Below, piece after piece: positions 1-64,000 of a stretch of 64,000 bases of DNA. Each line of letters opens with the position of its first letter. Position 1 is the first letter of the stretch. The notes beneath the pieces are model-generated. The model did not search any database, was not told where the DNA came from, and saw only the letters and a list, made by a program, of their open reading frames with translations. The DNA comes from Alphaproteobacteria bacterium (GTDB lineage: Bacteria; Pseudomonadota; Alphaproteobacteria; UBA828): the NCBI GenBank assembly GCA_963422645.2, contig CAXXVO010000007.1, positions 640,001 through 704,000 of the forward strand, written 5' to 3'. A program made the position numbers and the translations under genes.

Positions 1-507
1 GTGGTCGATGAGGACGATATCGTGGAACAGGAGCGGGTCAGCGGGATCGCCTATAGCAGGGACGAGGCCAAGATCACGGTGATGGGCGTCGATGACCGAC
101 CCGGCGTTGCGGCGAGCATCTTCGGGCCCTTGGCGGACCGCAGTGTCAATGTCGACATGATCGTGCAGAACATCTCCGCCGACGGCACCACGGACCTGAC
201 CTTCACGGTCGCGGAGGCCGATCTTGACCGCTCGATCGCGATTCTCGAGGAAACGAGGAGCGTCGTCGCCTTCGATCGGCTGGTATCGGATCAGGGCGTG
301 GTCAAGGTCTCGGTGATCGGGGTCGGCATGCGCAGCCACGCCGGGGTGGCGCAGACGATGTTCGCGGCGCTGGCCGAGAAGGGCATCAACATCCAGGTGA
401 TCTCGACCTCGGAGATCAAGATCAGCGTGCTGGTCTCGGAGGACTATACGGAGCTTGCCGTGCGCGCCCTTCACGCGGCCTACGGACTGGACGACCGTGA
501 GCCCTAG
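1..507 (+). CDS. lysC: Aspartate kinase, C-terminal ACT domains (5' part outside window)
   Basis: Two ACT domains (DRPGVAASIF, NVDMIVQN, KVSVIGVGMRSHAGVA, ISTSEIKISVL) typical of LysC. Confidence 0.93.
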   Translation: MVDEDDIVEQERVSGIAYSRDEAKITVMGVDDRPGVAASIFGPLADRSVNVDMIVQNISADGTTDLTFTVAEADLDRSIAILEETRSVVAFDRLVSDQGVVKVSVIGVGMRSHAGVAQTMFAALAEKGINIQVISTSEIKISVLVSEDYTELAVRALHAAYGLDDREP

Positions 508-533
508 AGCGGGCACCGTCCCGCGCGCGGTCC

Positions 534-1625
534 ATGACTGAGGCGCGCGAGAGCGCACTCCAGCGGCTCGATGCCTACTGGGCGCGGGGGCGGGCGTTCC
601 TCGGCACCCGCTATGCGATCATGGGCGGGGCGATGTCGTGGGTCTCCGAACGGAACCTGGTGGCCGCCATCTCCAACGCCGGCGGCTTCGGCGTTGTGGC
701 CTGCGGGTCACTCTCCCCGGATCAGCTTGCGGTGGAGATCGACGGCGTCTACGAGCGCTGCGACAAGCCCTTCGGGGTCAACATCATCGTCATGCACCCG
801 GAGCTCGATGCGCTCGTCGCGACCTGCGTGGAGCGCAGCGTCGGCCATGTCGTGCTGGCCGGTGGGCTGCCGCCAAAGCGGACCATCGAGACGCTGAAGC
901 AAGCCGGCACCCGGGTCGTCGCCTTCGCATCGACGCTGCCGCTCGCCCGCAGGCTCGCCAAGCAGGGCGTCGACGCACTTATAATCGAAGGCATGGAGGC
1001 GGGCGGGCACATCGGGCCTGTGTCCACCAACGTGCTCGCCCAGGAGGTTCTGCCCCATTTCGACGCCGTGCCGGTCTTCGTCGGAGGCGGCATCGGGCGG
1101 GGCGATGCGGCCGCGCTCTATCTGGCGATGGGAGCCGCCGGCTGTCAGCTGGGCACCCGCTTCGTCTGTGCGACGGAATCGATCGCCCATCCGCGTTTCA
1201 AGCAGGCGATGATTCGTGCGAATGCGCGCGATGCGCTGCTCTCGGTGCAGGTGGACCCGGATTTTCCCGTGATTCCGGTGCGCGCCGTCGCCAACAAGGC
1301 GACCGAGCATTTCGAGGCGTTTCAGCGGGAGACCATCGCGCGCTATCGCCAGGGCGACATGGAACTCGGCGAGGCACGGCTTGCCATCGAGCATTTCTGG
1401 GCCGGCGCGCTGCGGCGTGCCGCGATCGAGGGCAACGTCGAGGACGGCTCGCTCATGGCCGGCCAAAGCGTCGGCATGGTAACTTCGGAGCAGTCGACGG
1501 GCGAGATTATAGCTGAACTGGTGGATCAAGCAGCGAATGCGATTGCACTCAGCGTTGAACGCGGTGCGGCGGGTATTGCCGACGGTAGTCGACCGGCACA
1601 TCGACCACTGCCCGCCAGCGCATGA
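534..1625 (+). CDS. Nitronate monooxygenase / FabK-like FMN oxidoreductase
   Basis: GGAMSWVS, EGMEAGGHIG, GCQLGTRF, GSLMAGQSVG motifs; position after lysC. Confidence 0.85.
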   Translation: MTEARESALQRLDAYWARGRAFLGTRYAIMGGAMSWVSERNLVAAISNAGGFGVVACGSLSPDQLAVEIDGVYERCDKPFGVNIIVMHPELDALVATCVERSVGHVVLAGGLPPKRTIETLKQAGTRVVAFASTLPLARRLAKQGVDALIIEGMEAGGHIGPVSTNVLAQEVLPHFDAVPVFVGGGIGRGDAAALYLAMGAAGCQLGTRFVCATESIAHPRFKQAMIRANARDALLSVQVDPDFPVIPVRAVANKATEHFEAFQRETIARYRQGDMELGEARLAIEHFWAGALRRAAIEGNVEDGSLMAGQSVGMVTSEQSTGEIIAELVDQAANAIALSVERGAAGIADGSRPAHRPLPASA

Positions 1626-1876
1626 CAGTGGTCTTACAGTGCGTAAGTCCATGTTTGCGCTGTATGACAGCCGATGATAACATCCTCAGCTTAGCTGATG
1701 GTACCGGGGGACGGCTGATCGAGTCGCAGTCTCTTCCAGCCGGGGAAATAACTGGCAAATCGAGGCGGCGACGCGGACACAAGACGGAGCGGATCGTAAG
1801 GTCGCAAGCGGGTGCCTGAGCGCGCAACGCCGACTGGGAGGGAGGCGTGCGTGCTCGCGGTTGCAGGACGCGAGTT

Positions 1877-3484
1877 ATGAAGGAACCTCTGCGGGTGCCG
1901 TTCGAGGCAACCGAGCCTGATCTGGCCGGGCCGCGACTCGTTCACGAGACGGGACGCGAAGACCCGAAAGCCCTCCCGAGCTTCTGCGAAGAGCTGCGGG
2001 AAGCGCGAAACAGGGGCGGCTACAGCATAGCCGACGCCGCTCATGTGCTGCGCATACAGAAGCACTACCTCGAAGCGCTCGAGGAAGGTCGCTTCGACCA
2101 AATCCCCGGTACGACCTACGCGATCGGGTTCTTGCGCAGCTATTCGGGCTTCCTCGGGCTCGATCCGGACGACATCGTCGATGCCTTCAAGCGCGAGCAA
2201 GGTCTTGAACGGAGCGAGCAACGGCTTGCCTTTCCGTCACCCAGCGATACCAGCCCCAAGCCGAAGTTCTGGCTCATTCTCCTCGTCCTGGTGATGGCGG
2301 GCCTCGCCTACGGCGGCTGGCAGTACCAGTCGACCGGAGGCCAGATTGCGACCGACCTGGTGGACGATGTCTCGACCCGGCTGACCGAAGCCGTAGGCAT
2401 GGGTGAGGCCGTCGCGCCGGAGGACGCCGCCGCCACGAGCCAGACGGCCGCCTCCACGGCAGCGGCTCCGACCGACGCCGCGCCCGCAACGGAGACCACC
2501 GCCGGGGCCGCGGTGGAGACTCCTGCCGCGCCGGCCGCAGCGGTTGTCGAGGAAGAGGCAGCCTCCGCACCGCCCGAGCCCGCGCCGGCGGTGGCACGGC
2601 AGGAAGAGCCCGCACAAGCAGACCCGGCACCGGCGGAGCCCGCCGCGACGGATGTCGCCGAGTCAGGACTTATCCCGTCGGCCGAGGTCTGGGACGAGTC
2701 CGGTCCGGCCGAAGCGACGGAGGTTGCAGCACTTGAGGGATCGCAGGCCGAGGACTCGGCGGTCCAACAGCCGCCTGCAAGGGTCGAAGCGGCCACCGAA
2801 GCCGCGCCTGCGGAGCCAGAGCCGGCAGCGCCGGCCGAGCCCCTTCCGGTAGCCGACGCGGTTGCGCCCAGCGAGCCGGCTGTCGCGCCTGCGGAGACGC
2901 CCGATTCGAGTTCGCCAATCGCGGCCCCGCTCGATCTCGCAGTCGTCGCCACCGGCGGGACGAGCAGCGCCACCGCCGCCAACGAGGAGGCGAGCGCGGT
3001 TGACGAGGCCCAGCCGGGCGGGTCCACCAGCAGTGCCGATACCCTTCCTGCGGATAGCGCTAGCGATACCCCAGCCGTGACCGCTGCACCGGAGCCGGCG
3101 ATCGACCCCGAGCCAGAGCAGACCGCCGCGGTCTCAGAACCGGCGGCGGCGGAGCCCGAGTTGCCGGTGGAGGCCGCCTATGTTCCAAAGGTCTACGGGC
3201 GGAGCAACCTCGATGCCCGCGTGGTCATCACGGCGGTTGACGACAGTTGGGTTCAGGTCCAGGGACCGGACAACGAGCTCCTGCTGACGCGGATCCTCCA
3301 TCCGGGCGATACCTACCGTGTGCCCGACCGGCCCGGCCTTGTCATGGTGACCGGGAACGCCGGCGGTCTCGAGATTCAGGTCGACGATGCTGCGGCGCCC
3401 GCGCTCGGCCCGCTCGGCGTGGTCATGCGAAATATCGCGCTCGACCCGGATCGCCTCCTGGCCGGCAACGCCACCGGCGGATAG
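1877..3484 (+). CDS. rodZ: RodZ cell-shape protein (HTH, TM, long acidic Ala/Pro linker, DUF4115)
   Basis: HTH (LRIQKHYLEALEEGRFDQIPG..YAIGFLRSY), single TM, C-terminal DSWVQV...TGNAGGL domain; ATG at 1877 preferred over GTG 1847. Confidence 0.85.
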   Translation: MKEPLRVPFEATEPDLAGPRLVHETGREDPKALPSFCEELREARNRGGYSIADAAHVLRIQKHYLEALEEGRFDQIPGTTYAIGFLRSYSGFLGLDPDDIVDAFKREQGLERSEQRLAFPSPSDTSPKPKFWLILLVLVMAGLAYGGWQYQSTGGQIATDLVDDVSTRLTEAVGMGEAVAPEDAAATSQTAASTAAAPTDAAPATETTAGAAVETPAAPAAAVVEEEAASAPPEPAPAVARQEEPAQADPAPAEPAATDVAESGLIPSAEVWDESGPAEATEVAALEGSQAEDSAVQQPPARVEAATEAAPAEPEPAAPAEPLPVADAVAPSEPAVAPAETPDSSSPIAAPLDLAVVATGGTSSATAANEEASAVDEAQPGGSTSSADTLPADSASDTPAVTAAPEPAIDPEPEQTAAVSEPAAAEPELPVEAAYVPKVYGRSNLDARVVITAVDDSWVQVQGPDNELLLTRILHPGDTYRVPDRPGLVMVTGNAGGLEIQVDDAAAPALGPLGVVMRNIALDPDRLLAGNATGG

Positions 3485-3586
3485 GCGCGCGCGGCGGAAG
3501 CCGCCGCTTGCCGAGACAACCGAAACGAGTCACTAAACCCGCCGTCACGCTGGTCGAAGCACCGGCACCGTTCGGGAACCCAGACA

Positions 3587-4848
3587 GTGCGTAGAATTCA
3601 GCCGGTTCGTGGAACGCACGACCTCGCGGCCGACGCGATGCGCCGCCACCGCCACGTTATCGAGCATGCCCGCACACTTGCCGCCCGCTACGGGTTCGCC
3701 GAGGTGGCGACGCCGATCTTCGAGTTCAGCGACGTGTTTCGCCGCACGCTGGGCGATACCTCGGACATCGTGACCAAGGAGATGTACACCTTCACTGATC
3801 GCGGAGGCTCCGAGCTCACGCTCAGGCCCGAGAACACGGCGGGCGTCGCGCGCGCGGTGATCGGCGGCACCTTGGGCGAGCGCCGGCCGTTCAAGTGCTT
3901 CTATGCCGGGCCGATGTTTCGCTACGAGAGGCCGCAGAGGGGCCGGCTGCGCCAGTTTCATCAGATTGGGGTCGAGTTGATCGGCGCTCCCGAGCCGCTC
4001 GCCGACATCGAGGTGATCGCGCTCGGCGCGCACCTGCTCGAGACGCTGGGCGTACTCGATCAGGTCACGCTGGAGATCAACACGCTTGCCGATGATGCCA
4101 GCCGCAGCGCCTACCGTGGGGCGCTCGTCGCCCACCTTGAGGCCCACGAAGACGCCTTGTCCGAGGAGAGCAGGCAGCGGCTCCGGCGCAACCCGCTGCG
4201 CGTCCTCGATTCCAAGGACGAAGGCGACCGGGCGGTGCTGGCCGACGCGCCCGCAATCGACGCGCATTTGAGCCCGGAGGCGGCGGCGTTCTTCGACACC
4301 GTGTGCGAAGGGCTCAGCGGGCTGGGAATTGCCTTCACCCGCAACGCTCGTCTCGTACGCGGCCTCGACTATTACTGCCACACGGCCTTCGAGTTCACGA
4401 CCGAGGCGCTCGGGGCCCAGGGCGCCGTGCTCGCCGGCGGCCGTTACGACGGCCTGGTAGAGACCATGGGCGGACCGGCCACACCCGGCGTCGGCTGGGC
4501 CGGCGGGGTCGAGCGGCTTGCCGCCCTGGTGGAAGAGGTGGTGGGCGACGTGGCGGCGGCACCCCGGCCCGTCGCCATCGTGCCCCTCGGCGCGCGGGCC
4601 GAGGCTGCTGCGCTCGGGCTCGCACAGCGCTTGCGGTACGATGGCTTTGCGGTGGAACTGACTTATCGCGGCTCACTCTCGAAGCGGCTGAAGCGAGCCG
4701 ATCAGGCGCGCGCAGCGGCGGCGGTCATCCTGGGCGATGACGAGATGGAGCGTGGCGTGGCGACGATCCGCGACCTCGACAGCGGCGACCAGGTCGAGGC
4801 GCCGGAAGCCGAGCTCGGCACGCACCTCGCCCGCTACGCGCCCGGCCG

Positions 4849-4852
<4 letters not shown>
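3587..4852 (+). CDS. hisS: Histidine--tRNA ligase
   Basis: [40 protein letters not shown] motifs. Confidence 0.97.
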
Positions 4853-5933
<1,081 letters not shown>

Positions 5934-5937
<4 letters not shown>

Positions 5938-6863
5938 TCGGCGCGTCGGCGAGCCGGGCGGCGGCGCTCGGCACCGCAACGGCAGAGCTGCGCGCGGCCG
6001 GCATCGATGCGCCGCGCCGCGATGCCCGCCTTCTGATGCAGCATGCGCTGGGACTCTCGCCCGAATCCTTGCTCGCGGACGACCGGCTGCCGCTCGGCGA
6101 GGACGAGGCCGGGCGGCTGACGGCGCTTGTCCACAGGCGCGCAGCGCGCGAGCCGATCGCCTATCTCACCGGCAGGCGCGAGTTCTGGAGCCTCGAGCTC
6201 GCCGTCGACCGGTCCGCGCTGGTGCCGCGGCCGGAGAGCGAGACCCTGGTCGAGGCGGTGCTGGACCGCGCCCCGCGCCTCCCCGCGCACCCGCGGCTGC
6301 TGGATCTCGGCACGGGCACGGGCTGCCTGCTGGTCGCGCTCCTGAGCGAGCTTCCCGGCGCGGTCGGGCTCGGTATCGATGTCAGCGCCGCTGCCGTCTC
6401 GCTGGCGCGGGCCAACGCGCGCCGCCACGGTCTCGGCGAGCGGGCTTCCTTCGCCGTTGCCGACTGGGGCGCAGCGCTCGCCGCTCGCTTCGATGTCGTG
6501 GTGAGCAATCCGCCTTATGTGGCGACGCCCGAGTTGGTATCGCTCGCGCCGGAGATCGCCCGCCACGAGCCGCGGACGGCGCTTGCCGGCGGGGCAGACG
6601 GGTACGAATGCTACCGGCGACTCGCGCCGCAAATTGCGCGACTCCTGGCATCGGGAGGACTGGCCGCAATCGAGCTTGGTGCGGGGATGGCGGATGAAGT
6701 CCGGTCGTTGTTTGCCGCTTCCGGACTCTTAGAGATCGGTCGTCGTCGCGACCTTTCCGGAATTGAGCGCTGCGCGCTCTTTGCCCGCGGTACCGATGTC
6801 GGAATCTGGTCCGAAGGGAGAAATTTCTTGCCCGCAAAACACGCCGGCTTGCAAAAAAGGTAA
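5934..6863 (+). CDS. prmC: Release factor glutamine methyltransferase PrmC/HemK; stop codon supplied by the IS66 end
   Basis: [18 protein letters not shown]; follows prfA; TAA 6861-6863 lies inside the IS terminus GTAAC. Confidence 0.93.
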
Positions 6864-8747
6864 CTGCCCAGGTTCTTGCTGTGAAAATTCTCTGGGATTC
6901 GGCACAACGCTACCCACGCGACGCCCGTGTGCTCCTCTGGGGTCGCCGGGTTTCACAGCTCACGATGCCCCTCTTGCGGACTGCGACCGGTAAGCTACCC
7001 CGATGTGGCCCGAAGTCCGCCCGCGCGACGGGCACCGATTTTCATTCTATGGGGTGGTCCAGCACGGCGTCGACCATGATCGTTTATGAGAATGGCTCCG
7101 CTGTTGGAGAACCCGTGCCAGGTGAGCTTACGCGCACTTGACGGTGGCGATGAGCCGATCCGATGGGCTGGTCAGGGCTTCGATGATATTCCAGCCCTGC
7201 TTTCTGGCGGTGGTGATGACGCTGCGCAGGATGGCGAAGTTCTCGGCCCCCTGCGCGGACCGGAAGCCCCCGGAGATCTTCTGGCGCAGCTTCATCATCC
7301 GAAGGTCGCGCTCGGCCTCGTTGTTCGTGAACCCGACCTCGAGGTCGATCAGGAACCGGAGCACCGCGCATTTGTGGTCGCGCAGCCTCAAGGCCAGATT
7401 GTGACCGATCCTTCGCTTCCGGCGCTTCTTCCTCTTGCCAGGCGAGAACGGTGGTTGGCTCTCGTGAAAGGCCAGCGCATCGGCGATGATCTCGTCGTAT
7501 CGGCGCTCGATCAGCGCCACAAGCCTCGCCGGAACGGCGATATCCTTGTCCAGCGCGATGCGGGCGGCGCGATTGGCTCGGCGCAGGAGCTGCTGCATCC
7601 GCCGGGCCCAAGCCTCCCCTTCGATGTCCACCAGCGCCTGCAACTCCCGCAGGTGATGGGCGTTGCACAGGCCGTGCTCCACCCCTTCCATCGCGAAGTA
7701 CGGCTTCCAGTGATCGTGCACGACGATGCCGGAGACACCCGAGAGCAGGGCGCCGCGCTTGCCGCTGACCCGGTACGCCGCCAGCAGCGGCGTGCAGATC
7801 ACATGAAGCCACTGCGTCTGACCGCCGATCCGCAAGCCGGTCTCGTCCATGTGTTTCACCCGCGCCGTGCCCGCCGCCAGGTCCTGTATGTGCAAGGCCG
7901 CGTCCCGCAGCCGCTCGGCCGCCCTCTCGCTCATCGTCGCCAACGTCGCAGCCGTCACCGGCGCGCCGAAGAGCTCGGCCATCACCTGCGACAGCCGATC
8001 CTCCGGCAGGAAGTGAGCGTGCTGAAGGTAGACCGCCACCCCGGCAATGCGCGGGCCGTACTGCACCGGCGCCGACACCCCGTCGGGGAACGCCGCCCGG
8101 GTCACCGTCCCGCAATGCCCGCAGCACTTGGCATGCGCCCGGTGCTCGGTCACCTCCAGGGGGCTCGGCTCGGGCAGATCGAACACCTGGCGGGCGACGG
8201 GCGTTCCCGCCCTGGCCGCGTCCGAAAGCGGCGAACCGCATCCCTTGCAGGAAGCCGGGACGTGATCCTTCACCCGATCCGGGTGATCGGCGCGGCGCAG
8301 CGTCTTGCCCTTGTGGCCGGGCTGGCCACCGGGCTTGCGGCCCGATTTGCCGCGCAGGCTTCGGGTTCGCCGCTTCGAATTCGGCTTCCTCAGCCCATCG
8401 CTCGAAGGCGGCTTGCCGCTGTTGCCGCTGTTGAGGCCGAGACGGCGCTCCAACTCCTCGATGCGCTCGACGAGACGCGCGACTTGCTCTTCCAGCCGCG
8501 CGTTCTGCTGCCGAAGCCAGGCATTTTCCTCCCGAAGCCGGGCGTTCTCCTCCTCCAGGCGGGCGATCTTCTGCGCGGGCGTTTCGGGCGCTGCTCCCGT
8601 CGAAGGGCCGCGCGGCGACTCGGGATTGCTCATGTCGTTGTTGAGTCATTTCCCGAAATTCCCGTCAAGCCCTTTCCACCAACTCCGAACGAGAAACGCC
8701 TCAATCCACTGGCCCAAAATGACAAATCAGACGACCTGGGCAGTTAC
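6860..8747 (-). mobile_element. IS66-family (single-ORF, ISBst12-like) element, copy 1, 1888 bp
   Basis: Terminal IR GTAACTGCCCAGGT at both ends; 8-bp TSD CAAAAAAG (6852-6859 and 8748-8755). Confidence 0.95.
7128..8633 (-). CDS. IS66 transposase TnpC
   Basis: Leucine-zipper N-term, NSGKPPSSD, GGQPGHKG, zinc finger, DETG, HDHW, CNAHHLREL, TNNEAERDLR. Confidence 0.95.
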   Translation of the reverse strand: MSNPESPRGPSTGAAPETPAQKIARLEEENARLREENAWLRQQNARLEEQVARLVERIEELERRLGLNSGNSGKPPSSDGLRKPNSKRRTRSLRGKSGRKPGGQPGHKGKTLRRADHPDRVKDHVPASCKGCGSPLSDAARAGTPVARQVFDLPEPSPLEVTEHRAHAKCCGHCGTVTRAAFPDGVSAPVQYGPRIAGVAVYLQHAHFLPEDRLSQVMAELFGAPVTAATLATMSERAAERLRDAALHIQDLAAGTARVKHMDETGLRIGGQTQWLHVICTPLLAAYRVSGKRGALLSGVSGIVVHDHWKPYFAMEGVEHGLCNAHHLRELQALVDIEGEAWARRMQQLLRRANRAARIALDKDIAVPARLVALIERRYDEIIADALAFHESQPPFSPGKRKKRRKRRIGHNLALRLRDHKCAVLRFLIDLEVGFTNNEAERDLRMMKLRQKISGGFRSAQGAENFAILRSVITTARKQGWNIIEALTSPSDRLIATVKCA

Positions 8748-8920
8748 CAAAAAAGAGGTTGCAAACCGCGCGATGTTGGTTAGGGTTCGCGGGACTCGCG
8801 ATCCTTGACCGGTTAACGGTCTCGCGGAGTTCCTCAGCGAAAGAAGCTGGCAAGCGTGCCCGGACGCAACGCAGTCGGAGCGCGGCTCGTGGACGCCGGT
8901 TAGGTGAGAAGGCGATTGGT

Positions 8921-9367
8921 ATGAAAGGTCCAAACAACAAGCGCCCGCGCGGGTATAGAGGGAACGGACGGCGCCCCGGTTTTCAAGGGCGTGGTTCGAC
9001 CTTCGAGAGCAACGGCCCCGAAGGAAAGATTCGCGGAACCGCGTTCCAGGTCATAGAGAAATACCAGGCCTTGGCGCAGGACGCGCTCTCGGCCGGGGAC
9101 CGAATCGGCGCAGAAAATTTCTTCCAGCACGCCGAACATTACTATCGCGTGGTTGCCGCCAATGGCTGGGACCAGCGGGGGCAACGCCCGCAGGGTCAAC
9201 AGCACCAGCAGAACCAGCAGCCCCAGCCACAGCAGCGGGTTGAGCCCGAGCAAAAGCCGGGTGGGGAGCAGGAGCCGGCCGCCAACGCCGAACCTAAGAC
9301 CCAGGTGGCGAGGGCCGACGAGCCGGCGGCAGACACGGCCGAGGAGCACGCGCCCCGGGCTTCCTGA
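8921..9367 (+). CDS. DUF4167 family protein
   Basis: FESNGPEGKIRG...EKY..LA.DA...GDRI.AENFFQHAEHYYR; usual position between prmC and clpB. Confidence 0.85.
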   Translation: MKGPNNKRPRGYRGNGRRPGFQGRGSTFESNGPEGKIRGTAFQVIEKYQALAQDALSAGDRIGAENFFQHAEHYYRVVAANGWDQRGQRPQGQQHQQNQQPQPQQRVEPEQKPGGEQEPAANAEPKTQVARADEPAADTAEEHAPRAS

Positions 9368-9616
9368 CCGGGCTTTTCCAACCCGGCCCGATCCCTTTCG
9401 CGTTTTCTCGCTTTTTCCCGGTTGCCGCTCTCGGAGAGCGCGGTTGGCGTCCGCTGTCTGCCTCGTCGTCGCCTCCGCCATTGCCGACGGCCGCCGCTTG
9501 TCCTGCGGAAATCCCGCCTCGTCTCGGCGCATCCCATAGTTCTTTTATGGTGCGCCCACGCGCGATGCCGTAGGACCGGAATGCCCGGCGCGTGAGGGAT
9601 GCGAAGCCGCCACGCC

Positions 9617-9646
9617 CTTGCCGCACCGGTGCCGGACCCCAATATA
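9617..9646 (+). promoter_or_regulatory. Putative RpoH (sigma32) promoter of clpB
   Basis: CTTG (9617-9620) and CCCCAATATA (9637-9646) resemble alphaproteobacterial RpoH -35/-10 boxes, upstream of a heat-shock gene. Confidence 0.6.
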
Positions 9647-9754
9647 GGGAACGGTTGCCAAGCGACCCGGCATCCGGCTGCGGGCCTCCCCTGAGGTCAT
9701 GAGAGTGCGACCGCGTTCGGCTCTCGTCAGCGGATGGCCAACGAGGGATGACAC

Positions 9755-12358
9755 ATGGATTTCGACAAGTTTACCGAGCGCTCGCGCGGTTTCGTGCAGG
9801 CCGCCCAGGGCCTTGCCGCCGCGCGCGGGCACCAGCGCTTCGCGCCTGAACATCTGCTCAAGGTCCTGCTCGATGACGGAGAGGGCCTCGCTGCCAATCT
9901 CATCCGCGCCGCCGGGGGCCGGCCCGAAGAGGCGCTGGAGAAGACCGAGGCGGCGCTCGATGCGCTGCCCAGGGTCGAAGGCGACGGCGCTGGCCAGATC
10001 TACCTCGCGCCCGAGACCGCGCGGCTCTTCGATTCCGCTCTCGACATCGCGAAGAAGGCCGGCGACAGCTACGTCACCGCCGAGCGCCTGCTGCTCGCGC
10101 TTGCGCTCGCCAAGGGGACGCGCGCAGCGCGCATCCTGGCCGATGCCGGCGTCAGCCCGCAGACGCTGAACGCCGCCATCAACGACCTGCGCAAGGGGAG
10201 AACGGCAGACAGCGCCTCGGCAGAATCAGGCTACGACGCGCTCAGGAAGTACGCGCGCGACCTGACCGAGGCGGCACGTGGCGGCACGGTCGATCCGGTG
10301 ATCGGCCGGGATGAGGAAATCCGCCGCATCATGCAGGTGCTCTCGCGGCGCACGAAGAACAACCCGGTCATCATCGGCGAGCCCGGCGTCGGCAAGACGG
10401 CGATCGTCGAAGGCCTCGCTCAGCGGATCGTCAACGGCGACGTGCCCGAATCCCTGCAGGACAAGCGGCTTCTGGCTCTCGATCTCGGGGCCATGGTGGC
10501 GGGGGCAAAGTTTCGCGGCGAATTCGAAGAGCGCCTGAAGGCGGTGCTGACCGAGGTCAACGCGGCGGCCGGCGAGATCGTGATGTTCATCGACGAGCTG
10601 CACACGCTGGTCGGCGCAGGGGCTGCCGAAGGCGCGATGGATGCCTCCAACCTGCTCAAGCCCGCCCTCGCCAGGGGAGAGCTGCATTGCGTCGGCGCGA
10701 CCACCCTGGACGAATACCGCAAGCGCGTGGAGAAGGACGCGGCGCTGGCGCGGCGCTTCCAGCCCGTCTACGTGTCGGAGCCCACCGTCGAGGACACGGT
10801 ATCCATCCTGCGCGGCCTCAAGGAGAAGTACGAGGTCCATCACGGCGTCGCCATCACCGACAACGCCATCGTCGCGGCGGCCACGCTCTCCAACCGCTAC
10901 ATCACCGATCGCTTCCTGCCCGACAAGGCGATCGACCTGGTCGACGAGGCGGCGAGCAGGCTCAGGATGGAGATCGATTCCAAGCCCGAGGAGCTGGACG
11001 AGCTCGACCGGCGCATCATCCAGCTCAAGATCGAGCGGGAGGCGCTCAAGAAGGAGACGGACGAGCGCTCACGCGACCGGCTCGAAGCGCTTGGCGAAGA
11101 GCTCGCCGCGCTGGAGAAGCGCTCGGCCGACCAGACCGCGGTCTGGCTCGCCGAGAAGGAGCGGCTCTCCGGCGGGCAACGGATCAAGGAGAAGCTCGAT
11201 GGCGCCCGGAGCGCGCTCGAGGTCGCGCAGCGGAATGGGGATCTAGCGCGGGCGGGCGAGCTTGCCTACGGGGTCATTCCCGAGCTCGAACGGGAACTCG
11301 GCGCCCTGGAATCCGCCACGCACGAGCGGCTCCTCGACGAGGCGGTGAAGCCGTCCCACATCGCCGGCGTGGTCTCGCGCTGGACCGGCATCCCGGTGGA
11401 CAAGATGCTGGAGGGCGAGCGCGAGAAGCTGCTCCACATGGAGCGCTCGCTGTGTGAGCGCGTGGTTGGGCAGGAGGAGGCGGTGGTCGCCGTCAGCAAC
11501 GCCGTGCGCCGCGCCCGCGCCGGCCTGCAGGACGCGGACCGCCCGACCGGCTCGTTCCTCTTCCTCGGCCCCACCGGCGTGGGCAAGACCGAGCTGGTCA
11601 AGACGCTGGCGGCGTTCCTCTTCGACGACGAGGCGGCGATGATCCGCATCGACATGTCGGAGTACATGGAGAAGCACGCCGTCGCCCGCCTGATCGGCGC
11701 CCCGCCCGGCTATGTCGGCTACGACGAGGGCGGCACACTTGCCGAGGCGGTGCGCCGCCGCCCCTATCAGGTGATCCTCTTCGACGAGATCGAGAAGGCC
11801 CATGGCGACGTCTTCAACCTGCTGCTGCAGGTGCTGGACGACGGACGCCTCACCGATGGACACGGGCGCACGGTCGATTTCCGCAACACCGTGATCACCA
11901 TGACCTCCAACCTAGGCGGCGAGATCATGGCGGCGCAGCCGGAGGGGGAAGAATCGAGCGCGGTGCGCGAGCCGGTGATGGAGCTGATGCGGGCGCATTT
12001 TCGGCCCGAATTCCTCAACCGGCTGGACGAGATCATCCTGTTCCACCGGCTGGGCCGTGTGCACATGGGGGCCATCGTGGATATCCAGATCGGCCACCTC
12101 GCCCGCCGGCTGAGCGATCGCAAGATCACGCTGGAGCTGGACGATGCGGCGCGTGCCTGGCTCGGCGAGGCCGGCTACGACGCGGCCTACGGGGCGCGGC
12201 CGCTTAAGCGCGTCATCCAGCGCAGCCTGCAGAATCCGCTCGCCCAGCTCATCGTCGCCGGCCGGCTCGGCGACGGTGAGACGGTGCGTGTCTCGGCTGG
12301 CGCGGACGGCCTGGTCATCGACGGGCACGACAGCGGCGCGCTCGCCAGCGCGGCCTAA
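9755..12358 (+). CDS. clpB: ATP-dependent chaperone ClpB
   Basis: Two AAA+ domains ([16 protein letters not shown]), coiled-coil middle domain, GYVGY pore loop; 867 aa. Confidence 0.97.
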
Positions 12359-12714
12359 ACCGAGTTTTCACCACGGTCGCGGCCTGTCGCGAGCCCGTCG
12401 ACGACGGTCTCGGGCTAACCCGGGATTCCGGCTGCGCTCACGGTGCGCTTCACCCGCTGCCCCGGACCATGGTGCGATGCACCGGGCGGAGCGCGTGCTT
12501 CAGGTTCGCACCACGATGGTGTGACACAAATGCCGCGGCGGAGACCATGTGCACCGGCCCAACATCGCATGACGCTCGGGTACAGGATCCGAGGCGAGGC
12601 CTCTCCGTGAACGCGACCTGGTGCGTGTTACGGCCTTTCAGGCGGGGGTGACGTGGAATGCCACTCATCCCACTTGTCCCGCTCAATCCCGGCGAATCCC
12701 GCCAAAAAATTGTC

Positions 12715-14602
12715 GTAACTGCCCAGGTTCTTGCTGTGAAAATTCTCTGGGATTCGGCACAACGCTACCCACGCGACGCCCGTGTGCTCCTCTGGGGTCG
12801 CCGGGTTTCACAGCTCACGATGCCCCTCTTGCGGACTGCGACCGGTAAGCTACCCCGATGTGGCCCGAAGTCCGCCCGCGCGACGGGCACCGATTTTCAT
12901 TCTATGGGGTGGTCCAGCACGGCGTCGACCATGATCGTTTATGAGAATGGCTCCGCTGTTGGAGAACCCGTGCCAGGTGAGCTTACGCGCACTTGACGGT
13001 GGCGATGAGCCGATCCGATGGGCTGGTCAGGGCTTCGATGATATTCCAGCCCTGCTTTCTGGCGGTGGTGATGACGCTGCGCAGGATGGCGAAGTTCTCG
13101 GCCCCCTGCGCGGACCGGAAGCCCCCGGAGATCTTCTGGCGCAGCTTCATCATCCGAAGGTCGCGCTCGGCCTCGTTGTTCGTGAACCCGACCTCGAGGT
13201 CGATCAGGAACCGGAGCACCGCGCATTTGTGGTCGCGCAGCCTCAAGGCCAGATTGTGACCGATCCTTCGCTTCCGGCGCTTCTTCCTCTTGCCAGGCGA
13301 GAACGGTGGTTGGCTCTCGTGAAAGGCCAGCGCATCGGCGATGATCTCGTCGTATCGGCGCTCGATCAGCGCCACAAGCCTCGCCGGAACGGCGATATCC
13401 TTGTCCAGCGCGATGCGGGCGGCGCGATTGGCTCGGCGCAGGAGCTGCTGCATCCGCCGGGCCCAAGCCTCCCCTTCGATGTCCACCAGCGCCTGCAACT
13501 CCCGCAGGTGATGGGCGTTGCACAGGCCGTGCTCCACCCCTTCCATCGCGAAGTACGGCTTCCAGTGATCGTGCACGACGATGCCGGAGACACCCGAGAG
13601 CAGGGCGCCGCGCTTGCCGCTGACCCGGTACGCCGCCAGCAGCGGCGTGCAGATCACATGAAGCCACTGCGTCTGACCGCCGATCCGCAAGCCGGTCTCG
13701 TCCATGTGTTTCACCCGCGCCGTGCCCGCCGCCAGGTCCTGTATGTGCAAGGCCGCGTCCCGCAGCCGCTCGGCCGCCCTCTCGCTCATCGTCGCCAACG
13801 TCGCAGCCGTCACCGGCGCGCCGAAGAGCTCGGCCATCACCTGCGACAGCCGATCCTCCGGCAGGAAGTGAGCGTGCTGAAGGTAGACCGCCACCCCGGC
13901 AATGCGCGGGCCGTACTGCACCGGCGCCGACACCCCGTCGGGGAACGCCGCCCGGGTCACCGTCCCGCAATGCCCGCAGCACTTGGCATGCGCCCGGTGC
14001 TCGGTCACCTCCAGGGGGCTCGGCTCGGGCAGATCGAACACCTGGCGGGCGACGGGCGTTCCCGCCCTGGCCGCGTCCGAAAGCGGCGAACCGCATCCCT
14101 TGCAGGAAGCCGGGACGTGATCCTTCACCCGATCCGGGTGATCGGCGCGGCGCAGCGTCTTGCCCTTGTGGCCGGGCTGGCCACCGGGCTTGCGGCCCGA
14201 TTTGCCGCGCAGGCTTCGGGTTCGCCGCTTCGAATTCGGCTTCCTCAGCCCATCGCTCGAAGGCGGCTTGCCGCTGTTGCCGCTGTTGAGGCCGAGACGG
14301 CGCTCCAACTCCTCGATGCGCTCGACGAGACGCGCGACTTGCTCTTCCAGCCGCGCGTTCTGCTGCCGAAGCCAGGCATTTTCCTCCCGAAGCCGGGCGT
14401 TCTCCTCCTCCAGGCGGGCGATCTTCTGCGCGGGCGTTTCGGGCGCTGCTCCCGTCGAAGGGCCGCGCGGCGACTCGGGATTGCTCATGTCGTTGTTGAG
14501 TCATTTCCCGAAATTCCCGTCAAGCCCTTTCCACCAACTCCGAACGAGAAACGCCTCAATCCACTGGCCCAAAATGACAAATCAGACGACCTGGGCAGTT
14601 AC
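12715..14602 (-). mobile_element. IS66-family element, copy 2, 1888 bp (apparently identical to copy 1)
   Basis: Same IRs; own 8-bp TSD AAATTGTC (12707-12714 and 14603-14610). Confidence 0.95.
12983..14488 (-). CDS. IS66 transposase TnpC
   Basis: Translation identical to 7128..8633. Confidence 0.95.
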   Translation of the reverse strand: MSNPESPRGPSTGAAPETPAQKIARLEEENARLREENAWLRQQNARLEEQVARLVERIEELERRLGLNSGNSGKPPSSDGLRKPNSKRRTRSLRGKSGRKPGGQPGHKGKTLRRADHPDRVKDHVPASCKGCGSPLSDAARAGTPVARQVFDLPEPSPLEVTEHRAHAKCCGHCGTVTRAAFPDGVSAPVQYGPRIAGVAVYLQHAHFLPEDRLSQVMAELFGAPVTAATLATMSERAAERLRDAALHIQDLAAGTARVKHMDETGLRIGGQTQWLHVICTPLLAAYRVSGKRGALLSGVSGIVVHDHWKPYFAMEGVEHGLCNAHHLRELQALVDIEGEAWARRMQQLLRRANRAARIALDKDIAVPARLVALIERRYDEIIADALAFHESQPPFSPGKRKKRRKRRIGHNLALRLRDHKCAVLRFLIDLEVGFTNNEAERDLRMMKLRQKISGGFRSAQGAENFAILRSVITTARKQGWNIIEALTSPSDRLIATVKCA

Positions 14603-14773
14603 AAATTGTCGTACCTGTCCCGCGGGGTATTGCAGCGAAGGCGCGAGACCCCTGTTGCCGCGCACAAGCCTCCGCGGGCTGGCGCGACCATGCTTTCGCG
14701 CCCGCGATTCGTTTCCGCGCGACGCGCGGCACGCGGGCAGGGTAGAGGCCGCGACCTTGGCGGGATATCCGGG

Positions 14774-15337
14774 TCAGGGTACGGGCGGCCTCACGCCCCA
14801 GAGGGCGCTCTCGGGCACCCATCCCTCCTCGCCGGCGAGCTCGATCCGGCACCAGCCGTCCTCGCAGCCGAGCAGATCGGCGACCACCCCGGCTTCGGCC
14901 CGGAGCACTGCCGGCGAGCCGGTCAAGGGGCGTTCGCGGATGGTCTGCACCCCGTCCGTGATGACGACCGTGCGGTGGGTGGACAGCAGCGACTTGTGCA
15001 TCCAGCCCTTGGTGCCCTCATGGTCGAGCACCCAACGCCATTGATCGAATTGCGCGATCACCAGCAGCGGCAGGCCCGGGCGCGTGTAGACCCAGTCGAT
15101 GGGATAGCGCCGGCCGGGGCCGACCCGGAGGTTGGCGCGCTCCGCCTTGAGCGAGACGAAGCGCGTGCCCTCCTGGGCTTCGGCCGCAGGCGGCGCAGCC
15201 GCCCAAGCCGTGGCGACGAGAGCCGCCAGCACCGCCGAAAGAGCAACCGCGCGCACGGCCGCGAGCCCGCGTACCGCGGCGCGCGTGCCAGGCGCGAGCG
15301 GCGATGCACCGCGGCGGCGGCTTCGATAAGCGCTCAT
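14774..15337 (-). CDS. Bacterial SH3-domain protein (tandem SH3, signal peptide)
   Basis: RFVSLK..ANLRVGPG..YPIDWVY...GLP, W..V.D.EG..GW; divergent from D-glycerate dehydrogenase; start uncertain. Confidence 0.8.
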   Translation of the reverse strand: MSAYRSRRRGASPLAPGTRAAVRGLAAVRAVALSAVLAALVATAWAAAPPAAEAQEGTRFVSLKAERANLRVGPGRRYPIDWVYTRPGLPLLVIAQFDQWRWVLDHEGTKGWMHKSLLSTHRTVVITDGVQTIRERPLTGSPAVLRAEAGVVADLLGCEDGWCRIELAGEEGWVPESALWGVRPPVP

Positions 15338-15444
15338 GGCGGGCACCGAAGCCCGCGCTGCGGTTTGAGTCCCCATGGGGCGTTTGCTAAACAGGCTACC
15401 GATTGCGGTCGGATCGAGCCCGACGAGCCGCGCGCGGAGGGTCG

Positions 15445-16434
15445 ATGAGGCCTGACAGAAAGCTCAAGGTGATCGTGACGCGACGTCTCCCCCGGGAGAT
15501 CGAGGCGCGCATGATGGAGCTTTTCAACACCCGACTCAATGAGGATGATCGGCCGCTCGATCGCGAGGCCTTGGCGCTCGCCATGGCCGAGGGGGATGTG
15601 CTTGTGCCGACGGTGACGGACACCATCGACGCCGACCTCATCGGCCACGCCGGCCCGGACCTCAAGCTGATCGCGAGCTTCGGTACCGGCGTCGATCACA
15701 TTGACCTCGCTGCGGTCAAGGAGCACGGCATCTTGGTGACCAACACACCGGGCGTACTGACCGAAGACACGGCGGACATGACCATGGCGCTGATCCTCGC
15801 GGTGCCGCGCCGGCTCTCCGAAGGCGAGCGGCTGCTGCGGGGCGGCGACTGGCAGGGCTGGGCGCCCACCACCATGCTGGGCCACCGGATTTGGGGCAAG
15901 CGCCTCGGCATCATCGGCATGGGGCGGATCGGACAGGCTGTCGCCCGCCGGGCGCGGGGGTTCGGCCTCTCCATCCACTACCACAACCGCAATCGCCTCG
16001 ACGATGAGACCGAGGCCGAGCTCGAGGCGACGTGGTGGCAAAGCCTGGACCAGATGCTGGCGCACATGGATTTCATTTCCATTCATTGCCCGAGCACGCC
16101 GGCGACCTATCATCTGCTCTCGGCGCGCCGCCTCGGCCTGCTGCGCCCGCAAGCCTATGTCATCAACACCTCGCGAGGCCATGCCATCGACGAGGCGGCG
16201 CTGGTGCGTCTGCTTGAGGCCGGCAAGATCGCCGGCGCCGGGCTCGACGTCTACGAGCACGAGCCGCTGGTGATGCCCAAGCTGCTCACCCTCGACAACG
16301 TGGTGGCGCTCCCCCATATCGGCTCGGCCACGATCGAGGGGCGACTCGACATGGGCGAGAAGGTGCTGATCAACATTCAGACGTTTGCCGACGGGCATAA
16401 GCCGCCCGATCGGGTCATCGATCCGGGACACTGA
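15445..16434 (+). CDS. D-2-hydroxyacid (D-glycerate/glyoxylate) dehydrogenase
   Basis: GTGVDHID, TNTPGVLT, GMGRIG, NTSRG, LDVYEHEP, PHIGSAT. Confidence 0.9.
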   Translation: MRPDRKLKVIVTRRLPREIEARMMELFNTRLNEDDRPLDREALALAMAEGDVLVPTVTDTIDADLIGHAGPDLKLIASFGTGVDHIDLAAVKEHGILVTNTPGVLTEDTADMTMALILAVPRRLSEGERLLRGGDWQGWAPTTMLGHRIWGKRLGIIGMGRIGQAVARRARGFGLSIHYHNRNRLDDETEAELEATWWQSLDQMLAHMDFISIHCPSTPATYHLLSARRLGLLRPQAYVINTSRGHAIDEAALVRLLEAGKIAGAGLDVYEHEPLVMPKLLTLDNVVALPHIGSATIEGRLDMGEKVLINIQTFADGHKPPDRVIDPGH

Positions 16435-16464
16435 CCGGGGACTGAGGCGGGGGAGGACGCGGCG

Positions 16465-17217
16465 ATGCTGTTCGATGGACGCGTGGCGATCGTTACCGGC
16501 GGCGGCTCGGGCATCGGGCAGGCGACGGTGCTGGCGCTCGCCGCCGAGGGCGCGGCGGTGCTGGTCTCCGATATCGACGAGGCGGGCGGTGAGGCCGCGG
16601 CCGCGGCGGTCCGCGACGCCGGCGGCACGGCCGCCTTCTTGGCCGTGGACGTGGCCGAGGCGAAACAGGTCGAGGCCCTCGTCGACCGGGCGCTCAGCGA
16701 CTTCGGCCGGCTCGACCTCGCCTACAACAACGCCGGCATCGAGGGCCCGCAAGCGCTGCTGGCCGAGCAGGACATGGCCGCGGTTCAGCACGTCTTCTCG
16801 GTCATGATCGAAGGCGTCTACCTCTGCATGCAGGCGGAGATTCCGGCGATGCTGGAGTCGGGCGGCGGCTCCATCGTCAATGCCGGCTCTATGTGGGGGC
16901 TCGCGGCCTTCCCGCTCTGGTCGCCCTACATGACCGCGAAGCACGCGGTCTCGGGCATGACCAGGGCGGCGGCGCTCGATTACGCCAAGGACGGCATTCG
17001 GGTGAACGCGGTGGCGCCGGGGCCGATTCTGACTCCGCTGCTGCTGCGCGGCTGGGACAACGACCCCGCCAACGCTTCCGGCCGTGTGCCGATGGGCCGG
17101 ATCGGCCGGCCCGAGGAGGTCGCGGACGCGGTCGTTTGGCTGCTTTCGGACAAGGCGAGCTTCGTCACCGGCCACGTGCTGCCGGTGGACGGCGGCATGC
17201 TGGCGGAGAAGGGTTGA
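16465..17217 (+). CDS. Short-chain dehydrogenase/reductase
   Basis: TGGGSGIG, NNAG, YMTAK, IRVNAVAPG. Confidence 0.9.
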   Translation: MLFDGRVAIVTGGGSGIGQATVLALAAEGAAVLVSDIDEAGGEAAAAAVRDAGGTAAFLAVDVAEAKQVEALVDRALSDFGRLDLAYNNAGIEGPQALLAEQDMAAVQHVFSVMIEGVYLCMQAEIPAMLESGGGSIVNAGSMWGLAAFPLWSPYMTAKHAVSGMTRAAALDYAKDGIRVNAVAPGPILTPLLLRGWDNDPANASGRVPMGRIGRPEEVADAVVWLLSDKASFVTGHVLPVDGGMLAEKG

Positions 17218-17231
17218 ACCGCAGACCCTTC

Positions 17232-18689
17232 TCAATCTCGCCAGAAGCGGGGGACGAAGAGCACCAGAACCGTGAAGAGCTCGAGCCGTCCGAGCAGCAT
17301 GGCGGCCGACAGCAGCCATTTCGCCGGCTCCGGCAGGGGTTGGAAGGTACCGGAGGGGCCGATGATCTCGCCGAGGCCGGGGCCGACGTTGGCGATCGCC
17401 GTGGCCGCGCCGCTGACGCTGGTCACATAGTCGAGTCCCATGAGCGCCAGTCCCATCGCGATCAGCCCGAAGCTCACCACGAACAGGAAGAAGAACCCCA
17501 TCACCGCTGGCGATACGCCTGCCGGAATCGGCCGCCTGTTGAACTTGCTGATGAAGACGCCGTGGGGCTGGATGAGCTGGCGAATCTGCGAGAGAGACGT
17601 GGACGCCAGAACCTGAATTCGGAAGACCTTTACACCGCCCGTGGTCGAGCCGGTACAGCCGCCGATGAACATGAGGAGCGTGAACACGGGAAGCGCGAAG
17701 GTGCCCCAGGCGGAGAAGTCGGCGGTGGAGTAGCCTGTGCCGGTCAGTATCGAGATGCCGTTGAAGGCCGCCTCGCGAAACGCATCGGTCGGCGCGGCGC
17801 CGTTGGCCGCCATCAGCCAGCCCGCAAGCGAAAGCAGCGCGAACAGAACCAAGCCGAAGAACCAGCGCACCTGCGTGTCGCGCGCGAGCGCTCCCCAGCC
17901 GCCGCGCGCGGCCTGCAAGTAGAGCACGAAAGGAAGCGAGCCCAGCACCATGTAGATAGTGGCGATGCCCTCGATGGCGTCGTTGTTGAAGTGGCCGAAC
18001 GAGGAGTCCGAGGTCGAAAAACCACCGGTGGCGATGGTCGTCATCGCGTGGCACACCGCCTCGAAGGGTGTCATGCCGGCGGCCCAGTAGGCGATTCCGT
18101 TGCTGACCGTGAGCCCGAGGTAAACCATGCCGATGGCGCCGGCGAGTTGGGCCGCGCGGGGCAGCACCTTCTCGGAGCTGTCCGACGATTCGGTGTGGAA
18201 GAGCTGCATGCCACCGATCTGGAGCATCGGCAGGATCGCGATGGCCGTGACGATGATGCCGATGCCGCCGAGCCATTGCAGGAGCGCACGCCACAGCAGA
18301 ATTCCGGTCGGCGCCTGGTCGAGCCCGACGATGACCGTGGACCCGGTCGTGGTGAGCCCGGACATCGCCTCGAAATAACCGTCGGTGTAGCTCAGGTTGA
18401 GGTCCGAAAAGGCGAAGGGAAGGGCCGCGAAGGCCGCGACGACGACCCAGCTCAGGGTGGTGAGAACGAAGGCCTGACGCAATGTCAGCCGCGGCTCCCG
18501 CATCCTGTTGGAGAGCACCAGGCAGGTGCCGATGAAGAGCGTGAAGGCGCCTGCTGCGAGAAAGACCCGCCAGTGGGGATCGCCCGTCACCGCATCGGCG
18601 ATGGCGGGCAGCAACATCGCGAGCGAGAGCGTGATCAGCAGAATGCCAACCACGAAGAGAACCGGCCGGAAGTCCCTGACGGAGCCCAT
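17232..18689 (-). CDS. trkH: TrkH family potassium uptake membrane protein
   Basis: FEAMSGLTTTG, LQWLGGIG, ATGGFS, GSTTGGVK, NVGPG, LGRLE. Confidence 0.93.
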   Translation of the reverse strand: MGSVRDFRPVLFVVGILLITLSLAMLLPAIADAVTGDPHWRVFLAAGAFTLFIGTCLVLSNRMREPRLTLRQAFVLTTLSWVVVAAFAALPFAFSDLNLSYTDGYFEAMSGLTTTGSTVIVGLDQAPTGILLWRALLQWLGGIGIIVTAIAILPMLQIGGMQLFHTESSDSSEKVLPRAAQLAGAIGMVYLGLTVSNGIAYWAAGMTPFEAVCHAMTTIATGGFSTSDSSFGHFNNDAIEGIATIYMVLGSLPFVLYLQAARGGWGALARDTQVRWFFGLVLFALLSLAGWLMAANGAAPTDAFREAAFNGISILTGTGYSTADFSAWGTFALPVFTLLMFIGGCTGSTTGGVKVFRIQVLASTSLSQIRQLIQPHGVFISKFNRRPIPAGVSPAVMGFFFLFVVSFGLIAMGLALMGLDYVTSVSGAATAIANVGPGLGEIIGPSGTFQPLPEPAKWLLSAAMLLGRLELFTVLVLFVPRFWRD

Positions 18690-18743
18690 CGGGCGGCTCG
18701 TGAGCCTTGGCAGCTGCCCGGCGGTGCGGCCGGGCCGGGCGTT

Positions 18744-19394
18744 CTAGCGCGGTACCGAGGCCGCCGGGTTCCCGATCATGCTGAGAAACTCGCGGCGGGT
18801 CTTCGGATCCGTGCGAAATGAGCCGAGCATCCGGCTCGTCACCATGAGAACTCCCTCCTTGGACACGCCCCGGGTCGTCATGCAGTGGTGCGCCGCCTCG
18901 ACCACGACCCCGACGCCGCGCGGCTGCAAAATCGTCTCGATAGCGTCGGCGATCTCGGCGGTGAGCTTTTCCTGAATCTGCAGACGCCGGGCGTACACGT
19001 CGACCACGCGCGCGAGCTTGCTGATCCCGATCACTCGGTGGTCCGGCAAATAGCCAATGTGGGCGCGGCCGACGATCGGCGCCACATGGTGCTCGCAGTG
19101 CGAACGGAAGTCGATGTCGCGGAGAACGACCATCTCGTCGTAGCCGTTGGTCTCCTCGAAGGTGCGGCGCAAGATCGCATAGGGGTCCTGGCCATAGCCC
19201 CTGAAGTATTCCTCGTAGGCGCGCGCGACACGCTTGGGCGTATCGAGCAGCCCCTCGCGCTCAGGGTCGTCGCCGGCCCAGCGGAGCAGCACGCGCACCG
19301 CCTGCTCGGCCTCGTCCCTCGTCGGTCGCGCGACCGCGCCTTCGGTCGTGTCGTCATTGGCGCCGGCAAGCGGCGCGGGCTGGCTGTCGTCCAC
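18744..19394 (-). CDS. folE: GTP cyclohydrolase I
   Basis: [39 protein letters not shown]. Confidence 0.95.
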
Positions 19395-19505
19395 AGGCAG
19401 TCTCCTTCTCCGGCCCTGGGCCGGCTGTACGGTACTACGAGAGCGCAGCGAGGCGGTCTCGGCGTCGTTCGGTCATTTGATCAGCGCGCCGGCAGCTGCA
19501 CGGCC

Positions 19506-19898
19506 TCAATTAAGCTGCACGGGCGCATCCGGCGAGTCGAGCGAGAATGCGGGAATATCCACATCGAAGCGCTCGCCGTCCAGTGTTTCCATCTCATAGG
19601 TGCCGACCATGATCCCGGTCGAGGTGTTGAGCGGGCAGCCGCTCGTGTACTCGAACGCCTCCCCAGGCCGTAGCACCGGTTGCTCGCCGACGACTCCGGG
19701 CCCGCGCACCTCCTGGATGCGGCCAAGGCCGTCGGTGATCTGCCAGTAACGGTTCAGAAGCTGCACCACGTCAGCGCCGTTGTTCTGAATTCGGATGTGA
19801 TAGGCGAACACGAATTGGCTGTCGTCGGGCTCGGACTGCTCCTCCAAATAGAACGGCTTGACCGTAATCTCAATCGCGCGCGTTTCTTTTTGGTACAT
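19506..19898 (-). CDS. apaG: ApaG protein
   Basis: [40 protein letters not shown]; GGAGG RBS upstream. Confidence 0.92.
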
Positions 19899-20202
19899 CC
19901 ACATCCTCCAAGACAACCGGCTGGCACTATCGGCCTCGTGCAATCGTTTGTCCAGAACAGCACCGGAGTCCGGATCACACACCTCTCTGAGGCATCAGTC
20001 ATGGCTGACTTTCGCCGATGTCAGAGAAACGCCGGCAACAACCGGATGCGACAGGAGGTGGGTTCGTGCGGCTGGATACCTCCGCCGGATACCGCCTTGC
20101 GTCGGGGCCTCCCGCGCCCGACCATGGCTGCAACGATTGCTGCCCATCGGGCCACGATGCGGCCGGGGCAGCAACGCCACTTGCAACAAGGGAGCAGGTG
20201 CC

Positions 20203-20967
20203 ATGGGACTCGCAAGACGTGACCTCCTGATCGGTCTCGCCGGGCTGCCGCTCGCGGCGGTCCTCGCCGACCGGCGGCTCGCCCGCGCCGCCGCCGCCAG
20301 CCTCGAGACCGTCACCATCACCACCGCCGGCGGCCGCCAGGTGACAGCCGCACTCGGTGTGCCCGCCGCGCTGCCGGCGTCAGCGGTGATGCTGATTCAC
20401 GAATGGTGGGGGCTGAACGATCAGATCAAGTCTGTGGCCGCCGCGCTTAGCGACGTCGGCTATCTGGCGCTCGCTATCGATCTCTACGACGGCCAGGTGA
20501 CCGACGATCCGCAGATCGCACGCGGGCTGGTCGGTGCGGTGGATGCCGAGGCTGCGACCGACACCTGCGCCTCATGGGTCAACTGGCTCCAGGGCCACGA
20601 CAATGGCACCGGCAAGGTGGGCACCGTGGGCTGGTGCTTCGGCGGCGGCTGGTCTCTCAACGCCTCACTCGCGGCGCCGGTCGATGCCACCGTCATTTAC
20701 TACGGTAACGTGAAGAAAGGGCGGAAGCGCCTCGCGGTGCTGGCCGGGCCGGTGCTAGGCCACTTCGCCACCCGCGACAATTGGATCAACCAAGCCATGG
20801 TGGAGGGCTTCGAGGCGGAGTTGGCCGCGGCCGGCAAGAACGCCGAGAACCACTGGTACGAGGCCGACCACGGCTTCGCCAACCCCACCAGCGCCCGCTA
20901 TGACGAGGAAGATGCCGCCCTCGCCTGGCAGCGGACTCTGGCCTTCTTCGAGGCCCACCTCACCTAA
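20203..20967 (+). CDS. Dienelactone hydrolase family protein with Tat signal
   Basis: RRDLL twin-arginine leader; HEWWGLN, GWCFGG, HGFAN. Confidence 0.85.
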   Translation: MGLARRDLLIGLAGLPLAAVLADRRLARAAAASLETVTITTAGGRQVTAALGVPAALPASAVMLIHEWWGLNDQIKSVAAALSDVGYLALAIDLYDGQVTDDPQIARGLVGAVDAEAATDTCASWVNWLQGHDNGTGKVGTVGWCFGGGWSLNASLAAPVDATVIYYGNVKKGRKRLAVLAGPVLGHFATRDNWINQAMVEGFEAELAAAGKNAENHWYEADHGFANPTSARYDEEDAALAWQRTLAFFEAHLT

Positions 20968-20982
20968 GAGGAAGGGCGGCGG

Positions 20983-22857
20983 CTAGGCGCCCCTCAGCCT
21001 CGGGCGAGATTCGAAGGCGCGCTCGTCGCGCGGCTGCTCGTCGAAGAGCTCGGCGAGTTTTTCGGTCATGGTGCCACCGAGCTGCTCCGCGTCGGTGAGC
21101 GTAACGGCGCGGCGATAGTAGCGCGTCACGTCGTGCCCGATGCCGACGGCCAGCAACTGGACCGGCGAGAAGGTCTCGATCCAGTCGATGGCCGAGCGCA
21201 GGTGCCGCTCCAGATAGTTGCGCGCGTTGACCGAGAGCGTGCTGTCGTCGACCGGCGCGCCATCGGAGATGACCATCAGGATGCGCCGCTCCTCGGATCT
21301 GCCAAGCAGCCGCTCGTGGGCCCAAAGCAGCGCTTCACCGTCGATATTCTCCTTGAGCAGACCCTCGCGCAGCATGAGGCCGAGGCTCTTGCGCGCACGG
21401 CGCCAAGGCTCGTCGGCGTTCTTGTAAATGATGTGGCGGAGGTCGTTGAGGCGCCCCGGATTGCGGGCGCGCCCTTCGGCCAGCCAACGCTCGCGCGACT
21501 GGCCGCCCTTCCACGCGCGGGTGGTGAAACCCAGGATCTCCACCTTGACGCCGCAACGCTCCAGAGTCCGCGCCAGGATGTCGCCGCTCATGGCGGCGAC
21601 CATGATCGGCCGCCCGCGCATGGAGCCGGAGTTATCAATGAGCAGCGTCACCACCGTATCCCGGAACGAGGTCTCCTTCTCCATCTTGTAGGAGAGCGGA
21701 TGGAGAGGGTTGGTGACGACGCGGGAGAGCCTCGCGGTATCCAGCAGGCCTTCCTCCAGGTCGAACTCCCACGAGCGGGTTTGGCGCGCGAGCAGGCGGC
21801 GCTGCAGCCGGTTCGCGAGCCGGCTGATCACCCCATGAAGCTGGGAAAGTTGTTGATCGAGCTGGGTGCGCAGCCGCGCTAGCTCCTCGGCATCGCAGAG
21901 ATCCGAGGCGTTGACGATCTCGTCGAACTGCGTGGTGTACGCCTTGTAGGCCGGCTCCTTGCTTCCCGGTCCGGCGCCGGGTTGGAAGCGCCGGCGGCCG
22001 GCCTCCTCGTCGTCTTCCTCGCCCTCGCTCATGGAGGCATCGGCATCCTCGTCGGCTGCCTCTTGCGCGTCGGCATCGGCGTCTGCGTCGGCATCCGCCT
22101 CCCGGTCGCTGTCCGAATCCATCTCGTCGCCGCGCTCGGCATCGCCGGGCTGGCTCGCATCGTCATCGTCGGTCTGCTCGGGGCTCGACTGGTCTTCGGC
22201 GTCGTCCGGGTCTTCCGCGTCCTCGTCGGGCAGGTCCAGCTCCTTGATAAGGCGGCGGGAGAGATTAGAGAACTGGTCCTGGTCGTCGATCGCACGCAAG
22301 AGCTGCGACGTGTGCCGCGCGCCCTTGGTCTCGAACCAGGGCCGCCAGAGATCGGCCATGTGGCGGGCGGATTGCGGCAGGTGCCGGCCGGTGAGCCTCT
22401 CCCGCATGAGCATGGCGAGGGCTTCGGCGATCGGCACCTCCTCGGGCATCGTGCAGTTGCCGTAGCCCTTGCGGCGGCAACGCTGCTCCAGGGCCGAATC
22501 GAGATTTGCCGCGACGCCTGCCAGCTTGCTTGCGCCCAGCGCCTCGACCCGTGTCTGCTCGATCGCGTCGTAGATCGCGCGCGCGGTCTTGCCGCGCGGC
22601 TGCTCGCGCACATGGGCGCCCTGGTCGTGATAGCGGAGCCGGAGCGCCAGCGCATCGGCCGAGCCGCGCACGAGCTCCACATCGAGCGCGTTGAGATCGC
22701 GCGCGGGGAAGGGCAACTGAACCTGATCGCCTGCGACCTGCGGCTGATCCGCACCGAAGGAGACCTGAAGTTCTTCGCCCGCCTCGCCCGCGATGGCCCG
22801 CAGCGCCGAGCCGACGGCGCGCTGGAAGGTCTCGACGGGGGTTTCCTCCTGGGGCAC
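20983..22857 (-). CDS. cobT: Cobaltochelatase subunit CobT
   Basis: Acidic linker, v[30 protein letters not shown]. Confidence 0.93.
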
Positions 22858-22872
22858 GCGGCGTGCTCCGGC

Positions 22873-23874
22873 TCAGGAGGTCGGCTGCAGCGGCGCCGAC
22901 GATTCGGGAAGCTCCATGCCGAGGCAGCGCTGGAAGTATTCGGCGATGATCGGCCGCTCCATCTCGTCGCACTTGTTCACGAAGGTGGTGCGGAAGGCGT
23001 AGCCCACGTCCCCGAAGATCTCGGCGTTCTCGGCCCAGTGGATGACCGTGCGCGGCGACATGACGGTGGAGATGTCGCCGGCCATGAAGCCTGAGCGGGA
23101 AAGATCCGCCACCTCGACCATCGCGTGGATCAGCTTGAGCTTCTCCTCGGTCTCGTAGGAGGGCACCTTCGACAGCACGATCTTCACCTCCTCGTCGTGG
23201 TGGAGGTAGTTCAGCGTCGCGACGAGGTTCCAGCGGTCCATCTGGCCCTGGTTGATTTGCTGCGTGCCGTGATAGAGGCCCGTCGTGTCGCCGAGGCCGA
23301 CGGTATTGGTGGTGGAGAAGATGCGGAATGCGGGATGCGGCCGCACCACCCGGTTCTGATCGAGCAGGGTGAGCTTGCCGTCGACCTCGAGGATGCGCTG
23401 GATCACGAACATCACGTCCGGCCGGCCGGCATCGTACTCGTCGAAGACCAGCGCCGTCGGATGCTGCAGCGCCCAGGGCAGCAGGCCTTCGCGAAACTCG
23501 GTCACCTGCACCCCGTCGCGGATGACGATCGCGTCCTTGCCGATCAGGTCGATACGGCTGATGTGACTGTCAAGGTTGATGCGAATGCAGGGCCAGTTGA
23601 GGCGCGCCGCCACCTGCTCGATGTGGGTGGATTTTCCGGTGCCGTGATAGCCCTGGATCATCACCCGGCGGTTGTGCGCAAAGCCTGCGAGGATGGTGAG
23701 CGTGGTGTCGCGGTCGAAGCGGTAGGCGGTGTCGATGTCCGGCACATGGTCCGTGGGATCCGAAAACGCCGGCACCTCCATGTCGGTATCGATACCGAAA
23801 GTCTGGCTGACGGAAACCTGGATGTCCGGCACTCCGTCATTGGTGACAGCCGCCCCTGCCTCGTTCATCTGCAT
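22873..23874 (-). CDS. cobS: Cobaltochelatase subunit CobS (AAA+)
   Basis: [32 protein letters not shown]. Confidence 0.93.
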
Positions 23875-23949
23875 TGCGCGCTTCCCTCTGCACAAATAAG
23901 GCCGCCATCGGCGGCCCTCCTGTGCCAGTCCGATCGACAACGCCTTCGT

Positions 23950-24531
23950 CTATGAGCACTCCTTCTTCAGGTAGTTATAGGCGTGATTGATGTGTTTCAA
24001 AAGCTCCTCGGATTCGCGTGAGCCTCCGTTGGCATCGGGGTGGTGCCGCTTGACCAGCGACTTGTAGCGCCGCTTGAGCGTGTCGATGTCGAGGGGTGGC
24101 GTGAGGTCGAATAGAGCGAGCGCTTCGAGCCTGGCCTCGGAGATCGTTTCCGTGCCTGTCCGCCTTCTTCCGTTCGGCGCTTCCTCGCCATTCAGCCACT
24201 CGCGCGCGAAGGTGCGGAAGGCTGCCTCCAGGTCCTCCCGCCGTGGCCCGCCTGGGCCTTGGCAGAACGGCCAGGTGGGGCGGTGCCCGGTCACGTCGTC
24301 CTGTTGAAAGCGTTCGATGTCGTGCTGGCTCCAGCCCGCGAAGTAATTCCACGAGCGGTTGTAGTCGCGCACATGGTTGAGGCAGAACCAGCGCCAGGAG
24401 CGAAGGTCGTGGGGCGCACGCGGGGCGCGATGGTCGGCGTCGCGGTCGCAGTCGGGATGTTCGCACACGCGGACGGGCGGCTCTTCCGCCTCGCGGTGCA
24501 TATCCTTCTCCGCTGCATGGCGCCATTCCAT
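23950..24531 (-). CDS. J-domain (DnaJ-like) protein
   Basis: C..P.C, WFCL.HVR.YN.SWNYF, C-terminal HPD; usual neighbour of cobS; start uncertain. Confidence 0.85.
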   Translation of the reverse strand: MEWRHAAEKDMHREAEEPPVRVCEHPDCDRDADHRAPRAPHDLRSWRWFCLNHVRDYNRSWNYFAGWSQHDIERFQQDDVTGHRPTWPFCQGPGGPRREDLEAAFRTFAREWLNGEEAPNGRRRTGTETISEARLEALALFDLTPPLDIDTLKRRYKSLVKRHHPDANGGSRESEELLKHINHAYNYLKKECS

Positions 24532-24627
24532 GAGAGCACTATGCCGCCCCCTCTGGGGCGGGGCAAGGCGGCGGGCGGGGACGAATTCGTGACAAAGACC
24601 GCTCAATTCCACGGCCGCATGGTTCTT

Positions 24628-26238
24628 CTAATTGTGGTCGCGACGAATCATGTCGGCCGCCTTCTCGCCGATCATTATGGTGGGCGCATTGGTGTTGCCG
24701 GAGGGGATGGCAGGCATGATCGAGGCGTCGGCGACGCGCAAGCCCGCGATGCCGTGGACCCGGAGCCGCTCGTCGACGACACTCATCGCGTCGCTCCCCA
24801 TCTTGCAGGTGCCGACCGGGTGATAGACCGTGCCCGCCGTCTCGCGCACGTAGCGTGCCAGCGCTTCGTCGCTCTCGACGTCCGCACCCGGCCGCTGTTC
24901 GGACTCGACGCACGAGGCGAAAGGCTCGGTCCCCTGGATGCGGCGCAGGATACGCACGCCTCGGACAAGGCTCATCACGTCCTCATCGTGGGCGAGGTAG
25001 TTGGGCTGAATGGCGACCCGCCGCCTACCGTCCGTGTCCCGCTCCAGGGTGACCCGGCCACGGCTCTTGGGCCGGATGGCACAGACCGAGCTGGTGCCGC
25101 CGGGGTAGGGATGCGGACGCCATCCGCCATCCGGCAGCAGCTCGAAGCTGAGCGGCCGAAAGGTGATCTGGATATCGGGCCGGCCTCCCTGCTCCCTGGA
25201 ATCGAGGAAGCCGCAGACCTCGCATGATGTGAGCGACAGCGCGCCGGTGCGGAAGATGCCGTAGCGCAGCACCTCCGCCGCAAGCCGCGGGCGGCTGCGC
25301 AGCAAGCGGTTGAGCGTCGGCACCCCTTTCTTGAGCTGCGGCTGCACAAAGACAAACAGGTGGTCGTGGAGGTTCTCGCCGACCCCCGGCAGGTGGTGGG
25401 CAGGCGCAATGCCGAGCGTCTTGAGCACGGCTGCATCGCCGATTCCCGATTGCAGCAGGATCTGGGGCGAGGCCACGGTGCCTGCGCAGAGCACGACCTC
25501 TCGCTCTGCGCGGGCGGTGACGGTGACGCCGGACTTGTCGGTAAAGACGACGCCGGTGGCGACGCGCTCCTCGACGACGATGCGGTCCACCAGCGCCTCG
25601 GTCACGACGTGCAGGTTCTCCCGTGCCGCTGCCGGCCGCAGATAGCCCACGGCCGTGGTCATGCGCCGGCCATTCCTGATCGTGCCCTGGACCATCGCGA
25701 TGCCGTGCTGATCGCCGGTGTTGAGGTCGTCCAGACGGGGAATGCCGCTCTGTACTGCGGCGTCGACGAAGAGTCGGGAGGCCGGGCTGCTGGGTCTGGT
25801 GTCGCTCACGCCGATGGGGCCGCCGATGCCGTGGCTCTCGCTCTCCCCGTGCTGCTGATCTTCGGCCTTGCGGAAGTAGGGCAACACATCCGCCCAGCCC
25901 CAACCTTCGTTGCCGGCGTCGCGCCAGGCGTCGTAATCCTCGGCCTGGCCGCGGATATAGAGCATGCCGTTGATCGCGCTGGTGCCGCCGAGCACCCTGC
26001 CGGAGGGGAATGGCATGCGCCGGCCGCCGAGGCCAGGCACGGGCTCGGATTGCCGCCGCCAGTTGAGCTTCGGGTGGGTGAGCAGGCGAGTGAAACCTGC
26101 AGGGATGTGGATAAAGGGGTTGGTGTCTTTCGGACCCGCTTCGAGGAGCAGCACGCTGTTGCGCGGGTCCTCCGCGAGGCGGGCGGCGACCGCCGCTCCG
26201 CCGGAGCCGGAACCGATGACAATGTAGTCCGCCTGCAT
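24628..26238 (-). CDS. GMC family oxidoreductase (choline dehydrogenase-like)
   Basis: GSGSGG, LEAG, GGTSAING, VGENLHDH, YHPVGTC, NTNAP. Confidence 0.9.
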   Translation of the reverse strand: MQADYIVIGSGSGGAAVAARLAEDPRNSVLLLEAGPKDTNPFIHIPAGFTRLLTHPKLNWRRQSEPVPGLGGRRMPFPSGRVLGGTSAINGMLYIRGQAEDYDAWRDAGNEGWGWADVLPYFRKAEDQQHGESESHGIGGPIGVSDTRPSSPASRLFVDAAVQSGIPRLDDLNTGDQHGIAMVQGTIRNGRRMTTAVGYLRPAAARENLHVVTEALVDRIVVEERVATGVVFTDKSGVTVTARAEREVVLCAGTVASPQILLQSGIGDAAVLKTLGIAPAHHLPGVGENLHDHLFVFVQPQLKKGVPTLNRLLRSRPRLAAEVLRYGIFRTGALSLTSCEVCGFLDSREQGGRPDIQITFRPLSFELLPDGGWRPHPYPGGTSSVCAIRPKSRGRVTLERDTDGRRRVAIQPNYLAHDEDVMSLVRGVRILRRIQGTEPFASCVESEQRPGADVESDEALARYVRETAGTVYHPVGTCKMGSDAMSVVDERLRVHGIAGLRVADASIMPAIPSGNTNAPTIMIGEKAADMIRRDHN

Positions 26239-26249
26239 TGTCTGATGCG

Positions 26250-26999
26250 TCAGGCGAGCGCCGCCGCGAGCGCCGTCGCGTCCTCGACGATGAGGTCGGG
26301 CTGGTGCGGGGTCTCGCCGAAGGGGCGGCTGCGCCGGTCGATGAAGACCGTGCGCATGCCGTAGGCCTTTGCACCGATACAATCGAAGGCGTGATTGGCG
26401 ACCAGCGCGCAGGCCGTGCGGTCGGCGCCGATAATCTCGGCGGCTTTGTCATAGGTCCGCCAATGGGGCTTGAAGGCCCCGGCCTCCTGCACCGAGATCA
26501 CATGATCGAAGCGGATGCCGACGTGCGGCATCGCAGCTTCCAGCATGTCGCGATCGCCGTTAGAGAGGATCGCAAGCGCGTAGCCCGCTGCGCGCAGCCC
26601 CTCCAGCGCAGCAGATACTTCGGGGAAGGGCTTGAGCGTCTCGATGTGGCTGACGAGCCGCATCACTTCCTCCTGCGTGTAGGGGAAGCCGCAGCGGTCC
26701 ATCACGAAGGCAAGCGCCCGGTGGCTGATCTCGCGATAGGAGGTGTGGCCCCGATCGCATAGAGAATCAATCATCGAGTTCTCGAAGTGAGTGCGCCGCC
26801 ACCAGGTGACAAAGCGGTGCGGCGCGCCGTCCCAGCCCTTCTCCTTCAGGTACGGGGTCGCGACCTCCGTCAGCCCTGCCTGCATGTCGACGACCGTGCC
26901 ATAGAGGTCGAAGACCAGGACCTTCGTCTCGCGCCTGAGAATCGCCGCCCGCTCGTGGGCGGTGCCGGAATCAGTCAACGAAGTGCGCCGCGGCTCCAT
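26250..26999 (-). CDS. Haloacid dehalogenase type II-like HAD hydrolase
   Basis: FDLYGTVVD, LSNG, FKP..Y, ANHAFDCIGA. Confidence 0.82.
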   Translation of the reverse strand: MEPRRTSLTDSGTAHERAAILRRETKVLVFDLYGTVVDMQAGLTEVATPYLKEKGWDGAPHRFVTWWRRTHFENSMIDSLCDRGHTSYREISHRALAFVMDRCGFPYTQEEVMRLVSHIETLKPFPEVSAALEGLRAAGYALAILSNGDRDMLEAAMPHVGIRFDHVISVQEAGAFKPHWRTYDKAAEIIGADRTACALVANHAFDCIGAKAYGMRTVFIDRRSRPFGETPHQPDLIVEDATALAAALA

Positions 27000-27015
27000 G
27001 TATCGCAATCGGGCC

Positions 27016-28284
27016 CTAAGCCTTGACGCAGCGGACCGGCAGCGATTCCAGACCACGCAGCACGATGCTGTTGCGGAACCGCGGGTTCTCGCCGCGCAGG
27101 CTGATTTGGGAAAAGCGCTCCAGCAGCACCTCGAGAACAATTCGGCCTTCCAGGCGCGCAAGCGGGGCGCCGATGCAGTGGTGGATGCCGCGCCCGAACG
27201 AGAGGTGGGAGCGGTCACCACGGCCAACATCCAGCCGGTCTGGTTCTTCGAACACGTCCGGGTCTCGGTTAGCCGCGCCAAGCAGGACGACGATGTTGTT
27301 GCGTTTCTTCAAGGGGAACCCGTTCACCTCGCAGTCCTCCAGCACGCGGCGGAAATCCGTCTGCACCGGCGAATCGAAGCGGAGCAGCTCATCGACCGCC
27401 GACGGGATCAGGCTCGGGTCCTCCCTGAGCCGCTGCAGCTGATCGGGATAGCGCAGCAAGGCCAGCACGCCGTTGCCGATCAAGTTGGTGGTGGTCTCAT
27501 TGCCGGCAATGAGTAGCAAGCGCAGCATGTTAAGCATCTCGCGCTCGGTGAGCCGGTCGCCTTCCTCCTCCGCCTGCGCTAGCGCACTCACGATGTCGTC
27601 CTTCGGTGCTGCTCGTCGCTCCTCGATGATCGGCCGGAAGTATTCGTTAAGCGACTGGTTGGCCGTTTCGGCAAGCGCGCGCTCTCGAGCGTCGATCGAC
27701 GGCTCCAGGGTACGCGCACGCTGGTCCGACCAGACCTTGAACTGGGCCCGGTCCTCCGGCGGCACGCCGAGCATCTCGGCAATAACGATCACGGGCAGCG
27801 GTTGGGCTACCGCCTGCATCAGGTCGAAACCAGCGGGGTCGTCAATCTCGTCCAACAGGGCTCCGAGCAGCGTGCGAATGTGGGGCTCAAGCGCGTTTAC
27901 CGCCTTGGGCGTAAAGGCCTTGTTGACCAGCGCCCTGAGCCGCTTGTGGTCCGGCGGGTCGAGGAAGAGCATGGTGAACTCTTCGTCCGCAGGCAGGTTG
28001 GCGCGCTGCCGCCGCGAGAGATTGCCCTTGCGCGGGTCGTTACCGAAGCGCCGATGGTCACGCAAGATCGTGTCGATGTCCGCATGCCGGGTGAAGAGCC
28101 AGGCATTCATCAGCCCGCTGCGGTGTACGGGGTCCCTTTCCCGCAGAGCTGCGTAGACGGGATAAGGGTCTTGGGCTGTCTGCCTCGACAGCGGGTTGTA
28201 CACCACGCCGCTCTGCCAGCGTTCGCGCGCGAGCATCGCGCCTACCACGACGGACCGTATCGCTTGGCGCATCGAGAACATCAT
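27016..28284 (-). CDS. Cytochrome P450
   Basis: DPPDHKRLR, AGNETT, ELLR, FGRGIHHCIG heme motif. Confidence 0.93.
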   Translation of the reverse strand: MMFSMRQAIRSVVVGAMLARERWQSGVVYNPLSRQTAQDPYPVYAALRERDPVHRSGLMNAWLFTRHADIDTILRDHRRFGNDPRKGNLSRRQRANLPADEEFTMLFLDPPDHKRLRALVNKAFTPKAVNALEPHIRTLLGALLDEIDDPAGFDLMQAVAQPLPVIVIAEMLGVPPEDRAQFKVWSDQRARTLEPSIDARERALAETANQSLNEYFRPIIEERRAAPKDDIVSALAQAEEEGDRLTEREMLNMLRLLLIAGNETTTNLIGNGVLALLRYPDQLQRLREDPSLIPSAVDELLRFDSPVQTDFRRVLEDCEVNGFPLKKRNNIVVLLGAANRDPDVFEEPDRLDVGRGDRSHLSFGRGIHHCIGAPLARLEGRIVLEVLLERFSQISLRGENPRFRNSIVLRGLESLPVRCVKA

Positions 28285-28553
28285 TGCCTCCTTGCGGACG
28301 CGCTTTCCCTGTTCACACGCGTCTCGCGGCCACCTCAGACACGAGAGAGAATAGCGCGGCATCGAGTGAGAGCGCCAACAATGCCGCGGCGACCTTGAAC
28401 TCCGTCGCCACCACGCATGATTCTGTAGTCTCGATAGGCTCTTCGGACCTGTGCCGAAAAGACGCTATGGGCTCAACGATGAGCGGTAGACTGGCAAGAA
28501 CTGGCCAGAAACCGGACCATCGATGGCCTTGATGGCGCATGACAGACCAATTT

Positions 28554-31111
28554 CAGAACTCCTGACATGGTGCAATTTCAAATGGCGGAAAGAGCCGGGG
28601 GCTGGAAGACGAATCGGAGTTGCGTTCCCGGATAGAGGTGCGATTCGGCGGTGAGATTTTCGCAGAGATGAGCGAGAGCGCGGTTGAATCGCGGGTTGGC
28701 CATGGAGTGGAAGCGGAGGATGAGTATCTGTCGTTCGGGTCGCGGGATCATGTCGGCCGGAAGCTGGTAGACCGCCTTGAGGAAAGTGCGGCCCTCCTCG
28801 GCATCGCGCATGAACAGCGGTGCGATCATGGGCAGCATCGCACTCTCGGCGCGGTATGCGATCATGCGGATCAGGTCGGTGAAGCGCTTGCGTCGATCTC
28901 GAGACGAACGATGTCCGCCTCGTCCATCACGGTCTTGGCCGACACCTTCTTCGGCAAGGCTCTCTTCCCGGCCCGGATCTCCTTGAGGATACGGTCGAAC
29001 TCGCCGATCCATTCCCTGATGTCCGGCAGGTCCGGATCGCTCGGCTTCCGGTCGCGCAGTTCGCCGTAGCGAATGCGAAGCTTGTCGAGCGCCTTCTTCA
29101 CGATCTTCCGGCTTTTCTCCAGAGCCTTGATCTGAGGATTTGCCATCGGGCGGTCGGGGTCTGCGGCTTCTGCGGCATAGCTGCACCGATGGTCGAGGGC
29201 GTATTCCTGGCGCATGTATTTGAAGTAGTTCTCCTGCCGCCATCGCGCGAACATCCGGGCGGCGACGGCGCCGGTCGACAGGTCGGTGCGCGTGGTCACG
29301 ATCGAGGTCTGGTGGCCGTTGTCGCATAGCCTGCGAACTTCGCGCACTGTCAGAGAGTCACCGCCCCCGGTGCTGAGCGCGAGCGGCTTTTCGGCCAGCT
29401 TCCAGGTCATCGGCTTGCCTGCCTTCTGCCGGCCGCTCGGATCGACAACGGTGACGAAGTCCTGCTGTGGCCAGGGGGCGTAGCGACCCTTGCGATAGGT
29501 CATGATGTCGAAGCCGGCGATCGACCAGCGCTGGAAGGCAGCCGGGCTCCAGGCGCCGCGATCGAACACCACGGTCGGCCGCGGCCCGGCGCCGACCTCG
29601 TCGCGGATTTTCGGGAGAACCGCGTTCTCAAGCATCGACAGCAGGTCGTCATTGGCTTCGGCGGTGACGAAGAACCAGGGCTGCGCCTGCGCGTCGTTCA
29701 CCCAGGTATCGGAGGTCGCCGGCATGCACAGCCGACGCTGCGGCGACCAGGTCTTCGGGATCTTGTACTTGCGGCCATGATAGGGCCGGACATGGCCGTC
29801 GACATAGAGATAGCCCAGCGCCTCGGGGCGCGCCCAACGCCGGGCCAGCGCATCGGCGAAGTGGCGCGCCTTGCCCATGGCGCCGATTTCCGCGAGCTTG
29901 CGGCGCAAGGTCTTCACCTCCGGCGCGCGGTCGAGGCCGAGCAGCAGGCCGAGTTCGCCCGGCGCATGGGCTTTGAGCTGCTCCGGCGTGCGTATCCGCA
30001 GCAGCGCCATGAAGGTGAGCAACAACAGCACGCTGCACAGACCGAAGAAGCCCTTCTTGAGATGGCCGTAGGCTTGCTCGCCGGCCGCGAACAGGCCCTG
30101 ATCCAGCACCGCCGGCAGCGCCAGCAGCACACCGGCTCCCGGCACCGCTTCCGCCGCCTGCACCTGCATCGGCGCCTCCGTCAGGCGGCCGGCCATCGCC
30201 AGAGTCCGTTCCTCAATCCGCTTGACGGCAACACCGGCGCTGCACTGCGCATCCGCCGCCGAACGCAGCGACGGTCCCGGCCCGGTCTCCAGGATGCCCT
30301 GTGGGAGCGACAACGATACCGGCGCTTCCGTTCGCTGAGCGCCCGGCGCCGGTGCAGCTGCAACCGAACCCTGCGCCGGCCCGGCACCCTTGCCTCCTCG
30401 CGCCGTCCGCTTGCCCGGCCGCACCAGCTTGCCGGTCTTGATCGCCGCCCTGACGCACCCTTCCGAGACCCCGACGGCACGCCCTGTTGCCGACACGCTC
30501 GCACCTGCGTCGAGCAGCTCCTGTGCCAGGGTGAGCTCGGCCCCGGCCAGCTTGTATCCTTTTCTTGGACGCGGCTTCGCGATGAGCGCCTCCAGCCCAC
30601 CGTCGAGATACTTGTCACGATTGCGCCGGACGGTCTGCCCGCTGACACCCATCGCCCTTGCCAGAGCTTCGGCTGAGACCAGACGCTGTGCAGTGAGCAT
30701 CGCCATTGCGTGGCGTTTCCCGAGGGCATCGTCTTCGGCATAGGTGAAGATCGGGCCCGCGCTGTTGAAAAAGACGACCCTTCCGTCCTCTTCGACCATT
30801 GCGAGCGTCTCGGAGATGACGATGGCGTTTTCCGGCCACAGCGGAAACTGAAGCTGCATCGGCTATGTTCCTGAACCGCGTTGTGCCCCTTTGCCGCGCA
30901 TTGTAAGCGAGTTCGGCTGCTCACTACGAGGCCCCTTTACAGCGCCCATATCATTGACATTAGTTGGAATACCCTGCTATTCTGACCGCTTCTTTCTGCC
31001 GCTCGTCCCGCATCTTTTCGCCTCAACACTTGACATTACGAAGGTCGGCCGGCGGTTCCCAAAACATTCTCAATGATTCAATCACTTACCAGCGTAATGT
31101 CAGGAGTTCTG
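28554..31111 (-). mobile_element. IS of a poorly classified DDE family (element A), 2558 bp
   Basis: Perfect 15-bp IR CAGAACTCCTGACAT; flanking direct repeat AATTT (28549-28553 and 31112-31116). Confidence 0.85.
28578..30859 (-). pseudogene. Large HTH-DDE transposase with -1 frameshift near 28890 (possibly an assembly error)
   Basis: Motifs YVDGH, VFDRG, RWRQENYFKY; C-terminal part (DLIRMIAYRAE, YPGT.LR) continues in another frame. Confidence 0.75.
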
Positions 31112-31634
31112 AATTTCGGTCAGACGCAAGATATGCTCATCAGCGACTATCAGTCCTTGTGAGGCAATCCGTCGACGAACGAGAGCCAAATACGCTTTGT
31201 CGGTACAAGCTCCGGCAATCATCGCGCGGGAAGCCCGTGCCGCATACCACAAACGATATGGTAACGATAGGTAGCATTATTTTAGTGCTGCGCAACAAAT
31301 CTCCGCCGTGACATCGTTTTTCATGAAACAGGCTAGGCTGTCGAAATCATAGACTCACCAACCGGCTATGGCGCACCCCGAGGCTCTTGCTGTGTCGTCA
31401 GCGTCAGTCACGTGACAGCGCGAAAGTTTTGCTAACAGAACGTCCTCGTTGCCGGAATTCTGGATGCATTGAGTTGTTATCCTGGAAATATCGTAACTAC
31501 CCAGGTACCCCAATCCTGAGTTGAGGACGGTGATTATGGCGGCGGCCGCGGTCTGGTTCTGCCACCGCGATTGGTTCTTGACCTCATAGAGTTGCGGGAC
31601 TATGGACTGCTCTCTCGCGTGACGGGAGCGGTCC

Positions 31635-32303
31635 ATGGGGTATTTCGGCTCGAAGGCGACAGCAGGTCTGTGCCAAGCGCTGATTGCGCTGATGCCGCCG
31701 CACTCCGTCTACATCGAAAGCCACCTTGGGGGCGGGGCGCTGACGAAGCGCAAGCCGCCGGCCGTGCGTTCGATCGGCATCGACCGCGATGCGCAGGCGC
31801 TCGAGGCCTTCGTCTGCGACTACCCGGTCGATCTGGTTCACGGCTGTGCCCATGACTTCCTGGCCTCGTTCCCGTTCCTGGGCCCGGAGCTGGTTTACAG
31901 CGATCCGCCCTATCTGCACGCGACCCGCCGCTCGGCGCAGCGCTACCGCTTCGAGTACGAGGAGGCCGGCCACGTCGCGCTTCTCGAACTGCTCAAGGCT
32001 CTGCCCTGCCAGGTCATGATCTCGGGCCATCCGTCGGCGCTCTATGACGAGGTGCTGGCGGGATGGCGCCGGCTGGCGCTGCAGGTCACGACCCAGGGTC
32101 TGGTGCGAACCGAGGTCGTCTGGTTCAACTACGCCCCCGACCGGATGCATTGGGCCAGCCACGCAGGCCGGAACTTCACCGACCGCCAGCGCATCAAGCG
32201 CAAGGCAGCCAACTGGGGCCGGCGCTACCAGGCCATGCCGGCGGGCGAACGCCTGGCGGTGCTGGCCGCGATCATGGCCGTCGAGGCCGACGAGGGTTCG
32301 TGA
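31635..32303 (+). CDS. Compact N6-adenine DNA methyltransferase (Dam/D12-like) inside an IS66 end
   Basis: Motif X GYFGSK, motif I YIESHLGGG, motif II GIDRD, catalytic DPPY, MISGH, motif VIII TEVVWFNY; GGGAG RBS. Confidence 0.85.
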   Translation: MGYFGSKATAGLCQALIALMPPHSVYIESHLGGGALTKRKPPAVRSIGIDRDAQALEAFVCDYPVDLVHGCAHDFLASFPFLGPELVYSDPPYLHATRRSAQRYRFEYEEAGHVALLELLKALPCQVMISGHPSALYDEVLAGWRRLALQVTTQGLVRTEVVWFNYAPDRMHWASHAGRNFTDRQRIKRKAANWGRRYQAMPAGERLAVLAAIMAVEADEGS

Positions 32304-32606
32304 CAGTGTCGCGCTGGCACGAGGACCTCGCTGCCCACGACGAGGCCTTCGCGTGCCTGCAGGACCTTTTCACCCCACAATCCTTCGCAATGACCGCCGT
32401 CAAAGCCATTCGGGAATGGGGCCAGAGGTTGCTGCGCCTGAGCGCGGCCCTGGTCAAGGAGAACGACGCGCTGGAGCGGGAGAACGCCCGCTTGCGCGAG
32501 CGGATCGCCGAACTCGAGCGCAGCGCCGCGCTCGACAGCACCACCAGCTCCAAGCCGCCGGCCAGCGACGGTCTGAAGAAGAAGAGCGGTGACCGGGAGA
32601 AGCGCA
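32300..32606 (+). pseudogene. IS66 transposase N-terminal fragment coupled to the methyltransferase
   Basis: GTG start overlaps MTase TGA (GTGA); ENARLRERIAELER..LDSTTSSKPPASDGLKK resembles TnpC at 7128..8633; broken at the fold-back junction. Confidence 0.8.
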
Positions 32607-33038
32607 CCATCCCGCCAGCACCTCGTCATAGAGCGCCGACGGATGGCCCGAGATCATGACCTGGCAGGGCAGAGCCTTGAGCAGCGCGAGAAGCGCGACG
32701 TGGCCGGCCTCCTCGTACTCGAAGCGGTAGCGCTGCGCCGAGCGGCGGGTCGCGTGCAGATAGGGCGGATCGCTGTAAACCAGCTCCGGGCCCAGGAACG
32801 GGAACGAGGCCAGGAAGTCATGGGCACAGCCGTGAACCAGATCGACCGGGTAGTCGCAGACGAAGGCCTCGAGCGCCTGCGCATCGCGGTCGATGCCGAT
32901 CGAACGCACGGCCGGCGGCTTGCGCTTCATCAGCGCCCCGCCCCCAAGGTGGCTTTCGATGTAGACGGAGTGCGGCGGCATCAGCGCAATCAGCGCTTGG
33001 CACAGACCTGCTGTCGCCTTCGAGCCGAAATACCCCAT
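32607..33038 (-). pseudogene. Truncated second copy of the adenine methyltransferase
   Basis: Same N-terminal ~144 codons with two amino-acid differences (T/M, E/A), cut after DEVLAGW. Confidence 0.85.
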
Positions 33039-33324
33039 GGACCGCTCCCGTCACGCGAGAGAGCAGTCCATAGTCCCGCAACTCTATGAGGTCAAGAACC
33101 AATCGCGGTGGCAGAACCAGGCCGCGGCCGCCGCCATAATCACCGTCCTCAACTCAGGATTGGGGTACCTGGGTAGTTACGATTTATTGAGACAAAGTGA
33201 GAGTCCGCGGGAGAGGTGCGGGCCAGGACCGCGGCACGCACCTCGTCGTAGCGGCTCCCCTGGACCGCGCGCCTTGGTTAGGATGCGCCCCGCGTAACCC
33301 CGATTCCCGCCGAGCGAACGCCCG

Positions 33325-34290
33325 ATGGCCGTCTACACCGAAGTCTCCGACGACGAGCTTGCCGCCTTCATCGCCGACTACGACATCGGCACGGCGGTCT
33401 CCTGCAAGGGCATCGCCGAGGGCGTCGAGAACTCCAACTACCTGCTGCTGACCGAGGGCGGCCCCTACATCCTCACGCTCTACGAGAAGCGGGTCGACGC
33501 CAGGGACCTGCCCTTCTTCCTCGGGCTGATCGAGCATCTGGCGGCGCGCGGCGTGCCCTGCCCGGTGCCGGTCCACGGGCGCGACGGCGCGGTGCTGCGC
33601 ACGCTCTGCGAGCGGCCGGCGGCGATCACGAGCTTCCTCGCAGGCGTCTGGCCGCGCCGCCCCCGGCCCGTGCACTGCGCCGAGCTGGGCGAAGCGCTCG
33701 CGCGCTTGCACCTGGCGGGCCTCGACTACGAGCCCGAGCGTGCCAACGCGCTCTCCGTCGACAGCTGGCGCCCGCTCTTCGAGCGCTGCCGCGCCGGCGC
33801 GGACGACGTGGTGCCCGGCCTCTCGGCCGAGGTCTCGGCGACCCTCGACCGCATCGAGGCGGAATGGCCGCGCGATCTGCCGCGCGGCGTGATCCACGCC
33901 GATCTCTTCCCCGACAACGTCTTCTTCGAGCGCGACCGTCTCAGCGGCCTGATCGATTTCTACTTCGCCTGCAACGACGCGCTGGTCTACGACCTCGCGG
34001 TCTGCCTCAACGCCTGGTGCTTCGAGCCCGACTTGAGCTTCAACGTGACCAAGGCCCGCCTCATGATCGGGCGCTACCGCGCGGTGCGCCGCTGCTCCGC
34101 GGCCGAGATCGCAGCACTCCCCCGGCTCGCCGAGGGCGCCGCGCTGCGCTTCCTGCTCACCCGCCTCTACGACTGGATCAATCAGGTGGACGGCGCCCTG
34201 GTCAAACCCAAGGACCCGCGCGAGTACCTGCACAAGCTCCGCTTCCATCGCGGCGCGTCGGGCCCGGGCGCCTACGGCATCGAGCCGTGA
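33325..34290 (+). CDS. thrB: Homoserine kinase type II
   Basis: [47 protein letters not shown]. Confidence 0.94.
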
Positions 34291-34721
34291 CCGTTACGAT
34301 CTATACCGACGGCGCCTGCAGCGGCAATCCGGGGCCGGGCGGCTGGGGCGCGGTGCTGCTCTACGGCGAGCACCGGCGCGAGATCAGCGGCGCGAGCGCA
34401 GACACCACCAACAACCGCATGGAGCTTACTGCCGCGATCCGGGCACTGGAGGCGCTCAAGCGCCCCACGGACGTCGACCTTTATACCGACAGCACCTACG
34501 TGAAGGACGGCATCACCCGATGGCTCCCCGGCTGGAAGGCCAAGGGCTGGCGCACCGCGTCCAAGTCGCCGGTCAAGAACCGCGACCTGTGGGAGGCCCT
34601 CGATGCGCTGGTCCAGCGCCACGACGTGTCCTGGCACTGGGTGCGGGGCCACGCCGGCAACGCCGGGAACGAGCGCGCCGATGCGCTCGCGCGCGCGGCG
34701 CTGAAGGCCGCGGCAGCGTAA
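34287..34721 (+). CDS. rnhA: Ribonuclease HI
   Basis: [41 protein letters not shown]; GTG overlaps thrB stop. Confidence 0.95.
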
Positions 34722-34921
34722 GGGAGATGAGCCTGCCGCATGGTGGTCTGGCTGCCTGTATCATTCAAATTTTTCTGGACGCAGACTTTCGATTATAGCA
34801 GAACTGTGTGCGTCGATTCATATCGGGGGTGTGAGAGACTACCAAAATGGTTTTTCTACATGAGTTACCTAGTTCACCAACGAGATGTTTGAATGGCTAA
34901 TTCTACAATAGACGCAGCCAT

Positions 34922-35156
34922 GTAACTGCCCAGGTACCCCCTCTCTCTTATGGAACAAGCCAGTTCCTTTTGCGTCAACGCCCCCACGCCGCGGGGGTGC
35001 CTACTCTCTTGAGCGCGAGAGGATGATGAACGCCGCGTCGCGAACAAGATGAGAGGACAGCGATACTCAGGATGAGCCGGAGAAGTTCAGGAGCGCAGTA
35101 TAGGGATCAGCTGCATCGGTTCCGGGTGCGCCAGGATTTGCAGGATGTTCCAGCCT
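34922..35156 (-). mobile_element. IS66 right-end remnant with last codons of a transposase
   Basis: Terminus GTAACTGCCCAGGTACCCC at 34922; 35087-35155 (-) encodes GWNILQILAHPEPMQLIPILRS*, like the TnpC tail GWNIIEAL. Confidence 0.8.
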
Positions 35157-37515
35157 CAGACTTCCTGACCTCTGCTGATTTTAGGTGACACGAGCCGCGC
35201 GGATTCCGAGGCCCCGTCGATGTCGTAGACTATGCGCAGACGGGTGCCGGGGAAGACCGTTTCGGTGGCGTTCAGGTCGCTCAGAACCGCATCGATCCAA
35301 CGGTCGCAGGCGTCGTTTGCGAGGCCAAGAATGTGGACCCGCAGGAGGCCATTGCCAGGATCCGGCAGGATGTCGGCATCGGCGGTGAGCAGCGCTTGAA
35401 GCAGTTTCCGGGGATGGGGCTTGTGGCCCTGCGCCTGCATGACGGGAAGCATCATGCGGGTTTCGGCGCGGTAGGCGATCATCCGGATGACGTCGAGGAG
35501 GAGGCGCTCGCGCGCGGGCAAGGCATCGAGCTGCTCGGCTTCGTCGAGGTCGCCGGCCCGGCAGTGCTTGGGCGTCTCCCTGCGGCTGGCCCTGACGATG
35601 TCGCGGACATCCTGGAGGTCCCTGACTTCCCTCCTGAGTTCCGCCGTCGGCTGCTTCTTCCGGGCCGTGTCGGCGATGCGGTTGCGCAGGCGGCCAAGCT
35701 GGCGGTCGAGGCGATGGATTGCCTTGTCATAGGCCCGCCGCAGCGGGTTGACGACCATGGCGGCGGGATCGAGAGGCTCGAGCTCGTGGGTCGGCAGGGC
35801 GTCGAGATTGAACTCGTCACGCATGTACTTGAAGAAGTTCTCCTGCGACCAGCGCGAGAACATGGCGCCCGCAACCTCAGCCATCGGCTTGTGCGGATCG
35901 GTGGTGATCAGCGGCACCTGACGGCCGTTGTCGAGCAGGCGGCGGATCTGGCGCACCCTGAAGCCGTTCGGCAACGTCACCGGCTTCTCAGCCAGCCGCA
36001 TGGTGGCGCTGCCGTCCGCCGCCGGTCCGTGAATGGGAACGGTCATCGCGCCGAAGTCCTCGGCCGGCCAGTCCTCGCCCCTGAAGTTCTTGTGCCAGGT
36101 CAGGCAGGCGACGCCGCGCCTCGCCAGCCGGCGGAACAGATCCGGGCTCCAGCCCTCGCGGTCGAAGACCAGGGTGAGCGCCGGCTGGCCGGGATGCTCG
36201 GCGGTCAGGTCCGGCGCCCCGGCGCCAACGATCCCAAGCTCCTGCAGCGCCGGCACCACGTCGGCTTCGATGGCCGCGACCATCTTCGGGTCCAGCGGCT
36301 TGTGCAGACAGAGCAGCGGCTTGCCGCCCAGAGCGTTGATCCAGTAGCTGGCGCTCGCCGGCAGGCACAGCTTCTCGCGCGAGACGAAGTGCTTGGGCAA
36401 GCGCCCCTTGCGGCCGGAGTAGACCTTGACGTGCCCGTCGATGGCCAGCGTCGCCCAGAGCTCCGGCTCGTCGGCGCCTGCCAGCGCCTGGCAAGGGCGA
36501 GCTGCCACGCCCGCACGCCGGCCTCGTCGTCGGCGATGAGAGCGATCTTGCGGCGCAGCGTCTTGACCTCGGGGCAGCGATCGAGGCCGAGAATGGCGCC
36601 CCATTCGCCCGGCGCCTGGTAGCGCAGGCTCTCGGGGTTGCGCACCCGCGCCAAGGTCATGAAGGCCAGGAAGAGCAGGATCGTAGGCAAGCCGTAATAG
36701 CCCTTCGGCAGCAATGGCAGGAGACCGGTCTCGGAGAGAAGACCTTCCTTCAGCAGGGCCGGCAGGGCGGCGAGCACGCCGCCGAAGCGGACACCGCGGG
36801 CGGCGGCGGCGAACTGCGGTTCGACCGGCCCCGCCTGTCCACAACTGGCCAGAACCCGAGCCGGAACATCGCAAGTCGCACGCCCCATCGGCGCCTGCCG
36901 GTCCCGCCGATCGCGCGCGCTGCGATCCGTTTGCGGCTGCGCTTCCAGCCCCGGCGCCGTCTCCGGCCCCGGGGCACCGGTACTCTCTTCATCGACACGG
37001 CCTTCAGGAGCCGCACCCGCGTCAGGCGGCGCAGCCAGCGCTGAGCGTCCGGGCTCCCCATCCGCCTCCGTGTTGCCGATCAGTCCCTGACGGCGCCACT
37101 TGTTGACCGATGGCGCTGACACGCCGAGAACCCGGGCCGCCGCAGAGCCGCTCAGGCCCGATGCCAGCAACGCCGTCGCCTTCTCCGCCAACTCCGGAGT
37201 GAACACCGACGGCCCGCGACCGCGCCGGGGCTTCATGAACCCCGCTTCGCCCTCGGCCAGGTAGCGCCGTCGTGCGCGCTGCACCGTCGCGCGCGAGACA
37301 GCGAAAGCGTCAGCCAGTTCCTGCGGCGAGACCGCGCTGATCGCCGCGAGGCGGCCGATCCGCAAGAGCATGGCCGTGCGGTCATCGGCGGCGTGGCTGT
37401 CAAAGGGAATGAGGTTGGAAAAGTAGGTGAAGGTGTCGTCCGAGATCAGGACGGCGAAGCAGCTGTTGCCGATCGAGACCGCCTCTGGAGGGCACATTGG
37501 GAGGGTACTGGGCAT
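35156..37515 (-). pseudogene. Large HTH-DDE transposase with -1 frameshift near 36475 (possibly an assembly error)
   Basis: LGLDRCPEVKTLRRK, IDGHVKVY, VFDREG, RWSQENFFKY, IRMIAYRAE; homologous to element A. Confidence 0.75.
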
Positions 37516-37669
37516 GGTTGAGACCGTGCAATTGGTATCAAATTATACTATCAGACCTCGGGCGCGACACCCAGCGAAAAACCGCCTGAAACAACCGAAA
37601 TGTATCAGAATTCAAGGAGTTCCCGGCACGCTGCCCAGAACAGCCAGCATCACGAGGTCAGGAAGTCTG
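35157..37669 (-). mobile_element. IS of the same poorly classified DDE family (element B), 2513 bp
   Basis: 16-bp IR CAGACTTCCTGACCTC; flanks AGCCT / AAGCT do not form a TSD. Confidence 0.82.
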
Positions 37670-37810
37670 AAGCTATAGCGATTCCATCGAGAATGAGGTG
37701 GACGATTTCTCCAGCAGCGCCGAAGGGCTAGACACGGAGCTGATGACGTTCGCAGAAATTGCTACAGATCACTTGGAATTCGACCGCGGGTATTATGTGT
37801 CTTTGCGAAA

Positions 37811-38839
37811 GGCTCAATTCGCAAAACGTAGGCGCGGTCTGGCCATCGCCGCCTCGAGGCACGCTCTGGGCGATGGCTGACCGCCGAGTTCGATGAGATG
37901 GAACCACCTCAGATAGCTGTCCAGGTACTTGGTGGCGATGCCGCGGAAGCCGCGCAGGAAGCCCTTGATCTGGCTGTGGCGGCTATTGACCGTCTGGATG
38001 TGCAGCGCGCCCCGGACCCGCTCGTCAGCAGAAGCGTTGATGCTCTCGTGAGGGATGTCGAGCGCCGCCGCGACGGGCGGATAGCAGCGCTTGGCGTCGG
38101 AGACGAGCAGCGCATCCGCTGCGACGACCGGCTCCAGCACCTCCTTCACGCTCTTTGCGTTGAGGGCGGGCAGGCTATGGCTGAGGGTCTCGCCCGCACG
38201 GTCGGCGGCGACCAGGATCGGCACCTGCTCGCGCGAGAGGCCGCGTTTGCGGGCCTTGCCGCCGCGACGGCGCGGCTTGCGATCCAGCTTCCGCTCCCCC
38301 TTGCGGCTCTCGAGAACGAAGGTCTCGTCGGCCTCGACAATCCCGGCAAGCCGGTCCGGCGCTTGCCGAACCGCCGCCAGGAAGCGGTGGCGCCAGCGAT
38401 GCGCCGTGCTCGGCGCAATCCCGCAGCGCTCGGCGGACTCCTTGATCGTCTCGCCCTCGGCAAGCGAGGCGCCGAAGGCCAGCCAGCGCTCCTTGTGGTG
38501 CAGCCCTGACAGCGCCGTGCCCGTGAGTGCACCGAAGGTCTTCCCGCAGTCCTTGCACCGGAAGCGGCGAAGACCTCGCGCCTTGCCCCGCGACACCGCC
38601 CCGCCTGCGCCGCAATGCGGACAGCGCCGCTCGTCATCCACGCCCAGCTCGATCGCCGCCAGCGAGGCCGCGCCCTCCGGAGGCTCCGACAGCACCGCCC
38701 CGACCTCCTTGCGCTGCGCCGCCGTCAACTCATCGACACGCGAGAACCACTCCCGAAACCGCTCGTGATCCATCTGCCTGACCTCCAAGGCGAACCGGGA
38801 AAGATTCTATCACAATGCATACGATTCACGAATTGCGCC
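37811..38839 (-). mobile_element. IS1595-family element, 1029 bp
   Basis: IR GGC(T/G)CAATTCG; 8-bp TSD TTGCGAAA (37803-37810 and 38840-38847). Confidence 0.9.
37814..38773 (-). CDS. IS1595 transposase
   Basis: CPHC..CKDC zinc ribbon, VEADETF, LVSD, HIQTVNS, GIATKYLDSYL. Confidence 0.9.
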   Translation of the reverse strand: MDHERFREWFSRVDELTAAQRKEVGAVLSEPPEGAASLAAIELGVDDERRCPHCGAGGAVSRGKARGLRRFRCKDCGKTFGALTGTALSGLHHKERWLAFGASLAEGETIKESAERCGIAPSTAHRWRHRFLAAVRQAPDRLAGIVEADETFVLESRKGERKLDRKPRRRGGKARKRGLSREQVPILVAADRAGETLSHSLPALNAKSVKEVLEPVVAADALLVSDAKRCYPPVAAALDIPHESINASADERVRGALHIQTVNSRHSQIKGFLRGFRGIATKYLDSYLRWFHLIELGGQPSPRACLEAAMARPRLRFAN

Positions 38840-39044
38840 TTGCGAAAAAGGATTTCAGTTGTTCTTGGAGATGGAAGGGAGATCATTGCTATCGTTCCAG
38901 ATTCGGAGTTCACCTTCCGCGCCCATGAAGATGCTCTCATAGGATTACAGGAGGCTGCAAGGAATCTTAGGGGAGCGATGGAGGGCGGGAAGGAGTTCTA
39001 TCAAGGGCTTGCGACATACATTGAGACACGGGACGACTTCATTC

Positions 39045-40058
39045 TCAGCGTACAGAGGAATAAGCTGAGCTTCTTTGGCTTCCTCGACGAAGTTTTTTCG
39101 TAAGGCACATATCACTGAGCGGCCAGGCAATCAGGTCTTCGTACCTCAGTCTCTTCCCGATCATGCCCCGCACCAGCGCGGCCATCTGGTCGATGGTGTC
39201 CAGGTCGCGGATGTTGTTCCGGCCCGTGAACTCCCGAACGTAGCGATCCAGGTGCTTCTCGGACAGATGGTGGAATGTGCCGTGGTAGCCCCTCTTGAAG
39301 AGCGACCAGAAGGATTCGATGCCATTGGTGTGCACGTCGTCGCGGACATATTCGCCGCGCGAATGCACGACGCTCTCATGATGGGGCAGGCCTGAATAGC
39401 TCTTGGACTCGTCGGTGTAGACCATAGCGTCAGGCGCGGCCTGCGCTGCGACGAAGTTGCTCAAGGTGAGCCGGGTAGTATCTGGCACCACTTCGGCAGA
39501 GACGCGCTTGGTGGCGCGGTCCTTGGCGCCCGCGACGACGGCCTTGCCAACCCCGCCACGACCCGCACGCAGCTTCTTGTTGGCGTGCTTGTTCTTCTCC
39601 TTGCCCCCGATGTACGTCTCGTCCGCCTCGACCGGGCCAGGGAAGGGCTTGTTCTCGCCTTCGATGAAGCCCTCGCGGATGCGCTGCATCAGGAACCATG
39701 CGGTGGCCTGGCGGATGCCGACCTCGCGATAGAGCTTCATACTGGACGTACCCTTGATGCCCGTGGTCATCATGTAGAGCGCGATGGCCCACTTCTGGAG
39801 CCCGAGCTTGCTGGACTGCATGACCGTGCCCTTGCGGACGGAGAAGTGATGCCGGCAGTCCCGGCAGCGGTAGGGCATGGGCTTCCGGCTCGCGACGGCC
39901 ACCGTGTTGGTTGAGCCGCAATCGGGGCAGAACCGGCCTTTGGGCCAGCGCTGCTGTTCAAACCACGTCTCAGCAGCAGCATCGTCGGGGAACTGGCGTA
40001 GCAGCTCCATGACCGTCATGCCTGAGCGGTGGGAGCGTCCCGGTGCCTTCTGTGTCAT
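39045..40058 (-). CDS. Second IS1595-family transposase (C-terminus reads through)
   Basis: CPDC..CRDC, VEADETYIGGK, YTDE, HTNGIESFW, KHLDRY; the usual RL.Y.DLIA end is followed by TGG instead of a stop. Confidence 0.88.
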   Translation of the reverse strand: MTQKAPGRSHRSGMTVMELLRQFPDDAAAETWFEQQRWPKGRFCPDCGSTNTVAVASRKPMPYRCRDCRHHFSVRKGTVMQSSKLGLQKWAIALYMMTTGIKGTSSMKLYREVGIRQATAWFLMQRIREGFIEGENKPFPGPVEADETYIGGKEKNKHANKKLRAGRGGVGKAVVAGAKDRATKRVSAEVVPDTTRLTLSNFVAAQAAPDAMVYTDESKSYSGLPHHESVVHSRGEYVRDDVHTNGIESFWSLFKRGYHGTFHHLSEKHLDRYVREFTGRNNIRDLDTIDQMAALVRGMIGKRLRYEDLIAWPLSDMCLTKKLRRGSQRSSAYSSVR

Positions 40059-40125
40059 GCCAGCCTCCAATCTTGGCTAGTATAGTGTCATAAATGTGTG
40101 GGGCCGTCAATGACGAAATGGCTAG

Positions 40126-41742
40126 CCCCAATTATTCACGGCGTGTCTGATTTTGGGGTGGCGGACGTAGCGTAAGCCGTTGCCATCGGGTAGGAATTCG
40201 TTGTCCGAGCGTCTTCCTCTCCGAACAACGAAAACGCCACGCCCGCCATGACCGACGATAGCCTTCTCCCCTTCGATCTGCCAAGCGTCCAACGCAAGAA
40301 GGTGAGTGCCGCCTTCGATGGTGGCCTGATCTCGTCTGACGGCGGCCTCGTCCTGTTGCGCGGGGCGGAGCGCCGCTTGCGCCTCGCCGAGACCCTGGCA
40401 GGCTGCATCCGCGACCGGCGCAATCAGGCGCAGGTGGTCCACTCGCTCTCGGCCATGCTGCGCTTTCGCATGCTGGCGATCGCCTGCGGTTACGAGGATG
40501 CCGACGACTGCGACGCGCTCCGCACGGACCCCCTGTTCAAGCTCGCCGCGGGCCAGGCGCCGGAGAGCGGGGGCGCGCTCTGCTCGCAGCCGACCATGAG
40601 CCGCCTGGAGAACGCACCGTCCCGCATCGAGGTGGCGCGCATGACGGCGGCGCTGGTCGATCTCTTCTGCCGCTCCTTTCCCGCCCCTCCCGCCGCCATC
40701 ACCCTGGATATCGACGACACCTGCGATGCCGTGCACGGCCACCAGCAGCTCTCGCTCTTCCACGCCCATTACGACACGCGCTGCTTTCTCCCCGTCCACG
40801 TCTACCATGTGGAGAGCGGCAAGCCGGTGGCGGTCCTCCTGCGCCCGGGAAAGACGCCGTCCGGGCCTGAGGTCCGCACCCTGCTGAAGCATCTGGTCCG
40901 CCGTATACGCCGCCACTGGCCCCGCACCCGGCTCACCTTCCGCGGAGATTCCCACTACGGCCGCCCGCAGGCCATGGCCTGGTGCGAGGAGAACGGCGTC
41001 GACTACATCTTCGGCCTCGCGGGCAATCGCGCGCTGCATGCCCTCGCCTACGAGGTGGCCGACGACCTCAAGGTGCGCCGCGCCGAGGCCGGCGCAGACA
41101 GGATGCGCAGCTTCGCCGCCTTCGCCTACGCCGCCCGCTCCTGGGGCCGCGAACGCCGGGTCGTCGCCAGGCTAGAGGCGAGCACGCGCGGCTTCGACGC
41201 CCGCTATATCGTCACCTCGCTCAGCGGCGAGCCCCGCCATCTCTACGAAGTCCTCTACTGCGCCCGCGGCCAGGCCGAGAACCTGATCAAGCTGCACAAG
41301 GGCCAGCTCGCCTCGGACCGGACCTCTTGCCAAAGCCCGCTCGCCAACCAGCTCAGGCTGGTCCTGCACACCGGCGCCTACTGGCTCATGCTCGCCCTGC
41401 GCGACGCCATTCCCCGTGCTGCGCCGCTCGCCCGCGCCGAGTTCGCCACTCTCAGGCTGCGCCTGCTCAAGATCGGTGCCCGCGTCATCGAAAAGGCCGC
41501 CCGCATCCGTATCCACTTCTCCTCTGCCTGCCCGGACGCCGCCCTCTTCCGCCTGCTCGCAGGGCGCCTCGCAGCAGCAGGCCCCTGACCGCCGGGGCGC
41601 CGTGCCCCGTAAACCCGAACTCCCCCTCAACCCCCAACGCCTGTCACAACAAAGCTCGAAACCGGATGCCTATGGCGTCAGGGGGAAAGCTCACGCCGTG
41701 CCATCGTGACCTCCAAAGGCAACGCAGGATGAATAGGTCAGG
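40126..41742 (+). mobile_element. IS1380-family element
   Basis: Ends CCCCAATTATTCA / CCTGACCTATTCA; 4-bp TSD CTAG (40122-40125 and 41743-41746). Confidence 0.88.
40248..41588 (+). CDS. IS1380 transposase
   Basis: FDGG.ISSDGG, GYEDADD, SQPTMSRLEN, LDID, RGDS, YCARGQAENLIK. Confidence 0.92.
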   Translation: MTDDSLLPFDLPSVQRKKVSAAFDGGLISSDGGLVLLRGAERRLRLAETLAGCIRDRRNQAQVVHSLSAMLRFRMLAIACGYEDADDCDALRTDPLFKLAAGQAPESGGALCSQPTMSRLENAPSRIEVARMTAALVDLFCRSFPAPPAAITLDIDDTCDAVHGHQQLSLFHAHYDTRCFLPVHVYHVESGKPVAVLLRPGKTPSGPEVRTLLKHLVRRIRRHWPRTRLTFRGDSHYGRPQAMAWCEENGVDYIFGLAGNRALHALAYEVADDLKVRRAEAGADRMRSFAAFAYAARSWGRERRVVARLEASTRGFDARYIVTSLSGEPRHLYEVLYCARGQAENLIKLHKGQLASDRTSCQSPLANQLRLVLHTGAYWLMLALRDAIPRAAPLARAEFATLRLRLLKIGARVIEKAARIRIHFSSACPDAALFRLLAGRLAAAGP

Positions 41743-42418
41743 CTAGTTAGGCGTATAAGCCCCAAGAATTTGATCCGAGGCAAGAAGTGCCAGCATCAGG
41801 GCTAGCGGTCGTGAGCTCCGCCTCTTTGTCGAACAGCCTCCCCTGGAGTATCCATTCAGTCAGGCCGTAGAGTCGGCCGGCCCGCGGGTGCGCCCGAAAC
41901 GAACAGCCGACCTGTTTCATGCCACAGGGGCCGATCACTGCCTCCGCCCAACCAGAATCACGGCCAGACCGAACGCATACATGTCAGCAGCCGTCAGACA
42001 CGCGCACCGCTTCAATTTCCGGTGCACGCCAATCGTTTGCCAGCCAAGACAAGGCGTGGCTCACACGGGACTGGCGACCTCGAAATATCCCTGTATCCCT
42101 GCCGGTTTCTTGAATTGCGGGATCGGCTGCCCCGTGCGCGGCCTTCAGATTGGGCATCAGAGAGTAAATCCTTGAATCAGACGGCGGTGAACGCGAGATT
42201 TCGACCACAGACACCCACGCTGTATGTCTGACTTTTTGACAAGCCTCATTGGATACACGCTAACCCATTTGTCAGTTTCGACAATGATGGGTTAGCATTA
42301 GAGTCTGATCCAGACTTGGTGTTGTCAGGCGCTTGTAGACCACGGTTATCGGCACATGATAGGCCAGATCAACAATTCACATTCCCTCAAGCGCTAGATG
42401 TCGGTCGGTGCTTAGGTT

Positions 42419-42531
42419 CAGACTTCCTGGCCTCGTGATGCTGGCTGTTCTGGGCAGCGTGCCGGGAACTCCTTGAATTCTGATACATTTCGGTTGTTTC
42501 AGGCGGTTTTTCGCTGGGTGTCGCGCCCGAG
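42419..42531 (+). mobile_element. Left-end fragment of another copy of element B, truncated at IS21
   Basis: 113 bp inverted near-identical copy of 37557-37669 (one visible mismatch). Confidence 0.85.
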
Positions 42532-42733
42532 TGTCAATCGGCTTTCAATACTGACCCCCGATCGGCGTGCAAAATTGACCCCCCTGAGTGGCACGGCGGA
42601 GGTTGTCCCGGTAGCCAATAGGGGGGACCCGCGCGGCTTCGTGTGGCGCCCTGCGCTACGCGGAGCGAAGCCGCGTGGGGGGTCCCTGTTGGCCCACCGG
42701 GGCAACCGGGCCGCAAGGGAGGCCGGCGGCGGG

Positions 42734-43462
42734 TCAGGAGCGGTTCTTGAAGCGCCAGCTCTCGTTGCCGGTCTCGATGATCTCGCAATGATGGGTGAGG
42801 CGATCGAGCAGCGCTGTGGTCATCTTGGGGTCGCCGAAGACGGATGGCCATTCGCCGAAGGCGAGGTTTGTGGTGATGACGATCGAGGTGCGCTCGTAGA
42901 GCCGGCTCATCAGATGGAAGAGCAGCTGCCCACCGGCCTGGGCGAAGGGCAGGTAGCCGAGCTCGTCGAGGATGACGAAGTCGCGGCGGACGAGCTGGTC
43001 TGCAGTGCGGCCCTGGCGTCCGGCGCGAAGCTCGGCCTCGAGGAGGTTGACCAGGTCGACGACGTTGTAGCACCGGCCGCGCGCGCCCTTGCGGATGCAG
43101 GACCGCGCGATGGCGACGGCGAGATGGGTCTTGCCGGTACCGGTGCCGCCGACCAGCACGATGTTGCGTTTGCCCTCGAGGAAGCCGCCGCCGGCGAGCT
43201 CCTGGATCAGGGGCTCGTTGACCGGCGAGGCGGCGAAGTCGAAGTCGGCCAGCTCCTTGACCGTCGGCAGCTTGGCGGAGGCCATCTGGTACTTGATCGA
43301 GCGGGCCCTCTTGTCGGCGATCTCGACCTGCAGCAGCGTACCGATGATCTGTTGCACCGGATGGCGGCGCTTGAGCCCGTCGGCAAGGATGTCGTCGTAA
43401 GCGGCGCGCATACCTGCGAGCTTCAGCTGGGTCATCATCTCCAGCACATCATGACGCTCCAT
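42734..43462 (-). CDS. istB: IS21 helper ATPase IstB
   Basis: [31 protein letters not shown]. Confidence 0.93.
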
Positions 43463-44963
43463 GACCGGCCTCCCTCAGGCTGTCGTAGCGCTGACAGTCG
43501 GCTACCGGCTTGTGGCGAAGCTGCAGGCCCTCGGGCGTCGGGATGATTGCCGGCGGTGCCGGCTGGCGCTGCCGGGCGAGGATGTTGAGCACCACGTCGG
43601 CGCTGCAGGCACCGCAGTCGAGCGTCTCGGCACAGGCCGCCTCAACCGCCTCCAGTCCGTCCTCCAGCACCGCCGCGAGCACCTTGACGAACTGCCGGTC
43701 GCCGTCGTCGTGGCCCGCGAGCCGGGTTCGCAGGCGGCCGAGCGCGTTGGGCAACTGCCAGTCCTTGAAGGGCGCGCCATTGCGTAGCGCGCCGGGCTTC
43801 CGCGTCAGGATCGGCACGTAATGCCACGGATCGTAGACGAACCGGCCGCGCCCGAAGCTGCGGGGGTGCTCGGCAACGGTCTCGCCGTCCTGGCGGATGA
43901 CGATCCGATCGGCATAGGCCCGCACGTCCACCGGCCGGCCGACGGCGCGGGCCGCGACGCTGTACTGGTTGTTGTCGAAGCGCACCAGACAGGTCTTCGA
44001 GACCGACACCTCGCTGGCATGGAAGCCGTCGAAGGGGCCGCGATACGCCATCAGGAAGGGCTGCTCCTCCTCGAACACCTGCCACACCGTCTTGCCCGGG
44101 ATTGTCGGATGCGGATGCTTCTTGGCGTCCTCGATGCACCGATCCATCAGCCACTCGTTGATCTCGGCGTAGGAGCGGCCCCGCGGGATGGGCACGAACA
44201 GGCGGCCGCGAAGGTCACCCACCTGCTTCTCGACCTGCCCCTTCTCCCAGCCAGCCCCTGGCGTGCACGCCACAGGCTCCACCAGATGGTGCGAGCACAG
44301 CTCCTGGAAGCGGCGGTTGTAGTCCCGCTTCTTGCCCACGAAGATCGTGCTCACCGCCGTCTTCATGTTGTCGTAGATGCCCCGCCGGCAGACCCCGCCG
44401 AAGAAGCGGAAGGCACGCTCGTGCGCCTCGAAGACCATCTCCTGGCTCTCGCGGGGAAAGATCTGGACCAGATACATCCGGCTGTGGCACAGCCGCATGT
44501 GCGCCGCCTTCACCCTGGTCGTCGCGCCCGACAGACGCGCGTACTCGTGGCTCCAGTCGAACTGGTAGGCCTCGCCGGGATCGAAGATCAGCGGCACATA
44601 GGCCTGCGCCGGCGACAACAGCCGCCACCGGCGCCGCCAGGCCCTGGCATAGCGGCGAACCGCGTCATAGCCGCCCTTGTAGCCCAGCGACACAAGGTCT
44701 TCATGAATCCGCAGAAGAGACAGCCGATCCTTGCGTGCCTTCTTCTCGTTGGCCTTCAGCTGGCGCTCAAGCTCCTCCACCCACAGCCCAAGCTTCGGCA
44801 TCGGCTGGATCTTGCGCTCGTAGCTGTGCGAGGTCGCATCGCCCCGCACCACCTTGCGTATCGTGTTCTTGGAAACCCTCAAATCCCGGGCGAGCTTCTT
44901 GATCGGAACGCCCTTCACCAGATGATCCCGACGGATCTTCGCGATCGTTTCCACAACCAGCAT
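43449..44963 (-). CDS. istA: IS21 transposase IstA
   Basis: HTH N-term, [34 protein letters not shown]. Confidence 0.93.
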
Positions 44964-45082
44964 CTCCCCCACCACCCCGTCCGTCCAAACGACGAGGTGT
45001 GTTCATGGACACAAATCCAAGGGGGTCAATTTTGGACGCCGATCACCCCCAATAGGGGGTCACTTTTCCACGCTTAACAACA

Positions 45083-45309
45083 TGGATGGGACCTCCGGCA
45101 AGCACTACGTCACCTTCGAGGTCGCCTCGAGCAGGCTATTCTCGTCGCCGACGCGGTATTTCGACAGATACCTATCCACTATTCACTATATAGGATGGCG
45201 GGCGCCGTTCTCCGGCGCGGTCTACGTCCGCGCTAGATTCACGACCCTGGCGATGGACGCAGGATCACGAGGCCCCTGGTCGGTCACCTACACCCATCGG
45301 GCGTCCTAG
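45083..45309 (+). pseudogene. C-terminal fragment of an unknown (FN3-like, possibly phage tail) protein cut by IS21
   Basis: The ATG is created by the IS21 terminus; VRAR...GSRGPWS resembles the final strands of an FN3 domain. Confidence 0.35.
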
Positions 45310-45323
45310 GAGATTCGACGGCG

Positions 45324-45947
45324 GTGCCCGGCGTGAGAGACCCCCGCGAATCAACCCCGGTCGAGCCCGGAGAGGGTTCCACCCCCCCCATTCGCGTCGT
45401 CCGCGCAGCCATCGGCCCTCGAGCAATGGCCGAGGTCGAGCGAGCCGTCAACGGGCTCGCGCTCGCGCGCCGGGGCCCCGGCGCGGACGACTGCTACGAG
45501 GCATGGCTGCCCGACGGGATGCTCCCGGCAGACTGCACCGACGCCCTGGACGCCCTCGCCCGCAACTACGCCCGCGAGGTGCTGAACGCATGCGCGGACA
45601 CGCCCTCGCCCGCCGTCTGCAACTGTTACTTCGCAGGACAGGCCTGCCTCTGGCACGTCGACCAGTACGCAGGGCGGGGAGTTCCCGACACCCTCGACCG
45701 GACCGTCTCCGCAAGCCTCATCGTCGAACGCGCCGCAGCCGGCGGCGACATGGTCTTCCAGGACCCGGGCCGGAAACGCCGCCCCGTACGGATCGACCCG
45801 CCGCCGGGATCGCTCGTCCTCTTCCCCGCAGACTGGTGGCACAGGGTCGCACCCGCCACCGCCGGCATCCGCCGCTCGCTCGTGCGATGGTGGGCGCAGT
45901 CGAACGGAGAGAGGTTCTCGTCCCTCGCCCGGCCCGACGGAGGATGA
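45324..45947 (+). CDS. 2OG-Fe(II) oxygenase (prolyl-hydroxylase-like, phage type)
   Basis: WHVD (HxD), RTVSASL, GGD..F, PGSLVLFP, HRV.P...G.RRSLV.W. Confidence 0.75.
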   Translation: MPGVRDPRESTPVEPGEGSTPPIRVVRAAIGPRAMAEVERAVNGLALARRGPGADDCYEAWLPDGMLPADCTDALDALARNYAREVLNACADTPSPAVCNCYFAGQACLWHVDQYAGRGVPDTLDRTVSASLIVERAAAGGDMVFQDPGRKRRPVRIDPPPGSLVLFPADWWHRVAPATAGIRRSLVRWWAQSNGERFSSLARPDGG

Positions 45948-45951
45948 CACG

Positions 45952-46472
45952 GTGATCGACATCCAGGACGCGATCCGCCGGCTCATGCCCACGGCTTCCT
46001 GCCGGGCTCCTTCCCCGGCGGCATCGACACGATGTTCGACGAGGCGACATGGAAGGCCTACGGCTGGAACCCGATCCCCGGCCTGCCGGACTACGGCCCC
46101 GACCCGGACGCCAGCCCCAAGCCGGCATGGGCCATGATCGCCGAAGCGGGCGAGCGCGCCGCCGCCGAAGACCTCCGGCAAGAAAGGGCGCAAGGGGTCG
46201 ACCGGGAGGCAACCCGCCGCATCCGGAAGGCCTACGGGGCGAGGAGCTGGGAGCACGAGGCCAGACGGCGGCTGCGCGGCGCCGCCACCGAGGAGCAGGA
46301 CGCCGAACGCGACCGCCTGCGCCGGCTCTGCCGCGCGCTCCGCAAGCGCATCGAAACCATGGACGCGGGCGCGCTCGAGCGCTTCGACGCAGCCGACGAC
46401 AGACACTGGCGCCCGCCCGAAGCCGGGCCCGCCCAGCCCCCCGCGCCCGAGGCGGAGGAGAAGGCGGAATAG
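45952..46472 (+). CDS. Phage-like hypothetical protein (possible tail-fibre assembly type), apparent -1 frameshift near 45985
   Basis: GGAGG RBS and GTG at 45952; one added base joins it to the 46032..46472 frame; helical C-term ending D.ADDRHW. Confidence 0.45.
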
Positions 46473-46572
46473 AACCCTTGCAGGGGCCGTGCACACCGAA
46501 TTCCGCGCCCCTGAACGGCCCGTGCATGGCCGATGCAGAGGCCGTTTTTCCAGCCCGAATCAGCCCCGAAAA

Positions 46573-47316
46573 TCAGCCTGTTTTCCAGGCCATTCGCAAA
46601 GACTTCTGGCCGCGATTCGCAAAGACTTCTGGCCGGCTACACAGGAGGCCCAGCGCGCGGGCGAGGGGAGGGGACTCGCGCCAGGGGGAGGCCCCTTCGG
46701 GAAGACGCGGCACGTGCGCGATGGGTAGCGGGCCCGCGTGCTTCACGATGGTCTCCGCCGTTTCTGCCGGCGGCACCGGACTCTCCGGCGATTCGCTGAC
46801 GATGAGGCCGGCGACCTCGATGCCGCGCCCGCGAATGGCTGCGAGCGTGGTCAGCGTGTGGCTGATGGTGCCGAGGTAGCTGCCCGCCACCACCAGCGCC
46901 GGCGCGCCGAGCTCCGCAATCCAGTCGAGCACGGTGCGGTCATCGTTCAACGGCACCATGGCCCCACCGATGCCCTCGATCAGCAGCGGGTCGCCCTCGG
47001 CGGCGCGGCAGAAGGCAACGATGTCCGGCAGGTCGAGGCGGCGTCTCTCGCGGGCCGCGGCCATGTCGGGCGAGAGCGGGGCGGCGAAGCGCCACGGCGT
47101 GATTTTGGCGACCGCTTCCTCGGTCACGGCCTCGCCCAGGCTCGCGAGGAGGACGCCGGGGTCACTGTCCGCGAGCGTGGCTGGATCGTAACCGCTGAGG
47201 ACCGGCTTGAGCGCACGCACAGGCCGGCCCGCCGCGCGAAGCTCGTGGCAGAGCGCGGCCGTGACCAGGGTCTTGCCGATCTCGGTGCCCGTGGCGGTAA
47301 CGAAGAGCGTGCTCAT
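46573..47316 (-). CDS. bioD: Dethiobiotin synthase; C-terminus extends into the repeat region
   Basis: TATGTEIGKT, LKPVLSG, PLSPDMAA, IEGIGG, YLGTISHT. Confidence 0.92.
   Translation of the reverse strand: MSTLFVTATGTEIGKTLVTAALCHELRAAGRPVRALKPVLSGYDPATLADSDPGVLLASLGEAVTEEAVAKITPWRFAAPLSPDMAAARERRRLDLPDIVAFCRAAEGDPLLIEGIGGAMVPLNDDRTVLDWIAELGAPALVVAGSYLGTISHTLTTLAAIRGRGIEVAGLIVSESPESPVPPAETAETIVKHAGPLPIAHVPRLPEGASPWRESPPLARALGLLCSRPEVFANRGQKSLRMAWKTG
46592..46641. repeat. Tandem 21-bp direct repeats ending in a CA terminus (putative Mu-like element right end)
   Basis: ATTCGCAAAGACTTCTGGCCG at 46592-46612 and 46615-46635, followed by GCTACA. Confidence 0.65.
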
Positions 47317-47318
47317 GG

Positions 47319-48476
47319 CTAGCTCCGGTCGAGGATGCGCTCGCGCACGATCTCCGCCAGCCGCTCGATGTCGCCGTCATCGTGGCCTGCGCTGAAGGTG
47401 AGACGGAGCCGTGCCGTGCCCTCCGGCACCGTCGGCGGCCGGATCGCGGTGACGAGGAAGCCTTCGTCCTCCAGCAACCGGGAGGCCGCGAGTGCACGCT
47501 CCGGCGCCCCGAGCAGGATCGGAACGATGCAGCTTTCAGGCGCCGGCAGGTTCAGGTGGGCGCAGAAGAACGACGCCTTGCGCAGCGGTGCCGCGACCAG
47601 GGCGGGGTCGCTCGCGATCAGGTCGAGGGCCGCGACGCTGGCCGCGACCACGCCCGGCGGCAGGCCCGTCGAGTAGATGAAGGGCCGCGCGCGGGTGCGG
47701 ATCAGGTCGATCACCGGCTGCGAGGCGCAAAGATAGCCGCCGTAGCTGCCGACTGCCTTCGACAGCGTGCCCATCTGCAGCGGCACCTTGGTCTTCGCGC
47801 CGCCCACGAAGCTCGAGCCGCGCCCGCCGCCGACAACGCCGATGCCGTGGGCGTCGTCGGTCATCAGCCAGGTGTCGTGGGCCGCCGCGATTTCGGTCAG
47901 CGCCGCGACCGGGGCGAGGTCGCCGTCCATGCTGAACACGCCGTCGGTGAGCAGCAGCGCGCGCCCGTGGCCGTCGCGGTGTTCAGCCAGCAGAGCCTCT
48001 GCATGGTCGAGATCGTTGTGTCGAAAGATCTCGACCCTGGCGCGCGCGAGAGAGGCGCCCGCGCGCAGACACGCATGGCTCAGCTCGTCGGCCACGATCA
48101 GGTCGCCGGTGCCGACGAGGCTCGGCACGATCCCGAGATTGGCGAGGTAGCCCGAGCCGAAGACGCAGGCGTCGTCGCTGCCCTTGAGGCGGGCGAGGCG
48201 GCGTTCCAGCGCCGCGAAGAGGGGATGATTGCCGGTCACCAGCCGCGACGAGCCGGCACCGGCACCCCAACGCTCGGTGGCTTCGACAGCGGCCCGCTTG
48301 ACCGCCGGGTGCTGCGACAGATTGAGGTAGTCGTTGCTGCAGAACGAGATCAGCGCGCGGCCGTTGCGCTTCACCCCGACCGGTCCGCACGGCGCGGTCT
48401 CGTGGAGGGAGCGGCGCAGCTGCCGCTCCGCGAGTGCGGCGAGCTTGGCCTCGGCGAAGCGTTCGAGCGTATCCAT
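47319..48476 (-). CDS. bioF: 8-amino-7-oxononanoate synthase
   Basis: FCSNDYL, GSGYLAN, DGVFSMDGD, DDAHG, GTLSKA, IRPPTVP. Confidence 0.93.
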   Translation of the reverse strand: MDTLERFAEAKLAALAERQLRRSLHETAPCGPVGVKRNGRALISFCSNDYLNLSQHPAVKRAAVEATERWGAGAGSSRLVTGNHPLFAALERRLARLKGSDDACVFGSGYLANLGIVPSLVGTGDLIVADELSHACLRAGASLARARVEIFRHNDLDHAEALLAEHRDGHGRALLLTDGVFSMDGDLAPVAALTEIAAAHDTWLMTDDAHGIGVVGGGRGSSFVGGAKTKVPLQMGTLSKAVGSYGGYLCASQPVIDLIRTRARPFIYSTGLPPGVVAASVAALDLIASDPALVAAPLRKASFFCAHLNLPAPESCIVPILLGAPERALAASRLLEDEGFLVTAIRPPTVPEGTARLRLTFSAGHDDGDIERLAEIVRERILDRS

Positions 48477-48518
48477 GCGCACTCCCGCGCCGAGGCGGCG
48501 GTGCCGCGCTTCTGCCGG

Positions 48519-49931
48519 CTAGAGCTCCCCCTCGCGGCGCAACATGCGGATGGTCTCGCGGAAGGCGTCGACGGTGACGGGGAGATCGTCCGCAGTGTTG
48601 GCGGCCGAGGCCATGCCACCGGGCCAGCCCTGAACGTCCACGCCGTTCACCAGAAGGCCGAGGCGGATCTTGTTGACGAGCTCCGGCGGGCGCTCCTTGA
48701 GCTCCGCGTAGTCGATCGCGAGGGGATCGAAGTTGGACGGCGTGATCGCGCGCCCGCGCGGGTTCATGAAGAGGTGGAACGAGGAGAAGGTGCCATAGAC
48801 CGACCAGGGCACGCCTTCGTCCTCCAGCACCCCGTTGAGCCCGGCCCGAAGCTCGGCGCCGAAGGCGGACGCTCTCTCGCAGGCATCCGAATCCCGCACG
48901 ATGATGAGCGCGGCCGTGCCGGCAGCGGCGGCGACCGGGTTCGCGTTGAAGGTGCCGGGGTGAAAGATTTTTTCGCGGCCGCTTGCCTTGGCCGCATAGA
49001 AGTCCAGATCGTCGAGAATATCCTTTCGTCCGGCCACGGCGCCGCCCGGCAGGCCGCCGGCGATAATCTTGGCGTGGGTGCTCATGTCGGGCGTAACGCC
49101 GAAATAGCCCTGCGCACCGCCGGGGGAGACTCGGAAGCCCGTGATCACTTCGTCGAAGATCAGCACAACGCCGTGCTTCGCCGTCAGCTCCCGCAGGAAG
49201 CCCAGAAACTCGAACGCATGGGGCACGAGCCCGAAGGAGCCACCCGTCGGCTCCAGGATCGCTGCGGCGATATCGTCGTCGGCTTCGAACACGGCGCGTG
49301 CGGCCTCTTCGTCGCCGGGCGGCAGCAGGATCACCTGGGACGCGAGGTCGGGCAGCACACCTGCCGTCGGCGCGCCGTCGAAGTGCGACATGTAGCCGGA
49401 GGTCATGTGGTCGTGCCAGCCGTGGAAGTGGCCCTTGAATCGCACGATCTTGTTCTTGCCGGTGTGGGCGCGGGCGAGGCGGAGCGCCATGAGCGTCGCC
49501 TCAGTGCCGGAGGAGGTGAAGCGCACCCGCTCCGCGCACGGCACCAGCTCGCGCACGATCTGCGCCCAGCGCACCTCGCGTTCGTGGTTGGCGCCGGGGT
49601 GCGTGCCGTCCGGCAGCGCTTCCTGGATCGCCGCAAGAACTTCCGGCCGGCCGTGGCCGAGCAGCAGGGCGCCGTGGCCGCCGGCGTAGTCGACGTACTC
49701 GTTGCCGTCGCGGTCCCACTTGCGTGAGCCCTCGGCCCGCGTGACGTAGATGCCGTAGGGCTGCAGGTGGCGCGCATCGTGGACGATGCCGGAGGGCAGA
49801 ATGTCCCTGGCCTCGGCCGCGAGCGCCGCCGAGCCTGGCGTCCTCGTCAGGTAGGCCTGAACGATGCCGGAATTCGAGGCGAGCATGCCGGCGCCCGACG
49901 ACGCTTCCGCTTGTGGTGTTGCTGCGCTCAT
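48519..49931 (-). CDS. Class III aminotransferase (glutamate-1-semialdehyde aminomutase-like)
   Basis: WDRDGNEYVDY, SSGTEA, FHGWHD, FDEVITGFR, AKIIAGGLP, HPGTFNANP. Confidence 0.85.
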   Translation of the reverse strand: MSAATPQAEASSGAGMLASNSGIVQAYLTRTPGSAALAAEARDILPSGIVHDARHLQPYGIYVTRAEGSRKWDRDGNEYVDYAGGHGALLLGHGRPEVLAAIQEALPDGTHPGANHEREVRWAQIVRELVPCAERVRFTSSGTEATLMALRLARAHTGKNKIVRFKGHFHGWHDHMTSGYMSHFDGAPTAGVLPDLASQVILLPPGDEEAARAVFEADDDIAAAILEPTGGSFGLVPHAFEFLGFLRELTAKHGVVLIFDEVITGFRVSPGGAQGYFGVTPDMSTHAKIIAGGLPGGAVAGRKDILDDLDFYAAKASGREKIFHPGTFNANPVAAAAGTAALIIVRDSDACERASAFGAELRAGLNGVLEDEGVPWSVYGTFSSFHLFMNPRGRAITPSNFDPLAIDYAELKERPPELVNKIRLGLLVNGVDVQGWPGGMASAANTADDLPVTVDAFRETIRMLRREGEL

Positions 49932-49939
49932 GTCCTGTC

Positions 49940-50662
49940 CTATTCGATGTAGGGATCGACCGCGTCGCGCACGGCCTTGGCGACCGCGACGGCGCTCGGC
50001 GTGTCCGAGTGGACGCAGATCGTCTCCGCCTTGGTCGGCACGTCCTTGCCGTTGACGGAACGGATCACACCGTCCTTCACCACGCGCATGATCTGATCGA
50101 CCGCTTGTTTCGGCGCCACCGACTTGTGCTCGCGGGTGATGATGCAGCGGCCTTCGTCGTCATAGTCGAGGTCGGCGAAGATCTCCCACACGACATCCGT
50201 GTACTTGGGCCAGATCGTCTCGTGCATGGTGCCGGTGGTGCCGTACATGGGCACGCCGAAGACCTGCGCCGCCTCGGCGCAGGCGGTCGCCACGTCCTCG
50301 TCGATCCAGGCGGCGCCATAGAGCGCACCGTGGGGCTTCAGGTGATTGAGGGTCATCCCCTCCATCTCGAGGAAGCCCTTGAGCGCGCCGCACTGGTAGA
50401 TGATGGCGTCGCGCAGCTCCTTGCGGTCCATCTTCATGTAGCGCCGGCCGAACCCGTCCCGATCGGGAAACGACGGGTGCGCCCCCACCTTCACGCCCTG
50501 CTTCTTTGCGAGCACGACGGTTTCGTGCATCACGCCTGGGTCCGAGGCATGGAAGCCGCAAGCGACGTTGGCCGAGGTGATGTAGGGCATGATCGCCTCG
50601 TCGTCGCCGCAGGTATAGATGCTGTAGGCCTCGCCCATGTCGCAGTTGATGTCGATCGCCAT
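49940..50662 (-). CDS. pxpA: 5-oxoprolinase subunit A / LamB-YcsF family
   Basis: DINCDMGE, SANVACGFHA, GAHPSFPD, HLKPHGALY, TICVHSD. Confidence 0.87.
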   Translation of the reverse strand: MAIDINCDMGEAYSIYTCGDDEAIMPYITSANVACGFHASDPGVMHETVVLAKKQGVKVGAHPSFPDRDGFGRRYMKMDRKELRDAIIYQCGALKGFLEMEGMTLNHLKPHGALYGAAWIDEDVATACAEAAQVFGVPMYGTTGTMHETIWPKYTDVVWEIFADLDYDDEGRCIITREHKSVAPKQAVDQIMRVVKDGVIRSVNGKDVPTKAETICVHSDTPSAVAVAKAVRDAVDPYIE

Positions 50663-50857
50663 CGTCTCCCCCGCCTTTCGTCGCCTTTCCGCCCGCGATC
50701 ACGGGCGTGTAACGAAGCTTCTCGGCCAAACGTAGCAGGATTGTTCCCCAATCTCGATTCCGCTGCCCGCGACCTTGCTTAGACACGCAGAGGCCCGGTG
50801 GCTTTTTGTGCCGAGGCTATGTGTTTATATGGCGAAGGAATCGGAACCCGAGTCGCA

Positions 50858-51670
50858 ATGAGTGCGCCCGCCGATGCCGTGACAAAGGCCGGTCGTCGAG
50901 TGACCCGCGCGCTCGAGCGGTTGAGGAAGTATCGACTGGCGGCGGGGCTCCTTTCCTTCGGCGGCCTCGTGCTGGGTACGTTGCGCGACCTGGCGCCGAT
51001 CATCGTCGTGGTCGCGGTCTTCCAAGTCGCCGTCCTGAACCAGCCATTCCCCAATCTCGGCGGAATCATCGGCGGGCTCGTGCTGGTGATGCTGGGGCTC
51101 GCTCTCTTCATCAAGGGCCTGGAAATGGGCCTCTTCCCGCTCGGCGAGAGCCTGGCCCAGGGTTTCGCGCACAAGGGTAGCCTGTTCTGGCTCCTCGTCT
51201 TTGCCTTCGCGCTGGGCTTCGGGACCACGGTCGCAGAGCCTGCGCTGATCGCGGTCACGGGCGAGGCCGCACGGGTTGCCGCCGACGCCGGTGTCGTCGC
51301 GGCAGATGCGGACGCCATGGACACCTACGCCCTCGGGTTGCGCTACACGGTCGCCGTCTCGGTCGGCGTCGGCATCACGCTCGGTGTGCTTCGCATCCTC
51401 AAGGGCTGGCCACTCCACTACTGGATCATCGGCGGCTACGTCATCGCCGTCGGCCTCACTTTCCTCGCGCCGGATGAGATTGTGGGCATCGCCTACGATT
51501 CCGGCGGTGTCACCACGTCCACCATCACCGTGCCAATGGTGACGGCGCTCGGCGTCGGTCTCGCCACGGCGATCCGCGGGCGCAACCCGCTGATCGATGG
51601 CTTCGGGCTCATCGCCTACGCGAGCCTCACGCCCATCATCTTCGTGCTCGTCTTCGGAATGGTGTTCTAA
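50858..51670 (+). CDS. DUF1538 membrane protein (type 1)
   Basis: [38 protein letters not shown]. Confidence 0.85.
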
Positions 51671-51681
51671 GGGGGCGCGCT

Positions 51682-52500
51682 GTGGAACTGCTCGCCCGCT
51701 TACCTGCCGTCAGTTTGGACACGGTGCGTGACGAAGCCCCGCTGATCGGCCTCGTGCTGCTCTTCTACATCGTCGTCCTGCGCCGGCGCCCGCCGAATCC
51801 GGGCCGCGTCGTAGTGGGTTTCGTCTACGTCACCATCGGCCTCGCGCTCTTCCTCATCGGGCTGGAAAAGGCTCTCTTCCCCCTCGGCAAGACGATGGCG
51901 GCACAGCTGACCGACCCGGCGTTCCTCGGCCTCGCGGAGGGCGCGACCGCGCACTGGCTGGACTATGGCTGGATTTACGCCTTTGCCGCAGCGATCGGAT
52001 TCGGCACCACCATCGCGGAGCCGTCGCTCTTGGCCGTCGCCGAGAAGGCCGGTGCCGTCTCCGGCGGGACGATCAAGCCCTGGGGGCTGCGCTTAGCGGT
52101 TGCCGTGGGCGTTGCGGTCGGCGTCGGGTTGGGCGCCGTCCGTATCGTCATCGGGCTGCCGCTCCACTATCTGATCATGGCCGGCTACGCGATCGTGATC
52201 GTCCAGACGATCTTCTCTACGCGCAACACCATCCCGCTTGCCTACGATTCCGGCGGCGTCACGACCTCGACCGTCACCGTGCCGCTGGTCGCCGCGCTCG
52301 GCCTCGGCCTCGCCGCCAACGTGCCGGGGCGCAGCCCTCTCATCGACGGCTTCGGGCTTATCGCCCTTGCCAGCGTTTTCCCAATTATTGCCGTGCTGGC
52401 TTACGCCCAGCTCTCGTCGGCGCTCGAGACTGCACAAAACAGTCATGGTCCCCGCGGTTCTGAGCCACCCCGTGGCATGAAACAGGAGCGGTTCGGCTGA
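51682..52500 (+). CDS. DUF1538 membrane protein (type 2, copy a); last codons come from IS110
   Basis: [29 protein letters not shown]. Confidence 0.85.
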   Translation: MELLARLPAVSLDTVRDEAPLIGLVLLFYIVVLRRRPPNPGRVVVGFVYVTIGLALFLIGLEKALFPLGKTMAAQLTDPAFLGLAEGATAHWLDYGWIYAFAAAIGFGTTIAEPSLLAVAEKAGAVSGGTIKPWGLRLAVAVGVAVGVGLGAVRIVIGLPLHYLIMAGYAIVIVQTIFSTRNTIPLAYDSGGVTTSTVTVPLVAALGLGLAANVPGRSPLIDGFGLIALASVFPIIAVLAYAQLSSALETAQNSHGPRGSEPPRGMKQERFG

Positions 52501-54205
52501 CGTTTTCCTTGCGCTTGCACCCATTTGCCGTGTCAGGATGGGTATTGGCGGAGGTGGGGACGTGTGAGCGTCGTTATATCGGTGACGTAGTTCCCGATGA
52601 CAAAACTGCTTCCGGCGGCCGGCTCCGCACCCCGTATTGTACCCGGCCCGTGGCCGTGGACGCGCGGCAAATTGCACCGCACCCGCTCGTCGGATGCGTG
52701 TTCTTCCGACCGCTGTCCCCGCCTCCACCGTGGCGATGCCACGGCGTGATCGTACGCCGCCGTGGCGAGAGCGCAAATGAGGAGGAAGGCGATGAAGACG
52801 GAAGGCTTGCACGTCGTCCGGCCGCGCGCGGCGGGTCTGGACGTGCACAAGATGGAGATCACCGCGACGGTTCGCCTCTGTGAGGGCGAGGGTGAGCCGG
52901 TGGTGGAGACGCGCTGCTTCGGCACGCTGCCGAGCGGTCTGGAGGAGATGGTCGCGTGGCTGACCGGTCACGGCGTCGAGGCTGCGGTGATGGAAGGGAC
53001 CGGGGTCTACTGGCAGGCGCCCTTCGCGGCCCTGGAGGCGGCCGGGCTCGAGGCGATCCTGGTGCATGCGCGTCAGGTGAAGCAGTTGAAGGGGCGCAAG
53101 ACCGACGTGGCGGACAGCGTGTGGCTGGCCTGCGTGTGCCAGTTCGGGCTCTGCACGCCTTCCCACGTTCCGCCTGAGCCGTTCCGGGAGCTGCGCGCAC
53201 TGAGCCGCCAGCGCCGCGTCCTGGTCAGGCAGCGCTCCGCCGTGCGCAACCGCGTGCAGAAGATCATCGACCGCGCCGGTGCGCGCATCGGCGGCATCCT
53301 CTCCGACGTCTTCGGCGTCAACGGCCGGAAGATCCTCGACGGCCTGGCGCAGGGGACGGCGCGCGAGGTCATCCTCGCCTCGCTCACCAGCCACGTTGCG
53401 AACAAGCTGGAGGGGCTCGGCGAGGCGCTCACCCTGAGCCTGGGCGACAACGACCGCTTCATGCTCAACGACCTGCTGGAGGAGCATGACGCGCTTGAGG
53501 CGCGCATCGCGTCCTACACCAGGAAGATCGACGGGCAGATGACACCGTGGGAGGAGCAGCTCCGTCTGCTGACCACCATCCCCGGCATCGACCGCACCGC
53601 CGCCTCGACCATCCTCATCGAGATCGGCCCCGACATCGGCGTGTTCGCCTCCAAGGAGCACTTCGCCGCCTGGGCCGGGCTCTGCCCCGGCAACAACGAG
53701 AGCGGGGGCAAGCGCCGCAACGCACGCACCCGCATGGGCTCCAAGACCCTGCGCGCCTGCCTCGTCGAGTGTGCCCACGGCGCGGCCCGAACCAAGGGGT
53801 GCCAGTTCGAGGCTCATCACCGCGCCCTCGCCGCCCGGCGCGGCTACAAGCGCGCCATCGTCGCCGGCGCTCACAAGATGCTGCGCATCATCTATGTGGT
53901 GCTCAAGACCGGCAGGCCCTACTACGACCGCACGGCCGACTACGACGCTCTGATGGTCAAGCGCAACGCTCCTCGGTGGATCCGCATGCTCCGCCGCTAC
54001 GGCTACATCGAGCCCGTAGGCGCGGAACTCAAGGCCGCCTGAGCGGCCCGCATCTCGTCAGCCGGCTACGCGGGACCGCTTCGGACCACATCGGGGAAGT
54101 CCACCGCTCGTCTCCGCCGCGCCGACCCTGGCGGTCTCAGCCAACGCCGTGACCTCGGGGTTGGAGCGTCACCGCGCGTCCCTCGCCAGAATCTGTTTCA
54201 CGGCA
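52471..54205 (+). mobile_element. IS110-family element with subterminal IRs; exact ends uncertain by a few bp
   Basis: TGAAACAG (52478-52485) / CTGTTTCA (54193-54200); GGCA at both junctions; about 310-bp 5' non-coding region. Confidence 0.8.
52792..54042 (+). CDS. IS110 DEDD recombinase/transposase
   Basis: GLDVHK, MEGTGVYW, KTDVAD, TIPGI, GLCP...SGGK; GGAGG RBS. Confidence 0.92.
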   Translation: MKTEGLHVVRPRAAGLDVHKMEITATVRLCEGEGEPVVETRCFGTLPSGLEEMVAWLTGHGVEAAVMEGTGVYWQAPFAALEAAGLEAILVHARQVKQLKGRKTDVADSVWLACVCQFGLCTPSHVPPEPFRELRALSRQRRVLVRQRSAVRNRVQKIIDRAGARIGGILSDVFGVNGRKILDGLAQGTAREVILASLTSHVANKLEGLGEALTLSLGDNDRFMLNDLLEEHDALEARIASYTRKIDGQMTPWEEQLRLLTTIPGIDRTAASTILIEIGPDIGVFASKEHFAAWAGLCPGNNESGGKRRNARTRMGSKTLRACLVECAHGAARTKGCQFEAHHRALAARRGYKRAIVAGAHKMLRIIYVVLKTGRPYYDRTADYDALMVKRNAPRWIRMLRRYGYIEPVGAELKAA

Positions 54206-54269
54206 AAGCGCCGCCGTAGACGAGCGCGCGGCTGATGCGGACGCAGGGCAGGGTGTAAAGGGTTAGGGC

Positions 54270-55058
54270 ATGGTAGATATTCTCGTCGTCTTGCCGTCTG
54301 TCGGCCTCGATACGTTGCGCGACATCGTGCCGCTGATCTGTCTTGTGCTTTTCTTCCAGATTGTCGTCCTGCGCCAGCGCCCGGCGAATCTCGGTCGGAT
54401 CGTCGTCGGCTTCGTCTATGTCGTGGTCGGGCTCGTGCTCTTTCTCATCGGGCTTGAAGAAGCGCTCTTCCCCCTCGGCAAGACCATGGCGGCGCAACTG
54501 ACCGACCCCGCGTTTCTCGGCCTTGCGGCCGGGGCGCGCGCTCATTGGCTCGACTATGGCTGGATCTACGCCTTTGCGGTGGCCATCGGCTTCGGCACCA
54601 CCATCGCGGAACCGTCGCTCATGGCCGTGGCCCGCAAGGCCGGTGCCGTATCCGGCGGGGCGATCAAACCCTGGGGCTTGCGGATCGCGGTTGCCGTGGG
54701 CGTTGCCGTCGGTGTCGGGCTGGGAACCGTCCGTATCGTCACCGGGGTGCCGCTCCACTATCTGTTCATGGCTGCCTACGCCATCGTGATCCTGCTGACG
54801 ATATTCTCCTCGCGCAGCATCATTGCGCTCGCCTACGATTCCGGCGGCGTCACGTCATCGACCGTCACAGTACCGCTGGTCGCGGCCCTCGGCCTCGGCC
54901 TTGCCGCCAACGTACCGGGGCGCAGCACGCTGCTCGACGGCTTCGGTCTCATCGCCTTTGCATGCGTCTTTGCCGTCATCGCGGTGCTGGGCTTTGCCCA
55001 GCTCTCGTCGGCGCTTGAAGCCAGGCGCAAGCGCCGGCTATCCGGGAAAGGAACTTAG
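54270..55058 (+). CDS. DUF1538 membrane protein (type 2, copy b)
   Basis: Close paralogue of 51682..52500. Confidence 0.85.
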   Translation: MVDILVVLPSVGLDTLRDIVPLICLVLFFQIVVLRQRPANLGRIVVGFVYVVVGLVLFLIGLEEALFPLGKTMAAQLTDPAFLGLAAGARAHWLDYGWIYAFAVAIGFGTTIAEPSLMAVARKAGAVSGGAIKPWGLRIAVAVGVAVGVGLGTVRIVTGVPLHYLFMAAYAIVILLTIFSSRSIIALAYDSGGVTSSTVTVPLVAALGLGLAANVPGRSTLLDGFGLIAFACVFAVIAVLGFAQLSSALEARRKRRLSGKGT

Positions 55059-55061
55059 ACA

Positions 55062-55412
55062 ATGCGTTTCAAGCTGATCATGGCGCTCGTGGATTCCGGC
55101 GAAACCGATGCCGTCCTCCACGCTGGCCGCCGCAGCGGCTCGACCGGTGCTACAATCATCACCGGCTGCCGCGGCGAGGGACTTGAGCCCGAGCAAACGT
55201 TTCTGGGTTTGAGATTGACCGGCCAACGGGACATTGTGCTCTTCCTGGTCGAAGAACACATGAGCCGGGCCGTTCTCGAAGGTATTGCGACGGCGGCAGC
55301 CTTCGAGGAGAAATCGGGGACGGGGATAGCGTTCCAGGTTGCCATCGAAGACGCGATCGGTCTTTCCCATCAGATCGCCGAGATCAAGCACGAGATCGAG
55401 GACCAGATATGA
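55062..55412 (+). CDS. PII-like regulator
   Basis: GSTGATII..RGEG, GTGIAF; usual neighbour of DUF1538 pairs. Confidence 0.8.
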   Translation: MRFKLIMALVDSGETDAVLHAGRRSGSTGATIITGCRGEGLEPEQTFLGLRLTGQRDIVLFLVEEHMSRAVLEGIATAAAFEEKSGTGIAFQVAIEDAIGLSHQIAEIKHEIEDQI

Positions 55413-55873
55413 GCAGCAAGGCGAGCACGGCCACGGCGCCGCCGCAGGGGGAGGGGGCCCAATTCAACACGGTGCGCGCGGTGATGTCGCCCATGCCGGC
55501 CCCGATCAACGGTATGGCCACGGTTCACGAGGCACTCGAGCTGATGCGCGAGAACAACGTGTACTCTCTCGTGGTCGAGCGCCGCCGGCCCGGCGACGAA
55601 TATGGCATGGTCGTGGTCTCCGACATCGCCAACAAGGTGATCGCGGACAGCCGCTCGCCCGACCGGGTGAATGTCTACGAGATCATGTCAAAGCCGGTGC
55701 TCACCGTGAGCGCCGACATGGAAATCAAGTACGCGATTCGCCTCCTTGGGCGCTTCGGCCTGTCACGCGGCGTGGTGGTCGACGGCAACGAGGCGGTCGG
55801 CTTCGTCACGCTGACCGACATGGTCTTTCGCTTCTACGAGCAGGAAGCGAGGCGGCGGGAGGCAAGCGGGTAG
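55409..55873 (+). CDS. CBS-domain protein
   Basis: Two CBS repeats (YGMV..SDI, VYEIMSKP). Confidence 0.85.
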   Translation: MSSKASTATAPPQGEGAQFNTVRAVMSPMPAPINGMATVHEALELMRENNVYSLVVERRRPGDEYGMVVVSDIANKVIADSRSPDRVNVYEIMSKPVLTVSADMEIKYAIRLLGRFGLSRGVVVDGNEAVGFVTLTDMVFRFYEQEARRREASG

Positions 55874-55887
55874 GTCGGACACAAGAG

Positions 55888-56661
55888 ATGACATTGTCTG
55901 ACGCAATGCCGCGGGCGGTGCTGGTCACAGGGGCTGCGGCGCGCATCGGCCGTATCGTCGCCGAGGCGCTGGCGCACGACGGCTGGGCGGTCGCGGTGCA
56001 CCATCGGGAATCCGGCGATGCCGCCAAGGAGGTCGTCGCGGACATCGAGGGTGCAGGCGGCCGTGCCGTGGCCCTCGGGGCCGATCTCGCCGAGGAGGCC
56101 GAGGTAGAGACCCTGGTGGCGCGGGCGACGGCAGCGCTCGGGCCGCTCGGCTGCCTCGTCAACAATGCCTCTCCCTTTGAGCATGACGACCTGCAAAGCG
56201 CGAGCCGCGCGAGTTGGAATCTCCACATGGGCGTCAATCTGCGCGCGCCCTTCGTGCTGATGCAAAGATTTGCCGCGGCGTTGCCGGACGAGGCGGAGGG
56301 CTGCATCGTCAACATGCTCGACCAGCGCGTCTGGAACCTGACACCGCACTTCATGTCATACACGCTCAGTAAGGCGGGGCTCTGGACGCTCACGCAGACC
56401 GCGGCGCTCGCGCTTGCGCCCCGCATCCGGGTGAACGGCATCGGCCCCGGCCCGACCCTGCCCAGCGCGCGCCAGAGCCCCGAGCATTTCGCGGCTCAAT
56501 ACGAAGCCACACCACTGAAGCGCGCCGTGGCGCCCGGCGACATCGCGGATGGTATCCGGTTCATCCTCGGCGCGCGCGCTCTCACCGGGCAGATGATCGC
56601 CCTGGACAGCGGTCAGCATCTCGGCTGGGCGATACCGCAGGGGAAAGAAGTCCTCGAATGA
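55888..56661 (+). CDS. SDR oxidoreductase, pteridine reductase/FolM-like
   Basis: TGAAARIG, VNNAS.F, YTLSK; overlaps folB start. Confidence 0.82.
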   Translation: MTLSDAMPRAVLVTGAAARIGRIVAEALAHDGWAVAVHHRESGDAAKEVVADIEGAGGRAVALGADLAEEAEVETLVARATAALGPLGCLVNNASPFEHDDLQSASRASWNLHMGVNLRAPFVLMQRFAAALPDEAEGCIVNMLDQRVWNLTPHFMSYTLSKAGLWTLTQTAALALAPRIRVNGIGPGPTLPSARQSPEHFAAQYEATPLKRAVAPGDIADGIRFILGARALTGQMIALDSGQHLGWAIPQGKEVLE

Positions 56662-57046
56662 GCACGAAATCCCCAAGCTCGGCGGAGCCCGCGGCTTTGC
56701 GGCGATGCCTGCTGATCCGCGATCTCGTCGTGTCCTGTGCGATCGGAGTCCACGAGCACGAGCGCCACGGCACGCAACGGGTGCGAATCAACGTCCGCGT
56801 GCAGGTCATGGACGACGAAGGGCCGATTGAGGACAGCATCGCCAACGTCGTCTCCTACGAGACCGTCGTGAACGGCATTCGCGCCATCATCGCCGGTGGC
56901 CATATCAATCTGGTGGAGACACTGGCCGACCGCATCGTCGAGCGCTGCCTCGCCAACCATCGCGTGCGCGGCGTGTGGGTGCGGGTCGAGAAGCTCGACC
57001 TTTACCCGGATGCCGCAGGCGTAGGCGTGGAGGTTGAGCGGAGCCG

Positions 57047-57050
<4 letters not shown>
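56658..57050 (+). CDS. folB: Dihydroneopterin aldolase
   Basis: IGVHEHE, VSYE, LVETLA, VEK, VGVE. Confidence 0.88.
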
Positions 57051-57931
<881 letters not shown>

Positions 57932-57940
57932 GAAAGCCCG

Positions 57941-58609
57941 CTAGCCGATGTGGCGCCCGAGGTGGGCGAGGGATCGGTCACGCGCGAGCGCGGCGGCCTC
58001 CGGGTGGTAGTCGGCCCGCTGGTCGCAGTTGAAGCCGTGGCCGGCGCCCTGATAGACGTGAACCGCGACGTCGGGGTGGGTCGTCTTGATCTCGTCCACG
58101 TCCGCCATCGGGATACCTGCGTCCTCGGTGCCGAAGTGAAGCATCGTCGGGCAGTCCGGCGTCTCGCCCACAAACTCGATGATCTGGCCGCCGTAGTAGC
58201 CGATCGTCGCGTCGATCTCGAGCCGACAGGCGGCAAGCCAGGCGAGTGAGCCGCCCCAGCAATAGCCCACCACGACCACCTTCGGTGCGCCTTCGAGGGC
58301 GTCGACGCCGGCCTTGATGTCCATGACCGGACCTTCCCAACCGATATCGGCCTTGAGCCCGCGCCCCTCGTCGACCGTCTCGGCACTGTAGCCGAGCTCG
58401 ATCCCCGGCTTCTTGCGGTCGAACAGGCATGGCGCAAGGACGAGGAATCCCTGGGCCGCGTAGTCGTCGCAGACACCTCTGATGTGGTCGTTGACCCCGA
58501 AAATCTCCTGCACGAGCACGAGGCCCGCACGCGGCTCGCCGTCGGGCGCCACCCGGTATGCGTTGAGAACGTGACCATCGTCCGCAGTCAGCCGGACAAC
58601 TGCGCCCAT
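57941..58609 (-). CDS. Dienelactone hydrolase family protein
   Basis: QEIFGVN, GYCWGG, HGFNC. Confidence 0.88.
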   Translation of the reverse strand: MGAVVRLTADDGHVLNAYRVAPDGEPRAGLVLVQEIFGVNDHIRGVCDDYAAQGFLVLAPCLFDRKKPGIELGYSAETVDEGRGLKADIGWEGPVMDIKAGVDALEGAPKVVVVGYCWGGSLAWLAACRLEIDATIGYYGGQIIEFVGETPDCPTMLHFGTEDAGIPMADVDEIKTTHPDVAVHVYQGAGHGFNCDQRADYHPEAAALARDRSLAHLGRHIG

Positions 58610-58705
58610 CGGGGGTGCCTCCCTGTTCCTCCATGGTTTCGCGCCCTTCCGCGCGAAGGAACTCCACATAGCAGAAGGGACATAGCTGCGCCACCTATAG
58701 GCGGG

Positions 58706-59808
58706 CTAGACATTGAAGCGAAAATGCATGACGTCGCCGTCGCGCACGACGTAGGCGCGCCCCTCTTGGCGCATTCGTCCGGCGCTGCGGGCGGCCTGCT
58801 CGCCGCCGAGCGCGATCAGCTCGTCCGCCGCGATGGTCTCGGCGCAGATGGAGCCGCGCGCGAAATCGGTGTGGATGCGACCGGCCGCTTCGACCGCCGT
58901 GCTGCCGCAGGAAGCGGCCAGGCACGCGCCTCCGTTTCGGTGGCCGTGATGAAGCGGATCAGGCCGAGCAGGCAATGGCCGGCGTGGATCACACGGTCGA
59001 GGCCGGGCGCCTCGAGCCCGAGGGCCTCGAGAAACTCGTTCCTCTCCACCGGATCCTCCAGCAGTGCGATCTCTGCTTCGAGCGCGGCCGAGACCACGAC
59101 CTGCTCCGCGCCGGCGGCGGTGGCATGGGCGGTAACGGCCTGGCTCATCCCGTTGCCCGTCGCGGCGTTCGCCTCATCGACGTTGCTGACGTAGAGCACC
59201 GGCTTGGCGCTAAGCAGGTTGAGTGCCGAGAATTCGCGTCTGGCTGTCTCGTCGGGCAGGTCGACCGCGCGCGCCGGGCGTCCGATTTCGAGCAGGGCAA
59301 GCGCCGGCTCGATAGCCAAGAGCCGATCTTTCGCCTCCTTGTCACCGCCGCGTGCGCGCTTGATCGCCCCGTCGCGCTGCCGCTCCAGACTCTCGAGGTC
59401 GGCCAGCATGAGTTCGGTCTCGATCAGTCCAATGTCGTGCAGAGGATCGACCGCACCGGTGCTGTGCGTCACCTGGTCGTCCCCGAAACAGCGGACCAGG
59501 TGGAGCAAGGCATCGACCTCGCGCACGTGACCCAGGAAGCGATTACCGAGTCCCTCGCCTTTGCTGGCGCCTTCGACGAGGCCGGCGATATCAACCACCT
59601 CCAGCACGCTCGCCACGACCTTGCGCGAACCTGCGAGGCGCGCGACCTCGTGGAGCGCGGCGTCCGGTACCGGTGCGCGCCCCACGTTGGGCTCGACGGT
59701 GCAGAAAGGGTAGTTGCCGACCTCGGCCGCGCCACTCGCGACCAGCGCGTTGAAAAGCGTGGACTTGCCCACATTGGGCAGGCCCACGATGCCGCACCTA
59801 AACCCCAC
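58706..59808 (-). CDS. ychF: Redox-regulated ATPase YchF (apparent -1 frameshift near 58906)
   Basis: GLPNVGKST, NYPFCT, DIAGLV, GEGLGN; TGS domain (AGRIHTDF...GDVMHFRFNV) lies in another frame. Confidence 0.88.
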
Positions 59809-60480
59809 CCGATGGTCCCGGGGGCGTTTCGCCGCCTGCCTGCGCCGGGCTCGATCCCGGCGGCGGAGCGAGGAGCGCGACCCGGCTCATGAAGGCGCTG
59901 GCGTCGCCCGCCATAATCAGTGGGAAGGCATCGACGATGGCGTCGAGAGTGGGGGTCAGCCAGGTCCGGTCCGATGCGCCGAAGCTGGAGAGCACATGGC
60001 CGGTCATCCGGTCCCGATCGCCGGGGTGGCCGATTCCGATCCGCACCCGCCAGAAGTCGGCGCCGATATGGGCGCGGGTGCTTCTGAGCCCGTTATGGCC
60101 GGCGACCCCGCCGCCGCATTTGGCCCGCACCTTGCCGGCGGCGAGATCGACTTCGTCGTGAAGGACGATAACGGCAGCGGGCTCAAGCCGGTGGAAGCGC
60201 ATGGCGGCACCCACCGCGCGACCCGATTCGTTCATGTAGGTCTGAGGCTTGAGGGCGAGCACGGACTCGTCGCCCAAGCGACCCTCGGCGATCTCGCCGT
60301 GGAAGCGCGTGCGTCGCCTGAATGCGCCAAAGCCGTGCGCCGTCGCCAGCGCGTCAAGCGCCATGAAGCCGACGTTGTGCCGATGCCGGGCCGCATCGGC
60401 GCCGGATTGCCGAGGCCGACCAGCAGGCGGGCAGGGGCGCCCCCCTGGGGGGCGCGGGAGCGGCGACGAAACAGGGCCGT
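59798..60480 (-). CDS. pth: Peptidyl-tRNA hydrolase (apparent -1 frameshift near 60403; no canonical start)
   Basis: LLVGLGNP, RHNVGF, KPQTYMNESG, HDEVD, GHNGLRS, RIGIGHP. Confidence 0.88.
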
Positions 60481-60481
60481 G

Positions 60482-61168
60482 TTAGGACTCCTCGCCCTCG
60501 GCCGCCTCTGCATCGGCATCCTCGGCCCCGTCCTCGGCGCCGAGTTCCTCGTCCTCGCCCTCTACGCCTTCCTCTTCGTCCTCCGGCTCGACGGCGACCG
60601 TGGGCGCGGCGAGGGTGGCGACGGTGAAGTCCCGGTCGGTGATGGTGGGCGTGACGCCCTCCGGGAGCTCGATGTGGCTGATGTGGATGCTGTCGCCGAT
60701 CTCGCATCCGGAGATATCAGCCACGAGGAATTCGGGCATTACCTCAAGCGGGCACATGAGCTCGACTTCGTGGCGGACGATATTGAGCACGCCGCCGCGT
60801 TTCAGGCCTTCGCATTCCTCATGGCCCTCGAAGCGGACCTCCACCGAGACCGCGAGCGTCGCTCCCGCGACGTAGCGCATGAAGTCGATGTGAAGCGGTG
60901 CATCGGTGATCGGATCGACCTGAACGTCACGAGGCAGCACTCGGATCACGTCGCCATTCAACCTGAGGTCGTAGAGACGGGCGAAGAAGCCTCGGCGGCC
61001 AAGCTCCCGTTCCATCACGTTGTAGTCGAGCGATATGGAGAGCGGCTCGCCGCCGCCGCCGTAAACGATGGCTGGCGTGCGGCCTTCGCGCCTTAGCGCC
61101 CGCGCGCCTCCCTTGCCGCGCGGCTCGCGCGGCAGTGCCTCGATGGTTGCCTGGTCACTCATGGTCAT
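60482..61168 (-). CDS. rplY: 50S ribosomal protein L25/Ctc
   Basis: GKGGARALRR.G..PA.VYG, DVQ.DP, HIDF, acidic tail. Confidence 0.93.
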   Translation of the reverse strand: MTMSDQATIEALPREPRGKGGARALRREGRTPAIVYGGGGEPLSISLDYNVMERELGRRGFFARLYDLRLNGDVIRVLPRDVQVDPITDAPLHIDFMRYVAGATLAVSVEVRFEGHEECEGLKRGGVLNIVRHEVELMCPLEVMPEFLVADISGCEIGDSIHISHIELPEGVTPTITDRDFTVATLAAPTVAVEPEDEEEGVEGEDEELGAEDGAEDADAEAAEGEES

Positions 61169-61195
61169 GCGTCTCCGCTATTCTGGCCGCGCGCG

Positions 61196-62128
61196 TCAAT
61201 CGAAGAGGCTGGAAACCGAGGTCTCCGAGCTGATACGGAGAATCGATTCGGCCATCAACGGCGCGATTGGGAGCACACGGATATTGTCCGTGCTCTCTAC
61301 GGCTTCGGTCGTCTGAATGGTGTCCGTCACGACCAGCGACTCGAGCTCCGACGACGAGACCCGCGCCACCGCCTCGCCCGATAGCACCGCGTGAGAGACA
61401 TAGCCGTGGACTGCCTTCGCACCCGCTTCCCTGAGCGCCGCGGCTGCGTTGCAGAGGGTCCCGGCCGAATCGACGATGTCGTCCACGATGATGCAGCGCC
61501 GTCCTACGACGTCGCCGATGATGTTCATGACTTCCGATTGGCCCGCACGCTCGCGCCGCTTGTCGACGATCGAGAGATCGGCATCGAAGCGCTTGGCCAT
61601 GGCCCGCGCCCGCAGCACGCCGCCCACATCGGGCGACACGAACATCAGAGGGTCGTTATTGTAGTTTAGCCTGATGTCGTCGACCATTACCGGAGCCGCG
61701 TAGAGATTGTCCACCGGAATGTCGAAGAAGCCCTGAATCTGACCGGCGTGCAGGTCCAGCGTGAGAACCCGGTTGGCGCCGCTCGCCTCGATCAGGTTGG
61801 CGACCAACTTGGCTGAGATCGGCGTGCGCGGAGACGATTTCCGATCCTGCCGCGCGTAGCCGAAATAGGGCACCACCGCGGTCACCCGCTGCGCCGAGGC
61901 GCGCTTCAGGGCATCGAGGCAGATCAGCAACTCCATCAGGTTGTCGTTGGCCGGTGTCGACGTCGATTGAATCAGGAACACATCCTCGCCGCGCACGTTC
62001 TCCTGGATCTCCACGAAGATCTCAGAATCGGAGAAGCGGCGGATGGAGGCTCGAGTCAAACCCATGCCGAGCGCCGACGAGATCGCCTCAGCCAGCGGCC
62101 GGTTGCTGTTGCCGGCGACGAGCTTCAT
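61196..62128 (-). CDS. prs: Ribose-phosphate pyrophosphokinase
   Basis: [42 protein letters not shown]. Confidence 0.96.
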
Positions 62129-62235
62129 CGATGACGGTTCCCTGGAGCGTGGGGTGGGGTAAGCCCTGCCGGGCCGCGCCTCAGGCCCCGAAGGCGTGCG
62201 GACTGTATCAATCTGGCCCTGCCCTGTAAACGCTG

Positions 62236-63357
62236 TTACCGAACCGTGACGGAGACGGCAATCGGTGCCCCGACCAGCACCGAAGGAGCACGTGGTGCCC
62301 CGGGCTCTGGCTTGAAGTATGGCTTGAGATTCGGCCGGGCGAACGGCAGGGGCGATACCGCAGCCAACACCGCAGGCGGCTCAGCAGATGCTTCGATAGG
62401 CAGCGCAAGCGGCGCTTCGGTCAGCGTCTGAGGCAGCAGTTCTGCGTTGGCCTCTTGCCGCTGCGCCTCAGCGATCCGGCGTACGTCCGGTTGATCGAGC
62501 ACTTGCGCGATGCCCGGCGCACCGGCACGGGCAACGAGGCGCGGCAGAACACCCCACGTGCCGGTCAGTCGCTCTGCGCCGACGCGGTTACTCTGGGTGA
62601 CAGTGCCGAGTCTCCTACCGTTCGGATGCAGCACATCCCAGGTGATCGTGACGGTCGCGCTGTCCGCAACGGTGTCTTCTCGCGCGACCGAGACCCAGCC
62701 CTGGAGCGTCAGCATCCCGTCCTCGAGAGTATCGACGACAGTGACGCCGACGCGGGCGAGGGAGTGCCTCATGGCGCGGGCGAGCGCGACCCCGCCGTCG
62801 CCCGGGGCACCGCGAACGGTCTCGACGGCCACAGGCACTTGAAGCGGACGGCCCGCGTCCTGGGTTGCCGGCGGTTTCAGCACGGCGGCGACTCGCCCGG
62901 CGGCCCGCGCTGCGATCGCCTCCAGATCGGCCGTTGCCAACCCGATAGACGACGCAGCGAGCCTCGATTCCTCGAAACGGAGCGCGGTCTCGCCATCGGG
63001 CGCGATCAACGACCATCTCAGCTTGCCTGCAGCGATCGAGACATTCCCGGCCAACACGATGCTGCCGCGACCGCCGGCGTGAGCGCTGGCCGGTATGTCC
63101 CTCAGCTGCAGCGCCTCCACGACCTCGTCCACAAGCGCCCTAGACTGGTCTGCGGACAGCCCTCCGATGGGCGGCACCATGATGCTGCCCCAGGTTGTGT
63201 CTCCTGGAGCGGCCCACGTCTGCGTGGTCTTGTCTGCCGGCTGGAAGGGGCGGGGCAGGTCGCCACAGGCCGTCAGCGCCACACACAGGATGAAGCACAG
63301 CGCGAGCGAAATCGCGCCCCGCTGAGAGCGACAAGCCGCGCTGTTCCGGTGAATCAC
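62236..63357 (-). CDS. Hypothetical lipoprotein
   Basis: Hydrophobic leader with LTAC lipobox; V.GAPGDG...LA.AM motif; between pgeF and prs. Confidence 0.6.
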
Positions 63358-63434
63358 GGGCTCGATACCGCCAGGGCGCAGCTCACCACCATGCCGACGA
63401 AGAGGAGAACGCCGAAGATGATCACGTAGGGCAT
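63354..63434 (-). CDS. Putative 26-aa single-TM small protein [26 protein letters not shown]
   Basis: ATG 1 nt after the pgeF stop; TGA overlaps the next GTG start. Confidence 0.45.
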   Translation of the reverse strand: MPYVIIFGVLLFVGMVVSCALAVSSP

Positions 63435-63435
63435 G

Positions 63436-64000
63436 TCACGAGCCGAGCGAGACGATCGAGATATTGCGGCCGTAGTCGGGCTCGCCCCGGTGGACGCTCC
63501 GGCGGTAGCTGAAGAAGCGGCCGGTCTCGGCGCAGGTATCGCCGCCGGTCGCTTCGACCGCCGCGAGTCCCAGGGTGCCCAGGCGACGAGCGACGTAGCC
63601 CACGATGTCGAAGAAGAAGTGCCCGTCGCGATCTGATTGTGCGAACAGGTCTTCGTCCCGCGCGCTGCGCGCCAGGAATGGCGCCGGGAACTCGGGCCCG
63701 ACCTCGTAGGATGTCGCGCCGATCGCGGGGCCAATGACTGCCCGTATCTCGCCCGCCCGTGCGCCGAGGCCCAGCATGGCCTCGACCGCGGCTTCCAGGA
63801 CTCCGTTCAGCGCGCCGCGCCAGCCGGCATGGGCCGCGCCGATCACGCCGGCCTCGCGATCTGCCAGCAGCACGGGCACGCAATCGGCGGTGAGGATCGC
63901 GAGCGCCAGACCGGGTGTCGCCGTCGCCATGGCGTCGACGCGCGGTGCATCGTCACGGGCCCAGGGCTCGGTCACGACAAGCGCTTTGGCGCTGTGGACC
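63436..64000 (-). CDS. pgeF: PgeF/YfiH laccase-domain protein (5' part outside window)
   Basis: TADCVPVL, AHAGWRGA, IGPAIG..SYEVG, FFSYRR. Confidence 0.9.
   Translation of the reverse strand, partial: VHSAKALVVTEPWARDDAPRVDAMATATPGLALAILTADCVPVLLADREAGVIGAAHAGWRGALNGVLEAAVEAMLGLGARAGEIRAVIGPAIGATSYEVGPEFPAPFLARSARDEDLFAQSDRDGHFFFDIVGYVARRLGTLGLAAVEATGGDTCAETGRFFSYRRSVHRGEPDYGRNISIVSLGS

Follow-up and report, generated by a model that had tools for sequence, protein, structure and literature searches.

A conserved promoter and the gene for a small Dam-like protein together form a portable cassette that has moved between transposon families. The cassette heads five transposase lineages (at least three within IS66, together with DDE_5 and UPF0236), always in the same orientation, and we lean towards the view that it represses itself and drives expression of the transposase that follows it. 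The 64,000-nucleotide stretch of alphaproteobacterial DNA analysed here (the window) contains three dead fragments of a two-gene IS66-family element with this cassette. Neither copy A nor copy B is whole, and one of the fragments, copy A, retains an intact small gene and its promoter. The features are given below in window coordinates.

31493-31511, plus strand: tip of the left inverted repeat (IRL) of copy A, which the left ends of 20 complete elements match fully or almost fully
31578-31606, plus strand: conserved cassette promoter, with -35 TTGAC, ATAG at 31586-31589 and CTAT at 31600-31603 overlapping the -10
31635-32303, plus strand: small gene, an intact 222-aa Dam-like (Upf31-like) ORF with DPPY at residues 90-93
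32300-32606, plus strand: 5' fragment of tnpC (IS66 transposase), about 102 codons, Pfam DUF6444, 97% identical to related locus L003
32607-33038, minus strand: copy B, 5' fragment of the small gene (residues 1-144), head-to-head with copy A
33067-33095, minus strand: promoter and inverted-repeat site of copy B, the mirror of 31578-31606 within the 580-nt arms
33162-33180, minus strand: left terminal inverted repeat of copy B
34922-35156, minus strand: third relic, with a right end and then the final ~21 codons of a tnpC from this clade, truncated at 35156, the end of a Transposase_29 ORF
6860-8747, minus strand: 1888-bp tnpC-only IS66 without the cassette, with a perfect 8-bp duplication
12715-14602, minus strand: second, identical copy of the 1888-bp IS66, with a perfect 8-bp duplication

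The anatomy of copy A is as the earlier note had described it: 142 bp separate the IS66-type end from the start of an intact 222-aa ORF with a DPPY motif, and the TGA of this ORF (32301-32303) overlaps the GTG of the tnpC fragment at 32300. The first 14 to 19 nt from 31493 are the same as the left ends of complete elements at related loci. The tnpC frame is 97% identical to residues 1-103 of the L003 transposase, and its Pfam match, DUF6444, is the N-terminal domain in these IS66 transposases. Copy A breaks off within tnpC, at about 32606, and its match to complete elements stops at element position ~1108. Copy B is inverted, running backwards from 33180 to 32607, and retains the small protein only up to residue 144. 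The two inverted arms (31490-32069 and 32604-33183) are 580 nt each and differ at five positions; they are therefore two copies and not one folded back, and the adjacent second copy that had been reported is real. The head-to-head junction between them could be an assembly artefact.

Copies A and B are neighboured by two Transposase_29 genes, a homoserine kinase and an RNase H, and restriction genes, previously said to be missing nearby, were found neither in the window neighbourhood nor inside complete elements. The Transposase_29 (PF21804) genes, at 28871-30859 and 35156-37515 and both in minus orientation, border the region on either side; one has an intact reading frame of 662 aa, and the other is broken into two frames that overlap. 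Transposases of the cassette-bearing clade share 56-59% identity with that of the 1888-bp IS. A PrmC-like methyltransferase ORF (5934-6863; PF17827, PF05175) ends within the first four bases of the 1888-bp IS, and since the IS starts at 6860, the IS end provides the stop codon of this ORF. The palindrome GGTACC, proposed to distinguish the termini of the cassette-bearing type, does occur at 31493, 33180 and 34922 and not in the 1888-bp IS, but it is not conserved at both ends. We discarded the idea that it serves as a target at each end, because relatives lack it in their right ends and vary at this place in their left ends (GGTACT in L009 and L013; GGTGCT in L011).

To look for complete copies, we used 50 related loci from a scan that took one genome per species, all of them in metagenome-assembled genomes (MAGs). 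An IS66 transposase lies directly downstream of the small gene, on the same strand, in 34 of the 50 loci, with L006 and L039, both among the 34, representing the same pair of copies, and several MAGs carry many copies per chromosome. Both ends were located for 20 distinct elements of the window-type clade, which range from 2267 to 2607 bp; one more window-type copy is interrupted (5197 bp). Target duplications were scored on these complete relatives, each window fragment keeping a single end: 8-bp duplications are perfect in 13 of the 20, a 9-bp repeat is present in one and six have none. Full-length copies with inverted repeats around the small gene and tnpC and with 8-bp duplications, for which the earlier note had suggested a search, thus exist in many genomes. 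The complete elements, of 2267-2461 bp where their gene content was assessed, contain just two genes, the small gene and tnpC, with neither tnpA nor tnpB. Their downstream protein matches PF03050 (DDE_Tnp_IS66; E 1e-38 to 1e-31) and mostly DUF6444 too.

The termini of the window-type relatives begin GTAACT. Because there is no tnpA or tnpB, the termini begin GTAACT and the duplications are of 8 bp, the window-type element matches the single-ORF ISBst12 group within IS66. It shares with that group (for example ISDge4) a lone DDE_Tnp_IS66 transposase, the GTAACT termini and the 8-bp duplications, and is set apart from it by an additional promoter and gene located after the left end and ahead of tnpC. 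ISDge4 is described as a single-ORF member of the ISBst12 group of the IS66 family in the excerpted text of PMC12898284.

The remaining 8 of the 50 loci comprise one copy interrupted by an IS630-like element (L015), one non-IS context (L029) and six fragments. We do not count L015 as a case of an IS630 element bearing the cassette, since the IS630-like element there sits after the gene and has 32-nt inverted repeats of its own. In L029 (5676-8086), no transposase follows the cassette; in its place come a gene of the Ogg-HhH glycosylase type and one for a PfkB/nucleoside deoxyribosyltransferase fusion, possibly as part of an island for DNA modification.

Accessory or passenger genes have been known in other IS elements. 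In the literature that we searched, no description of an IS66 element with this gene was found, and in the excerpted text of PMC9296519 the IS66 content is limited to counts. The stretch from left inverted repeat through small gene to tnpC had no match covering at least 80% of its length among 72,556 plasmid records and zero matches in E. coli complete genomes.

The cassette is also found on transposons of other families. The small gene heads a 2.54-kb DDE_5 element in seven loci (L024, L025, L031-34, and L037); the ends of this element are unlike the IS66 type, its duplications are 5 bp, and the ATG of its transposase overlaps the small-gene stop. Two DDE_5 copies on one MAG chromosome (L031 and L034) have swapped 5-bp flanks, in that the sequence to the left of one recurs to the right of its partner, a pattern to be expected if the copies had recombined or an inversion had taken place between them. 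In one locus, L030, 23-nt inverted repeats surround the small gene and a UPF0236 transposase in a 2431-bp element. The IS66 carriers themselves fall into at least three deeply divergent transposase lineages with differing termini, the window-type transposase being ~29% identical to clade B and ~26% to L023. The description of an IS66 element that carries a methyltransferase gene can therefore be kept in that the gene is integral and has been propagated in relatives, but the window copies are fragments and the cassette is also carried by DDE_5 and UPF0236 elements.

Small proteins of clade B and of the L023 lineage are 68-72% identical to the window protein, and small proteins are 63-93% identical where the matching transposases share just 25-58%. 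The comparison of methyltransferase and TnpC trees that had been proposed was run, and the two trees disagree: in L047, the small gene falls in the window-type clade (98/93) and tnpC in clade B (100/100). Across the IS66, DDE_5, and UPF0236 contexts, the small-gene stop and the transposase start overlap or lie within a few bases of each other. The apparent translational coupling read from the window sequence thus recurs as a stop/start overlap or few-base gap in most contexts.

The small protein belongs to a large family related to Dam. Pfam gives nothing at its cut-off for the window protein (PF02086 at 12.5 bits against a cut-off of 22, E 0.12), a cut-off that some family members reach, and residues 85-150 match TIGR00571 (dam) with E 1.5e-4 at 21.6 bits, below the curated 114.85. 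Among 4285 candidates, 3692 proteins belong to the family at E <= 1e-3, and the best 120 of these 3692 are 69-96% identical and 209-264 aa long; in a 50%-identity library, 8553, 4679, and 1129 clusters are found at E <= 1e-3, 1e-10, and 1e-30, respectively. The N-terminal GxK, motif I (residues 31-34), motif II, and DPPY (90-93) are invariant in alignments of 31 and 11 sequences.

The AlphaFold model (pLDDT 84.6, pTM 0.83) has a Rossmann-type core and ends in two C-terminal helices (181-200 and 203-219). The model has no recognition-domain insert between motif III and DPPY (strand 66-69 to strand 85-89), the point at which some longer relatives do have an insert (two matched stretches). The tight motif packing and missing recognition domain described previously are thus borne out, motif I to DPPY spanning ~60 residues. 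The best Foldseek matches in the PDB are E. coli Dam (E 5.6e-7, TM 0.57 on query) and then DpnM, and the RNA methyltransferases RsmD and MnmM are also returned with slightly weaker E-values. On this model, the predicted fold is that of Dam minus its recognition domain. The C-terminal half is homologous to that of E. coli Dam and DpnM (D12 class, PF02086; TIGR00571 E 1.5e-4, 2dpm E 0.0011), whereas the small protein is ~60 residues shorter, has no inserted recognition domain and does not reach either curated cut-off. A sequence profile search of the PDB placed two designed TPR-like proteins first (E 2e-6) and DpnM third; the designed proteins align over a single 49-residue helical stretch and were treated as spurious. 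Prediction of a homodimer of the small protein gave a median score of 0.29 against a mark of 0.42, which we take as evidence on neither side of the question of binding. Among relatives below 60% identity are 197 plasmid records, 134 of them conjugative, and 79 phage records, including P2-like phages, and in some relatives a C5 methyltransferase domain is fused on, as it is in real phage methylases.

Pairwise dN/dS is 0.07-0.37 for the small gene and 0.19-0.52 for tnpC. The small gene is under purifying selection and is not decaying as a family, which answers the question of neutral evolution raised by the earlier note. Since neither the SAM-binding motif nor DPPY varies and purifying selection acts on both, catalysis is probably retained. 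The small gene is frameshifted in 8 of the 20 complete window-type elements. In L016-18 and L040-41, it is frameshifted next to an intact tnpC and fresh duplications, and this spread of frameshifted copies indicates that the protein is dispensable in cis. L016, L017, and L018 share a +1 frameshift at ~5095-5100, in the G run that encodes motif I. This shared frameshift is either inherited or a homopolymer error, and the frameshifts of L016-18 and L040-41 could be long-read homopolymer errors.

The promoter of the cassette is conserved together with the gene. The -35 TTGAC, a spacer ATAG and, ten bases on, its complement CTAT, which overlaps the -10, are kept within the 60 bp upstream of the small gene in all contexts, on the basis of an alignment of 16 upstream regions. 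When bases were counted position by position over 28 distinct segments, two spacer positions never varied while neighbouring spacer positions were near random, and the four-base half-sites paired in 21-25 of the 28. Each element has exactly one promoter-type site; we considered extra sites of this type at the IS ends and rejected them, as none are there. In L021, a consensus scanner found the cassette promoter (TTGACA, 17 nt, TATGCT) as the sole promoter-like site, and it made no call in the window copy, where the last T of the -10 is missing. In the alignment of window-type left ends, a short hairpin with compensatory changes (31610-31630 and relatives) can be seen by eye over the ribosome-binding site of the small gene.

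Of the relatives that have been studied, the closest is Upf31 of IncP-1beta plasmids (upf31.0; pBP136, R751), which is 45% identical over 220 residues, the full length, with all motifs. The two proteins share their length, the N-terminal GxK, motif I, motif II, DPPY, and a C-terminal two-helix tail. Their promoters are also alike, with the pBP136 repeat unit abutting the -35 where IS cassettes have CA-N-CATAG, although the Upf31 half-site is one base off the commonest IS form. In contrast to the IS cassette, Upf31 is a plasmid backbone gene with no transposase after it, and its proposed contact with KorB has no counterpart in the IS. According to excerpts of the Upf31 study (Mol Biol Evol 2025;42:msaf062) and its preprint, the protein strongly represses its own promoter. 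The excerpted text of msaf062 also gives inverted CAGCATCG repeats as the likely operator, models the C-terminal part as a dimerisation domain, reports that no GATC methylation was detected and that Upf31 expressed from the vector alone in methylase-free E. coli gave no SMRT signal, and raises RNA as a possible substrate.

Complete copies read from a left end through a single promoter to the gene for the ~220-aa Dam-derived protein and an overlapping or abutting tnpC. By this anatomy in relatives, the small gene supplies tnpC transcription and, probably, translational coupling too. By homology to Upf31, the protein may bind its own promoter at the overlapping inverted repeat and repress it, a negative feedback that would keep transposase expression low. 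We consider this self-repressing cassette somewhat probable. Against it, Upf31 is just 45% identical, and pure repression does not explain the invariant catalytic motifs. The C5-methylase fusions, the spread of frameshifted copies, the failure of the scanner to call the window promoter and the restriction of the loci to MAGs also count against it.

The invariant catalytic motifs argue for methylation, and the Upf31 tests argue that the target is rare or is not bulk DNA. Both would be accommodated, though we regard this as an unlikely extension, if the protein acted as an epigenetic switch that binds the promoter repeat and methylates its adenines, transposase transcription being released briefly after replication while the repeat is hemimethylated. 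So rare a target would explain why Upf31 was silent in SMRT data in the absence of its plasmid. Dam control of IS10, IS50, and IS903 shares the idea that expression is coupled to replication through adenine methylation of the transposase promoter. In that control, a host enzyme methylates GATC sites. The element described here instead carries its own Dam-like gene, whose methylation activity is putative. A switch of this kind, if true, would make IS10/IS50-type Dam control portable to any host and would explain the repeated capture of the cassette by unrelated IS families. Replication-linked control of transposase promoters by adenine methylation is cited in the excerpted text of PMC9296519.

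The same catalytic motifs, with their purifying selection, are consistent with an active orphan N6-adenine DNA methyltransferase of short or relaxed specificity that marks host or carrier DNA, for anti-restriction or methylome change, and that the IS merely spreads. The presence of relatives on conjugative plasmids (134 of 197 records) and in P2-like phages, the usual places for anti-restriction methylases, and the fusion of some to C5 methylases point the same way. However, the usual recognition domain is missing, and Upf31, in the excerpted study, showed neither GATC methylation nor a SMRT signal in methylase-free E. coli. Anti-restriction would also leave unexplained the fixed place and orientation before five transposases and the conserved promoter repeat. 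We therefore regard an orphan methylase as doubtful.

Less probable still is a plain passenger with no role in transposition, whose constant position would mark the place where a small IS tolerates cargo. Copies with a broken gene have still transposed, and the cassette-free 1888-bp IS has been active in the same window, where its two copies each have a duplication. The cassette nevertheless holds the sole promoter-like site found in L021, its stop overlaps or nearly abuts the transposase start in IS66, DDE_5, and UPF0236 contexts, its orientation is constant, and it has been captured repeatedly by unrelated transposases. Methylation of a non-DNA substrate, such as RNA or protein, is very improbable: it would fit the negative DNA result for Upf31 in the excerpted study despite intact motifs, and the appearance of RsmD and MnmM in the Foldseek list at slightly weaker E-values than the top, but the best matches are DNA adenine methylases and DPPY is typical of amino-methyltransferases acting on DNA.

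How IS elements hold transposase levels down in hosts without Dam is poorly understood, and regulation in the IS66 family is almost unstudied. The self-repressing cassette favoured here is a concrete, small and testable system in which to approach this, and its distribution indicates that regulatory or epigenetic modules can pass between transposon families. It also connects Upf31, a plasmid protein that has been hard to explain, with a far bigger family (1129 clusters at E <= 1e-30). If the protein were an operator-specific methylase, it would represent a new kind of mobile epigenetic switch.

Other repeats were observed elsewhere in the window. Inverted repeats of 119 nt at 37557-37675 and 42413-42531 are 98% complementary and enclose two IS1595-type transposase genes (37814-38788 and 39045-40070) together with further ORFs; this region may be a composite or nested element. 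Between 51489 and 54994 lie diverged direct repeats of 166-300 nt (families D2 and D3) that are 73-77% identical.
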